Notes under the pieces: model-generated
Seen by the model: only the letters and a program-made list of their open reading frames with translations
The model's database searches: none
Told to the model about the DNA's origin: nothing
Shown: piece after piece, positions 1 to 64,000 of the stretch
Layout: the number at the start of each line of letters is the position of its first letter
How positions within the stretch are numbered: the first letter of the stretch is position 1
Position numbers and translations under genes: made by a program
Assembly (NCBI GenBank): GCA_047495785.1
Contig: JBLDXI010000032.1
Location: forward strand, 2,604,001-2,668,000
Direction of reading: 5' to 3'
Length of the DNA: 64,000 nt
DNA from: Lepidodermella squamata
Taxonomy: Eukaryota > Animalia > Gastrotricha

Positions 1-263
1 CAGGCCTTTGTCTGAGCTCACCAGATCAATTAAGCTACCTAGAGCTTGTGGAATGTGACCCTAAGGATGTTAAGCAGCGCTGGATTTATAGTAGTGACGG
101 TACTATCAAATCGGCCGCTAAAGATCGATGCATAATGCACGCGACGGATCCCGATGAAGAGAAGAAAGGGCGCCAGATTCTAATGATGTACAATTGCAAG
201 GAACAAACCGATAAGGAATATGCGCCATTCCAAAAGTTCCAGTTCACTTACAAAATCGTCTAG
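1..263 (+). CDS. 3' end (ricin-B lectin domain) of a polypeptide GalNAc-transferase-like gene; 5' part outside window
   Basis: LCLSSPDQLSYLELVECDPKDVKQRWIYSSDGTIKSAAKDRCIMHATDP..ILMMYNC has the QxW ricin pattern and matches the last exon of the gene at 46427-46723 (CMMHATDP..VLMMAEC). Confidence 0.8.
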   Translation, partial: GLCLSSPDQLSYLELVECDPKDVKQRWIYSSDGTIKSAAKDRCIMHATDPDEEKKGRQILMMYNCKEQTDKEYAPFQKFQFTYKIV

Positions 264-642
264 GGACTCCGGCTTTAATACTCTAGCGCTCTGATTTTCT
301 TGTACGCTTGTTTATACTGTTCTTTAATTCATTTTTATTGCTATCGTTGCCGTAACGACCTGGCGTTGCAATATTTGTTATTCGCATAATACTGCAGATG
401 TGTTATGAAACCAATAGCTAAAACAGTCTTTCACTAATGAGAAAATTTGCGGATGATAAATAAAACTGTCCCATCTTCACACGACCCGGTAAAATCAAAT
501 GATTAGGTATTATTGTGGTAAGACAGAATACGACGCGCCTGCTTAATAGCTCAAAACTAGAAACTAGAAATGTAAACGAAGAGAATGCTGCAGGTCAACT
601 CAATTGAGCCAATACTTAAATGTTCGCAAATCAAAGCTATTA

Positions 643-927
<285 letters not shown>

Positions 928-1913
928 CTAAGTAGAAGTCGTACATCTAGCAAATACTGATTTCTGAGGCATTAGCAAAAAATAACGTGGAATCAATCAT
1001 GAGTCACAATTAATGTACCTTACATGCACGTATTTCAACGTTACAACGCTGCAAAAAAACAAGCTGGAATCTGAGCACTGAAATGCACACTACTAGATGA
1101 ATGGAAAGACATCACCTCATAAGTATTATACATACTAGTAAAGAGTAAAATCAAGGTAAATAAGAGGGAGTTGCTTCCATGAATATAGCAGTCAGATAAA
1201 TGAAAAGAAGAGCAAGTGCGAGCCACTGCAATACGAATTTCGCGAGAATGAGTAACTTACAAGATAACTTACAATGAGCAAAATATAGCGTATGTTTTAT
1301 AAGATTATGAGACAAGGCGGAAACTAGTGACATTAAGTGACTTTCGTATATCTGCAAGCGCCTAAGAACATTAATTACTTGGGTGGCAATCTTAGTTTCC
1401 CTTCAAGTGTGTACAATTTACTGCCCGTTATTTTAAAGATGTTTTCGAGCATGCGCCGCGATTTAAGCTCATTCAAGTTAAGATGCAATAACTGGAGAGC
1501 TAACTAAACATCGTATGATCTAACCTAGTCGTATGGCATAACATATCATAAGCACCAAATCAATAAGATGCGATAACTAATATACGATGCGTTTCGATCA
1601 CTATGCTGTGCCGAAGTGATCAGCTGTGCATGAGCAGAAACAGACAGCGGAAAATTTCATTGAAGTTAACGCTAGCCTACGAACTGAACAGTGGTTTGCA
1701 GGGGTATAGGAAGCACAGGGAAGTTTTCAGCTAACAGATGGTTGGCGGGACGTTCAGTAACATCTCCAGCCCCATGGACTGAAGTTAAAGACGCTGCCGT
1801 TGCCTGGCAGCAAAGAATAATTAATTAAAATTGGGTAACAAAACATGAGTATAATATGATTTCGATTATTATTTAATTTACACAGCAATTAACTTGCCGC
1901 ATCTAATTTATTT

Positions 1914-1978
1914 ATGTGGGTTGTGCGTTGTGCGGTTATGCGTTTGTGCGTTTGTGCGTTGTGCGTTGTGCGTTGTGC
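1914..1978 (+). repeat. Imperfect (TTGTGCG)n tandem repeat
   Basis: ttgtgcgttgtgcggttatgcgtttgtgcgtttgtgcgttgtgcgttgtgcgttgtgc. Confidence 0.85.
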
Positions 1979-3387
1979 CGCAGCGGCGCTTATGGTCTTC
2001 GCCTGGCCGGTCAACATGGTGTTACTTTGCGTTTTGCCTGCCTGGCTTCACCCTTCAGCCGTTCGATACCCCGAAATCACCCTCGCGGGAGGACCAACAG
2101 GTCTTCGAAGAACTTATTCGAGAGCCGACGAAGATCTGGCAGAAGAAAGTCCGTGAACCGAATGGTACTGGTCCGCCGGCTGTTGCCTACCATGCCTACC
2201 TTCTCAAGCTGCTGGTTCAATATATCCTGCACCCGCCTGGCGAGGCAGCATCTCCCTTCGGCAGCTTGCGCGATCCCACCGCTTAGTTCGCTCTGGGACA
2301 TGGTGACAACTAATCTCAAATCTCAACTAATGTTCAAATTCAAGCTAGTACCAAACGACATGGCTATGAGATGACGTGTAATGTCTTTGGAAAACCGGCG
2401 AGTCTCTCATCGCTTCGCGACATTACCTGTTGGAACCGCCACCTCTGTCCGCCGCGGTATTACGGAAAATTTTCTGCCGGTTTCACGCCCGTAATTATCA
2501 AGAATCCGAAAAAATCTGTAATGCCGTGTCCATTTTTGAGGCGGCAGGTCTGAATTTCAAATAATAACAATAATAATGCAAAACTGATCAAAAGTGCTTT
2601 GTTGGTTCCTGTGATATATTTGAACAAATGTAAGCTCGTGCATGGTCTTGGGAATAGGATCGGATTGCTGATAATTTTTGGCATGTCATCTTTACTGTTG
2701 AAGAATACCATAGGGATCATATCTATGAAATTGTCTTGGCGGAAACGTTCATCGTAAATCATTTTTTGTCTTGTCCGATGTCTGTTTTTTCTTATTTGGA
2801 ACACAATGAATTTTTGTTGCGTATTTGGGAAGACCGGCGGCCACTTCTAGCTGTTAAAACCCTAGACTTTTTTGCTGTGTAACCTTTTAGCGTGGTGGGC
2901 CCATAATGCACTGAAGCTGTCCCGTTTTATCATCTGACAAGCTTCAATCCTACTTTTTTTAGGCAATGCTAACGGTGGGAATGAATTGTGATAAAAATGC
3001 ATTTGCTATTAATGTAACGTGTGGCCTTATTTCGGACATTTTCAGCTTTCGGCTCTGAATGGAAATGTCTTTCGAATAGTGGTACATATCGTTGAATAAC
3101 TCGGATTTGAGGCTGTTTAAATCAGTGTTTAGGTTCAAAATCATCGATTCATATTCATTGATCGATGTTCATCCATCAAAATCGAAAGATACGCCTTAAA
3201 GATGCAAAACGCAGTCGGTCAAAACGGCGGTGGAAAAAGCAGAAAATAGCGCGATTATAAACTATTTTAGAGGAAAAAATTATCAGAAAATGCGTCGGGG
3301 AGGAACGTTCAACATCTGTGAATTTGACCATAGTATGAGAATTCGAAAGATCATAAAGAATCTAATTGCCTTATGAATTACTTACAC

Positions 3388-3411
3388 CATGAGACGTAGC
3401 TGCGTCTCATG
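3388..3411. mobile_element. 24-bp palindrome flanked by a perfect 8-bp direct repeat (minimal DNA-transposon remnant)
   Basis: ACTTACAC (3380-3387) - CATGAGACGTAGCTGCGTCTCATG - ACTTACAC (3412-3419). Confidence 0.65.
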
Positions 3412-4133
3412 ACTTACACGAACTCGATAGCTCTGCGCGGACGGCGCTGTTCTGGGTTCAGAGCATAATTACCTAAGCATTGAGGGCTTCTTCATTTATT
3501 TTTTTAACAGTTTTTTCTCAATCAAATTTGAGCTGCGCAGCTAAAAATATTCACATCAGGTCGTCGGAAGTGACCAATTTGCGAGCTACGCGAACAAAGC
3601 GAATAAATGGATTCGAATGACGTCATGACATGAAGTCAATCATGGCGCATCTTCCGGCGCGAATGTCCCTGAAAAACACGTTTTGACCGAAATTTTAATA
3701 TTATTTTGAACGCTGCCAATACATTTATTCGAATAACAAAACAATGAATTTATTGCGGCTACATGACAAACATGAATTTGTTTTATGATTATTGGGACAG
3801 ATGACATATCTGAACCGGACGAGCCTTCTCTCTGAAGTACTTGATTGTCCATTTCGAGTAATTCGGTCGTGACAATAAAAACTCGGACGCCTGATTTCTA
3901 GGCCATCTTACTTTTTTCTCACCGCCGCTCAGTGCAGTTGTACATTGTACCATTATTCGCAAGGCCATTTTTTGCAACGCCCAGTGACCTAATTTTCAAA
4001 AACTGTTATCAAATCGCGAGAACGACTGAGTTTTTTGTATCTTCGAAAAAAATGCGTACGGTGGTGAACAAATAAATCCCTCCTCCACGAGTCTGAAAAA
4101 TTGAAAGCGATTTTTCATCATAAATTTATTAAA

Positions 4134-5579
4134 ATGCCTCGTAAACCTATTACCGAGGAAGAAAAACAGAAACGCATCCAGCTGTGCCGCGTAAGAAAAT
4201 TCTATAACCTATGTTTCAGGTATCAATGTTGTTTATGTAAATATAGGTCTGCGATATTCCTGTAAAACGTAAGGCGAAGTACCATCCGCATACATGTTCG
4301 GCGTGCCAGAAATATTTCAGCCGAAATTATCATCTACGATCGACTTTGACTTGCAACGGCGGAAATTTGGACTGCCCAGTAACTAGTAAGGACCGAGCCA
4401 ATTGCCGTCGCTGCCGTTTGGAAAAATGTATAAAAGCTGGGCTGCGCAGTAAATTTTTCATTCATATTATTCGTTACCGCAAAATTTTCCCTTTAGGTAA
4501 GCTTGATAAGCTTGGTTCCAGTACTGGGAGCTGCGAGTCCGCTTCATCGAATTGCAGCGATTCAACAATCGGCGAGGCGATAGTTATGAGCCCAGTGTCT
4601 GATCAGCAATCAGCAAATGAAATAACAGCTGAGGTAGAGGGCCTCCTTAAAACCGCGCTTCAATCTTTCACACAATTAATTGACCTTGAATTTGTGAGTT
4701 CATCATCACATTGCCAGTTTTTTCTTTGAATTTTCGAATTTTTTGTCGCTACAGCTGCCATTGAAGGATTATCATGGACCTATCACCTCGGAAAGTCTCA
4801 AAGCGGTGATGACGGATCATTTGCGTCGAATCAACTTGGCTGGCTCAGATTTTGTCGATAATTTCACAGGCAAAAATAAAAAAATGAATGATGAGGATAA
4901 TTTAATGATCATTCATAATTTTGTTATAGATTATTTCGGCTTGAAAGAGGAAGAGGAGAAATCGATTCTTGACAGCAGTATGGTGGCCATTACTTGCCTG
5001 TTTAGCGCCCTGTCCTCGAATGATGACAAGCATCAAATCAGCCAGGATTTATTATCGTATTTTGAGAAACTTCGACCCGGTCTTCAGGTGAGCTTTTCAT
5101 TTCCATAGACATCCTGATAAAATTTGGATATAGGAAACCAATCGACTTGAAACTGCGTTAGCGGAGCTGTTCGAAGAATGGAACCCAACGTTTTTAGAAA
5201 TCTCTCTTTTGCTTCTCTTCCTTACTTTCAACAGTTAGTATTTTTCAAGTTCAATAAATTTATTAATAATTTAATCGTAACAGAAAGTGTTGTTTCTATG
5301 AACTCTAAAATGGCAAATATTCGGAAAATGTGTGAATCGGCCCTTGAGCTAGTTGACGCCAAGCAGAAAGCTGAAGATGGAACCGGCTGCTCGTCTTACC
5401 TGGGATTGGCGCTGATTATAATCGACGCAATAATGGCGTCCCTACGAGTTAATTTTCCAGGGTCCCAACGCGATGACATTGATTCAAACTCATCTAATTT
5501 AACTTTCGAACAAATTTACAACATGTTGATGTGTGATGTGCAAACATATGAATCGAACGTGTCTCTCGGTGAAGAATGA
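4134..5579 (+). CDS. Divergent nuclear hormone receptor (C4 zinc-finger DBD plus degenerate LBD-like region); exons approx. 4134-4190, 4247-4448, 4497-4693, 4755-4869, 4930-5087, 5133-5232, 5285-5579
   Basis: Spliced DBD CRVCDIPVKRKAKYHPHTCSACQKYFSR...CNGGNLDCPVTSKDRANCRRCRLEKCIKAGL; ~50-60 nt introns keep the frame. Confidence 0.8.
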
Positions 5580-6874
5580 TGATGCTATAATTTACTTTGC
5601 TTAGCTCGTTCTAGCTCGGATGAGATTCATTGTGCAGTGCAAGCTTAAATTTGCTGTATATAAATTCAATGTCCCAAGTTTTTAGGCTCCGCTTTGTTGA
5701 CAGATCTTCGAATAAAATGCCCCATAAATCTGCGTTATAATCTTCACCTATGATTTTTATCGCTGAAAAATCTCAATATTTCCAGCCTAATTTTACCGTA
5801 AGTTACAATATCACAGGGGCAATGAAGTGCTTTTATATGTTTTTTTATATGCTCTGAAGTTTGTACCGAGCAATTGAGGTCAGTTATCAGCAATGTCCCC
5901 GACTTGGCTCCGTAGCCGTCTCGAATGGGAACTGTTGGCTCCGCTATTAATAGCGGTAGTTGGTGATGACTTGCATAGCTAAATTTATAAAACAGACGTT
6001 GCGTCGCGTTCCAGCATAGGAGTTTTTGTTCCGTGGATGGATACGAAACTGATGATTTCCATTCAATGATCCGATGTAGACGGCCAAATTTACTAAATTT
6101 ATTCATGTTAAAAGTATAACTGAGACAAAAAGTTGTTCATATTTTGAGGCCGGTTCGATATGCTCTTTTCATTGATCTCTTGTCGGATTTGATAAATTAG
6201 TCCAAGCTACTGCAAGCTCAATAGCGCCACAAAAAGCAAAAAGCTTGCCGGGTAATTCATTGAAATCAAGTTCAACAAGTTCAATTCGAAGTTCAAAGTC
6301 CAAATGACCGTTAACAAGTGAAAAGCGGGGTTTGGCGAACGTTTTGATTTTCCAACGTCAATGAACGAGGAGCCGAACAATATCGACGGATTAATCAAAT
6401 GCCTAAAAAATAGAATCATCCAGAAGAACTTCTAGCAAGGGCCTACGGAGACCCTGAGTTTAGCAGCAATGGTGCTAATATGATGATGATTCCAGCTAAG
6501 CTGGTGCGTATGGGGGATGCCCTGATAGTGAACCCGATTGACCTGCGTGACAGGCTGGACATAAAGCTCCCGGGAAACTGAGGGTGATGTGCGACTAAGG
6601 TGGCCAAACACCACACATTCATGGCAAATTTAGGTTTTCCCGCTTTAATTATCACCGAAATTTGACGTACTGACTGTTTGTTTTTTTGCTGATTTCAGTT
6701 GGCCCCTCAGATGTCAGCTCAATGAAAAATATCATGCAAATTTTATCACGCTACACGCTACAGTTATGGTTAAAAATCGCTTTTTTGAATTTGTTGGTTA
6801 CCCTGCTTGCAAGGTGTTGTTGCTGCTTTTTGAGGTTGGCATTGGGAGGTTTAGGTGTTTGAGGTCATTCCGTG

Positions 6875-6899
6875 CATGAGACTTACTGTAGGTCTCATG
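6875..6899. repeat. 25-bp palindrome with the same CATGAGAC...GTCTCATG arms as 3388-3411
   Basis: CATGAGACTTACTGTAGGTCTCATG; no flanking direct repeat. Confidence 0.6.
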
Positions 6900-7518
6900 A
6901 TTAAATTGAAAAATAAATTATACTTGAGTCATGAGTCATCGATTTCGAACGCTGGTGGAGATGAAGTCCGAAACGATTCAATCATGCGAAAACCAAGGCA
7001 AAGTTGGGAATATTTTCATTTTATCCAGACTGGCTCGCTACTACTCAATATCCGAGAGAAAAGTTATTTCGTTCAGCATGTCTCTTTCTGTGTTTTTGTG
7101 AATAAATGACTGCTGCACGTTTTCTTTCCTTCTCTTTGCCTTCGAGTAACTTCGAGCCATAGCGCTATACCTAACAAAAAGTCAGTGCAGCACGAGGCTG
7201 AAACGAGTCTTTTATAATGTCAAGCATGTTAGCCCTTGGCCGATTGAATGAACGATCATGAATGTCTATCGCTCATCAGAAAATCGGCAATTTAAAGAGC
7301 ACACAGTCACGGAAAAGAAAGAATAAATAGGTATGATATTACTTCTTGCTAAATACCTTAACTTCAATAACAATTTTTCGATTTCCAAAATCCAAAATCA
7401 ATCATAGCATCAGATAATGCACGAATATCAAAGTATCACACGAAAAATCTCAATAATATGTAGTGCTCAACTTCTAAAACCAGAGAACTTATAACACTCA
7501 GCAATAATGCAAACTAGT

Positions 7519-9799
7519 TCACACATTCATTTCGTAAGTAGCACGTCGCTCAATATGCGCTCTGAGCATCGACTGGAGTTCAATAATGTGGAAATCTTCT
7601 GGAGATTCATCTCCCAGATCGTCGAAATAACTCGATTGATTATTTGCATGAGGTCGCGAGTGCGAGATTTCAGCACTGAAACATTGATAAAAATTAAAAA
7701 TTACTAAAATTATACCAGTCGGAACTTACAATAAAGATTCTTTGTCCATCAACCTGACCTGATGCGCGCGCAAGATAGATTGGAGCTCGGCGATGGTCTA
7801 CGAAGAGGAAATAAATGAAAAATAGCTGGTTGTGCTGCGTAAAATCAATGTAAAATTTACATCGGCTTCCTTCTCTCCTTTCTGCTGCGACATTATCTCC
7901 TCCATCTTCTTTATTTCACTTTCATATTTCTTCGAAACGGCATCGTGTTGTTTCAATTTGTCCCTGCGCGGAGATGAAAATATAGAAAACGCTGCAAAAT
8001 CATGGCTATAAAATTACTTGAGCGATTCGTTTTCAGCAGCTAGCTCATTTAGCGCAATCAGCAGCTCTGTTTCGCGTTGATCCAACTCCAGCAGTCTATC
8101 GTAAGGACGGCCCTTCAATGGTCGTTTCTGTGAAACTCTGATGGGACCATCCATTTTAGCCAGTTCCTCCCTTCGCCTCTCGATTTCATAAACGGCATTG
8201 TAAAGTTCTTTCAGTTCCGATTCAACCTCAGTCAAATGCTTGTGCTCTTTAAGATTACATATTGCTGCATTAAAAAGCAATTCAAATAGAGCTCACAAAT
8301 TCAAAATAAGAAACATACGCCTGTCAGATTGCGGACGTTCCTCTACCTTCACTGAAGTCACGGGTTTCACATCTGTCGGTGTTTGTTGCACTGGAATAAT
8401 AGCTCTACCGATAGAATCCGATCGATGGATAGATGGTCTTGTCGCCGAGGCGCTACGACCGTGCGAAGCTGACCTTGATCTGCGGCCCCTGAAACCGGTT
8501 TCACTGTCACTCGTAAACGATTCACTGGGAAAAAGTGCAATCAAATACTTATTTCTCACAAAATAGCATTCCAAAATGCTTACGTGTCATCGGAATAAAA
8601 CTCTTCGGGATCGCGCCGACGTTGCAGATTCATCACAGGGGTTATGTCAATCGGTTGCTCTACCTTCCCCGCTAGAATTTTCGCATTGTGATACCGAAGG
8701 GTTGATATTTGCCCCAAGCAAATATCCAGCTGTTGTCGCATTTCGTCGATATCGGTAACCCTCACGTCTGATTCTAGACGCTTACATTCTGCAACTTTGG
8801 CTTTGTACTTTTGTTCCAGTTTGAACAACCGTAACTTCAAATTCTGCACAATCTTTGTTAGAAAGGGTCAGTAGATTTTATCATTGAGAAGAATTAGTTT
8901 ACCATAGCTTTCTCTCCTCGAACAGAGTTACCGTCGATTGTTTTTCCATTATCTACCTGATGGATAAGTGAGCGTAAAAACTAGCGATAATCCAGCGTCA
9001 ATTGTGAGTCTACCTTATCTAGCTTTTGCTCAAATGCTTGCACCAATTCTTTGTCCCTCTTTGTCAGCTCGTCTTCCAGGCGGCGTTGCTTTGCTTTCAA
9101 TATGGTATTTTCCCCAAATAGAGTTGTGATTTGCTAAAATAAGCGATGAATTAAATTGGTAAGGAAGACGACGAATGAAAAACAATACCCGCCGCAGCTC
9201 AAGCACTTCATCATAGTACTCTTCTGGAGTTTTATATGCAGGCGTTCCTGAAGGCATTTTGGCATCTGCAACATCAAATCAACAGCCTTACTAAGGAGTA
9301 ACTTTATTCCACAAACCATTAGACTTCGGGGAAGCTTGAGCGCCAGTTAGACCGAATTGCTCACGTAAAAATGCACTCGTGCTCAGAAACGGCACTTCAC
9401 CGGGCCTAGCTGTGCGCACATCTAAGGTCCCAGTTCCAGAGTTTGCAGGACCTAACAGAAATTAAATTGAAATCTATTAATTTTAACAAAAAGAGAATAC
9501 CAGGATTCCTGCGCAAGATCTTTGAAAAGTATTCATGGCTATCGGAACGGGGAACAGCAGCATTGAACTTCTGAGCTCCAGTCAAACGACCTATAAAATC
9601 GTTGGGAATTTTTTATCGGCTATAGATGAGAAATACCGGCAGAGTTAGGCCGATTCTGAACTGCTTGAAGCCAATAAGCTCGTGATTTGTGATCGCGACT
9701 CGATCCCGCTGTAAGCAATCAGGACAAGAACAATGAGTATATACTGAATGATGATAATAAATTGAAGAAAAACTTACACTTTGGCTTGCTGTTACTCAT
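7519..9799 (-). CDS. IQCE: IQ domain-containing protein E (ciliary EvC complex component), multi-exon; start codon tentative
   Basis: TPAYKTPEEYYDEVLELRR, LKAKQRRLEDELTKRDKEL, LKLRLFKLEQKYKAK coiled coils resembling IQCE; two C-terminal IQ motifs LQSILRAHQVR and LQSMLRAHIERR. Confidence 0.75.
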
Positions 9800-10344
9800 A
9801 TCTTTCACGGCAAAGGAGTGACGCTTTCAAAGAAGACCAAATACCAAAAAGAAACATTGACTGAAACTCAACCCAGATGGAATGGGATTAAATCCATAGA
9901 CGCTGTTAGTATCTGCGGAATAAATAAAAATATTTTTCATTAACAAAACTGCATATTGTCCATTAGCCTAATTATATAATTGTTATTATAATAAGACTTT
10001 GTCGCAGTAAAAACTGATCCTGTTCGCATTTCGCATTGTCTTACGCGCACTTGCTTCGCAGTGCGACGTAATGGGCAGGTCCCAATTATTTTCCCTCCTG
10101 GTATCTGGGATCCTGAACTGGCGATCATTTGAACCTTTTATTTCGTCCGAACCAGGACCAAGCGCATCGATTTTACGTTTCGAAATCATTAATCTAAGGT
10201 CGTAAGGCTTGGGACTCAGGGTCTCTGGGAACGACTTAGATAGGATATTACTCTCAACACTTTGGTGGTAAATGGCTCGACGTTAGGATAGGAATAACAG
10301 ATAATGTCTAAATGTGACAACGTTTCGCAAGTGCATGGTAGAAT

Positions 10345-10612
10345 TGAGGCGGAGAAATGTTTCATCATTGAGATGCATTGGACAAGTTCACTTGCTCGCT
10401 TTCACTCGCATGTGTTTCGGAATGGTGAATATACAGAACTCTCAGAAAACCAATGTTCCAACAATGTTACTATTTCATTTATCGATTGCCGGCTAGCATT
10501 CAAATTCTGCAGTTGGAAAGGCATGCTTTATAAGCTAACAATTTGTTCTTTAGCGATGTGTAAGGTATGAGTAATTATTGTTTACCCAATGTTAGGATCA
10601 TCGGCAGCGAAG
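10345..10612. repeat. Diverged duplicated segment, copy 1 (degraded coding-like sequence)
   Basis: Shares aaatgtt.catcat.gaga, tgctcgctttc.ctcgcatgt, aaaaccaatg, acccaatgtt and ggcagcgaag with 12195-12452; no intact frame. Confidence 0.6.
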
Positions 10613-11082
10613 AAAAGCGTCGATGGCAGATTACCTTTTAAAAATTTAACAGTGATGCGATAATCTTGGTCCGCCTTAAAATGATATCTCGTGTTCAAAT
10701 TTTTCATGATTTTCATGCTATTTTCAGGTGACTCTGTGAGAAAGTCAAGCAATCTTTCACTGCTCAGAAGGCACAATCACTATTTTATCGGGAATTCTCT
10801 GCAAGACCAACATTTTACTCAAACATTTTTCAAACATTCAACTTGAAGCTACTCAATACTCAATCTGCTGAATGGAGGGTTGCTCATCAATATCAAACAA
10901 TCGATATCTATAATAATATAACGCGTAGATTAAGGCTGGTTTGCGTGGTATTTTGTTAATTTCATTCATGCACATTCGTTCAATCTGTACATGGGATTTA
11001 CATTGGTGTCTGAGGGCAAGAGCCATAGACAATTTCCTTAAATTATGTCTATTGGAATAGCGGAGCTATTCGTGCGCGGTGC

Positions 11083-11340
11083 CAGGGTGGCAGAAAGTTT
11101 TTAAAACTCCGAGCTTTATCCTAGATGAACGAGAAAATTTTCGTACAGTTTTATGTAATGTTGGGGTTGATATGTGATAGTAGTGTTTATTTGGCAGGAA
11201 AACTGAAGGAGTATGACGCTTATAAACGTGTGTTCAAGTTTTCTAAAGTTCTAAAGTTTTCTAAAACGTAAAAACGTTGCTCTACCCCGCCGACATTTAT
11301 CCTAGATAATCTAGTAATCTAGGAACTTTCAGCCAACCTG
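11083..11340. mobile_element. hAT-like MITE (258 bp)
   Basis: TIRs CAGGGTGGCAGAAAGTT / reverse complement CAGGTTGGCTGAAAGTT; flanks CGCGGTGC and CGCGGTCG form an imperfect 8-bp TSD. Confidence 0.75.
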
Positions 11341-11416
11341 CGCGGTCGTGCTCTCAAATCAATTGCTGCCTTTGTAAACGTTTGTATAACGACGCGCATT
11401 TATATTATAACTTATA

Positions 11417-11867
11417 ATATAATATAATAATAATAATAATAGTTTTATTTAAACCTCTTCTAGACTGAGCGTCATTTACCGTTTCCGGTTTTGAAGAGGG
11501 CGAAGGCAGGCAAAGAGAAATTCTTACCCACCCCCACAGTTGAAGATCTTGCTTTTTCCGAAAAATTCATAGTTTTCAATCGAGTTAACAATCATGCGCC
11601 ATTCATCTTTTTCAAAAGACATCATTTCAGCTAGTTGAAAATCGGGTATAATTTTGATTTCAAACTCCTTTTCGCCGGTTTTTTCCTTACATTTTTTCTT
11701 TGGCGTTTTGCCCTTCTTATCCTTGGCCTCATTCTTAGTGCTAGTTTTCTTTTTCCGGCGTAATTCCTTAGTCAGTCCTACTTTAATCAAACTTCTATGC
11801 ACTCCGTGGATCCATCTAGTTCGGGGTCGTCCTCTAGGTGCAAACCATCCCAACGGAGGCGTCCAAA
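11417..11867 (-). mobile_element. 5'-truncated non-LTR retrotransposon, RTE-like (ORF C-terminus, 3' UTR, (ATT)n tail)
   Basis: RGRPRTRWIHGVHRSL...EKDEWRMIV matches the GRPxxRW...WR C-terminal signature; (TAA)n run at ~11425-11441; TATATTATAACTTATA direct repeat at 11401-11416 and 11868-11883. Confidence 0.75.
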
Positions 11868-12194
11868 TATATTATAACTTATATTAAGTTATAAATAAGC
11901 TATAAATATATTATAACTTATAACAACAATATAGACCGAAAATAGTATAGGCATGATAGGGCCGTCGTTTATATCTATGAATTTTGGCGTTATTCTGAGT
12001 GATGTCGACTCGGCTGTGCCTCAATACGATTTTCTTCACTACGAAACTTCCATTTTTTTTTTAGGAAAACAGGGGATATAAAAGATGGAAACGATGATAC
12101 GATAAACGATAAACGACTATGACGACAATAGGCGACACTTTTAATGCAAGTGGAGACAGCAGAAAGTGGATGGTAAAAAATGACAGAAAATAAG

Positions 12195-12452
12195 GCTGAT
12201 AAATGTTGCATCATGGAGAAGCTTCAGGACTGTTCACATGCTCGCTTTCGCTCGCATGTTTTTCCTATAACAGGAATATAATCCATCAAAAACCAATGCT
12301 TCAACCAATGTACTAATGTTGATCGATTTTCTGCTAACTTGATACTCTCCAGTTAGAAGGCAACAGTTGACAAATTTTTGTAAAGCGAGGTGTTAGGCTT
12401 ATGGTTGCGGAATAATTCTGTTCACCCAATGTTGCGGTTATTGGCAGCGAAG
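12195..12452. repeat. Diverged duplicated segment, copy 2
   Basis: Colinear similarity to 10345-10612. Confidence 0.6.
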
Positions 12453-13089
12453 CCTGGCTAATTTCAATTTTCAATCAATCAATCCTACTCACTTCTTACT
12501 TACGCACTTCTATTTGCCACATGATCATTAGGTACGGCCATTCTGCGTGTGCGTCTAATGGTCTGTTAATTATCGTGCAAGTGCGCGCGCTATACTCCGA
12601 TACCGATATTTTGGCGCACTTCCGAAATTAGGCAGATATTTGTACGCGGCCGGGTTGCTCCGCAAAGCAAAATAGTATCAACTTAATAATGTAACTGTTC
12701 CATCCCTGAATGCAAAAGCGTGATATTTTTTCGATACTCACTAATCCTGAATCATCAACTGAATCCTGACAAATTTTCGCGCATTAATTCGACAGGTCGT
12801 TATCGCTTGACGGGAAACCCGAAGTCACGCGCCAAAAAAATTGAAAATAAAATTTTCAAGGTCATTTTAAATTTTTATTTAATTTTTATATTATTCAACT
12901 AACGTTTTACAAATTTTGAAAAATGTAAATCAAACGAACGGCATTTGCCGCGGGCGTCAAGGACAAACAGAGAAAAATGGGGAGGGGGTCTGCCGACTAA
13001 CAGCAGTCCCCGGTAACCCGGGACCTGCCCATGCATTGTCGCGTTGTTTTCTGGACGCTTGTCCTCAAGTTTAAATCGCACCAGGGCCA

Positions 13090-13350
13090 CCTTAGTACCC
13101 TGACTTAGAAGTGCAATTGACTGGTATCGCTCTTCAATGCTCTTTGGCTTGAGGTCTTTGGCTGATGTGAAGCGACTTTTGATCACGAGTTTCTGACACG
13201 GAAAACGCAGCCACCGCTTAGGGGCGTTGAACTGGGTGACCATACTCCACTAATGGTTGGATGCTCAGAAGAACCAACATCTAAATCATTTGTCGTCTTC
13301 CTCAGTCATGCCCGGTTATAGGCTTTCAACAGAAGGCTGTCCAGTACAGT
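13090..13350 (-). repeat. Degraded dispersed repeat with coding remnants, copy A
   Basis: CQKLVIKSRFTSAKDLKPKS and DVGSSE match CQKLKIEALSAKDLEPES and NVGPSD at 51574-51864. Confidence 0.55.
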
Positions 13351-14184
13351 CTTCTTGGATGCTTGTCGGACCAGCCACTACGCTGACCTTATGGTCATGC
13401 AGTTGAGCCGTTCGCTGCACCAGACTTGTCAGCGCCCTACCCTAGCCACCTAAACGCTTATTTGTTTTCATGGAAAGCATATACTTAGTCATGACAACTC
13501 GTGTATCGATAGGTTGTACTAAACACCAAACTAGGCGCAGGTATCACGTGGGATTAGGAAAATGGGGGCCAATCGTCTCATCCCTAAGCGCGTGTACATG
13601 GCGAGTCCAATTAGACCTGTCCAACCTTCTCTTTTAATGCCATTCAACTTTCATATTCACATATTCATGAGGAATAATCCAATTTTGTTGTCAATTGCAC
13701 CTTCTGGTTTCTGGAAGTGCTACCCCAGCTGATCAAATCCAATCAATAACTGATATTCGATCGAGCATCATGACTCAAGTCGCTTCAAGGGAAGAGTTTT
13801 CAAGGCATTTGACCGAATTCTGCTTGTCTTTCAACACTTGAAGTAGAAGAGTTCACTCAATAGTTTGACCAAGAGTATTAAGTAAAAGATCGGTTTATTT
13901 CATTTCAATGATTCATTTGACGCTATCAATTGTTTGAGGTAGAGGCTAATCGGCATGCACCTCTTACTTCAGATCGCGTTTGTTTGCAACATGAAAAACT
14001 ACCGTGACGTAAAAAAAACGAGCGACAACGAATAGCAGCAAAGAATCGTGAAGCAAATCACCAGTCTTGCTAGGCACTGAATTATTGTTTCCTCACCGAT
14101 GGCTCGAGCGAAATTGCATCAACAGCCACGTGCAAAAACAGGACACAGTAAAAACGTCGAAGAATGATTATACTAATGTTCATT

Positions 14185-15032
14185 TCAGGAGGCTTTCGGC
14201 GAGACTGGCTCTTTGTCCCTGTCGACGCTCGTTGACGATAGTTCTGTCTTGGCAAGATCTTTGTACCGTGATAGTAATTCGCGTTGCCGGGATACTTCCG
14301 CGCGGAGATCACTTATTTCGGAATCTTTCGCATCCAACTCCGATTGGTGTTTCTGAAAGCATCAATGATTACGCAATTGAAAAATCATTTCTTAGCCGCA
14401 ATTCTTACTCTGTTCAACGCATCTATTTCGACCTCCAACCGAAGAACTTCCGCGCGAAGTTGCTGAGCATTAAGCGATTGCAAGCGTTCAGCACGAACTG
14501 TTTCCAGAGCTGCGTTGTATTCGCGTTCGAAGTAGACATCATTGTCGTCAGCCAAATCGTCTCGAACCGGCGTGTCTTGCTGCGAGCAAAAGCCCGAACC
14601 GGGATTCGTATTTCCAGACGCGTTTAGACTTCGATTCGCAACCATTCTCGGCGTTATACCTTTTCCCTCGCTGTGCTCCTCCATGATGAATTGAGTTGTG
14701 TTGAAAGGGGCAACTGGATGACCAAGTCGAAGAGCATCTTCTCGGCGTTTCTCAGCTGTTTGTGCCTCCTTCTCGCCCAACAACCGCTTTTCTTCCCAGC
14801 TCAATTTATCGTACGGTTTCCACTTCCGCCGATGTTTTTCTCCGCCCTTGCCAGCCCTGCGATGCCGTTTCCGACCATTGCCTCGGTTTGAGCTACCAGC
14901 TGATGGTGAGGTAGTTTTGCTGTTGTTAAGGTGGTTTTGTCCATTTGTAGAATTGTTGGAAGCGGATGCCTGGTCTGCTACAGCAGAGGGGCTGCGGCCT
15001 CGTTTATTTGCACGATTTTTCATCTCAGACAT
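14185..15032 (-). CDS. HEXIM: HEXIM, P-TEFb inhibitor; exons 15032-14409 and 14352-14185
   Basis: Basic KRHRR/KHRRKWKPYDKLSWEEK region, HPVAPFNTTQFIMEEH, FEREY..AERLQSL coiled coil. Confidence 0.92.
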
Positions 15033-15680
15033 AGTAACATATTATTCTATATGAAAAATGAAACAGTTTCAAATAGCCTTTCCTTTAAAAACAATATCAC
15101 GAAATGTAAAGAAAAACACCAAAACATACAAAGCACAAAAATGCGTCACTATTTCTTTCACATTATTATATCTCGCTTTGATCAATACATCGGTATATTT
15201 GCCATTTTACGTCCATCTATGTCTCACAAGGTGAGTAGTCTAACCGTTCTTTCGTTATTCCGGCTGTAAAACGAGGAGTTACTCACAACTCACAATAGTG
15301 TTGAGGTGAAACGAGAGGTCTGTCAACAAAGTTGCGCACCTAAGAGAGCGTCTTGTTTTTCATCCTCGAAACTGAAGAGGGATATAGACGAATCGAATCG
15401 AAGACAACTTTCAAAAGAGCCGGAAGTGAAAGAACAAAAATTACTTTCCGACGGAATATTTGAAGTATTTTGGCTCTCAAACACTAGAAGCTCAACTTTT
15501 ATGGTTCAGGAAAAACATCGAATAGAAGAAACTAATAAACGCTAAGCTGAACCGGGCTGTTGTTTACCAAAAAATATATCCAGGAACAGATATCAACAAT
15601 CACCGATCAAAATCATACAGATTTTTCGACGTAAGTGCATAGTGTTTTATATACTTATAAGTTCTTCGAGTTTTATACGA

Positions 15681-16876
15681 TCATCTATTGTAAAGTTTTC
15701 TCTCGTCGAATTCCGTGGGAACTTCTTCTTCCAGTTGAGGTGGCGGAGGCTGGTGAAGTTTAGCAGCTCTTCTATCGACTAATACTTGCATCGTTGCCTC
15801 GTAGAATGTGAATTGTAAGGCAATGGCTAGCGATGCTTTCACCATACTTGCACTTAGACCTTTATATAAACCATTCACGCCTTCAGTTCGCAGCGTGCCA
15901 ACTAGACAGCCAATCAGGCTGTCGTAGGCAGCAGTGCGACCGAATTCCATCTGTCTCGCATGTTCGAAACCGCTGATTTGCAACCGTTTGCGGCACACAT
16001 CCAACGGGTAAATCACGAGTTTCGCCGACATTCCGGCCATCGAGCCGCAAATAAAACCTTGCGTAGACGCCATCACGTCACGGGCGAAGGAGCTGAGCTG
16101 GATTTCGCCATCCTTACCCGTAATTAAATGTTCCAGGGCAAGTGTGGCTTTGCTGAATAAAGTTGAGTAGATCGAATAAAACATGAATTGAAGACCTGCG
16201 TGAGGGCCGATTTCAATAAGGCGGGGACTGAGGCCTTTATAAAAAGTTTTCACGCCGCCCTCGACCCACATATGGCGAACAGCGGTTGGTACAGAATCGT
16301 ACACCCGGTGACGACCTTGAGCAACAAACCGAGTCCGGAGCACGTCGAAAGGTTGAGCTACTGCTGCCGCGATAATTCCAGCGATTGAACCGGAGACAAA
16401 ATGAGCTACAGGCCGATAAGGATGTTTCAAAGAAGCGCCATTGGTATATTTAGCTCCGAGATATGTGAAAAGCTCGAAAATAGGGAACTAAATGAAAAAG
16501 AATAGTTAATATGACATACACTTCTCCCTTATATACCCTAGTACCGGCTGCAGTAATAGAAAGCATCTGAGACGGGACATGGCCTTTCCAGAGGGCGAAA
16601 AAGCCTTCTTGGCTCACGATGGATCGGAAAGCTTGCAATACGCTGGAATAATGAGAACCGGGTACATTTTTTATGGGATTTGATTGTAACTGAAATACAA
16701 ATTCAGAAATGCAGACAGAGAAGAAGCAAGATGTCATTACTTACTTGAAAACGAATTTTGACCACATCGAACGGTTGAACAATTGCTCGAGTGAGACAAC
16801 CGGCTGTTGCACCAGAAATGACAGGGTCAGAGGCGCGGGCGTGCTGCCGACGCTCTGCGCTATAGCCGATCGGCAT
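15681..16876 (-). CDS. SLC25A19: Mitochondrial thiamine pyrophosphate carrier; exons 16876-16745, 16689-16537, 16487-15681
   Basis: Three PxDxxR/K carrier motifs; N-terminal IGY, KIRFQLQ, ALWKGHVPSQMLS, KRLQISGFEHARQMEFG. Confidence 0.9.
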
Positions 16877-17240
16877 AACACAATAAAAATTGCGATTAAC
16901 AGATCTAAAATACGAAACAACACGATTGATGGCGGTCAAAGCAAGTTCATTATTACTGCGGCACAACTTGGGAACACTCTGTCTCTATTTCGGCAGTGCG
17001 GATCTCAGATGCCAAATCTGGAGGCTGTCTAGCTTAAAGTTAGGATATTTATACCGTTTGATGAGTCGAAAACGAAATTTTCACATCCGCAGATAAGACA
17101 GCGCTATTAGTAATCAATTCGGTGTGATCATCGGGGAAGTATTTGCTTCACTTTAATTCTAATTACTATAAGTTTCGCACGAATCAGAAAAAGTTTCAAT
17201 TCTCTCATAGTCAACATGACCGGTGCGTTTGGGATACAGA

Positions 17241-17762
17241 TTACCAGTGGTACTTGACACGACGATGGTTTTCTAGTGCATAGAAAATTATTATAACAAT
17301 ACGCGATTTCGGGTGAAAACTCACTGTGTCCTCTGTACTGGAGGAAGTAATAAGTTGCGGACGTAGCAACAATCAGCTGAACAAGACCGGCGAAACCTCC
17401 GCGTTTAGCGTTCAGCCAGTTATTGTGCCAGCGCCAGACACCGCGACTGCATGCGCGAACAATCGCAGTCGGGTGGAAGTTGCGGCGCGAAATCCACGAA
17501 CCGAGTTCGCCAACTTTTACCTCTCCGATCGGATCGGCTATTTTGAACAGTATTGTTGCATTAAATGAGAAACAAAGTGCTAGATGAACTTACGCTTTCC
17601 GTAGAAAGTACCAGGATTGTATGGGCCATGGATTTTAACGTTGTATTCAGCCGGAGTTTCGCCGATGCCCGGGAGAAACTTACGAACCATCGATTGAAAT
17701 TGAGAAGCTTGAGGCGACTCCTTGATCTTAATTTTGTTCAACTCTTCAATCGGTTGAATCAT
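17241..17762 (-). CDS. ATP5MF: Mitochondrial ATP synthase subunit f; exons 17762-17594, 17537-17325, 17272-17241
   Basis: Spliced GETPAEYNVKIHGPYNPGTFYGKPDPIGEVKVGELGSWISRRN..SRGVWRWHNNWLNAKRGG..KNHRRVKYHW; only exon 1 is in the ORF track. Confidence 0.92.
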
Positions 17763-17956
17763 TTTGCTGTAGTTTCAACTTCTTGATAACAACCGATAAA
17801 ATGCAGATACAATTATTGCGAATTAAGACTGCAAGTGTTAACAAATTGCATGGACGATAAATCTATCTCCATTGTATAGCATATAGCAAAGATTCGTGAT
17901 TAACCATAATTACCGCACGATGATCGATAGTGGATCACCTATAACTTCATGAACTG

Positions 17957-18566
17957 CAGTAGCGGCGCCAAGGGGGCGCCCCCTTCGCTCTGCTCCCAGC
18001 CCAAATTTTGAGCATTTTTAGGCTATTCCCTCGGAGAACTCCCCGAAATAGCGCCAGCTAATGCTTGCTTCGCTCGCGCTGCGGCCAATAGTCTAGATTC
18101 TCAGAAATCGCAAATCAATTCAAAAATCAAAAAGGTTGCAAAATCTTTAGTTTCAACCGATGTAGCCAAGGTACGCAGTGGGAAGAAATGCAGTCATCCA
18201 AGGTAGTGAGTAGTGACGGTTTACGACGCCCCATGCCCTTTTGCCTTATGCAAAGAATTTGATGAGATCGAGAGTCCTGAAAACTTCAGATTAGGGAAAG
18301 CGGGTCCAAATATTGAAGCATTTTGAGGTAGTCCCTGCGTATAATATCCCAAAGATAGCGTTAGCTAAAGCTCGCTTCGCTCGCATGGAGATATGGGGAT
18401 ACGATTTTTTTGTCTTCATTCGAAGCTTTTCAAAAAATCTCATATGTCAACTTTGAGCTACACATCGCACACATACACGCGAAATTGCGACATTTTTGCT
18501 AGCTCAGTATCTTTAGTGATCGCCCTCAGCTCGCCCTCTGACCGCAGAACCCTGGCGCCGTCCCTG
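17957..18566. mobile_element. hAT-like MITE (610 bp) with perfect 8-bp TSD
   Basis: ATGAACTG at 17949-17956 and 18567-18574; TIRs CAGTAGCGGCGCCAAGG / reverse complement CAGGGACGGCGCCAGGG; internal repeated GCTTCGCTCGC. Confidence 0.85.
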
Positions 18567-19399
18567 ATGAACTGCATCTAGATGAACAGATTACGGAATA
18601 TTATGTTAAACGCGCTTCTCGTAGCTCAGATCTCATAGCCCACCCGACAGAAGCAACGCCGAGCAAAGCTAACAACCGAGTATTTTAGACATGGACAGAG
18701 ATTCACGCCTGGGAAACCTTTCCGACGGTATATCGCAAAAAAAGATTCAGCCATTGACCTTAGCCGGATTTTCGGTCGATATATGAAAACATTATTTTAG
18801 ACAATTGCTCTGCTGCTACACGCATCCCAGTCGATTAACGATTGCGTGGAAAAAATTCAAATGATTAAATAAAGTGAAGTATTGTTGAATCTTATAACCC
18901 GCGCACGTGATTTTTCAACCGTCGTTATTTTTTGTGCTGAGTTGTTATTTTGATGCGTCATCTACATCTACTTCGAACTTCTGGCTGCGATGCGCAACTA
19001 AAAAAGTTGAGTCCTACATTTCAGCTGAGACAGGCTTGCAAAAGGAGAATGGCTGTGTAGTCTACAGTTCTTGCTACACCAGCCTCCAACCAACCAAACG
19101 CTGTCTCATCTTTGGTCTTTCGCGGCTCAACCTTGGTCGGTACCTAGCCTAACTAGCTGTTAGGGCTAAAAGGCAAAAATTCTCTCCCTTATCTCTCGGT
19201 TCCCAACACCAAACACATACGGAAGTCCCCATTTGAAAAATTTGGAATTGTTGGGAGAGGCACAGCACCCTTGCGCAGTGCATATCAGCATATCAGTCAC
19301 TGCGCCTGGCTGTCATGCTTTTGAGGACTCCGTCTTAAAAGTTATAATTCTGTGCTTTTATTCAACTAGAGTTTTTATCGATAATTCAAAGTTGAAAAC

Positions 19400-19937
19400 A
19401 TGGTCCAATCGAGTAGTAGCAGCAGCAGCTCCGACTGGCATAAACACTACGGACACGTGCACTATGGCAGCAAATACGAACGCAAGCAAGCTAAGAAAAT
19501 GCACAAAATGATGAAAAAAGGAATGTGTCCTCCTGGCTACGTAATTATTTGATTTGAGTGCCTAAACTTTCAACGTTGAAATTTCATTTATGGGAAGGTT
19601 CAACCTATGCCGCGGCCTATGTATCCAGTTGGCGCCATGCCTGGTGCTTACCCAGTACAGCATGGAGTCGCCTATCCGCCAGGTGCTGCATACCCTCAAG
19701 CTGCGTATCCTCCTGGGGCTTATCCTCCCCAAGGATATCCAGCTCCGGCTCCGGGTGGCTATCCTCCCCCTGGCGGCTATCCAGGTGGCTATCCCCCGGC
19801 TGGCTATCCTGCTCAACCTGGTTACCCTCCTCAACCTGGCTATCCTGGTAAATGAGACTGCCTCCCTGTTTATGGGTTTTCTCAATGGTTTATTTATTTG
19901 ATTTTCAGGTTATGGCTATCCCCCCAGACCATATTGA
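19400..19937 (+). CDS. Small Gly/Tyr/Pro-rich (GYPP repeat) protein, ~140 aa; exons 19400-19540, 19598-19847, 19909-19937
   Basis: MVQSSSSSSSDWHKHYGHVHYGSKYERKQAKKMHKMMKKGMCPPGY, then xYPP repeats ending GYGYPPRPY; both introns are frame-consistent. Confidence 0.8.
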
Positions 19938-20369
19938 ATTCGGAATCGGAATAGGCATGCTTCAACATCGACCTTCATAGATATTACAGCTGCCTAAACA
20001 ATTCTTCATCTAACAAAATATTAGCACCCATCAGTGCTATTTCTTACGTAAATTTTCTTACGTTTACTTATTCTTGTAAAAGGATGGATATATTCAATAT
20101 TCATGAGCGTGCTTACTTTAAAATGTGGCTATTCTTTGTGATGGTATAATGCTTTTCTCTCCAATATCTCGAGCTGTGCAATAGCTCCCTTTCTACATGG
20201 ATGCACTTTTCGGGGAAACAAAACATTCAAACTCCAACGTTTATTTTTGCTAAAGTTTGTACCATCTTATTACCTACGAAATAATGCAAATAATAAACGA
20301 GAAGCTTAATTTGTGATTGAACATCTTCTTTAGTTAATTTAATCACTTGCCGAATCGGAGTTTGACGTG

Positions 20370-22095
<1,726 letters not shown>

Positions 22096-22261
22096 GAAGT
22101 ACAGAAACTCGCAATAACTTGGCGCTTGCAATAATTTTGATTATCCAATCATCGCTCGATCAAACTGCTTCGATTACCTCAAGGGCTTTCAAATGATTGT
22201 TTCCGATTGAAATATTTTAATCCACCTCAATTTATTGCTAGCGATTATTTATGATGATATA

Positions 22262-24097
22262 ATGGGCGACAATGCTCCCGATGACGATCCCCCGATGAAA
22301 AAGTTCAAACCCGTAATCTCGACTGGCGTAAATGCCGCAGCGGCTTCTTCATCCTCTTCCCAAGTAAAACGACCCCCGGAATCCTCTGGGGAGGGGCACA
22401 GTTCGAGCGAAAGGCGGAATTCGGCTGCATCAAATGCCACTGAAAGCTTATGGATGCCGCAAAGCGACAAATTGGCGTATCTACAAACCCGGTTTATCGA
22501 AGGCGCCGACCCTAGAACAATTATTCAGTCGTTATCATCGGCTTCTTCACCTCTAGGTGGTCGGTCAAATCGATATCAGGATCTAGCCGAAATGATTCCA
22601 CCCCACGTTGGTCCGGAGATTCTTTGGACAGTAATAAGATTTATTCCGGAAAAAGCAATTCAACTAACTAAACGTTTATCGCAGTTTCTCTTCGAGATTT
22701 TCTCAGAACCATCCCCACGCAGTAAGCTACCGAACGTCAATACAATTGAAGACGTCGTCCGACTCATTCAAGGCGCTCGAAAAATTTTGGTTGTTGCCGG
22801 TGCAGGGGTAAGGAAATTGATCAACCATATTATTAACCATATTGTTGTCGACTGATAAAAGTCATTTTACGACTGATAAAAATTGCCTAGTCTAATCTCT
22901 TTTGGCTTACATGCACCCATCGTATTTAGTTCTACGGTGTACGACATATCACATCCCAAATGACACGTCGTTGTTGTGATGCAATCGTGTAGCCCACGTC
23001 ACCTTTTCAGAATTTCCTCGTGTTTAGCTAATTAGTTAATTCACCTTCAATCTAATTGTTTTCCATCTCAGCTTTCGGTGTCATGCGGAATTCCGGATTT
23101 TCGGTCAAAAGACGGACTTTATGCCCGAGTTGCTGCCGAATTTCCGCAACTTCGCGACCCTCAAATGATCTTCGATGCCGAGTTCTTCCGAGAAGACCCG
23201 CGGCCATTCTTCCGTTTCGCCAAAAACATTTTCGTACCAATGACTGGCGGCGAGTTGCACTACAAGCCTTCACCAGCCCATCGATTCCTTGTCGAATTAG
23301 AGAAGCATAATAAACTTCTGCGCATCTATACTCAGAATATCGACGGCCTTGAGTTAGCGGCCGGCTTGTCACACGACCGCGTCATCGCTTGCCATGGGTC
23401 TTTCGAAACTAGTACATGCACCGAATGTAAACGAAAAGTCGAATCGACTGAAATTGCTGATCATATCAATGCTGGAACGGTCGCTTACTGCTCTTCGACT
23501 GATAACACAGAAAAATCTACTTGCTCAGGAATTTTGAAGCCTGATATTGTTTTCTTTGGCGAATCTCTCCCCTCGAAATTTCACTATCAAATGTCTATTG
23601 ATCGACCCCAGGCCGATTTGTTGTTAGTTCTTGGCACTTCGTTACGCGTGAGACCTGTCTCCCACATTCCTTTCGCTGTCTCGCCATCTGTCCCTCAGGT
23701 TTTGATAAACCGGGAACGCCTGAGACATATGAAATTCGATGTCGAATTTCTCGGGGATTGCGATGTTGTTGTTGGGCACTTACGAAAGCGCCTAGGCTGG
23801 GTTGAAGAGAAGGTCGATTTACCTAGTTTCGGTTTTTATCCTCCTAATACGTACATTTTTGCATCGGAAAACGGTGCAGCGGCTTCTTCAGTTCCGCCGG
23901 AACATGGCGAATCTGACGAGTTAGACTCGGATGATAGCGAGCCCTATTCCTCAGATAGCTCACGAAGCTCAAGTGCGCCGACGCCGCCGCCTCAACCAGC
24001 GCCGCCTCCTAATATCACTATCACCCACATACCGGTCAAAGTCAAGCCGTCTGAGCCTGTTTCAAAACCGATGTCTGACGAGAAACCAAGCGATTGA
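22262..24097 (+). CDS. SIRT1: NAD-dependent deacetylase SIRT1/Sir2; exons 22262-22630, 22685-22807, 23072-24097
   Basis: GAGLSVSCGIPDFRSKDG, YTQNIDGLE, CHGSF, LKPDIVFFGE, CTR-like FYPPNTYIF. Confidence 0.93.
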
Positions 24098-24455
24098 TCG
24101 TCACCCTAACTTTAATTATTCATTATTTGAACTCGTTCAACTTTTTTCTACCAATTTTTTTACTGGGCATATGATTCACCGTCTTATTAGGATTTCGTCT
24201 GAAGAGTTGGTTGTGTAATCTACAACGAGACCACGCTGGTTTTTCGTGCGTCATTCGTCTACCTTCTCTTTGACTTTTCTCTCTTGTTATCTTGATAATT
24301 TTTGAATTCACTTGATAAGAAGAGTTGTTTAAAGAGTTGTTTTGTACTTCCATTCGTGATAGTTCAACGCGCACTCTGGATTGTGTCTCTTATTTCTTCT
24401 GAATAACTTTTGAAGTCATAATTATTTTCATTTTCTTAGATACTTTATCGAAAAT

Positions 24456-26505
24456 ATGAGAATTTTTGTGTTTGTTTTGGCGGCGTTTCTTTTTGCGAGC
24501 TGTTTCGCGGAGGAACCCGTGAAAGCTGAGGAGAAACCGTCCGAGGTTAAAGGTAAATCATCTCCTTTATTATTATATCTCGATTTTTTAATTTAAATTT
24601 TTCAGCCGAGGAAACCAAGGAAAACAAAAAAGATGTCCCACCTGCTGTGAAATGTAAGTCAAATAATGAAGTTAACCATTTTTCCCGAATCATCTTCTTT
24701 TGTTACAAAATTTCCAGCTGACGAAGGAAAACCAAAAGAGCAGCAAGTAGAGGCTAAAGAAGAGAAAAAGGAGGTTAAGGAAGAGCCGGCTAAGGAAACC
24801 AAGACCAAAGAGCCTGCGAAGGGTAAGACCCAGCAGGATGAGGCGGGTAAAGGTAAAGTCAAACAGCAAGGCAAGCAGCAACAAGAGAAGGCCAAGGAAC
24901 AGGGAAAGCAGGGTAAGGGCAAACAGCAGCAAGGCAAAGAGCAAGTTGGGAAGCAAGAAAAAGTCAAAGCCGAAACTAAAGAGCCAGTGAAAGAACAGGG
25001 CAAACAACAGCAAGGCAAAGAACAGACCGAGGCTAAGACCCAAAAGCAAGGCAAGGTTAAGGCGGAGGAGAAGGTTCAAAAGGCTCCCAAAGAGCAAGCG
25101 AAGAAAGAAAAAATCCCAACTGAAGGTCAGGTCAAAGCAACCGAGACTGCTGAACCAGTTAAGGAGCAGGGTAAGGCTAAAGCAAAGGCCCAGAAACCTG
25201 GAAAAGCTCAGGTAGAAGAGCCGGCTAAGGAGCAAGCAAAAGAGGAACCCGTTGTCGATAAGAAGGCTAAGAAACAAGCCGAACCAGTCAAGGAAAAGAA
25301 AGTTAAGGCTGCTGCTGCTGAAGAAAAAGTAGCTGAGACAGAAACCAAGACTCAAAAGACTGGTAAGCAGGGTCAGAAGAAAACTGAGAAGCCTGTTGAA
25401 GAGGTGAAGCAAGAAAAGACGCAAGGCAAGGTAAAGAATGCCAAAGTCGAAGAAGCTGAACCAGTTAAGGAGGCTGCTCAGCAGAAGAAACAGAAGAAAG
25501 TTAAGGCACAGAAAGCCGAACCTGTTGAAGAGCCGGTTCAAGAAGAACAAGTCCAGGAACAGGAACCTGTTGCTGAGGCTGTTGAGGAAAAGCCGCAGCT
25601 GACTCCGGCTGCTAAATGTACGTCCCTAACTGGACAGCTTGCGAATAATTATCCTGTTTTGCATATGTTTCATTGTAACTTCATTTTCAGTTAACGAAAT
25701 CTTCCGCTTGCGCATGAAGCATGATGTTAAAGAATCAGTTGGTATCTTGAAGAAGCAAACCGACCTCAACAAAGCCAAGAGCTTGGTTGATAAGGCTCTT
25801 CAGACTGTTCTTGCTGTAAGTTAATCAGTTGAATGCAAAGCAAAGCCTAAAATGCGTTGTTTAAAGGATATTAAACGTTTGCAAGAAGAGCAGTTGTTGA
25901 AGCCACCAGCTAACCCGGACGCCCTGGCTGCTGGTACCATTTCGGATGCGGAAATCGATGCCTACGTGAACTTGGCCACCAATCTGCTCGTTTTTTCAAA
26001 CGCCGTTTTGTACCAACCCGACCTTTCTCGAGCCTATTTGAAGACCCAAGCCAGTGGTGAAAACGCAACAGCTGCCATCGCCACCGTTCAATGGGCTGCT
26101 TCGTTCTGCCGCGAAAACGGACTTTTCGCTAACCAGCCTAAGGCTAATGAAATCGTCAACTTGGTAAAAGATAAATTTTGAAAACAATTGGTTTTTCATC
26201 TTTTGCCGTTTTTTAAGATGGAGCAGGAGCTTGAACTGGTTCCGCGGGATCCCAACTATCAAAATCCGTATGCTCACCGTCATAAAGTTGTACGTGCTTG
26301 CTAATTAAAAGCTTGAAATGACGAAATATTGCGCTCAGCATGACTCAAGGTGACGAAATCAAACTTATTTTCTGTATTTAAACAGGACCAAGCTCGTCAA
26401 GAATTCGAAAAAAGGCAGCGCGAACTCGAAGAACAAAAGCAAAAAAGCGGCAAACTGAAAAAGCCTCTGAAGCAGAAATCGGCCAAGACTAAGGAAGAGT
26501 TGTAG
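24456..26505 (+). CDS. CCDC134: CCDC134-like ER-lumenal protein with long K/E/Q-rich insert; exons 24456-24552, 24606-24653, 24718-25617, 25691-25815, 25867-26163, 26218-26289, 26386-26505
   Basis: Signal peptide MRIFVFVLAAFLFASCFA; VQWAASFCRENGLF..IVNLMEQELELVPRDPNYQNPY resembles CCDC134 (WGISFCNQTGVF..LMAQELG..NFQNPF); ends KEEL. Confidence 0.78.
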
Positions 26506-26898
26506 CTCTTCTATTAGTTACTTTCAATTATAGCTCTGATTCATCTTCCTGCGATTAGCAAATGAATTATGCACGTTAATATAACCTCTCGCAATGATTA
26601 TTGCAGCCAACACTGTTGACTCATCTGCTTTCAAAACAACTGTGTATGTGTGTAGAATAAGTTTTAAAGCGTATTGTTAAATTGGTGATCATCGAACGTT
26701 GACAATGTGATTTTTGATTCTTTTTTGTGAACTTTTATTATTAAAGACAGCCGAAATTGAATTATTTTGTTTCTCAATTTATAGGAATAGTATTTATATT
26801 TTATCAAAATTGGTCCAAATTTATTTCGGTTGCTACTAAGACCGTCGCTGATTTTGCCTGTCCGAAGTTTCGCTTGTAATCTCATTAAAAGAGCTAAA

Positions 26899-28898
26899 AT
26901 GGCTGAAGTTGCTGCTGCTGCTGCGCCTGTTATCAACGATGCAAAACCCAAGAATGGTGAAGAGAAGAAACCGAAAGAGCCGAAAGCCCCGAAGGAGGGT
27001 GGCAAGAAAGAAGGCGGTAAAAAGGAAGGAGGGGGTGGATTCCAGTTGAAGTGCGCTAAGGGTACTCGCGACTGGTCTCCGCTGCAAATGACAATCCGCG
27101 AAAAAGTGTTCGCTACCATCACTTCCGTTTTCAAGCGCCACGGCTGTGAAACAATCGATACGCCGATTTTCGAACTTCGCGAAACCCTAACTGGTAAATA
27201 CGGCGAGGATTCGAAGCTGATTTACGATCTGGCCGATCAGGGCGGTGAAATTTTATCGCTTCGCTACGATCTCACTGTTCCGTTTGCGCGTTATCTGGCT
27301 ATGAACAAAATTCAAGGAATGAGGAGGTTCCATATCGGGAAGGTATACCGCCGCGATAATCCGTCAATCGCTCGAGGTCGCTTCCGCGAGTTTTACCAGT
27401 GCGATTTCGACATTGCCGGCACTTACGACGTGATGATGCCTGATGCCGAGATTCTTCGCTGCATGTACGAATGTTTGACGGAGCTTGGAGTAGGCTCGTT
27501 CTTGATCAAAGTCAACCACCGTCGTCTTTTGGATGGCATGTTCGAAGTTTGCGGGGTTCCGGCTGAGAAATTCCGGGCAGCCTCGTCTTCAGTCGATAAA
27601 TTGGATAAAGAGCCGTGGGAAGCCGTGAAGAAGGAACTGATCAACGAGCGTAATCTCGACCCGGCTTGTGTCGATAAAATCGGTGAATTCGTCCGATTCA
27701 GCGGCGATTCTCAGACAGTGCTGGAGCAGCTAGTCACTCAATACCCGGAACTTGAGCGCAACGCGGCCGCGAAAGAGGGTATTGACCAGCTCCGGTTACT
27801 GTTCAAATACGCCCATCTGCTCGGCGTAGAACGGGTCAACTTTGACATGTCATTAGCACGCGGTTTGGACTATTACACCGGCCCTATTTTCGAAGCCATC
27901 CTTCAAACAACGCCCACGGTTGATGGCAAGGCGGTCTTAGGCAGCGACGGCGAGCCTCTATCCGTCGGCTCGATCGCTGGTGGCGGTCGTTACGATAATT
28001 TGGTCGGTATGTTCGACGCGAAGGGCAGGAAAGTGCCATGCGTTGGCTTCTCCGTTGGCGTCGAGCGAATTTTCGCGATTCTCGAGGCGGTTTTAACGGC
28101 TTCAAAGAGGAAGGCTCGTACAACGGAAACTGAGGTGTATGTTGCCTCGGCTCAAAAGCAAATGGTCACTGAACGGCTCAAAATTGCGGCGGAACTTTGG
28201 AACGCCAACATTAAGGCAGAATATTCGTACAAGTAAGCTTTTACTTCTCGAAAACAAATTCGAAGATTTTTCGGCTGAGTAGTCAAATTACGTCGCTTTT
28301 TTATTTCAAGTCCAGACTATCTGTCAATGCTACTAGCTTTGATTACTTATTTAGGATTTCCTCTCTTGAGTATTGCCCAGTTTGTTGCTCTAAGATTATT
28401 TTTCTTGTTAATTCACTGTCTGGCTCTTAGCTGTATATGACAGCGGCACTTCAGGCGGCGTTATTATTTATAGTTATTAATAGATTTTCGATTCAGCCAT
28501 GGGATAAGTAATTCATGCAGCGCGTGGTCACTTCATCCGCTGCAGTTATCGATTGCTTCTCCTATGTAATTGTTTATACTCGTATGAACGCACGCGCTCG
28601 CTGCGTGATTGATCGTCGTCATCCGATTTGCGCTAATTTCAATCATGTTATTTTTGTCTTTTCTAAAAACAGAGAAAATCCTAAACTGCTCAACCAGCTG
28701 CAGTATTGCGAAGAGACCGGAGTTCCGTTGATGGTCGTCATCGGCGAGGGCGAAGTAACGCGGGGTGTTGTCAAGCTGCGAGACGTCGAATCGCGCGTCG
28801 AACGTGAAGTCTCTCGCGAGGCCTACATTGCTGAGCTCAAGGCTGATATCGAACGCCTCAAAACCCGTGAATCAACCACTGCTCAAAAAGAAAATTGA
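26899..28898 (+). CDS. HARS1: Histidyl-tRNA synthetase; exons 26899-28232 and 28673-28898
   Basis: [76 protein letters not shown]. Confidence 0.96.
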
Positions 28899-29121
28899 GC
28901 GGAAAAGAAAATAAAATCTATATGCTATTATTTCCTTCCTCAAACGCCATAATATTAAAATTGCCTTCATTAAGGTAAAATATTTGAAAGGTGATGGCTT
29001 TAAAAAGACCGGTCTTTGTGGCGAGAATAAAGTTTTGTTGGGGTCCCCAGTGGTTTTCATTTTATAGCATGTTTTTCGCCGTCTATTTCCTTAGTGCCGC
29101 CGCCGCGCTCGCATTATGCGA

Positions 29122-29390
29122 ATGCAAATAGCGCGATGAATCATGTGAGTGTGTGTGTGCTATTTTTAGAACTATGCCCGGCCAATGAGCGCGCGAGTTA
29201 CGTCAGCCAATGAGTGCGCGGCGTAATGTGTATTCACGGTTGCTTTCGTTCGCCTCAAAAGCGCGGGCTCGCCAGCCAATCAGCGTGCGCCGTAGACGCC
29301 GTCTAATAATTTGTGCTTGTGTGTGTTTACTGCATGAATACATCACGCAGTACTTGGTCTATTTGCAGCAGGAGAGCCCAGTATATTTCT
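29122..29390 (+). promoter_or_regulatory. H3.3 promoter: octamer, CRE-like site and three CCAAT boxes
   Basis: ATGCAAAT 29122-29129; GCCAAT at 29181, 29206 and 29275; TACGTCA 29199-29205; probable 5' UTR intron 29472-29537. Confidence 0.6.
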
Positions 29391-29425
29391 ACGTCGCTTG
29401 CATCATCGTGTTTTACTATTGCTAG

Positions 29426-30040
<615 letters not shown>

Positions 30041-31201
30041 AGCAAAGACGTGAGAAGCAGCTAAAAAAATTAACAATTTTTAGGTGTCATCATTCTCGCG
30101 TTTTTTTCTTGCTCGCTCGTTATTTCTCGCTCGGCTCCTTTGTCATTACTGTGCGTTTTTTGTGTCGTCGTTCGTTGTAAAGATACAAACATCTAGCTTA
30201 AAAACAAACAAACCTTGTACTACTTTTCGATGATGATGATAATGATGGTGATGTGATGGCAAACCAAATTTATGAAATTTTTCGTTTCTAGTTTGTTGTC
30301 ATGCAAACAATACACACGCATCTTCATTTTATTAATTTGTCTCACGGCAGACTCGCTTCGATGACGTTCATCCTGTTTTAAAAATTGTGGGTGGCGTAGC
30401 TCAACCTCCTTTTCTGATAGATTTTTTCCAGGTACAAATCTGTTTGGAGACAAGTATGGACGCTTGGTTAGTTGGAAAGAGTGTGCTGCGTGTGTCTTGG
30501 GAGAAATGCGATGATTTGACTTCTTTTGACAGGATTGTATCTTCTCATTGTTTTTGATAATGCAATATGATGGTCTCTTGTAAATACAGATGTATGGAAA
30601 AATACACTGAATAAATGCACGAAAAGATCGAGAATGCGTTTAGTTTGAGCTCGTTACATCATGTCTTTTCCGCCCCCAGGTTTTAGCTGTTCAATTACAG
30701 GCTTCGTTAACACGGCCATCGTTAGTAACGATTTGTGTCACTTTCAATCGCAAAAGACAGTTAAAAACAACCGTTTTCTCAATCACTTGATTAGGTGTCT
30801 ACTTTCGAAGTCATTCGATGCGTTTCTCGCCACTGAACAATTACTATTGAAGTTTATGTTTTTGTGTGTGAGATAATCGGGTAGTCGTCAAAGGAACTGC
30901 GCTCCTGTCATCATCTGCTACTACTATCATATCATTTATCTGTCTGTCATCTGATGAAATTTTAGTACAAAACCGCCACTCTTAATCAAGCTGTTTCGTC
31001 TCTGGAAAGTCAATGAGTTTTTTTTAGACAAATAAAACAATTCTTACTGCATCATAACACCGTGTTTTGTTTCCGTAAAAGTCAGAACATATTTACATAT
31101 TTTTGGAATTTTTATTTTGCGTCTTGCAGCACTCTACAGATATCACGGAACTCTCGCACCTTTCTTTGCCATAAATTTCAATTTGCAAATACAATCTACG
31201 T

Positions 31202-31651
31202 TCAAAAGAAGAAGCCGAGGATCTTGCCACCGACGTGCTTCCGCCTGGCTTCCTCGTGGTCCATAATACCGGCCGACGTGGTTAACACGATGTAGCCGAA
31301 CTGACGAGACGGCAGCAGGTTGGTGGTCCATTGTTCCATATCGTGAACCTTGATGTCGAATCGAGGGGCGATCACACCGCACTAAAACAGCGCACATATA
31401 CAATTATTTTGAAAATATAAAAAGGGTTCAAAACTTACCTTGTTGATGCGACCATTGAGGTTTACGATGATCTTTCCGGCACGGTGGTCGTCGACAATTT
31501 CGAACTCACCAATGTAACCGTGCTTCATCATGACGGTGAGGAACTTAACAATAACCTTGGAAGAGGGACGGATAAGGACCTGACGCTTGCCACGCTTTTC
31601 AGCGTTGCAAATGCTCTTCAGAGCATCAGCCAACACGTTCATGCGCACCAT
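31202..31651 (-). CDS. RPS15A: 40S ribosomal protein S15a (uS8); exons 31651-31439 and 31381-31202, 130 aa
   Basis: [33 protein letters not shown]...GGKILGFFF. Confidence 0.98.
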
Positions 31652-31707
31652 TATTTATCTTAGTGAAATAGTGGCTAAATCACTGAAAAAAACGAAAACG
31701 TTAATAA

Positions 31708-32520
31708 TCAAGTCGAATTCAAATATTTTTCGCTCGGAGTAAACCAATGAACAGCAGTGTCGTTAAAAGATTCAGGCCAGGGACATAAGGTCAGAGGTAA
31801 ATCTTTTTCGATAGAGAAACGCTGAGCCTTAAGAAGATGTTGAAACGTTTGAAAGTTGTTTATATTTATTTCAGGCACCAAGTGATCGCTCATTACCGAA
31901 AAACTATTTCCGACGATCACAATCGAAGCTAACTTCTGTAGGCACCAATTTTTCGCAAGAAATAACTCATAGAGATCTTTATCGCAATGAACGGCAAAGA
32001 GGATAAGAGCCGTCGATCCAAAATCATTCAATGACAGCGAGGCTTCGGCATTCAATACAACGGCGCCAAGTTTATCAATTATCAATTCGTCGGAAGGAGC
32101 AAAAACGGGATCATAGGCGGTTAGAGTAATAGCAACAGAAGATTCCTCTGGATCGAGGATTGACTTGCTCAGCTGACGAGCTACTGCGAACTGATGCCGA
32201 GAAGACAGTGAATGACATAAAGATCCGACTCCAAGACATCTGATTTCGACCGCAGTTATAATTTTACCCCGGCTCTTAATATCATTCAAAGCCATTCTGA
32301 TGTGTGAACATAGAAACAAATACCAAGGCGACTCAGTAATTTCCATTCGCAGGATCTGATCACAGTATCGAGTACAAAGCCCTTCATCTATGTGAGAATC
32401 TAGCGTAACAGATCCAGCCCCATTTTCAGCCATAACTCCAGATGCTATATGTTGAACCGAACGTGCGGCAAACTTCTTTCTGGCTTTACCGCGGACGAGA
32501 ACAAATCCGTCAGCTTCCAT
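31708..32520 (-). CDS. SRRD: SRR1-like protein, intronless, 270 aa
   Basis: N-terminal GFVLVRGK, CLGVGS..SRHQFA, YDPVF, HCDKDLYE..NW, IVGNSF, FNDTAVHWF. Confidence 0.88.
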   Translation of the reverse strand: MEADGFVLVRGKARKKFAARSVQHIASGVMAENGAGSVTLDSHIDEGLCTRYCDQILRMEITESPWYLFLCSHIRMALNDIKSRGKIITAVEIRCLGVGSLCHSLSSRHQFAVARQLSKSILDPEESSVAITLTAYDPVFAPSDELIIDKLGAVVLNAEASLSLNDFGSTALILFAVHCDKDLYELFLAKNWCLQKLASIVIVGNSFSVMSDHLVPEININNFQTFQHLLKAQRFSIEKDLPLTLCPWPESFNDTAVHWFTPSEKYLNST

Positions 32521-32634
32521 TTAACCGGCGACTATGGCGAATCCTAGAATAGCAGCAAAACCAGATAAACGAGCAAGATGGATGGAGAAGATTGGGTTTC
32601 ACGTGAATACCAAATATACCAAGATGACCCTCAC

Positions 32635-32695
32635 CGCATGAGAGTAGGAGAGAAAGAGACAAAAGGGAAAGGAAGCTGCGAAAAAGGGGAAGGGT
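32635..32695 (-). promoter_or_regulatory. Pyrimidine-rich TCT/5'TOP-like leader exon ending in donor GTGAG at 32634
   Basis: Minus strand reads CCCTTCCCCTTTTTCGCAGCTTCCTTTCCCTTTTGTCTCTTTCTCTCCTACTCTCATGCG|GTGAGG. Confidence 0.55.
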
Positions 32696-33023
32696 GACTC
32701 GAAGAAAAGAGTCTCGTGTTCAGCTGAGCCGTGTGACGGAGTTTCACGACTCCGCGTTGCGCTTAAAAATACGTCGATTTTTTTTTATCACTGCATATTT
32801 TTAATAAATCTTTCAAAACGTTGCAATTAAGCATTTTATTTATTATCGAAAATTTTCATTTCCGAAATGACGAAAAAAGGAGGTCAGTCACGTGATAGGG
32901 GCTGTTTTTTTGCCTTACGGGATCTACCTTTTGCTAAAGGCTTCTATTTTTTACACCTCTCTTGTCGTTTTGTGGTGTGAAGTGATAATTACGAAACCAA
33001 TAACATTTTAGAAGTATGATGCT

Positions 33024-36000
33024 ATGAATGGTACAGAAAACTCAGATGCTGCGGCGGAGGAGAAGCCGCAACACTTGAAGTAAGTGAATGGTTTACCGCA
33101 AAGCTGATGCAGCAATATTTTTACTACATATTTTTGGCACCGAGCCATCTCCATTTCGGTTAAATTCTCTAGGTCCCACATTTTTTTATTATTTCCGAAT
33201 CAGGACATTGAATAATGGGACATAGTTACGGCAAATAGGCTTGTTGGCCTTTTTATTGGTTCCCCTTTACCGTGAAAATCTACCTGTTTACCTGAACCTT
33301 CCGTACCTAGAGATTTTATGATGTTTTATGATATGTGTAATAATTCGTTCAACATTAAAGTGTGTAAACTATCGTCATCGGCATAATAAATATGATATTT
33401 TAAGCCAATTGCTGCTATTAATTCAGGGTTTGGGTATTTTATACACTACTCGAAACATTAGGCTTCAGCCGTCGCCGTTTAAAAGATGCTAGTGAAGCTG
33501 TTCGCGATTCTCTCACATTCGTTTAATGTTATCGTTATTGCTGCCATCTCGACTGATCATAAATACGCGTGCTTTTCAATTTAATGTACCCATAACTGTG
33601 GTAAAATTTGATACACGTTAAAGGAAACGACAACTAGTAATATTCATATTCCAAATGTTCAATACCGAGAGCATTTCATGTTGCATAAAATCTAGCCCGG
33701 CTTTCGAGTTATTCTTTATTTTGTGGGAAATTGTTTGCAATTTTTTCATGTCCCTTTTCATTACATTTACAAGTTGCTTTACAATATCCTATTGCTTTCC
33801 AGGTATTTGCAAGAATTTCGCACGACACAATGTCAACTATTTCTGCAGCATAAATGCACCCAGCATCGACCCTTCACGTGTTTCAACTGGCATTTTGCTA
33901 ATCAGCGCCGCCGAAGACCAATTCAAAAGAAGGATGGTACTTTCAATTACAACCCGGATGTATATTGTCCTAAATATAACGAGAATACCGGAATTTGTGC
34001 GGACGGTGACGAGTAAGTTTTATATTAACATAAATCTGTGTGATTAGACAATTAATGCGTGGAATGACCAATTTCATTAGCAAAATCCCAGTTATGAATG
34101 GCGTATTCAAGTAGTTTTTTTTCTGATGTGGTTACTAATTAGCGGCGTCTCCAGCCACGTGATGGCTACGCATTGCATAATTTAGTTCCATTTCATAACC
34201 CATAACCCAATCTGGCTGTCAACATAATTGGATATGCTGTATCCACCCATTGTTGCGCATGATGTCTCGGTTCTGACTGCTCAAGTTTACTTGAATTTAT
34301 CATTAAGTGATTTTAGTCCGATAGAATTTGATATTTTACGTAGCAAAGCATAATTCATGCTTTTTCTTAGTTGCCAATTTGTCCATCGTACGGCGGGCGA
34401 TACGGAGCGGCGATATCATCCGCGCTACTACAAAACGGCTACATGCGTTCACGAAACCGATGCTGAAAACCATTGCGTAAAAAACGGTCCTCATTGTGCT
34501 TTCGCTCATTCAGCAAAAGATTTGCGACAACCTGTGTATGATGCCCGCGAGAAAGCCGAAAAAGCAGCCTCTGGAACTCCCGGTGGACCAGGCCCGATGT
34601 TGCTTGACGGCATCTTATTAGCGGCTGGCGTCGGCAATGGAAATAACGGCTTGAGCAGTTCAATCAGCGGCAAATCTGTCAAGGGAGATCGTCACGGTGA
34701 TAAAGAAGATAAAGACAAGGAGGTGGTCGTCGACGATATGCGATGGAACGACCTGCAGTATGTGCTCATTAACTACAAAACTGAGTTGTGTCGAAAGCCG
34801 CCGCGTCAATGTCGGCAGGGTTACGCGTGTCCGATGTACCACAACAACAAGGACAGAAGGAGATCACCCAAAAAGTGCAAGTACCGCTCGACACCTTGTC
34901 CCAACGTCAAACACGGCGACGAATGGGGTGATCCGAGCCACTGCGAACTCGGCGACAACTGCGCGTATTGCCACACCCGAACGGAGCAGCAATTCCACGC
35001 CGAAGTGTACAAGTCGACGAAATGTAATGACGTGCTGCAGACGGGTCGTTGCCCTCGTGGGCCATTCTGCGCCTTCGCTCACAACGACCAAGAGCTGAGC
35101 ATGGACCGAACCGCGGCGATTACTGCGGAAGAAGTCGGCTCCCAGGCACCGCCAATGTCAGCCGGACCTTATTCAGCCGCCGTTTCCGTCTTCGGTAGCC
35201 AATTCGATGTTGGCCAAACGCCACCTGCTGGTAAAATTTCACCTGAGGGTAGCACTAGCGGCTTGAGCCTGCGAAGCAGCAGTATGTCTGAGACTCTGGC
35301 TTCGCTTGAATCGTCATACGTCGCAGCTCTGCAACACCAGCAAATGCAGCAGCATCGCAATTCGAGCGGCTCGAACCAAGTTCCGGGTTTCCATCGCTTT
35401 TCATCCGGTTCGTCGGCTGTTTCGCCGGGTGTGCCGATCGGGCATGGCGGTCGTAACCCTGATATGGCTGCGGCAGTTCACGCGCTTTCTTCTAGCTGGA
35501 ACGCTCTTTCGTTTTTGTCGTCGCTCAATAACCAGACGGCTGATGGTTCGTCCGTGTCGTCCGGCTTTGGCGGCGGTGTGCCCGACGATGGATCGCCTCC
35601 TGATGTTGTGCAATCACTGAGTCTATCACAGGTGCCTTCGGGCATGTCCGGGCTGTGGGGCAACTCGAACCGCCGAGCTGTCGCCATAGCTTCGAGACAA
35701 AAGCTCGGGCGGTCGATGTCGCTCAACGCCCCGCTCGGACCACTTTCGCCGCGCTCATCTGACTTCGGCCCATCCGGTAATGGCATCAACAGCAGCGGCG
35801 GCATCCCTCTGTTGGTACCTAATGAAGAGCCCGATGATTTCGATTTGACCTCGATCGACAAAGAATTGCTAAGTGCAAGCAGCACTGGTCAACAGTCGAC
35901 TGCAGATCGCCTCGGTTTGAGTTCTAGCCGAATGACCCACGACAGCGGCGATAGTACGGATAGCATCAATGGACCTTCAAATATTAATGGTAATTTTTTA

Positions 36001-37912
36001 ATTTCCCTATTTTTTTCTTTGCTTAGTTCAAGCATGTGATTGTCTTCACAAATCCTTGGTTCACGTGTGAACTAATTCTTTTTTTATCTTAGTAACTGCC
36101 CCTCATTTATCTATCGGAAGTCAACGGCTATTTTTAACTGTGATAACGAAGTAATATTGTAGGAGGGGGCGTGTTTTAAGTTGCTCTACTGTGGCGTATC
36201 ACCCTTGCCAATAATTCTGTAGGAAACGAGTTCATTATTCATTATAAACGCCCGATCCAAATTTTGCGACAATTAACTGCGAGCAAGATAAATCATGAAG
36301 AGATATTAACATTCCGGCTTTGCCATGTGAGATCAACTGAAAATTTCCTGGGTTTGTTATCATCTCTGAAGGAAAAAGGAAAGTAGAACTATTAAATAAT
36401 CAAAAACGGGAACAAGCACTGGCGGGTATGATAAAAAAAATTGAAATGGGGCTGAAAAATTACCTCAATTTATAAGACCTTATCATTGTTGAATCACAAT
36501 CGCGCTTCTCGCAATATTTGATCACACCTAATAATATTTTTAACAAGAGTCAATAATTATCAACAGTACACGCGTTTTAACGTCGAAAAATGACTTAATT
36601 AGGTAATTAGCGGAAGTGTGCCGACGTGCTCAGACACGTGCTTTTAAAAAGAGTCTAAATATACTGAACTAATTGAATCAATTTTATTTTCGTTTTTTTT
36701 CAATTAGGCTCATCAGCTGTCTGGGGCACTCCGCCACATTCTGCTGCAATGGTAGCTGCCACCCTTGGAAGCACAAATAGCCTGTCGGGAAGTATGTCCG
36801 GTGGACCAGGAGGTCTTTCCGCCGTAGCTGCGGCGCTTGGGGTCACTGATAATGCCGTGTTCTTGCCGTCAAACAACTCGAACAGCACCCCAAATGGCAA
36901 CCAGATGCCACTGTCCCACGGCCTGTCCCTGCCAGCCGAAGCTAGCATTCTTCATGCCTTTGGCGCCCTGCAAGAGCAGCAACGCCAACAGCGCCAATTT
37001 CAACACCAACGCAGCGAAAACTGGCTTGGTCAAGTCGAAAACGCCTCTATGGGGATGTCTGACATGCACATGGACAACCACCATCCGCACCACCGAATAC
37101 GTTCACTGAGCTCTTGCGTCTATCCCACCAGTGGTAACTCGGGTTTCAATAGCGCTCGTAGCGAAGGGGAGGACTTGACTACATTTCTACGCCGGTCTGG
37201 TCTTATTGACGCTATGGTAATATTTCTCGCAGAAAAAATACCGGTTCATTTTTAGTCTCCCGTGTTTTTTAAGAATGTCGATCAACAGCAGAACTACGAG
37301 CGCGAGATAAACAAACTGCGTCATCAGAACGCGCGTTTGCTTGTTCAGCTGAAGGAAGTCGGCGGTGACGCTGCAGTTGCGGGTGCAGCCCTAGGCTCGA
37401 CCAACGACGTAAATCTCGTTGCTAGCCAGCTTGTCGATATCAGGCAGTCACTTTTGGTGAGTCATCAGCGATTAATTTTGGATAAATTAAATTTTAAGCT
37501 GGATTTTTTAATTTGAAATCAATACTGAATATTTTATTTCCAGGATAATTTGACGACTGTGAATGCGCTGCTGCTCACTCATATGGCCTGTTCCGCGTGT
37601 GGCAACGGCATTGGGGTGGAGCAGCCAACTTGCGATAACGCCACCCTGCTCGGCAAGTGCGCCCACGCTCTTTGCGGCGGCTGCAATGCTAAACTGCTGC
37701 CTTGTCCGATGTGCACGGCGCACGGCCAGGCCGGTAAGAACTCGCTGAACGGTCGCATGACCTCGAAAACCGCCATGGATCTGCGCGCAGCTGCCACCGC
37801 CGCGGCAACTGTTGCCCTCGAGTCGACATCGCGCCGCCGTCGCCTTTCCGCTGGCTCGAAAGAACAGCTCCTGCTGCAGCAGCAGCAAATCCTGCTTCAA
37901 CAACAGTTGATG

Positions 37913-37946
<34 letters not shown>

Positions 37947-38170
37947 CGTTGCGACATCAACACAACCATCGCACGAACCAGTTCCACCCGTACATGATGA
38001 AGGGCCAGCAGCAGGTCGTGTTGTCGAATAACAGCGCCGCTGAGAATCAATCGCCGACGAAGGAGCACATCTCGACGCCGTCGCCGCCCAACGACGCTAA
38101 CAACGGGACAATCGACTCGGCTCGAGAGAACAGCAATGTAATGAGCAGCCCGAAAGAAGTCTCGGAATGA
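33024..38170 (+). CDS. UNK: Unkempt (tandem CCCH zinc fingers, coiled coil, RING-like domain); exons 33024-33079, 33803-34012, 34371-35989, 36708-37216, 37274-37456, 37544-38170
   Basis: EKPQHLKYLQEFRT, HRTAGDTERRYH, YKTELCRKPPRQCRQGYACP, YCHTRTEQQFH; C-terminal CSAC..CAHALCGGC..CPMC. Confidence 0.93.
37863..37945 (+). repeat. CAG/CAA poly-Gln tract in the unkempt last exon
   Basis: EQLLLQQQQILLQQQLMQQQQQQQQQQQP. Confidence 0.9.
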
Positions 38171-41100
38171 TTGAATGAGCGATTTTTCACACGCGAACAC
38201 ACCACAGGAGCCGCACAAATCATTTTCTGTCTTTGACCTTTCTTCTTCTGATGCTGATCAGTAGCTCGAGTTATTATTATTAGCATTAATGTCGTTGGAC
38301 ATGCGGCAGATTTTTCAGCACTGTGCATTTATTAATTGACTAGCTCTAACATATTCCATGTTTAAATTTTTTTAACTGTCTTATTAATCGGTTAAAATCG
38401 AGAACTGTGCAAGTTGTGCTTCATTCGAGGGAACCCGGACTATTTCAAAATCTTGCGTGCGAGCGAACTCTTTGTCTTTTGTGTCGTATAGCTGAAAGCC
38501 GGTCGTCGGTCTATCTACAACCGCAATTTCTTATTCTTCATATAGCTTTCGCAATTTTTCCGCGTGTGTGGGTGTCATCATTGACGCCTGAAAGGGTTTC
38601 TAACTACATATAAAAAATTGGTGAGATATTTTTGTAATTTAAACACATGACACAAATTAACGTAATAGATTATCGATTATTGCGTTTCTATCGTTATATT
38701 ATAAATATTAATATTTAACCAAATACTACCTACACATTACTATGTGTGTAAAATCACGTAATCTATTCTTCTTTCTACACGATCATTCTACTAACCTATC
38801 ATCACTAGTTCGAGAATCTGTGTGCCGGCCGCAAGATAAAAAAATGAAATGAATTTGATACGAGTGATACGTCTGCCACCTTGTGTGATGAGAAACATCA
38901 CCTGTGTGCCGCGAACAGAACTCATTGGAGGAGGCACTAAACGTGGGAAATCTAGGCTGAAAAAATCATCATCCCGCGTGCTATTTTGTTAATTTTTTTC
39001 TGCTCGTTTTTCTTCTCACTTGATGATGAAAAAAGACGTGAATGTGCAAGCAATCGCAACAGATTTTTCTTTTTGAATGCGAGCAAAATGAGAGCGACCT
39101 GGTCGCCCACTCTGTTAACCGGTTCGCGTTATTCAGCAATCTGTTGTGCTTGAATCTTTATTTGACTAATTTGATATTTGTGCCTTCTTTGAGATGATGC
39201 TATCATATTTTTGTTCGCTCGTTTTTCAGCGCGAAAGCACACAACATCCCGGTGGTGGCTAAAGTGCGGTTGCCTAACCACGAAAAATTGAATTCCTGTT
39301 ATCATCATCAATCTTGCGCTTTCGTTTTATGTAACACGCAGATTTGTCTTATTAGTATTTATTATAGCTACCTTAATTGTTTATATACGAATCCACTGAT
39401 AAATATCTGAAATTGATATTGACGCGTTGCTTCAATTCAATTTTCGATGAAAAAAATATTTTCAAATCGGTGGCTCATATCGCTGATTTCATTACGAACG
39501 CCCCCGGTTTCTAACACTATTAACTTGTTGCCTCCCTCGAATATCGTATCTATCTTTGTCTATCTATCATTTGATTGGCGTGTCCGTTCGCTCGCCCGCC
39601 GGCTCACTTGACATCCCTCGATGAAAAAAATCAGTCACTTCTTTCGTTGGAATCGTCCTGCAATGTTGCGACACAGCTAGACTTCAGATCATTAGCCTTT
39701 TACCATGATAGAAGATATATACTTTGAAAATGTTGGAAACATTTTATAACTGGCGAGGTATCCACAAGCGCACCTTCTTCTTCATTATAGTATTTTATTG
39801 AGATGTAAAATTTGTGCGAAAATCTGCTGCTTGCGATCATCCAGTAACCGATAACCGTTGAATTTTTGTCTTCTGTCTTGTTGAGAAAAAGAGACCATAT
39901 ACCTTTGATAATTATTGCTACTTCTAAAACCTTGATACTACTTATCGCCGAAAATTGTTGCCATTTCTTCTTCTTCATCTTCTATATATGCTTGATTTTT
40001 TTATGGTATGTAGAAAAAAATTCACTAGAAACAATCGCCCGTTTAATCAATCGATATACATAACCACAATTTTCTTGTGGTTACCGCTTTCGTAACAAGA
40101 AAACACTTCGTGTTCTTTTCAAAAGATGGATCCGGTGGCGGCTAACACCGCATTGTGTTCTTACTCGCGTCATAAATTAATTAGCGTGCGAAAGTTTTTC
40201 TAGCGCCGACTTGCGCAACTGGTCGATAACTTGAATTTTAGCGCTAGAGCAATAGATTTCCGGCTCTTAATCCAGTACGTCGGTAATTTATCGGTAACAT
40301 CAAGAATTCTAGATGAAACTGCCGTCAACACGTTTTAAACATGATATAAATTGAAAACTATTACTATCTTAGAGTCAAACGAAAAATCTTTCTATTTGTT
40401 TTTTCTTTCCTCTTTTTCTCAATACGTTGCGTTTTCTACGATTGCGGATGAGTATAACACATGGAAACGAACGGTGTAAATAGCTAGCAACAATTTAACA
40501 ATTATTTAGCTCTCTTCAAATCGTAGAATGTTGCAATTTTTGTAAAATTGTGTATAAACGCGACTAAATTAGCTGAAATATTCAAGTAGTTTCTAGCTGT
40601 TGTAAAGCAATTGTTAGTCATTCGATCTAATTACGATGAAATCTTGATAAATTTCTGGCTAGCTCATTGTCGCTTCTTCGCGGCTCTTTAATATAATACT
40701 TAGAAAGCTATTGAAAACCAATCTTAAAGCGCTGCCCGTTTAAACAATGTAATCATCTATCGATTTCTTTAGCGTGTCTCGATTCATAGTTATGGAATTT
40801 ATCTAATCTTTGCTCGTCTTAAGATTATTAATATTTAACCAAAAAACATGCTCCATATCATTGTTCATTTTCTCCTCATCATTTTTCACTGTCGCTCGCT
40901 TTGTTTATTAGCCGATGCGCGTCGTTGCGCAAACACACCTTCGCATGCATTCAATTTTTTTTGATAAAGACTACTCGACGGGACAATATAAACTAATCAA
41001 TATGAAAATGCATCGGATCCCTCGGTACCACTCATCTTGACATAACAAAAATCACAGATCATGAAATATCTTGAAGCTAGGATAAATCAGTAAACTTTCT

Positions 41101-42793
41101 GAACTTAGGTTGAATACCTTTATATGATTTTCGAATTATGGGTATCAATTCGCCTTTTATTTTTGTTCATTTTTTTCTGCGATATTATGGTGGACTGCGA
41201 AGTTCATCTTCTTTCTCTTCTGTTACGCTCTTAACTTTCTCGAATTGTTATACGCGATTTTTCAATGGAATGATAATCGCATTATACTTGTACCCTGGAT
41301 TGGAGAGAGATATATTTTCGCAATTGTGCACATTATACCAGTTATTCTACTTGGTACCTACTAATAATTGTTATTGGATAATGATTATAAATTTTGAACT
41401 TTGAGCGAGGTTCTTCAAGCGCTTACAAGCGAGTTTCTCTAGTTTGAAGTGATATAAGGCTGTTGCTTTTATGAAAAAGCTTAAAAATGTAAAAAATATG
41501 CCTATATAACTATTATCTAGGATAGCTCATTTCTTGATATTTATGGCTATTTCGATTGATAATTGCAATTTTCGCGTCATTTTAGATTCTACAGACTTGG
41601 GCGGTAACTTTGCACCCTCGTCGGCTTTATCATGATAGATGGATGAAAAAAATCGGTTGATTATTGTAACGCATCCTGATATAGCAGCGTTTTATATTGT
41701 CTGTTCATATTATTCTTTAACATTCACCTAGTGCGTTTTCACTATAACAAAACCAGGTGTGTAGCGTTTTGAAATTTTTTGGATTTCGGGAAAAAAACTG
41801 TGAGAAACTAATGACCACTTATTATGAACATCTTTATTATAATTATTTAGCTTGTACTAATATTCATTCGTTGATGAGAATGAACGATCGATGGATGATG
41901 ATTTAATATCTGTAATATTATTATGATGATGTTATATTATTACCTGTATACTTACGTTTCTTATTTAAAATATGATTACAATACACTTTTTGTGTGGATG
42001 GCGAGAGCAGACCCATTGGTAGAAAATTTAGTGATTATCAAATAAAACAACAATAACTTCATTTTGGTGATGACTTTTTAACTGTACAAAAAGCGAAAGT
42101 TGAGAAAAGAGAACCGAAGAACCGAAGGAGAAATGGATCAGAGAAACTTGCAATTTGGAGAAATAGCGGGCTGCCTAGTACCGTGTGGTGCCCGCTGGGC
42201 AAGAATTGAGATGCGAATAAACAGTTCGGCAGAGGGTAAAAACGTTTATCAAACGTATTTCTTCATTTTTTAAGGCGGTGGAATAGGAATAAATTGCCAT
42301 TTACGGCATTTGAAAGACTGAAACATCCCTTTCGAAGATGGCAGTGTTTCATTTTAGCGAAGAGCGTTGTCGAAAAGCTATTCTCAAGGCTAAGCGAATC
42401 CAAAAGCACAAGTCAACTCATCACTGAAGAAGATCGAGTGGGGCTCGAAAAATAGGCAGATTCACCGTAATTTGAATCAAGGAATGCGGTTAAAAAGATA
42501 ATAAATAGGCAAACATTTATTCTGACGCAATTCGTAGTAATGACATCAGGTCGGACTTCTCGGCTGATATCGGAAGATCATCACGCGTTCAAGCCAGACG
42601 CTCGAGCGGCGCGTGCCTGCTCGACCGCATACGAACAATCTCATTCAACAAAGTTTCAAATGGCGCCCAATTTTTTTTCTAATTGCAGATGGCTACTCTC
42701 AAGCTGTCGCTAATAATCCCCTTGAACTGCCTTGTTCTGGATTCTTGATTTTATTTTATTTTTCTCATTTGATCCGAAAAATTTAGGACAATC

Positions 42794-44132
42794 ATGGTTG
42801 ATGATTCAGCGATGGCAATTCGTTCATTCAAAAGATCACCGTGGTGCACCCTTACTAATGTCTTGCTTACTCTGATGATTATGCTCCTGCTCGCCACGGG
42901 TGTCTACTACAAACTCACCATGGACAAGGTCGAGGAGACGGCGAAAGCAAGGCTCGATGATCAGGAAAAGCTCCTCCAGAAAATGAACGAAGTCGCCTCG
43001 AAAACAGGCATGTCACCCATCGAAGACCGCCGACCGGCTGCCTGCATTCAAGAATTCGCCAGCGGAGATCGGCCTGATCTGTCGCAGCTGGCTAAGTCCT
43101 ACCCTCATCTTCGAGTCACCGTTGTCGTGATTCCCAACTCAGATATGTCTGGCTACCAACGAGCCCTGGCGTCCATCATCGTCACGAGCATCACTCTGCA
43201 GTCGCAGCTTGAAATCGTCGTAGTAGCCGATGCGAACGAAGCGGCTCAGTACCGTGAAGCCTTCGCTGGTTTGCAAAGGTTAAAATTTAGCCTATTTTTC
43301 TAAAATTTATTACTTCATTTAAATATTTAAATAGTAATAAGATGACTATCCGCGTTATGGAGTCGCGACCTCGTGAGACAATCTTTCAAGAGGAACTCGA
43401 AATCGCTGAAAGATGCTCAGCGTCTGACGTTGTCGTTTTCATGACCGCCGACATGAAGGCTACTGCCGGGTGGCTTGATGCCCTCCTGTTGCCATTTGTT
43501 CGCGGCGAACAAGCCGATAACGCCCCACTCATTGTCGCACCCTACTTCAACGCTGCTAGTGATGATGACGACAAGCGTGCCCACATGTCTTTTGATTGGC
43601 GCCTGAAGCCGAAATGGACAAAGCCGTCTCGTGGCAGTTCCCTTGGTCCTGCAACTAGCGAAGTTCCAGCGATGGCTTTCCTGCCCGACTCCTTCGCCAT
43701 CAATCGGAAATCGGCGAATTTCAAGAAACTTCTCGACTTTGTGCGCCAGAATGGTATCACTGATGCCACGTCACTTGACGCTGCTATGTATTCGGCCCGT
43801 TGCTTGAACCAGCCTGTTGTCATGGTACCGTGTTCGCGCGTTGTTCTCGTCTCTGAGGAAGGTTTGCCATCCGAGTTTGAACCTTCGATCTCAGCAGAAA
43901 CAAAGCAACGCATCACTGAGCTTTGGGTCGAAGACCATCTGAAGTCGGCTCGCCAATTCGAAGTCCTGGCTCAACTGAAGCCAATGAACAAACCTCAAAT
44001 CTCGACAGCTGATGTTTCCAGCTGCAAGTATGGAAAACCCACATTTTTATATCGCCAATGGATTTTTATTACTTTTTCAGGTCTCTTGCCGACGTTGCGA
44101 AGCAGTACAAAGCTGAGGAACTTATGATCTAG
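42794..44132 (+). CDS. GalNAc-transferase-like type II membrane protein, DxH lost, truncated before the lectin domain (possible pseudogene); exons 42794-43278, 43335-44027, 44081-44132
   Basis: N-terminal TM helix; IEDRRPAAC, VFMTADMKATAGWLDALL, FDWRLKPKW, FAINRKS, MVPCSRV; stop after KAEELMI. Confidence 0.72.
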
Positions 44133-44813
44133 ATGTTGACTGAAAATCATAGAGAATTCGGATCTGAAGAGACGAGTAGAGATGATATTATTTATTTTTC
44201 TGCCTTGCTGAAGGTTGTTAGGGATTGGTAGCGTGAATAAATTATTTTCTGATGGTTTGAATCATTGATTTTTTTCAATTAGCAAAACACCGGTAACAGC
44301 AATCAAGACGGCAGCTGCCTAAATACATGCCGAATTAAGGTTGTTGAATATTGTAGCAATGATGCATGAAGCTACGCGAAAACGATACTTTTCGAATTAA
44401 GGCGGATGATCACCGACAGTGGTTATACAATAATTTTAATTCAAGGAGTCGAAAATCATTTTATCCGCTCAGAGAATTCAGCAGCCGCAACGGATTAATC
44501 GGAAATTTCATAAATAACGACAATTTGCATTAAATCCTGTGAAGCCTATTTATTTCGTTATTTTTGTTAAATATCCATCATTTATTTTCGATATTTCTTC
44601 GATATTGAAATAAACTTCTTAAATAATGAAGAGAAATAAATGTTTCCGAGTTCGATCGCACGCCAATATGGTACGCAACAATTACGAGTGAAAAAAGCGG
44701 CGCCGCCACGCGCCATGAATTTTTGAAAGCTAATTTTTCAATTCAACTTTTACGCTTTAAAAAAATCGCGTGTTTTTGGAATTTTAAATTTTAGCAATTC
44801 AACCCTTCAATAA

Positions 44814-46723
44814 ATGACCATGGCCGTTGTCAGGTCCTGGCGATCCGTGCGATGCGGCGACTGTTTACTGCTTACCGGTGTCACTATTGTCCTTATGATA
44901 ATGGGCTCTTTGTATTTGAAGAATCAGCACCAGCAGCCAAGCACGGCGGCCGGGCGCAATGCCGGCCGTCACGCTGATTTGCTCCAGGACGATGCGGCAC
45001 CGAACTACGAAAACATCTGGCCGGCTGGTAAAATGCGCGGCGGCGCACGGGCCGTCGGCGGCAGTCGCAAGTCGCGTAAACACGCCGAAAAAATTCAGGC
45101 CGCCGTTGAAAAAATCGGCCTCGAACCACTTCCCGACACTCGCCCGGCGGCCTGCCACACCCGCTATGTCGACCAGCTGTCGGAACGCATCGGCGATGAA
45201 GAGAGCCTCCAATCACGCTTGTCCAAGGTCAAAATCGGAGTGGTTATCACCCCAACGCATTCGACCTTCCCAGCTGCTGAATTTAAAACAACCCTCGTCA
45301 GTTTGCTGGCTACGTCGGCCTCTTACTACAACATCATCGACATCGGCATGGTGACTGCTAGCCCAGAAACTGCGAAAAATTTGCGACAAGCCTTCCAAAG
45401 CCTTTCCTCTAATTCAAAGCCGAATTTCCACATTTTAGAGCGTGAAGATTTCTTCGAGAAGGAAACGCTCTTCAAGGAGATGTTGGCTATTACGGCCGCG
45501 GATTATTCTCATGTTGATATTATGGTTTTCTTAACCGCCGGAGTTCAGTGCAATTTAGGGTGGCTTGAAGCTCTTGTTGATCCCTTGTTGTCCAAATCGC
45601 CCAAAGCCCCAGTTATATCCTCGCCTCTATTCAGCCATGTTAACGGGCCAATGGAGCGTGACCGGCTTATCTTCAACTGGCGTTTAGCACCGAAATGGAT
45701 TCAGGTTATTTCAGACATTTTCCTGGTGTAAAATTTTAGACCTCTTCAACTTCAGGCATCGGAAGAATTTCTTTCCCAGCGATCGAGTGATGCCGATGTG
45801 ATACCATCACTGATGTTTATGCCGCAAGCATTTGCCTTCAATCGCAAGTCTGAGCAATTCGCCCGGCTGTTCTCCTTCATCAGCCAGCGCAATATCGCCG
45901 ATCCAACCACATTCGACGCCGCAATGTACTTCTGGCGCTGTCTTCAAGTGCCCGTCGTCATGGCACCATGCGCCCGCATGACTCTTCCGAATGGCCTCAT
46001 CGAATCTGAATTCGATCCGATCCTCAAATCGCCAAGCGATACCAAGAAACGTTTAGCTGCGACGTGGCTGGCTCATTACCGCGCCAAGGTCGAACCAGTT
46101 CTTGGCAAATGGCCGGCTCAACTCGACGGACAGGCTCATTGCAAGTATAATTTTCCTCACGCAATAAGCTAATCAAGTCACTGATTATATTATTTTTCAG
46201 GGAGCTTAACGAGGTGATCGATGCCAGGGAAGAAAATGAACTCTTCGTAGTCCCTGAAATCGTCGACAAAGCTGGCTACCATTACTTGGCATCTTTGGCC
46301 GGTACAACTTTTCTACCTAGTAACGGCCAATTTCGAGCTATCCCTTGCCCATTCCCCGCAAGCCCTGATATGGTAATTAAGGAACCAGGTTTTTGATATT
46401 TTAATTTAAAGGCTTTTATCTTGTAGATGTTCAAACATTTGCTAAGTGGGCATATTCAAAATCCGAGTGGACTGTGCATCACATCGCCGGCCGATAAGAC
46501 CTACGTCGAACTTAGGGGCTGCCGCGATGAAGATCCAGCTCAGCAGTGGGTGTTCTTGGAGGATGGCAAGCTGCAGAACGTGGCGACGCGAGATTGCATG
46601 ATGCACGCGACTGATCCGGCGAGTGACAAGCAGACCCACTCGAAGACACAGGTGCTAATGATGGCAGAGTGCAATATGGAAGACTCCAATTTCATGAAGT
46701 TTGATTTTGTCGAAGTCTGCTGA
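44814..46723 (+). CDS. GalNAc-transferase-like protein with ricin-B domain, DxH lost; exons 44814-45704, 45756-46144, 46201-46372, 46427-46723
   Basis: TM helix; LPDTRPAAC, VFLTAGVQCNLGWLEALV, FNWRLAPKW, WRC..MAPCAR, ricin QQWVF. Confidence 0.8.
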
Positions 46724-49159
46724 AATCCCAGTTACTTTTTTGTTCATGGTCTGGTCATCATAGAATAATTTAAAAAATAAAAACTTCAATTCTCATTCTG
46801 CTTCGCATTGCTTTTTCAAAAATCCTCCTGAATTGATCTGGATGCTAGGCTAAATTGCTAAATTTAAGGCGAATTTCCCAAGTCTCCAGGGTGATCAACG
46901 GGTACCCAGAATTCGTATATTTCAGATTTCAGTAATCTATAGGTGATGGTTCAAATAACTTGATATGACCGAAAAGTGAAAAAAGCAAAGCAAGTGTGTT
47001 GACTTGAAGAGGGACGATTCTTGGAAACCTTGATGTTCTTACTCAGTTTTTCTTGAGGATTTTGAATTTTCATAATTCAGCCCTCTAGGAGGCTCTCATC
47101 CACCTCAGAAGACGAGGGACCCCAAAGTATCGCCGAAAAGGCTATAATCGATTTAGGTTGACGTGGAAGCCCTAGCTTGATTTCATCAAAATTGCTGAAC
47201 ATCTAACAAGATAACCCTTGAACATCTCGACTGCGCATAAGAAAATAACATCAGAATTTATTGCGTGATTAAAGATGCAATAAAACTCAATTTTTTAAGC
47301 GCGCATTTTTCGAAATTTGCAATTTTTACGCGTGAACTTTGAAGCCCTTTTTCTCAGCAACCCTGATGACTATCAACATATTTTTGGTATTGTTCGACTC
47401 CTCGTTCAATTATGTTGAAAGCGGTATCAAAATCTCACGATGTCAAAAATTGCGCCAATCCCCGCGGTCATATGTCTTTCAGGCCTCGATACAACAAATT
47501 TGTGATTAATCAAAACAACAGGATAATGAATCATCTCAACAGTTTTATTCCGCGCAGCAAGGAATCACTTTCGTGTCTCATTAATAATAATAATAGTAAT
47601 AATTCATCGCCAGATTCACACGCAGCTTTAGATTCGTGTAATAACAATAGCAGCAATAATTGTACAATAACAGCATTTGCATCATCAATTTTTCAAATAA
47701 TAAATTGCAATAAATCAACAAATTGCAGCTTTCAGAAGTGTCCTAGTATTTAATTTTTAATCGCCAATTACCCGCCGCCCATCTCAACAGCACAGGGGGC
47801 AGCTTTTCAAGTGTTGAATGCGATCACGCCGTCATCATATCAAGTTTGTTTTATTACACCGCACAATTTCTACGGCCTATAGGTGTGGATAAATACAAGA
47901 CGTGATGATGGTGATGAACAAAGGGTCGCGAGTTCGGTACAACGCGCGCTCTTACAGCTAAAACTATCTTACGCTGTAGGCACATGTCAAAGTGATAGCC
48001 ACAATAACATTAATACAGAAAAATGACATATTGTGCGAGCCATGGATGTGTGAGGATTTTTGGCTCTACACAATGTCGCGTGGCCACGTTCTCGCGCCGC
48101 AAACATCAGATTGTATCAAGTGTTCATCCTGTACCTACCTACTATATCGGCTATGTCCTCAGCTATACTAATAATAAATTCTGCCTAGCCATTATGATGT
48201 CTCTCACACATATGTAGCGAATTCGTCATCATTATCAGCGTCAAGCGAGGTGAAAACCTCAAGCGTGCCTAACTTATACACAAGTCCATTGGCCGCCGTC
48301 AAAAGAGCGACGCGAAATGCAAAGAATTACTATTATTACTACTTTCGCATGATGTTACTCGAACCTGCTCCGGTCGCCAGACACATTTTAGTCACAGAAT
48401 TACTATTAATTTGATAATGAAAGGAAGGCGAATGGCGAGATAATTACAATGGTAAATATTTTGCAACACAGTTTTTCAACAACAATAATAATAATTAGGC
48501 AAACAAACAAATTCACGTGTGGATGTGAAACGCGTATTGGTCCCTGCTCTGTACAACAGGTTTGAGCTTTTGCATTTGCACGGGGATGGCCACTTTGCAT
48601 CGTACTTTTTCGGATTTTTCTCTTACTTTTTCTTCCTACCACGCCGGATTCAAACGAAGGAGAGACAGAGAGATTGTCGAAGACTAAACAAGAACCAGTC
48701 GTCATGATTGTTGCCTCACCGAGAGTCAAAATAAAGGCTGCGCGGTATCTCTCACGATGAGTGGTAAATGTAATAATTATAAATAACAGAAAAAATGAGG
48801 AATGTTTTGTTCAACTAAAAGATCGCGAGAACTACTCAGAGATAAGGCCACACATTGGTGTACAAAATACAAATAATCAGATTTTTTTATTATTACAACC
48901 AGCAATTTATGTCGTCGTTATTAGGTATGCAAAATTTACGTATGTACACTTACAATCGGAAAGAGACAATTTCACGCCAGTGAAAATCGGCGCCCGCATC
49001 GTAGCAAAAAAAAAAGAAATTTATGAAAAATATCAGCTGATATCAATATAAGCAGCAAATAGAATTTTTCTGTTGTAATAAAGAGGCTTAATTTCTCTAT
49101 CATTTTTCGATGAGATATATATATAATTTCAATTGAGAGCACTCATCAGATAAGATTTT

Positions 49160-50386
49160 CTACGCCGAGCTGTCAGAGCTTAGATCGAAGAGCTCGCCGA
49201 GGCCGGAAGAATCTCCGCGAGGCACGGGCTTCAAGAGCAATTCGCCGTTTTCGTACGAAATAGGCCGAGTTTTATAGTACGCAACCAATTCGACTAGTGT
49301 TTTAAATGAAGGTTGATTTTGCCCAACGACTTGGTAACAATCGTCAAGGGCTGCGATGAGGAAATGCTTGAATCCACTTGTATCTATCAAATCAAATCAG
49401 TCATGTAATTATAAACAAAAATTGTTAAACTGCTCTGCAACTCACGTTTATAGGAAACAGCATAGCCCCATATTCTCTCATTTAGCCGCACTAAAAACGA
49501 GCCTATTGTTACGTTGTCATTGGCCAGCAGGTATTCCGCGTCGTTTCGACCAATTAAGCCGTGAAACCACACAGGAATACAGCCGTACTCGTCGGTAATA
49601 GACCGCCGTTGAAGCTCCCTCCTCCGAAACCACCGAACCACGTCGCTGCGGCTTTGAGGTCTTTCGGAAAATTCAGTCCACAGAGATTTTTGATTCTGTC
49701 GATAGTGAGCCATTATTACGTCGATGTCTTTCGCAGTGAGTTGGCGAGATCTAGCTTGGCGTGCGCGGTTTCGAGCTTCCTGCTCAGCCCGTTTCGCTTT
49801 TTCCTCTTGTTCCTGCCAGGCATGTTCAGCTACGGCCTCATCGTCTGAGCCTCGAAGCCGCAGTGCGTCAAGAGGTACTACACCATCAGATCCTTCTTGT
49901 GTTTTCTCAGCAGAGGCGGATATGATGGGTACTCGTTGTTCTGACTTGATTTCAGGTACAATCAAATTCGTTAATTGAGTGCTTTCCTTCAGAGCGGAAT
50001 CCGTGTTTTTGGATATTTCGAGAGACACAGTTGTTTTAGTCCACGCGTTATCCTCAGTTTTAGAGCTCGTAGTCTCATCAAAAACCCAAGTCCAGGGTTG
50101 ACCTCTATCATCCATTAATATTTCGACTTTTTTGTCTATATCAAACATATAAGATTATAGCCAAGTTCAGCAAGGCAAGAATAATCAACTCACTTTTTCT
50201 TTTTATCACTTTCGGTTCGCCCTTCATGTATTCACCTGATTCCCATTTTTGATCATATTCTGTCCATCGCCTAACTTGCTCTTGGCGCATTTTGTAAAAC
50301 AGCACCTGCTTAAGATCATCGGGGAGCTCTATAAGCAGCTCCTTGTCGATATGCATCGTCTCCAGGATCTGCTGCAGCATGGTCAT
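49160..50386 (-). CDS. SH2D4: SH2 domain-containing protein 4; exons 50386-50194, 50135-49446, 49383-49160
   Basis: MLQQILETMHIDKELL..LFYKMRQEQVRRW; WFHGLIGRNDAE..GSFLVRLNERIWGYAVSY. Confidence 0.9.
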
Positions 50387-50485
50387 TCGTGGTTGCTAAA
50401 TTTAATAAACCTAATGATAGAGCATAAAACATGAAAACCGGGAAGACTTTGTTCTATAAATAAATGAGAGCAGATTGTGCAAATA

Positions 50486-51205
50486 TCATAGCAGAGGGCC
50501 GATGTAGTGACATCTTGGATTCGCTTGTACCAATTCTTCCCATTGAACAATAACATAGTCTACAAATGGCATTAATAACTTTGCGCTAAGGGAGAGTGTT
50601 TTGACTCGGCAAATGCTTTCAACGTAAATGACAGTCATGTCGGAAAATACTAGCAATTTCATGAGAAACGCGGCAACACATAAGGGAACGCAGGTGCCAG
50701 GCCCATTGCATAGAATCAAATCTGGAGAAACTTTCCAAACTTGACGCGCAGCGAAGATGAATGAGTACAAAGTTGTCAAGACTGACGTAAAATATGACTG
50801 TCCGACCTCTCGACTACGAGGAATGCGAATGATGTTAACTGATTTGACAGCGGTTTTTTCGCCATTCTTCAATGAGGTCACCAGCTTCTTAATGTCTGCT
50901 GTGTTACCGAAATTTTCCTCCAGTTCGATAACTTTGTGCTCACTCATGCGATCAGTATCGGCCATGAAGTAATATCGAGGCTGATAGTTTCCGGGATTCA
51001 AACGCCTTGCAAGCTTAGTCATCTCAAGAGTATGACCTCCAGATCCCAAAATGATAGCTGTGACGGCTGGCAAACGAGAGCGATGCCTGACAAAAGCGGA
51101 TAATGGTCGTTTCCGGCATAGCAGATTAAACAGTCGGAAAGTATACGCCCCAACAGCAAACATCAAAACAGTAGAAAGAGCCTGCCATAATAGCTCGGAT
51201 ATCAT
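50486..51205 (-). CDS. ALG14: UDP-GlcNAc transferase subunit ALG14, intronless
   Basis: ILGSGGHTLEM, IPRSREVGQSY, LCNGPGTCVP, YVESICRVKTLSLS, VQWEEL. Confidence 0.95.
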   Translation of the reverse strand: MISELLWQALSTVLMFAVGAYTFRLFNLLCRKRPLSAFVRHRSRLPAVTAIILGSGGHTLEMTKLARRLNPGNYQPRYYFMADTDRMSEHKVIELEENFGNTADIKKLVTSLKNGEKTAVKSVNIIRIPRSREVGQSYFTSVLTTLYSFIFAARQVWKVSPDLILCNGPGTCVPLCVAAFLMKLLVFSDMTVIYVESICRVKTLSLSAKLLMPFVDYVIVQWEELVQANPRCHYIGPLL

Positions 51206-51573
51206 GTTATATGTTTAAGTTGACCTAATAGACAACGATCATTCTTGAAATGAGCAATCGATTCCAACTCCTTTGACCATGTCTAAATTTTAAAATTGGA
51301 CTAGCGTGCAACGTAAAAATGCTAAACGGGAGATGTTAAAATCGACAGCGATCAGCGGTCAAAGCAAGCCGCAAGGGTCAACGCTCAAACATCAAACACC
51401 AAGCAGATGAATGCTGACTTCAAAAGTTGAGTGAGACATATCATGAGACGCCAAACTTTTCAAGCCGCAATATTTACTGTAATTTAAACTTCAAATTATT
51501 TTTATGTTTTTGTTAATGTTAATTTATATTATGTTAAAATTACAATTTTGAAATTATTTACTTTAATGCGTGC

Positions 51574-51864
51574 TTAGCAACGGAGGGTGCCACCTGATGT
51601 GACGAAAGTGCATCGATTGGTGTCGCTCTTGGCGCTCTCTGGTTCCAAGTCTTTGGCTGATAAGGCTTCGATTTTGAGCTTCTGACACGAGTATGCCCGC
51701 AGCCTTAATGGCCACCGCAGACGTGGGTCCGAAGGACCAACATTTATATCGATGTCGCTGCTCTCAGTCAAAGCCGGTTTCTTAATTTCAGATAATCTTT
51801 GTATCTGGATGGTATTAGATTGCTTAAATAAAAAACTTGACTCTTCAGCTCCCGCAGTTACCAT
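51574..51864 (-). repeat. Degraded dispersed repeat with coding remnants, copy B
   Basis: Similar to 13090-13350 at DNA level (gtctttggctgat, ttctgacacg, accaacat, ctcagtca..ccggtt) and peptide level. Confidence 0.55.
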
Positions 51865-52432
51865 AGGAATTTAAGGGGAAATAACACACTGTTAAGGCAT
51901 TGTAACAATCCCCCTTTATCGCCCTGTCGGTTGTTCTCATCCATGATCCTTGACATGGGCTTTGTCCGAGGCCAGTTCATCTCTGACCGTTCGCCTATAT
52001 TTTGGTTAGATTAGTCACAAATTTTCTCACAACAATTAGAGGTTCAAGAGCTGCTGATTAATATTGGCCAATGGCCCATTCGTAGATTACCCGCAGGCAA
52101 TCAAGAGCACGAAACATGGGTTCGCTTAGCATGTGGAGCTTCATCGTCTTTGTTCTTTCTGGAAATTTCCTTCAAGTATTTTCTCGCATGTAACTATACA
52201 GGTATTAATTTTCAAGGCCTTTGGCTTCGTTAAAGTTGAATTGCAACCGTCAGACTGAAGACTGATGCTAATGAAAAATGAGTGACGCTTATCCGGCGAT
52301 AAGTAAACGAAAGAGTCACTGTAATTACGGTGGCTAACTTAGATATTGATTTATTGACTGCTTTCTAACACCTTTTATTTATTACCCTCAGCTACCCTTA
52401 AAATTTGATCTATTTTAGGATAAATATAAATA

Positions 52433-55400
52433 ATGAGTGTATACGATAGGAAAGAGCGCGGCATAGACTTCAATCTTAATCGGACAGCGGCTATTGTTGG
52501 TCCCGGATCTTACGATATTGACAAGCCTGACAGGGAAAAAGTTCGAAAAGGTAAAATTTATTATATTGTTTGAGTTCGTCGTTGCAATCAAGTTTCACAG
52601 ATGGGTATGCTCCATTCAACTCATTAAGCACTCGGAACTGCTCAATAGCAATCGACACGGATGCGCCTCCACCTGGCATTTATGATCCAAAAAAGCCTAT
52701 ATCAACCGCAAAAAACGTAACGAGATATTCAGGCCTAAAAATTCTAAATATAACCTCTATATATTTTAGGTTGTTTCTCTGAAAAGCAACGTTGCTCGGT
52801 TTCAGGAGAAACCCTCTATAACGCCAGGTCCTGGCGCGTACGACATACAAGAAGCATTGACGATAGAGCATCCAGATTCTAGCAAAAAAGGCCAGAGCTT
52901 AAATAAAGGCTTCGGCTCGGACAAAGTGAGTTTTTATCTCTTCGATGCATTTAACTGCACCATTAATTTTCTACTTTCAAAGGATGTTCTGGTTTATAAA
53001 AATATTCGATTTGAGCGAAAGTACAATGTGCCATCCATACCAGTACCATCACAATCTCACGGCTACGAGGAGGGGGTGAATGGCGCCCTGGTTAGACAGG
53101 CACCCCCGGATAAAGACATTACCCTCGGGCCTGCCTATTACAATGCTCACATGGTGGTAAATACAATTTCGAATTCACTTTGAAAAAAAAATTAAAATCA
53201 ATCCATAACAGGTTGACACTACTCCTCAAAGTGCTGCGAAATACAAAGGAATCCACTGGAGTGCGATGCGAACGAAACGAGAGAGTGAATCTGATTTCCA
53301 AGCCAAGAGAGCTGCGAGAGATATGCCTGGCCCAGGAGCTTACGAAATTCCCGACTTTACGAGGAGTTTGACTGACGGTGTAGCTGGTGCCAAACAAGAA
53401 CTAAAGATTAATAGATTTATTGACGGCGTTGTAGCTGAGGCGAAAAAGAAAGGAGGCCCTGGACCGGGTTGGTACAATCTTCCCGGAAATTTCGAAACCA
53501 AACCCAGAGGCCCAATAGCTCTGGAGGAAGGCGCTGGACCTGTTGATCGACCTCCTTTCATGTCGAGCGAATCTCGCTTTAAGGGCAACGGCAGACAATT
53601 ATCTCCCGGCCCAGGTGCATACTCAGACCCTCGAACTGCTCTCGAAGCGCTCAGAAAACCGACAGCGCTTAAACGGCAACCTTTCGGCCAAACTGCTGCA
53701 CGCTTCGGCGATCGATACTCAGCTGGTGCACCTGGCCCTGCCGCTTACAATCCCGTGGGTGATTTGGCGCGAGAGAGCCTCAAGAAAGCTTTCGTCGCGG
53801 CATCTCAACGTGGTGCGTTCGGAACATCTTCAACTCGATCACTCGGACCCCCAGTGGTTAGAGACGCGATTGAAGCTCCCGGACCGGGCCACTACGATCC
53901 CAAAGTTAACATTGCCGCCGCTCCTCGTTACGTTCAAATGTCGTCAACTTTCGCTAGTACTTCGAAACGCGATGGCGCTGAAACTGCTGCAGATAAAGTA
54001 ATATTGATATTCTTAATTTTACTTCTTTCCAATAAAAGACTTTGAAATAGGCGATTCCACCTCCCGGTTCATATGACGTATCAAAAGCATATCACGCCCT
54101 TCGAGATCAAAAGGCCATCGCGAAACCTCGTACTGATGACGCATGGCGTCGCCAAACCTCGTTCGGCGTAGGTGCCGATCGGTGGAAGAGCGAAAATGAC
54201 CTACGGCCGGGTCCAGGTCAATACGATACCGATCTCAAATTTAACGCTGCGATCAATCCTGAGCGCGGTCGGACCATTCCTCGCGATCCCCGGTTTAGAG
54301 TTGGAAAACCTATGAAAATGCCTGGTCCTGCTGATTACACGGTAGGTTGACGTGTTTACATGCGATCAATTCGACATTATTTTTAGATCAATACCCGCTG
54401 ATGTGCAATTTAGATCAGCTGATCGCTTTTCGGTAGAGCAGCGACTTGTACATGTTGTGACAGCGTATAAAACATTTGATTTGTGATTCACACGCCTGCC
54501 TGATGTTAAACGCAGCGTATAGGTAGTATAGATTAATAGCGGGCGAAACGCGGGGGTGAAAATAACATCGATTATTCGATGCAATCTGGCTTTTCTTTGC
54601 GTAAAATAATGCATATTTTACAGCTATAACTGTAATGACTCCCGGGTAACTGATAATCAAGTTGAAGACGAGCAGCCGTGACGTTTATATTACCCCCGTT
54701 GCGCGTTCTACTAAGGTAGGAAATATTAACTGCGCGGAATTTTCGCTAAACAAACGATAATGTTGAAACAATAACCTACTGTGAAATATCGCTGCACAGG
54801 TAAACACATTAATTAAAGGCGTGTCAGTTATTTTTACGGCCCGTTGCCGGTTGTGATGGATGCGCCCGCGGCGCCATTCATTACACTTTTTACGCGATAG
54901 CTATAGCAAGGGCCACGTGTTAACAGCCAAAACAACCGATCGAATCGTGTAAACACGGCGGTTTTTTCGCTCACTGGTTACGCTTGATCGGTTGCGCGGT
55001 TAATTGTTAATTACGATGAACCGCCTCGTTTCTGTCAACGCGCAGACGTTTCGCGCGATTTAGCGAAAAAGAGCCATGTGGTGTCTGGGGGTACTATATA
55101 TAACCTTCCCCAGAGCGCGCCAGGGTGAACCCGGCAAAATCACCTTATCTTCGGCCGAATCGGTGAATTATAACCGTCTGAGCATTGTTATGCTTTCAAT
55201 CAAGTACCAGTAATTAAGTTTACCATGCACAGGAAAAGTATCGATATTATATAGTTGCGCAACGCGATTTAATTCATCGCAAATGTTTCTGATATATGCG
55301 CGAATCAGTTGATCGCAAGGTGAATCACTTCACAGTTGCGCGCGTGTCTTTCGATGTTAGCACTTGGACTTAGTTCCAGAGAAGTTCTCATCCGCCTTAA

Positions 55401-55573
55401 TGCATGTCGAACGTGCTCGAAATTCAATTTACTCACTAACCCGCATGCTGTTCTATCCTATAGCTATATGATGGTTTTGTTTGTTTTCCTCATTTTAGCT
55501 GTCGCCGCTTCTGCAAGACACGGTTTTGCGCGGCACCTTCAACGTGACGCTTGGTCAGGCTATGGTCAAGTGA
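52433..55573 (+). CDS. STPG2: Sperm-tail PG-rich repeat protein 2 (SHIPPO repeats), 7 exons; last exon 55499-55573
   Basis: MSVYDR..VGPGSYD..GYAPFNSLSTR, many PGPGxY repeats, PSIPVPSQSHGYEE, terminal LSPLLQDTVLRGTFNVTL. Confidence 0.88.
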
Positions 55574-57309
55574 AACGATGGCGATGAACAGGCGGCATGA
55601 TATAAGTCACAACGGACACGATAGCCATCGGACGAGACGTCACGCAAAGTTCCCAGCATAGAGCACAGCTTCTTCATCAACAATAATGCCTAGTTCATAA
55701 AAATTATTGTTTCTCCACATCATTTTATAACAGAAGTGCTGACTGTCTTTTCGTTATTGCCTTATTACAGCTTGTTATTGATATTAATTACTTAGAATTT
55801 ATTGTTTCTACTCAAACGTTAATTTACTGTGATATCAGCATCTCTTCTTTCTTTTATTTCAACATGAGCATGCTCTTCATAACGCACGTCTTTTTCTAGC
55901 GTTGTTAAACGACCCTTGACAGCTTATGATTACTTTATTAGATAACAAATCTTGCCAAGTCTTTATATTTTTCAAAAATCATTGACATTTTATTTTTGTC
56001 TTAATCATCATAATGAGATTCATCTCTTTATAGGCTGTGAAATTTTTCCGCATCAAAAGTGAAATTTGATGAATAAATATGAAATTTTTCGATGATTCTA
56101 TCGGCAATATTGTTTTTAGGTCATTGGAGACGACGTCATTGGATCACAACAGATGATGCGCGATACGTATCGGGGGCAAACTTCCGCACCTCGCGCTGAG
56201 AGTTGCGCAACTTTGAAACGCGCATGTATCAAATAATACTTGAATTGCCTTGCATTTATATCTTGCATTTCCGGTTCATTTTCTTTCAACGCGGCATGAT
56301 AATGAACCGACCCACTACTCACACTAACAGCAGGCGCGCCGTTTTCTTGAAGTGGATCAAGTTACTAGTAAATTATAGCCAATATAACAGCGGGTGTCCG
56401 AAACGCTGTTGCTGCTATTTTTATACCCTGAAAATATATTTTAGCTGGTAATAGTTATTGTATGTTGATGATTCGGTTTTTGCGATAAACAAAACTCGCA
56501 TGGTGCCAAGGGACGCGCAGGTGAGCGCTTTTTTACGACGTGCGCACGCGCGTATTTTTTTGAACGAGCGCGCTCCGGGACGCTCAAGTCGTATATACTT
56601 CCTTTAGGCTCGCTCGCTCGCTCGAGCAGTAAAAGCTCAGATCATTTATTTACGTAAAAATGCCACATTTTTGTTGGGGCGGTGTTGGTGATAGCCGTAA
56701 GAGTAGTAGCCAAGGCTTTACGCAACTGCTGTGGTAATATTTTTGTTTGTTTCGACTCTGAAAAATGTAATGTACATCATGTCCAAACAAACAACTAGCC
56801 GCCAGGCAGACCAGCTCATGTTTTATAACTTATACGGGATAAACGAAGAAAAAGCTTAACCACAAACTTTTTGACAAGTACACTATTCGCCTGCAGCAGG
56901 TTTTTCGCACGCATGAGTTTTTTCGTTTTCGCTCATTCCTGACATCACATCGTATATGTCACCCAGTGCATGGATATCGCTCACTTATTATTATTATTAT
57001 TGTTATTTTAACTAGGCGCTACTTTTTACGCATTATTTTGCCCCCGAGACGCTCCCCTCATATCGACAACAAGTAATACATCCTGTTGTAGCAAACAAAT
57101 TTGCATAATATTTTTTTCCGCGTTGCATCGCTTGACCGGTGTCGAAAAATTCCGAGCATCAGGAGGCTCAAAAACATCATTAGAGTTACGATATATTTCG
57201 TTATATTTACTATTCAATCCGCATAAATTAAACTACCCAATTTTTTGTTAGATTTTTGTTCATGTTTTATGGAAAAATTTATTTACGATTGCGTTATTAA
57301 TCACCGGAC

Positions 57310-60300
57310 ATGTTACTGCTAACGCCGGCGGGTGTTTTATTGGTGCTGCTGGTTTGTATAGCCGATCGGTCAGGTGAGTACGGATAAATAATGGCTTTAT
57401 TTCCTACTTATATAATTAATAGGTGCGGTGTAGATTTTCGCATCTATTATTTTTATCTAATATATAACTAACGGTCGGACACGCTGCCAAAATGGCGTGA
57501 CCACTACAAATTTCCGTTACTATCAGCTCAGCTAGGCTTAATGGGTTGGTCTCCGGAGCGTTACGCAACTCGGTTGTATTATTGCCGCGCGTCTTGGTAT
57601 CGGTTTTTGCGTTCGGTATTTATTTTGCGACACGGGCGGGAACGCGCCGGCTCGAGTATGACGTCGAGTGTGTGATTATGCCCCGCTAGAGTATTTGCGC
57701 GCCTTGTCAAAAGCTGCGGCCATGTACCTTCTCGACGTTCGAACAAGAGGTCAGCTAATTCGTGTAATAATACACCTTTTATTACGGAATGTTATTCTCG
57801 CTGTCACCCGGTGAAGACTTCAATTGCGGTACCGGCCAGATGTCAGCACCGGTAGTCAAGGGCTGTTCTTTCGGGCAGCGGCGACGCCATCGGAATGCGC
57901 GAAAAACCTCATCAATCTCGCGCGCGGCTACATCTGTCAAATTGCCCCTCTTAACACGCATTTTACGACCGCGCATCTGTTCCGCGCGTTCACCTTCGAA
58001 TTTTTGCGCGCAACACACTACCCGTGAGTTAATTAGTCGGTCGGTGAAAAAAGTGCGCACACCGCAACATCTGGTTAATTAAGGCGGCGGCGGCGATGCC
58101 TCGCACGCTCAAAGGCGTTAGCTTTTACTCCGGAGACGCGCTAGATAATCGTGTTTTCATTGTGATAGCACATCATCAGGTGTAAATATCAAATGCATTA
58201 GCCACGCGCGCGGAAGATACCGATACCGACGCTCAAACGCTGAACAAACTACCGGTCGGAACTAACGGTTGCAAAACTTGAAGTGCTCGTCTTCTTTGTT
58301 ATTTCAGCAGCCGACAGACGCATTGTGCCGCCTTGTAATACTATCGATAAGTCGCGGCCATTTTTATTGCGTGCCCTACTTTAAATTACCAGAACCAACC
58401 TGTCTTAATTAGATGCAGTTAGATAAATACATCTATCGCTACTTTCTTCTCTATAGCTTGCACTAGCAGCGATGATCGCATTATTTCTCCACTCATCATC
58501 CATCTTACTAAAATTAAGAAGTTGTAGGAAACTAAAATTAAGAAAGTAGCGTCTCACGCGGCGCCGAAATCAATCCAAGCCGTAACTGAAACCTAACGGC
58601 CCCACGAGGGACGCAAGTTGATAATATCGACGCCCGTTTTTAATGTCATTAATGCTTGCGAGCGTGCGACCGTTTTTACTAAGAGTTTCACTCGAAACTC
58701 GTATTTTTACTACACCACGGCTATTTTCTGCACTCGATGCAGCGTCGACGCGAGCGCTGTCAATCGAAGCATCCGCCACCGGGTATAACACGCAATCGCG
58801 CCATTTTGTTGTTTTCTTTGTTTTATTTTCAACTCAACAAGCGTCGTTTGTCACTTCATTCTCGATAAAACGGCAGCAGCATAATTCGACACCTGTTTTT
58901 ACGATTATTTGTAATCCATGTTAATTTACACGCGTTATCTATGCGTAGCATCGGCGATTTTCGCTTATCTCCAGACAACGTTCGAAAATGCAAATTTTTC
59001 GACGCCACTACTACGATTCTTGCACTCGTTGGTGCATTTCTCTCGAATATTAACCCAACTGTTTTTTCTACCGTTTTCAAGTTTTACCCGCAAGTTTTTG
59101 GAAAAGAATAGCGCGTGCTTTTTATTCAATTATTTTTCTCCCGCCGTCAGCGCAGTCCATCAAACCGAGCTGTCATAATGATATCAAGTTGTTTTTCATC
59201 CCCCTATTATTTTCACGCCGTGCGTCAAAAGCAACACTCTCCACTGGATGAAAATTTTCATTTAAAAAGTTATTCAAGATCGTAATATATTTTTAACAAT
59301 ATTATCTCGAGCCGCAACGACGACGGCGGGTTATATTTTTTCGCGCTCCTTGTAACTTGATTAAAATTTTCTGCGCTGTTTTTAATTCTGTCAGATTATC
59401 ACCACGACTTGGCCCGTGAGCATTAGGACACTACACTTATTCCGGGTCGGCGATTGTAATCGTCATCACCGAGTGAGTGCGAAGGCCGTATTTTAAGGCG
59501 GATGTGCTCTCGAACTATCCTTAGCTGTATAATCTGATTTTATCCGAGCGTATTTACGACTGAAGCCGATGTTAGGTAATAAGTAATTCTGGGTCGTAAA
59601 ATGCGCACTACAGTACGCAGTCAAGTGAGTGACTCGTATTCGGCCTCTATTCCAGTAATGAGATCGCCCATTTGACATGCATCTCTTCGTCATCTGTCAT
59701 CAATCCAGGCGCGCACGCGGCCTTAAAATCTCGAAATCGATTTTAAATCTAGCGCGAAGATTTCTCCTCTCTCGCGCCCGGTCATTAGGACCGAGTGCGG
59801 TAAATAATATTATTAATAATAACAGCTCCCTTGGCCGCAATTCTGCAGCATTATACTTGCAGTTTATTCTATAAAAAATTTCCCCTTCGATAAACACCTG
59901 TATTTTTAAGCACCTAGTAATTAATACATTTGTCGCGTGTAAAATGTCAAGGAGTCTAGCAAGCCCTATGCCTGATTTAATTTTAAGGTAGCCCTTTTAA
60001 AAACCGTTAATCACATTACGCATTAGCTTCCTGTCTCGATGTTGTGCAATATGCGACTGCAGGGTAGTAATTATTTTCATTTAAAATTCAGAATTTTTTG
60101 TAGAACAACAAAGCTAATACTGTTGTTTACGAGATTATTAGGCTAGATCTCTGAAATGTATATTGCCATTTACGCCTTGTCTGTATGTCAACGGCACTTG
60201 AAAAAGTTTTTCTCTCTCATCTCTAGCTGCTGCATGTGTCTCTATTCAAAACAAGTTGTAAACAAATTATTGATTTTTAAACACCGCGCCGGCTAAGTAT

Positions 60301-63300
60301 GCGCGCTTATTTTTAGCGCATGACCGGCAGTCATCGAATTCCCAAGTGGGATCATCAGAGAAAATAATAGCCGGTTGTTGATCGGCGGTCGCGAGCTCAA
60401 ATCCCTAGCCGGCGAGTTTTTCCGCTCTCTAACAGTAACTACTTTGTTTACTAATATTTTCAAACAACGCGCAAGCGCGTCGCCTGGGCCGAATTCTCCG
60501 GGCGCACGAGCTCGAGAAATTTGTTACTAAAACACAAGTTGATTATTATTTATCTCATCTCGCCTGATGTGAAAATCCCATTCATTCACTCTTGCGCTAA
60601 AACAACGCAAACAGATTTTGCCTACTTGAAATTGTCGAGGCAAATATACTTCGCCGTCACCCCATCTATTATCGCCTGTTATGCCCGGGTAAATAACTGT
60701 ACGTTGCTGCTGCTGCTCCTGTAAAGGATCGCGGTGATGGGCGTCCGGCGCGCGATGGACAGGTGCGCAAACTTGAGTCGCTACATTTTCAATTTGTTGC
60801 GAATGAATCGTCATCGTCGCTTATCACTACCAGACGGATGTCTAGATCAACAACAGGGCGTTTTCTCGCCATAGCTACCTTAATATCGCTAAGAAAAATA
60901 AGACGTTGTTGTTGTTTTTGGCGCTTTACTTCTCTCTGCTGGCACTTGCAGCGTTGTGTTCGCCGTTACGACGTCGTAAAAACTCGCCGAGGCATATAGG
61001 TTATTTTGGTTATCTCTCTTGATAAACACCGCCCGCTGCTCTTTTTACGATCCGATGCGATGGTGATCGTACAACACGAAAACGGCCGCAACGGCATGAC
61101 GGCGTCTCCTGTGTTGTTTTATACACGGTGTCATTTTCGCAACGGCAAATAACGACGCCTTTTGTAAGATCAAGTACGCTGACATGGCGCTGACAGGCCG
61201 CTAAAAGCGCACATGTTGTAGCTGGATGGCTTTTTCATCATCATCATCTTTATCATCTACTCTCGGGCTCTCATCCCGCCCAGCGGTAGCCCTCTGCTAG
61301 ACCCTGACCATTGCTGTATGTGCTGGCGGCGTGACAAAAGCGGGCGTGAAAAAAGGCCCGCGCGTGTGGTATGTGTCACCTGGTCTTGCCGGACGCATCA
61401 AAGGCGAGCTGCTTTCAGCGTTTGAGCGTAAAATTTTGAGGCGACGACGACGGCTGTTTCTCACCGCGGCGAGCACGCGATCGGCGTTTTGTCGACGCCG
61501 TTTCGCGCACGACTGGCCGCGCGGCGTTTAATGACCTTGCGCTCGCGACAAATGTCATTGCCATTATTTTCTCGTCGTGTCCTCAAAACGACGCGCGCGT
61601 GCGATATCTCTGCAGTTCTCATCGTCGTGCAAATTGCAGCGATGACCCCGGGGCACGATTTTTATTACAAGCGGCGTCTCCGGGAATCAAAGCGCACTCG
61701 AATATCATTTTATAGTTGTTGTTATAATTTGTACCCGAAAATTAATTTACTGGTCTCTTAACATGCTTATTCTTATAGACGCGAAACCGAGCTTTGATTA
61801 TTTAACCACAACTGCTACTGAATTGTCGACAAAGCGGCAACAACGACGCCAATTCGACAACGACGACAACGATTCGACAACATCAGGTGTGCCGCAGAAT
61901 AAAAAACAAGCTGCTCAACGCATGATGGAAGCGATTCGTAAAGGTCGCCCAATTTTAATTGCCGAGCCTGAAAAGGCGTATTACATCGGTTCTGGCCGTA
62001 GCCGAACAGCTAAAATCGGCTGCCAAGCTGTTAACGCTATCCAGATTAATTTCATCTGCAACGACAAGCACGTCGGCCCGAATGAAATTAAAACCATCGA
62101 AGTCGAGGATGAAAAAACCGGACTTCGCGTTATGGAGGTTTGTTGCGATCAATTTTGAAAAAACCCAGCTTAATATTATTTTTTAATCGTAGAGTTACAT
62201 TGTTCGTGATCGTGAGATGTTGGAAGAGCGCCTACAAGCGCAGTTGAGTTCCAGCACTCACGCGCCTTCGTCTTCGACCAGCCAAACCGCACTTGGCCCT
62301 TACTGGTGCCAGTGCTTAGTTTGGAGCCTCAATGCCAACCCTCAGACCGGTCAACCCGACAGCCTGTACAGCCGGCGAGCTGTCGTTCATCTAGCGTGTA
62401 AGTTCATTTTTCATGTCATCTGGCCCGCACTTCCTTATCTTAGATTGTCCGATTATTCCTCAAGTTAGTGTCAAAGCTTATAAAAATATTGCGCAAGCCC
62501 TGTCACCATGTGTCGTGCTATTAAGGCAGATGCGCCCTAGCATTACTATATTGCGTGCGCGCGGCATTGGCGGAAAGGAAGGAAATTTGAGCCACTATAG
62601 GCGCCTTTGCCAGATATCGCGTTTCACACCTTGGGCGCACACAGGCCACTGGCCGGTCAACTGGTTTATAGGTTAATTAGCCGGGCGCTTTCAAAGCGGC
62701 GAACATGCATGCAACCGCCGCTGCCGCCATGTAATTGACCTAATAATCCTTTTTAATTTCATGCTTTTCAGACCTGAGAAAGAAGTTTGAACGCGAACCT
62801 GTGCCGCAAAGAAGCGCCGTCGGCGGTGCGGTCTCATTCACCTGCTCGCCGCCCGAGGCCCTGCCAGAGCCTACGCTGCTGTGGTTTCGCGACAACCGCC
62901 CAATCGAAGGCGATGGCCGTCGCATCATCGTCGACCAAAAACTTCGTCAATTGAGTATTTTAGAGGTTAGTTGAAAAAATTAAATCGATAAAAAATAATT
63001 AGGAAAAATTAAGAAACATTTATTTAAAATTTTTTTTTTGCTTTTAGGTGCGGCCTGAAGACCATGCGAATTACACATGCGTGGTTGAAAATGTGGCGGG
63101 TAAACGAATTTCGCCTCCCGCGCTGCTCGCAGTTACCCAAGACGGCGGCTGGTCAACCTGGTCGTCGTGGTCTCGTTGCGTACCAGACAGCGATCAGGTC
63201 GTTATCGATACCGAAAAATCAGCCGACTGCCAGTTGACCGGGCACCAGCGCCGGTTGCGAACCTGCTCGAACCCGGAACCGAAGCATGGCGGCAAGGCGT

Positions 63301-64000
63301 GTTCAGGCGACGAATTCGAGACTCAGTCGTGCTCGTTGCCATGCAGCGCCGCCACCCCGGCTAATACCCTGGCCGAAAAGGTCACTGTGAAGCAGGCGAA
63401 CAGTCAAGGGTGGTCGGCGTGGTCTGAATGGTCGGAATGCTCGCCAGCCCCGGAGTGTCGCCGAACGCGGCGGAGAACTTGCCTGTTAACCGACGCGTCT
63501 TCAGTCGGCTGCTCCGGGCTGAACAGCCAATCGATCTCGTGCGCGCCGAGTCAATGCGGCGTGCCTAGGTTGAACGTCAATTTCGACTCGACGACGCATT
63601 CGCTGATCGGCAGCCAGACCGTCGAACCCAGCGCGCAGCATTGGCACCCGGCTGAAACCGCTTTACTCGTCACAATCCCACTCTGCGGGGTGTTACTCAT
63701 AGTTTTACTCGCCCTAGTCGCTGTTTGGATTAAGCGGCGTTGGCAACGGCGTCGCCAGTTGAATGTGGTACTAGCCAGTACTGATTTCGTCTCCGGGTCT
63801 CGAGGGCTGAAATTCTTCGCGGGCAGTGGCAGCAATTCAATCGCGAGTAAGCACAGTGCCGCGTTTTGTTACACCGGCGTGCCAGGCCCGGCCTCCTCGT
63901 CATCAGGCGTTTCATCATCAGCCGAAGCCGTTCCGTTACGGCTAGCGAACACCTCGACCAGCTCAACAACAGAGGCCCCGGGCCGCCGGGTTGGTACTGA
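57310..64000 (+). CDS. UNC5: Netrin receptor UNC5 (signal peptide, 2 Ig, 2 TSP1, TM); exons 57310-57373, 61779-62137, 62193-62397, 62772-62965, 63048 to beyond the window end
   Basis: EPEKAYY..CQAVNAIQINFICN, YWCQCLVW, AYLRKKFEREP, NYTCVVENVAGKR, DGGWSTWSSWSRC, TM helix LLVTIPLCGVLLIVLLALVAVW; the phase-1 signal-peptide exon MLLLTPAGVLLVLLVCIADRS fits exon 2 (this exon is less certain). Confidence 0.9.

Follow-up and report, generated by a model that had tools for sequence, protein, structure and literature searches.

A candidate AUU start codon for a mitochondrial form of histidyl-tRNA synthetase in the gastrotrich Lepidodermella squamata

Every animal needs a mitochondrial histidyl-tRNA synthetase (HisRS). 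Vertebrates have two adjacent genes, HARS and HARS2; outside vertebrates there is usually one gene, which yields the mitochondrial form through either a second AUG or a different first exon. In Saccharomyces cerevisiae, the HTS1 gene makes its two forms from separate transcripts. Among invertebrate HisRS sequences the two-AUG arrangement is seen in P0029, in P0005 as against P0006, and in P0068, with an AUG-started presequence of about 27 to 37 residues directly before the cytosolic methionine. In flatworms, an AUG at the 3' end of the spliced leader can act as the initiator. Near-cognate codons offer a further way to start a second form, and AUU is among the weaker of them. In an ALA1 reporter, initiation is possible at every near-cognate triplet other than AAG and AGG (PMC2909995). 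Mitochondrial starts of this kind are known from fungi, namely ALA1 (ACG) and GRS1 (UUG) in S. cerevisiae and the genes for ArgRS (AUU) and LeuRS (ACG) in Cryptococcus (PMC2909995, PMC7049704), and near-cognate starts also occur in dual-localized aminoacyl-tRNA synthetases of fungi other than Cryptococcus, whose mitochondrial ArgRS is the one that starts at AUU (PMC7049704).

Here we describe the HisRS gene of the gastrotrich L. squamata, which lies in a window of 64,000 nucleotides, the whole stretch of DNA that was analyzed. The comparison of its upstream sequence with that of a related species suggests that mitochondrial HisRS may start at an AUU at 26809 and that ribosomes scanning past this codon would start cytosolic HisRS at the AUG at 26899. 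We put the probability of this reading at about one half.

The HisRS gene and its upstream neighbor

The window genome is compact, with about 43% GC, introns of 51 to 440 nt, and same-strand genes that are tightly packed. The open reading frame from the ATG at 26899 encodes a class II histidyl-tRNA synthetase with a catalytic core and a C-terminal anticodon-binding domain, and its product is 56 to 65% identical to animal HisRS proteins. The features of the gene and of the junction with its upstream neighbor are as follows.

26740-26745, plus strand: poly(A) signal ATTAAA, belonging to the CCDC134-like gene upstream; X1 and X3 RNA contigs stop matching at 26761 and carry loose tails of 20 to 21 A
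26780-26790, plus strand: tandem unpaired splice acceptors (tatAG/gaatAG/), candidate spliced-leader acceptors; the block AATTTMTAGGAWTAGTATTT is kept in the related scaffold L001
26899-28232, plus strand: HisRS exon 1, whose first codon is the AUG of cytosolic HisRS, in a strong context (PF13393, E = 3e-43)
28673-28898, plus strand: HisRS exon 2, anticodon-binding domain (PF03129, E = 9.5e-11), supported by an RNA joint and by the open reading frame list

The intron (28233-28672) has a GT..AG joint at 28232/28673 that was confirmed in RNA contigs of two runs, and the stop codon is 28896-28898. The L001 gene likewise has a single intron, at the same codon position, of about 70 nt (5063-5134) against 440 nt in the window. 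An N-terminal WHEP domain is typical of metazoan cytosolic HisRS; a domain search of the window HisRS gave no PF00458 match, and the place of the domain is taken by a low-complexity linker rich in Lys, Glu, and Gly before the catalytic core (window, 26899-27030; L001, 3770-3870; cluster P0002). The alanine run of HisRS is polymorphic in X1, with TGC inserted behind 26909. No second HisRS gene was found within the 64-kb window, and an Rfam search of the window gave no matches.

The same-strand gene immediately upstream is weakly CCDC134-like, its PF15002 match lying under the curated cut-off, and it has its stop codon at 26504-26506. Its poly(A) tail is added after 26761, 16 nt past the ATTAAA signal, and only 23 and 29 nt separate this site from the tandem acceptors, whose AGs end at 26784 and 26790; an earlier note on this DNA had named the tandem acceptor at 26790. 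Of the 20 nt in the acceptor block AATTTMTAGGAWTAGTATTT, 18 are conserved in L001 (3641-3660), where the gap from poly(A) site to acceptor is similarly short (about 3600-3655), so that the operon-like junction is conserved between the two species. A spacing of 23 to 29 nt is consistent with processing in the manner of an operon, by spliced-leader trans-splicing. Within the window, the motif TTYTAGGAWT of the acceptor block shows no enrichment, and a literature search found no publications on gastrotrich trans-splicing. In other genes of the window, an unpaired acceptor precedes the ATG by 19 to 35 nt, against which the distance of 108 to 114 nt from acceptor to ATG in HisRS is unusually long.

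Two features of the upstream region stand apart from the HisRS question. The CCDC134-like product ends in KEEL (26492-26506) in the window and in SEEL (3555-3569) in L001, a tail resembling KDEL and suggestive of a protein retained in the endoplasmic reticulum. In addition, a 342-codon low-complexity open reading frame rich in Lys, Glu, and Gln lies at 24666-25694, between the SIRT1 and CCDC134-like exons; L001 has no counterpart of it, and the L001 CCDC134 gene opens with a signal peptide 160 nt after SIRT1. The frame could represent an insertion specific to the lineage, or else a gene of its own.

The extension upstream of the AUG and its counterpart in a related species

The earlier note had reported that the HisRS frame extends upstream of its ATG, and this proved exact: after an in-frame TAG (26788-26790) there are 36 open codons (26791-26898). 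Its description of the extension was equally accurate in detail. The extension has no Asp or Glu and contains the motif RSF/A; the ATT at 26809 lies within atcaaaATTggt and the true start within gctaaaATGgct; and a TTG stands in frame at 26830. Beyond these details, there is no ATG in any of the three frames over 26762-26898. We divide the region into the following parts.

26791-26808, plus strand: AT-rich leader, from acceptor to ATT; in frame only in the reference allele
26809-26811, plus strand: ATT, proposed near-cognate start codon; A at -3 and G at +4, with the motif TCAA[A/C]ATTGGT kept in L001
26809-26898, plus strand: candidate mitochondrial presequence of 30 codons; no acidic residue, presequence index 10.35

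The 30-codon extension encodes six basic residues, four of them Arg, and has a hydrophobic moment of 0.735. Peptides were scored over their first 25 residues with a simple home-made index, the number of basic residues minus twice the number of acidic residues plus 10 times the helical hydrophobic moment. On this scale the window extension scores 10.35 and the L001 extension 10.14, compared with 4.4 to 10.9 for eight AUG-started presequences of other animal HisRS proteins and -2.2 to 6.8 for cytosolic N termini; the window extension is at or above seven of the eight controls. The peptides between the two starts thus appear, by the home-made index, to have the properties of mitochondrial presequences in both species. 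In local noncoding sequence, about 18 to 19% of 30-codon windows are stop-free, and therefore the open frame taken alone is unremarkable; it exceeds chance only through the comparison with L001. In random sequence of L001 noncoding composition, 17% of 30-codon stretches are stop-free and 6% of those reach the score, jointly about 1%. GC content is 15% over 26762-26808 and goes up to 39% from the ATT onward, and L001 shows a rise at its ATT too, from 19 to 32%; we attach little weight to this as evidence. Downstream of the ATT, RNA structure prediction gave no fold that beat shuffled sequences and none that was conserved.

The closest relative in the collections is L001, an ENA metagenome scaffold on which HisRS exon 1 is 81% identical to that of the window and the gene order, SIRT1, CCDC134, HisRS, is the same. 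L082 represents the same species as L001, from another sample and an independent assembly, and its upstream sequence is identical; homopolymer assembly errors are therefore excluded. The collections searched hold only this one independent relative. A protein word search with the whole exon returned a single close relative, P0002, whose cluster has L082 as its second member; the N-terminal 133 residues of HisRS, used as a query, returned no close fragments, and a scan of JGI metagenomes for HisRS relatives returned none above 64% identity.

Conservation of the frame in relatives, one of the checks proposed in the earlier note, was borne out in this one species: in L001 and L082, an open frame leads from an ATT to the ATG 30 codons downstream. 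In the window and in L001 alike, the ATT stands exactly 90 nt upstream of the ATG, embedded in the motif TCAA[A/C]ATTGGT, and has an A at -3 and a G at +4. Aligned without gaps from the ATG, the 90 nt are only 33% identical apart from the motif, about the level of unrelated sequences, yet they contain no indel. The motif matches at 10 of 11 positions at zero offset, for which shuffled sequences gave P = 0.004; allowing any offset within 30 nt either way gave P = 0.16. In L001 no stop interrupts the HisRS frame between 3665 and the ATG; this open frame encodes a basic amphipathic peptide, and the ATT is its first near-cognate codon. Both peptides have an Arg at residue 19 counted from the ATT, three residues before RSF/A in the window. 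Beyond the motif, the amino acid similarity of the window and L001 extensions is not significant (P = 0.06 to 0.10); presequences often share little sequence, and low similarity is not in itself positive evidence.

The L001 sequence also bears on which start codons are available. The only ATG upstream in the L001 leader, at 3746, is in frame and adds eight residues unlike a presequence. After the second L001 acceptor the HisRS frame reads TAT TTT TAA, with a stop at the third codon, and the other two frames are also closed before HisRS; the same is true of L082. With the acceptor frames closed and the ATG at 3746 too close to the cytosolic start, any longer extension in L001 must therefore use a non-AUG start. 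Between the ATT and the AUG, there is no out-of-frame ATG in either the window or L001. The earlier note had proposed leaky scanning past an AUU or a UUG. The AUU half of this proposal gained from the comparison, since L001 has the ATT at -30 codons with its context and an open presequence-like frame; the UUG half did not, the TTGs being unaligned and having C at -3 in both species.

We infer that the leader is present in an mRNA, that it is translated from the AUU, and that the product is imported. The leader-containing mRNA, perhaps a minor one, would probably be trans-spliced at the conserved acceptors 26784/26790, just past the upstream poly(A) site. The 30 codons from the ATT at 26809 to the AUG at 26899 would encode the mitochondrial presequence, and a minority of scanning ribosomes would initiate at the near-cognate AUU, with its A at -3 and G at +4, producing a presequence-HisRS that would be imported into mitochondria and probably cleaved near RSF/A. 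Most ribosomes would pass the AUU, reach the main AUG because no AUG intervenes in any frame, and initiate cytosolic HisRS in its strong context. This reading accounts for every sequence finding made here, and fungi offer a direct precedent.

RNA contigs, allelic variation, and alternative explanations

The RNA evidence consists of assembled contigs over one stretch of 3401 letters; such contigs drop rare forms, and holes in them prove nothing. The contigs of X1 and X3 are spliced and polyadenylated, as those of RNA runs should be; X2 is a DNA run from the same species. An exact look-up in a sequence collection, made with eight open reading frames of the window and one HisRS contig-sized piece, returned no transcripts. 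Among X1 and X3, no RNA contig lies on 26762-26876, with the proviso that contigs drop rare forms, and the depth in the two bins over this interval is fully explained by the poly(A) contig and the X1 HisRS contig. The latter covers 26877-27173 and begins exactly at 26877; its depth is full from there, and it has neither an unmatched end nor leader sequence. There is no AG just upstream of 26877. Transcription may start at this position, or the contig may begin there because of an allelic branch in the assembly graph or an artifact of filtering. The missing RNA over the extension is the main evidence against initiation at the AUU.

The main alternative, which we hold less probable than initiation at the AUU, is that the stretch is untranslated, either a promoter or an untranslated leader, and that the open presequence-like frame arose by chance. 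Transcription would then start near 26877, the ATTGG at 26810-26814 would be a reverse CCAAT box of the NF-Y type about 65 nt upstream, the block TAGGAWTAGTATTT would be a further element of the promoter or else belong to the 3' end of the upstream gene, and mitochondrial HisRS would come from another gene or an unseen exon. The ATTGG sits 60 to 70 nt upstream of 26877, more exactly 63 to 67 nt before this first RNA-covered base, and so at a distance usual for CCAAT boxes, 60 to 100 nt from a transcription start; its flanks, however, match the NF-Y consensus only partly, and the acceptor block 23 nt past the poly(A) site looks operon-style, not like a separate promoter. The frequency of stop-free 30-codon windows in noncoding DNA, the lack of significant amino acid similarity between the extensions, and the P value of 0.16 for the 10/11 motif match once offsets within 30 nt are allowed all leave room for chance. 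Against it, an open frame that also reaches a presequence-grade score in L001 would be a coincidence of about 1%, neither species has out-of-frame ATGs, the 90-nt spacing has been kept exactly, without indels, in otherwise scrambled sequence, and the architecture of presequence followed by methionine matches that of other HisRS genes.

A second possibility, and an improbable one, is that an AUG is joined at acceptor 26790 from a spliced leader or a small upstream exon, the acceptor 6 nt upstream giving GAA-TAG and hence only the cytosolic form. In the reference allele the TAG acceptor is in frame with an open stretch onwards; conservation of the acceptor block in L001 and the placement of gastrotrichs beside flatworms also speak for this possibility. 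The earlier note had offered such splicing as an alternative supply of the AUG, and the comparative and allelic data disfavor it. All three frames that follow the homologous acceptor in L001 and L082 meet stops, the HisRS frame as TAT TTT TAA, and therefore nothing spliced there can fuse to HisRS in L001.

The second allele points the same way. An X2 DNA contig carrying it differs from the window at 26764, 26773, and 26786 (A>G) and has an additional T behind 26798; these four differences fall in 26764-26798, and there is none in 26799-26835, where the contig ends. The additional T puts acceptor 26790 out of the HisRS frame, leading to stops if the allele, known up to 26835, matches the reference beyond that position, and it leaves the ATT frame intact. 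No RNA joint at the tandem acceptors and no leader-bearing contig was seen among the X1 and X3 contigs. Elsewhere in the gene, over 27867-28002 and 28729-28876, X2 contigs come in pairs, one identical to the window and the other with 4 to 11 differences, and two diverged alleles are thus present in the animal that was sequenced.

Distinctly improbable, in our estimate, is translation of the extension from another of its in-frame near-cognate codons, ATC 26803, TTG 26830, CTG 26848, or TTG 26854. Initiation is often stronger at CUG and UUG than at AUU, but none of these four codons is position-conserved in L001, all have a pyrimidine at -3, and a start at or beyond 26848 would lose most of the amphipathic segment. 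We assign only a very slight chance to the idea that the two acceptors 6 nt apart act as a switch, an AUG-ending leader giving the presequence form when joined at 26790 and an AUG-GAA-UAG mini-ORF with only cytosolic HisRS when joined at 26784. In the window species at least, the compartment of the synthetase would then depend on which trans-splice site is chosen.

Comparison with known dual-form synthetase genes

What is observed at this locus, namely the sequence features, their conservation in one relative, and the poly(A) site of the upstream gene, can be set beside each of the known arrangements. Both compartments need HisRS here as in vertebrates; the HARS/HARS2 solution differs in that the window is without a second HisRS. 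In flatworms with AUG-bearing spliced leaders, the likeness lies in an unpaired acceptor that is here in frame with an ATG-less open reading frame, and the difference is that the acceptor frame is closed in L001 and in the second allele. The layout of the window gene resembles that of S. cerevisiae HTS1 and the two-AUG invertebrate HisRS genes, in which an in-frame presequence of about 27 to 37 residues precedes the cytosolic methionine in the same exon; those genes start at an AUG, whereas the gene described here has ATT there and an extension with no ATG in any frame.

If the AUU is indeed used, the mechanism would be that of the fungal near-cognate synthetases, extended to a little-studied animal phylum with operon-like gene packing. 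It would also carry a warning for annotation, as presequences without a conventional start codon are missed and the genes behind them mis-scored as having no mitochondrial form. The proposed arrangement would share with the fungal enzymes one gene serving two compartments, an in-frame presequence between a weak non-AUG start and a strong AUG, and leaky scanning. It differs from them in being an animal gene, in encoding HisRS, and in lying operon-style behind another gene. The mechanism is thus already known in fungi; its use by an animal HisRS, conserved in two species, would be new, and to our knowledge, within a limited literature search, this would be the first animal aminoacyl-tRNA synthetase known to use a conserved AUU for its mitochondrial form.

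Follow-up and report, generated by a model that had tools for sequence, protein, structure and literature searches.

How does an mRNA obtain its 5′ end when the gene upstream leaves no room for a promoter? This question arises in the window, the whole 64-kb stretch of DNA that was analyzed here, where an SRR1-domain gene (SRRD) is followed on the same strand by the ribosomal protein gene RPS15A (uS8), and 56 nt extend from the SRRD stop codon to the RPS15A ATG. From the stop codon to an acceptor AG there are only 23 nt, so a promoter of RPS15A cannot be fitted between the genes, as a preliminary description of this DNA had remarked. That description proposed a cis arrangement, in which a pyrimidine-rich leader exon with its 3′ end at 32635 has two possible partners: splicing to 32543 yields a dicistronic SRRD-RPS15A mRNA, and splicing to 31682 removes SRRD as an intron. 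Its coordinates for SRRD, RPS15A, the acceptors, the GTGAG donor, and the upstream ATG were all correct when checked against the sequence.

The two genes and their junction

The RPS15A ATG is at 31651, and both exons match PF00410 in Pfam. The exons were searched one by one, and identity to named RPS15A proteins is 85-89% with the exons counted separately. When homologues of the exon-1 ORF were searched, no protein of the organism itself was among the hits; the best value was 93% on exon 1 and at most 89% over both exons.

The SRRD ORF runs uninterrupted from an ATG at 32520 to a TGA at 31710-31708 on the minus strand. Its residues 91-259 match the Pfam SRR1 domain (PF07985) with an E value of 9e-29 and 100.9 bits, against a gathering cut-off of 24. 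Neither an exact look-up in public assemblies nor a word-based homologue search returned a match to the SRRD protein. A canonical AATAAA is missing from the window near the end of SRRD, where just degenerate hexamers (AUUAAC, AAUAUU) occur. The features of the locus are collected in Table 1.

Table 1 Positions of the features of the SRRD-RPS15A locus in the window
Feature	Position	Strand	Basis
RPS15A 3′ UTR; AATAAA at 31116-31111; poly(A) addition at ~31092	31092..31201	-	poly(T) loose ends before 31092 in X1 and X6; sequence
RPS15A exon 2, coding part, 59 codons + stop	31202..31381	-	PF00410; translation
RPS15A intron, 57 nt, GT..AG	31382..31438	-	skipped in contigs of X1, X2, X3, and X6
RPS15A exon 1, coding part, 71 codons	31439..31651	-	PF00410; cDNA joint 31381/31439; translation
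RPS15A 5′ UTR 3′ of the leader, 31 nt	31652..31682	-	cDNA contigs; sequence
Trans-splice acceptor AG of RPS15A, use shown	31683..31684	-	contig ends in X1, X2, X3, and X6; leader branch contigs
Gap from SRRD stop to acceptor AG, 23 nt; branch-point-like TTAAC and polypyrimidine tract	31685..31707	-	sequence
Intronless SRR1-domain (SRRD-like) CDS, 270 aa + stop	31708..32520	-	PF07985; relative P0121; low-depth X1 cDNA contigs
Candidate acceptor AG (attctAG), 23 nt 5′ of SRRD ATG	32544..32545	-	sequence
Donor-like GTGAG, putative	32630..32634	-	sequence
Pyrimidine-rich tract, 87% C+T; candidate TCT-type start region or polypyrimidine tract	32640..32709	-	window composition scan
TCACGTGAC, E-box-like, ~370 nt 5′ of SRRD ATG; possible promoter element	32887..32895	-	single occurrence in window

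After the SRRD stop codon, the gap reads ttattaacgttttcgtttttttc and is directly followed by the AG at 31684/31683; the branch-point-like TTAAC is at 31704-31700. Because this element and the polypyrimidine tract take up the gap, the precursor of RPS15A mRNA must start inside or upstream of the SRRD ORF. RNA across the junction was sought in the four runs described below, where no contig spans it and zero contigs lie on 31692-31769, contigs being a form of data that drops rare forms.

Short gaps are not general in this region. In a neighboring operon-like run of genes on one strand, a gap of ~300 nt with several U-rich AG acceptors (26504-26830, plus strand) separates the stop codon of a CCDC134-like gene from the start of HARS, and compared with that gap the 23-nt SRRD-RPS15A junction is the extreme case locally.

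An H3.3-like histone gene lies at 29150-31011 on the plus strand (ATG at 29574, one intron of ~56 nt, stop at 30040), with three CCAAT boxes (gccaatgag/cagccaatcag) 250-400 nt upstream. It is covered by cDNA contigs over 30500-31011 at a depth of ~660-6,000, declining toward RPS15A, and an AATAAA is at 30611. Its 3′ UTR thus seems to be long, reaching, from the opposite strand, to within ~80 nt of the RPS15A poly(A) site.

RPS15A 5′ ends and the source of the leader

Contigs, rather than raw reads, of four public runs (X1, X2, X3, and X6, from three studies) were aligned to 30500-33800. X1 and X6 are cDNA, as poly(T)/poly(A) ends occur at 31092 and the 57-nt intron is removed. Contig ends in X1 carry the string AAGCAGTGGTATCAACGCAGAGT, which we take to be a SMART cDNA oligo. 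In all four runs, RPS15A contigs end at 31684/31683. The second acceptor of the preliminary description is thus real and is used at precisely the position foreseen, 31682 being the first nucleotide of the exon.

The letters that precede this exon start are carried by X6, in which two short branch contigs share a 30-nt overlap with the main RPS15A contig and then continue into non-genomic letters. In the first of these (depth 151), the mRNA sense reads ATCTGCGAATTTGATTTGTGTCTA, then AG, then the exon; this first leader is ATCTGCGAATTTGATTTGTGTCTAAG, ~26 nt long. The second 5′ extension (depth 113 in X6) reads GCGATTGAATATTAAA; the next 7 nt are like the genomic pyrimidine tract apart from 2 mismatches, and AG comes after them. 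It is also present in X1, a separate study.

The first leader is absent from the 64-kb window even when 3 mismatches are allowed, and contig depth over the proposed cis exon is zero; the pyrimidine leader exon ending at 32635 is therefore not the 5′ end that is observed on RPS15A mRNA. The string of the second extension is absent from the window with 2-3 mismatches allowed, and from the two leader-bearing contigs L004 and L005 (see below) with 3 allowed. A literature search found the leader strings in no published paper. An upstream ORF had also been predicted, and its arithmetic is right, since the ATG at 32639 is present and, upon splicing to 31682, opens a frame of 10 codons that closes 3 nt ahead of the RPS15A ATG; however, it is irrelevant to RPS15A, the leader of which differs, and the leader-bearing 5′ UTR does not contain any ATG.

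Metagenome contigs were scanned for exact matches to 20 nt of the first leader, and two contigs, L004 and L005, were obtained. L005 reads ...GTGTCTAAG up to the end of the leader and GTATGTAT after it. Here the 26-nt leader directly abuts a GT donor (GTATGT), after which a short hairpin follows, and a 5S rRNA gene is located ~200 nt downstream of the leader, followed by the 3′ end of LSU rRNA. L004 is an rDNA unit with SSU rRNA, 5S rRNA, and the LSU rRNA 3′ end, and its spacer contains four leader-plus-donor copies.

The leader thus heads an mRNA transcribed from one locus while, at a different locus, it is an exon with its own splice donor, and this combination defines SL trans-splicing. RPS15A mRNA receives its leader in this way at the exon start 31682, from an SL-RNA-like gene in the rDNA spacer beside 5S rRNA. 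SL addition at 31682 had been named beforehand as the outcome that speaks against splicing in cis, and it does occur, the leader and its donor being elsewhere beside 5S rRNA. No published record of SL trans-splicing in this animal lineage was found in a literature search.

The SL-RNA-like gene of L005 extends over 456-812 on the minus strand, ~200 nt 5′ of the 5S rRNA gene, and the LSU rRNA 3′ end is on the opposite strand. In its arrangement, such linkage of SL and 5S is like that of nematodes and other trans-splicing lineages. The four copies of L004 are arranged in tandem between 5S and SSU rRNA (2440-2590, minus strand), as variants of ATCTGCGAATTTGATTTGTGTCTAAG joined to GTATGT with the first 6-8 nt of the intron; they have no full SL RNA body between them, which is odd for SL genes. 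The SL RNA bodies fold no better than shuffled sequences (z of -1.4 and -0.1). A search for Sm sites in the intron part gave just weak candidates, AACCUUGG in L005 and AUUUUUUUCGG in L004, and the SL-RNA-like sequences had no match in Rfam.

A far-upstream exon in cis was also tried as the source of the leader and rejected: the 32 kb upstream in the window lack the leader, introns are ~57 nt long, and the leader has its own donor beside 5S rRNA.

SRRD transcripts, upstream DNA, and a second genome

SRRD RNA is represented only by X1 contigs, which cover 31770-32369 at a depth of ~30-43. Contig depth in X1, a poor measure, is ~43 on SRRD versus ~50,000 on RPS15A, and it is zero over 32387-33163 upstream, despite the RPS15A depth.

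One X1 contig on SRRD (32251-32369, minus strand) has 30 unaligned letters 5′ of 32369, within the ORF, where AG is absent. The next in-frame Met past 32369 is codon 59 (32348), from which the whole SRR1 domain is still encoded. The 30-letter extension may mark an internal RNA 5′ end or may be a cDNA oligo. Farther upstream of SRRD, low-depth X1 contigs have 'opposite strands' joints at 33181/33285 and 33230/33336 (within 33181-33336), which might be either a cDNA artefact of the hairpin type or RNA transcribed from an inverted repeat.

The region between these joints and SRRD contains several signals. On either strand of the 64-kb window, the tract at 32640-32709 is the sole 70-nt stretch to attain 87% pyrimidine, a richness beyond chance. 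The lone GTGAG that follows is unremarkable, as three GT[AG]AG pentamers occur in the 1-kb upstream region. Besides the attctAG acceptor, a strong acceptor is present at 32688/32687. Candidate 5′ ends of SRRD mRNA are a leader at 32543, a leader at 32688/32687, or a cis splice 32635>32543. The element TCGGAAAT has three copies close to SRRD and is not enriched in the window (5 found versus 4 expected), and no Rfam families were found in the window.

Conservation was assessed by an exhaustive HMMER search with SRRD. It gave a single close relative, the full-length P0121 (244 aa, 41% identity, E value of 3e-42), the remaining matches being at most 35% identical. A second search starting from P0121 gave no further close relatives, so conservation here refers to one second genome. 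P0121 is encoded on the metagenome scaffold L001, on which the gene order is the same as in the window: an unkempt-like CCCH gene, a small Cys-rich gene, SRRD, RPS15A, and histone H3.

The five-gene synteny block was noted at 33723-36039 (plus strand) in the window and at 3098-5400 in L001. Within it, the exon of the Cys-rich gene (33830-33980 in the window) is well conserved in DNA, and the gene caller of L001 seemingly called the wrong strand.

The junction of L001 is built much to the same measure. The SRRD stop codon (6733-6735) is directly followed by AATAAA, the AG at 6762/6763 comes after 26 nt, and the RPS15A ATG is at 6795. The AATAAA is 21 nt before the acceptor AG, a spacing that would fit cleavage at the acceptor. 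The sequence 'attctag' occurs as an acceptor 5′ of the SRRD ATG in both genomes, 15 nt before the ATG in L001, and the 9-mer TCACGTGAC is also upstream of SRRD in L001 at a comparable distance, which might weakly suggest a promoter element.

One short intron interrupts RPS15A in each of the two genomes, after codon 71 (71/72) in the window (31382-31438) but inside codon 45 in L001 (6928-6986), which means that within the lineage an intron was lost and another gained, or that the intron slid. The non-coding DNA upstream of SRRD does not align between the window and L001. Because the intron positions differ and the upstream DNA is unalignable, the two genomes are judged to be far apart. The SRRD-RPS15A linkage and the tight junction have persisted through considerable divergence. 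Synteny in a relative, which had been suggested as a check, thus gave a divided answer: the SRRD-RPS15A junction and the attctag are kept in L001, whereas the pyrimidine leader and the GTGAG donor are not. In two other lineages, SRR1-domain genes are not adjacent to RPS15A, and among these genomes the linkage is lineage-specific.

A probable operon and its alternatives

SRRD and RPS15A share traits with SL-resolved operons, being same-strand neighbors with a very short gap, of which the downstream mRNA is leader-spliced just 5′ of its ATG. Because the RPS15A 5′ ends are trans-spliced with a leader from outside the window, the donor exon of which is found elsewhere, because the linkage is conserved and lineage-specific, and because precedents exist, we consider that SRRD and RPS15A are probably the two members of an operon that SL trans-splicing resolves and whose intercistronic region is close to nil.

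The downstream part of this scheme is observed: a leader of ~26 nt, encoded elsewhere, is joined to the exon starting at 31682, and the mRNA continues through the 31-nt UTR and the two coding exons to poly(A) at ~31092. For the rest, a promoter would lie upstream of SRRD, within 32545 to ~33700 and perhaps at the pyrimidine tract, and one precursor would carry both SRRD and RPS15A. Cleavage and polyadenylation of SRRD mRNA would take place at the acceptor or immediately ahead of it. This 3′-end formation would compete with trans-splicing, each precursor yielding either SRRD mRNA or RPS15A mRNA, with RPS15A heavily favored.

A more specific form of the operon can be drawn, though it is improbable as a whole. 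The SRRD gene would lie in the outron of an RPS15A gene driven by a pyrimidine (TCT-like) promoter of the ribosomal protein type 1 kb upstream, the ~1000:1 output would be set post-transcriptionally by polyadenylation versus trans-splicing at one shared site, and the arrangement would have been kept across distant relatives.

Several observations on the contigs and the sequence speak against an operon: no contig spans the junction or shows either end of SRRD mRNA, 30 unaligned letters begin inside the SRRD ORF, and the window lacks an AATAAA at the SRRD stop. Another is the large depth gap between SRRD and RPS15A, for which a strong promoter serving RPS15A alone is no worse an explanation than a shared promoter. 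A promoter serving RPS15A alone would be inside the SRRD CDS, its short outron would be removed by SL trans-splicing, and SRRD would be transcribed separately and weakly from upstream, the two genes thus overlapping without co-transcription; in a variant, a 'hybrid operon', both routes would be present. We regard a promoter within SRRD as the strongest competitor, albeit an unlikely one. Apart from the ~thousand-fold difference in contig depth, it can draw on the SRRD-region contig with its 30-letter non-genomic 5′ extension at 32369 within the ORF, and trans-splicing erases the information on a start site. Internal promoters are established in C. elegans operons. In the hybrid operons of that animal, the downstream gene can be far stronger than its upstream partner and still be trans-spliced, much as at this locus; however, the internal promoter is in an enlarged intercistronic region there, whereas here it would sit inside the upstream CDS. 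When the SRRD ORFs of the window and L001 were compared, no nucleotide block was conserved beyond coding constraint; identity at third codon positions is 0.45 over the whole ORF, with 0.67 in a run of 9 codons at its 3′ end, a weak indication from two sequences. Zero contigs on 31692-31769, where the outron is expected, also count against an internal promoter, though weakly as the data are contigs only. Finally, the tight spacing and the AATAAA located 21 nt before the acceptor in L001 look like coupled processing.

A trace of a junction-spanning transcript might be seen in the second 5′ extension, if GCGATTGAATATTAAA were unspliced RNA of a divergent allele reading back into the SRRD stop region. 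Its core TTGAATATTAAA resembles TTGATTATTAAC at 31711-31700 of the window, and the contig is aligned through the polypyrimidine tract with just 2 mismatches. However, outside this extension X6 agrees with the window at 100% identity over >850 nt, and in both of two independent studies the extension, like the first leader, breaks off after ~25 nt. Its start, GCGA-TTGA, is like the GCGAATTTGA of the first leader, and an A/T-rich likeness of such size easily arises by chance. A divergent allele is accordingly a doubtful source, and the second extension is more likely a leader.

That a leader exon ending at 32635 is spliced in cis to 32543 or 31682 is highly improbable, and for the bulk of RPS15A mRNA it is contradicted, as this mRNA bears leaders absent from the window, neither predicted joint (32635>32543 or 32635>31682) is seen in contigs of any of the four runs, the region 32387-33163 has no contig depth although RPS15A is covered very deeply, and leader and donor are not conserved in L001. 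In its favor, no tract of the window is more extreme in pyrimidine content than the one preceding GTGAG, the first acceptor is conserved in kind in L001, and a splice 32635>32543 for SRRD alone would be compatible with zero contig coverage there.

The operon has precedents in animals. Ciona, Oikopleura, and C. elegans provide documented cases of operons that lack intercistronic DNA and of ribosomal protein genes as operon members (PMC1488885; PMC7986045). Operons lacking an intercistronic region are the majority in Ciona and a minority, called 'SL1-type', in C. elegans (PMC1488885).

Ciona intestinalis is like the present locus in that, of two same-strand neighbors, the downstream one is SL trans-spliced, at an acceptor lying directly against the end of its partner (PMC1488885). 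That the same type of leader serves operonic genes in Ciona can be counted as a further likeness (PMC1488885). In Ciona, however, the upstream poly(A) site has been mapped to the acceptor AG and dicistronic cDNAs have been found, neither of which was seen in the contigs here. Ribosomal protein genes of Ciona are mostly not trans-spliced and are rarely in operons (PMC1488885), whereas the downstream gene here is a ribosomal protein gene. Lineage and leader also differ, and two leader-like 5′ ends occur here.

The arrangement of the SL1-type operons of C. elegans is also that of L001, while the window is without canonical AATAAA at the corresponding place. A difference is that nothing here points to labor being divided between leaders. 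Of its ribosomal protein genes, ~40% are operon-associated (PMC1488885). In Oikopleura, where many ribosomal protein genes are in operons, intercistronic regions are 23-30 nt (PMC1488885). This is the size found here (23-26 nt from stop to AG), but the Oikopleura distance is counted from the poly(A) site and ours from the stop codon, so that the true intercistronic region here is shorter or nil.

The locus is thus probably an SL-resolved operon of a known animal kind and not a new splicing switch. It would be a clear-cut and conserved case of an operon with hardly any DNA between its genes. In annotation, standard gene models would fuse SRRD with RPS15A or invent an impossible promoter between them. 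The authors of PMC1488885 have argued that a single precursor may undergo either 3′-end formation of the upstream mRNA or trans-splicing of the downstream one, but not both. With a weakly expressed housekeeping gene upstream and a highly expressed ribosomal protein gene downstream, the SRRD-RPS15A pair would be a good test of that exclusivity.
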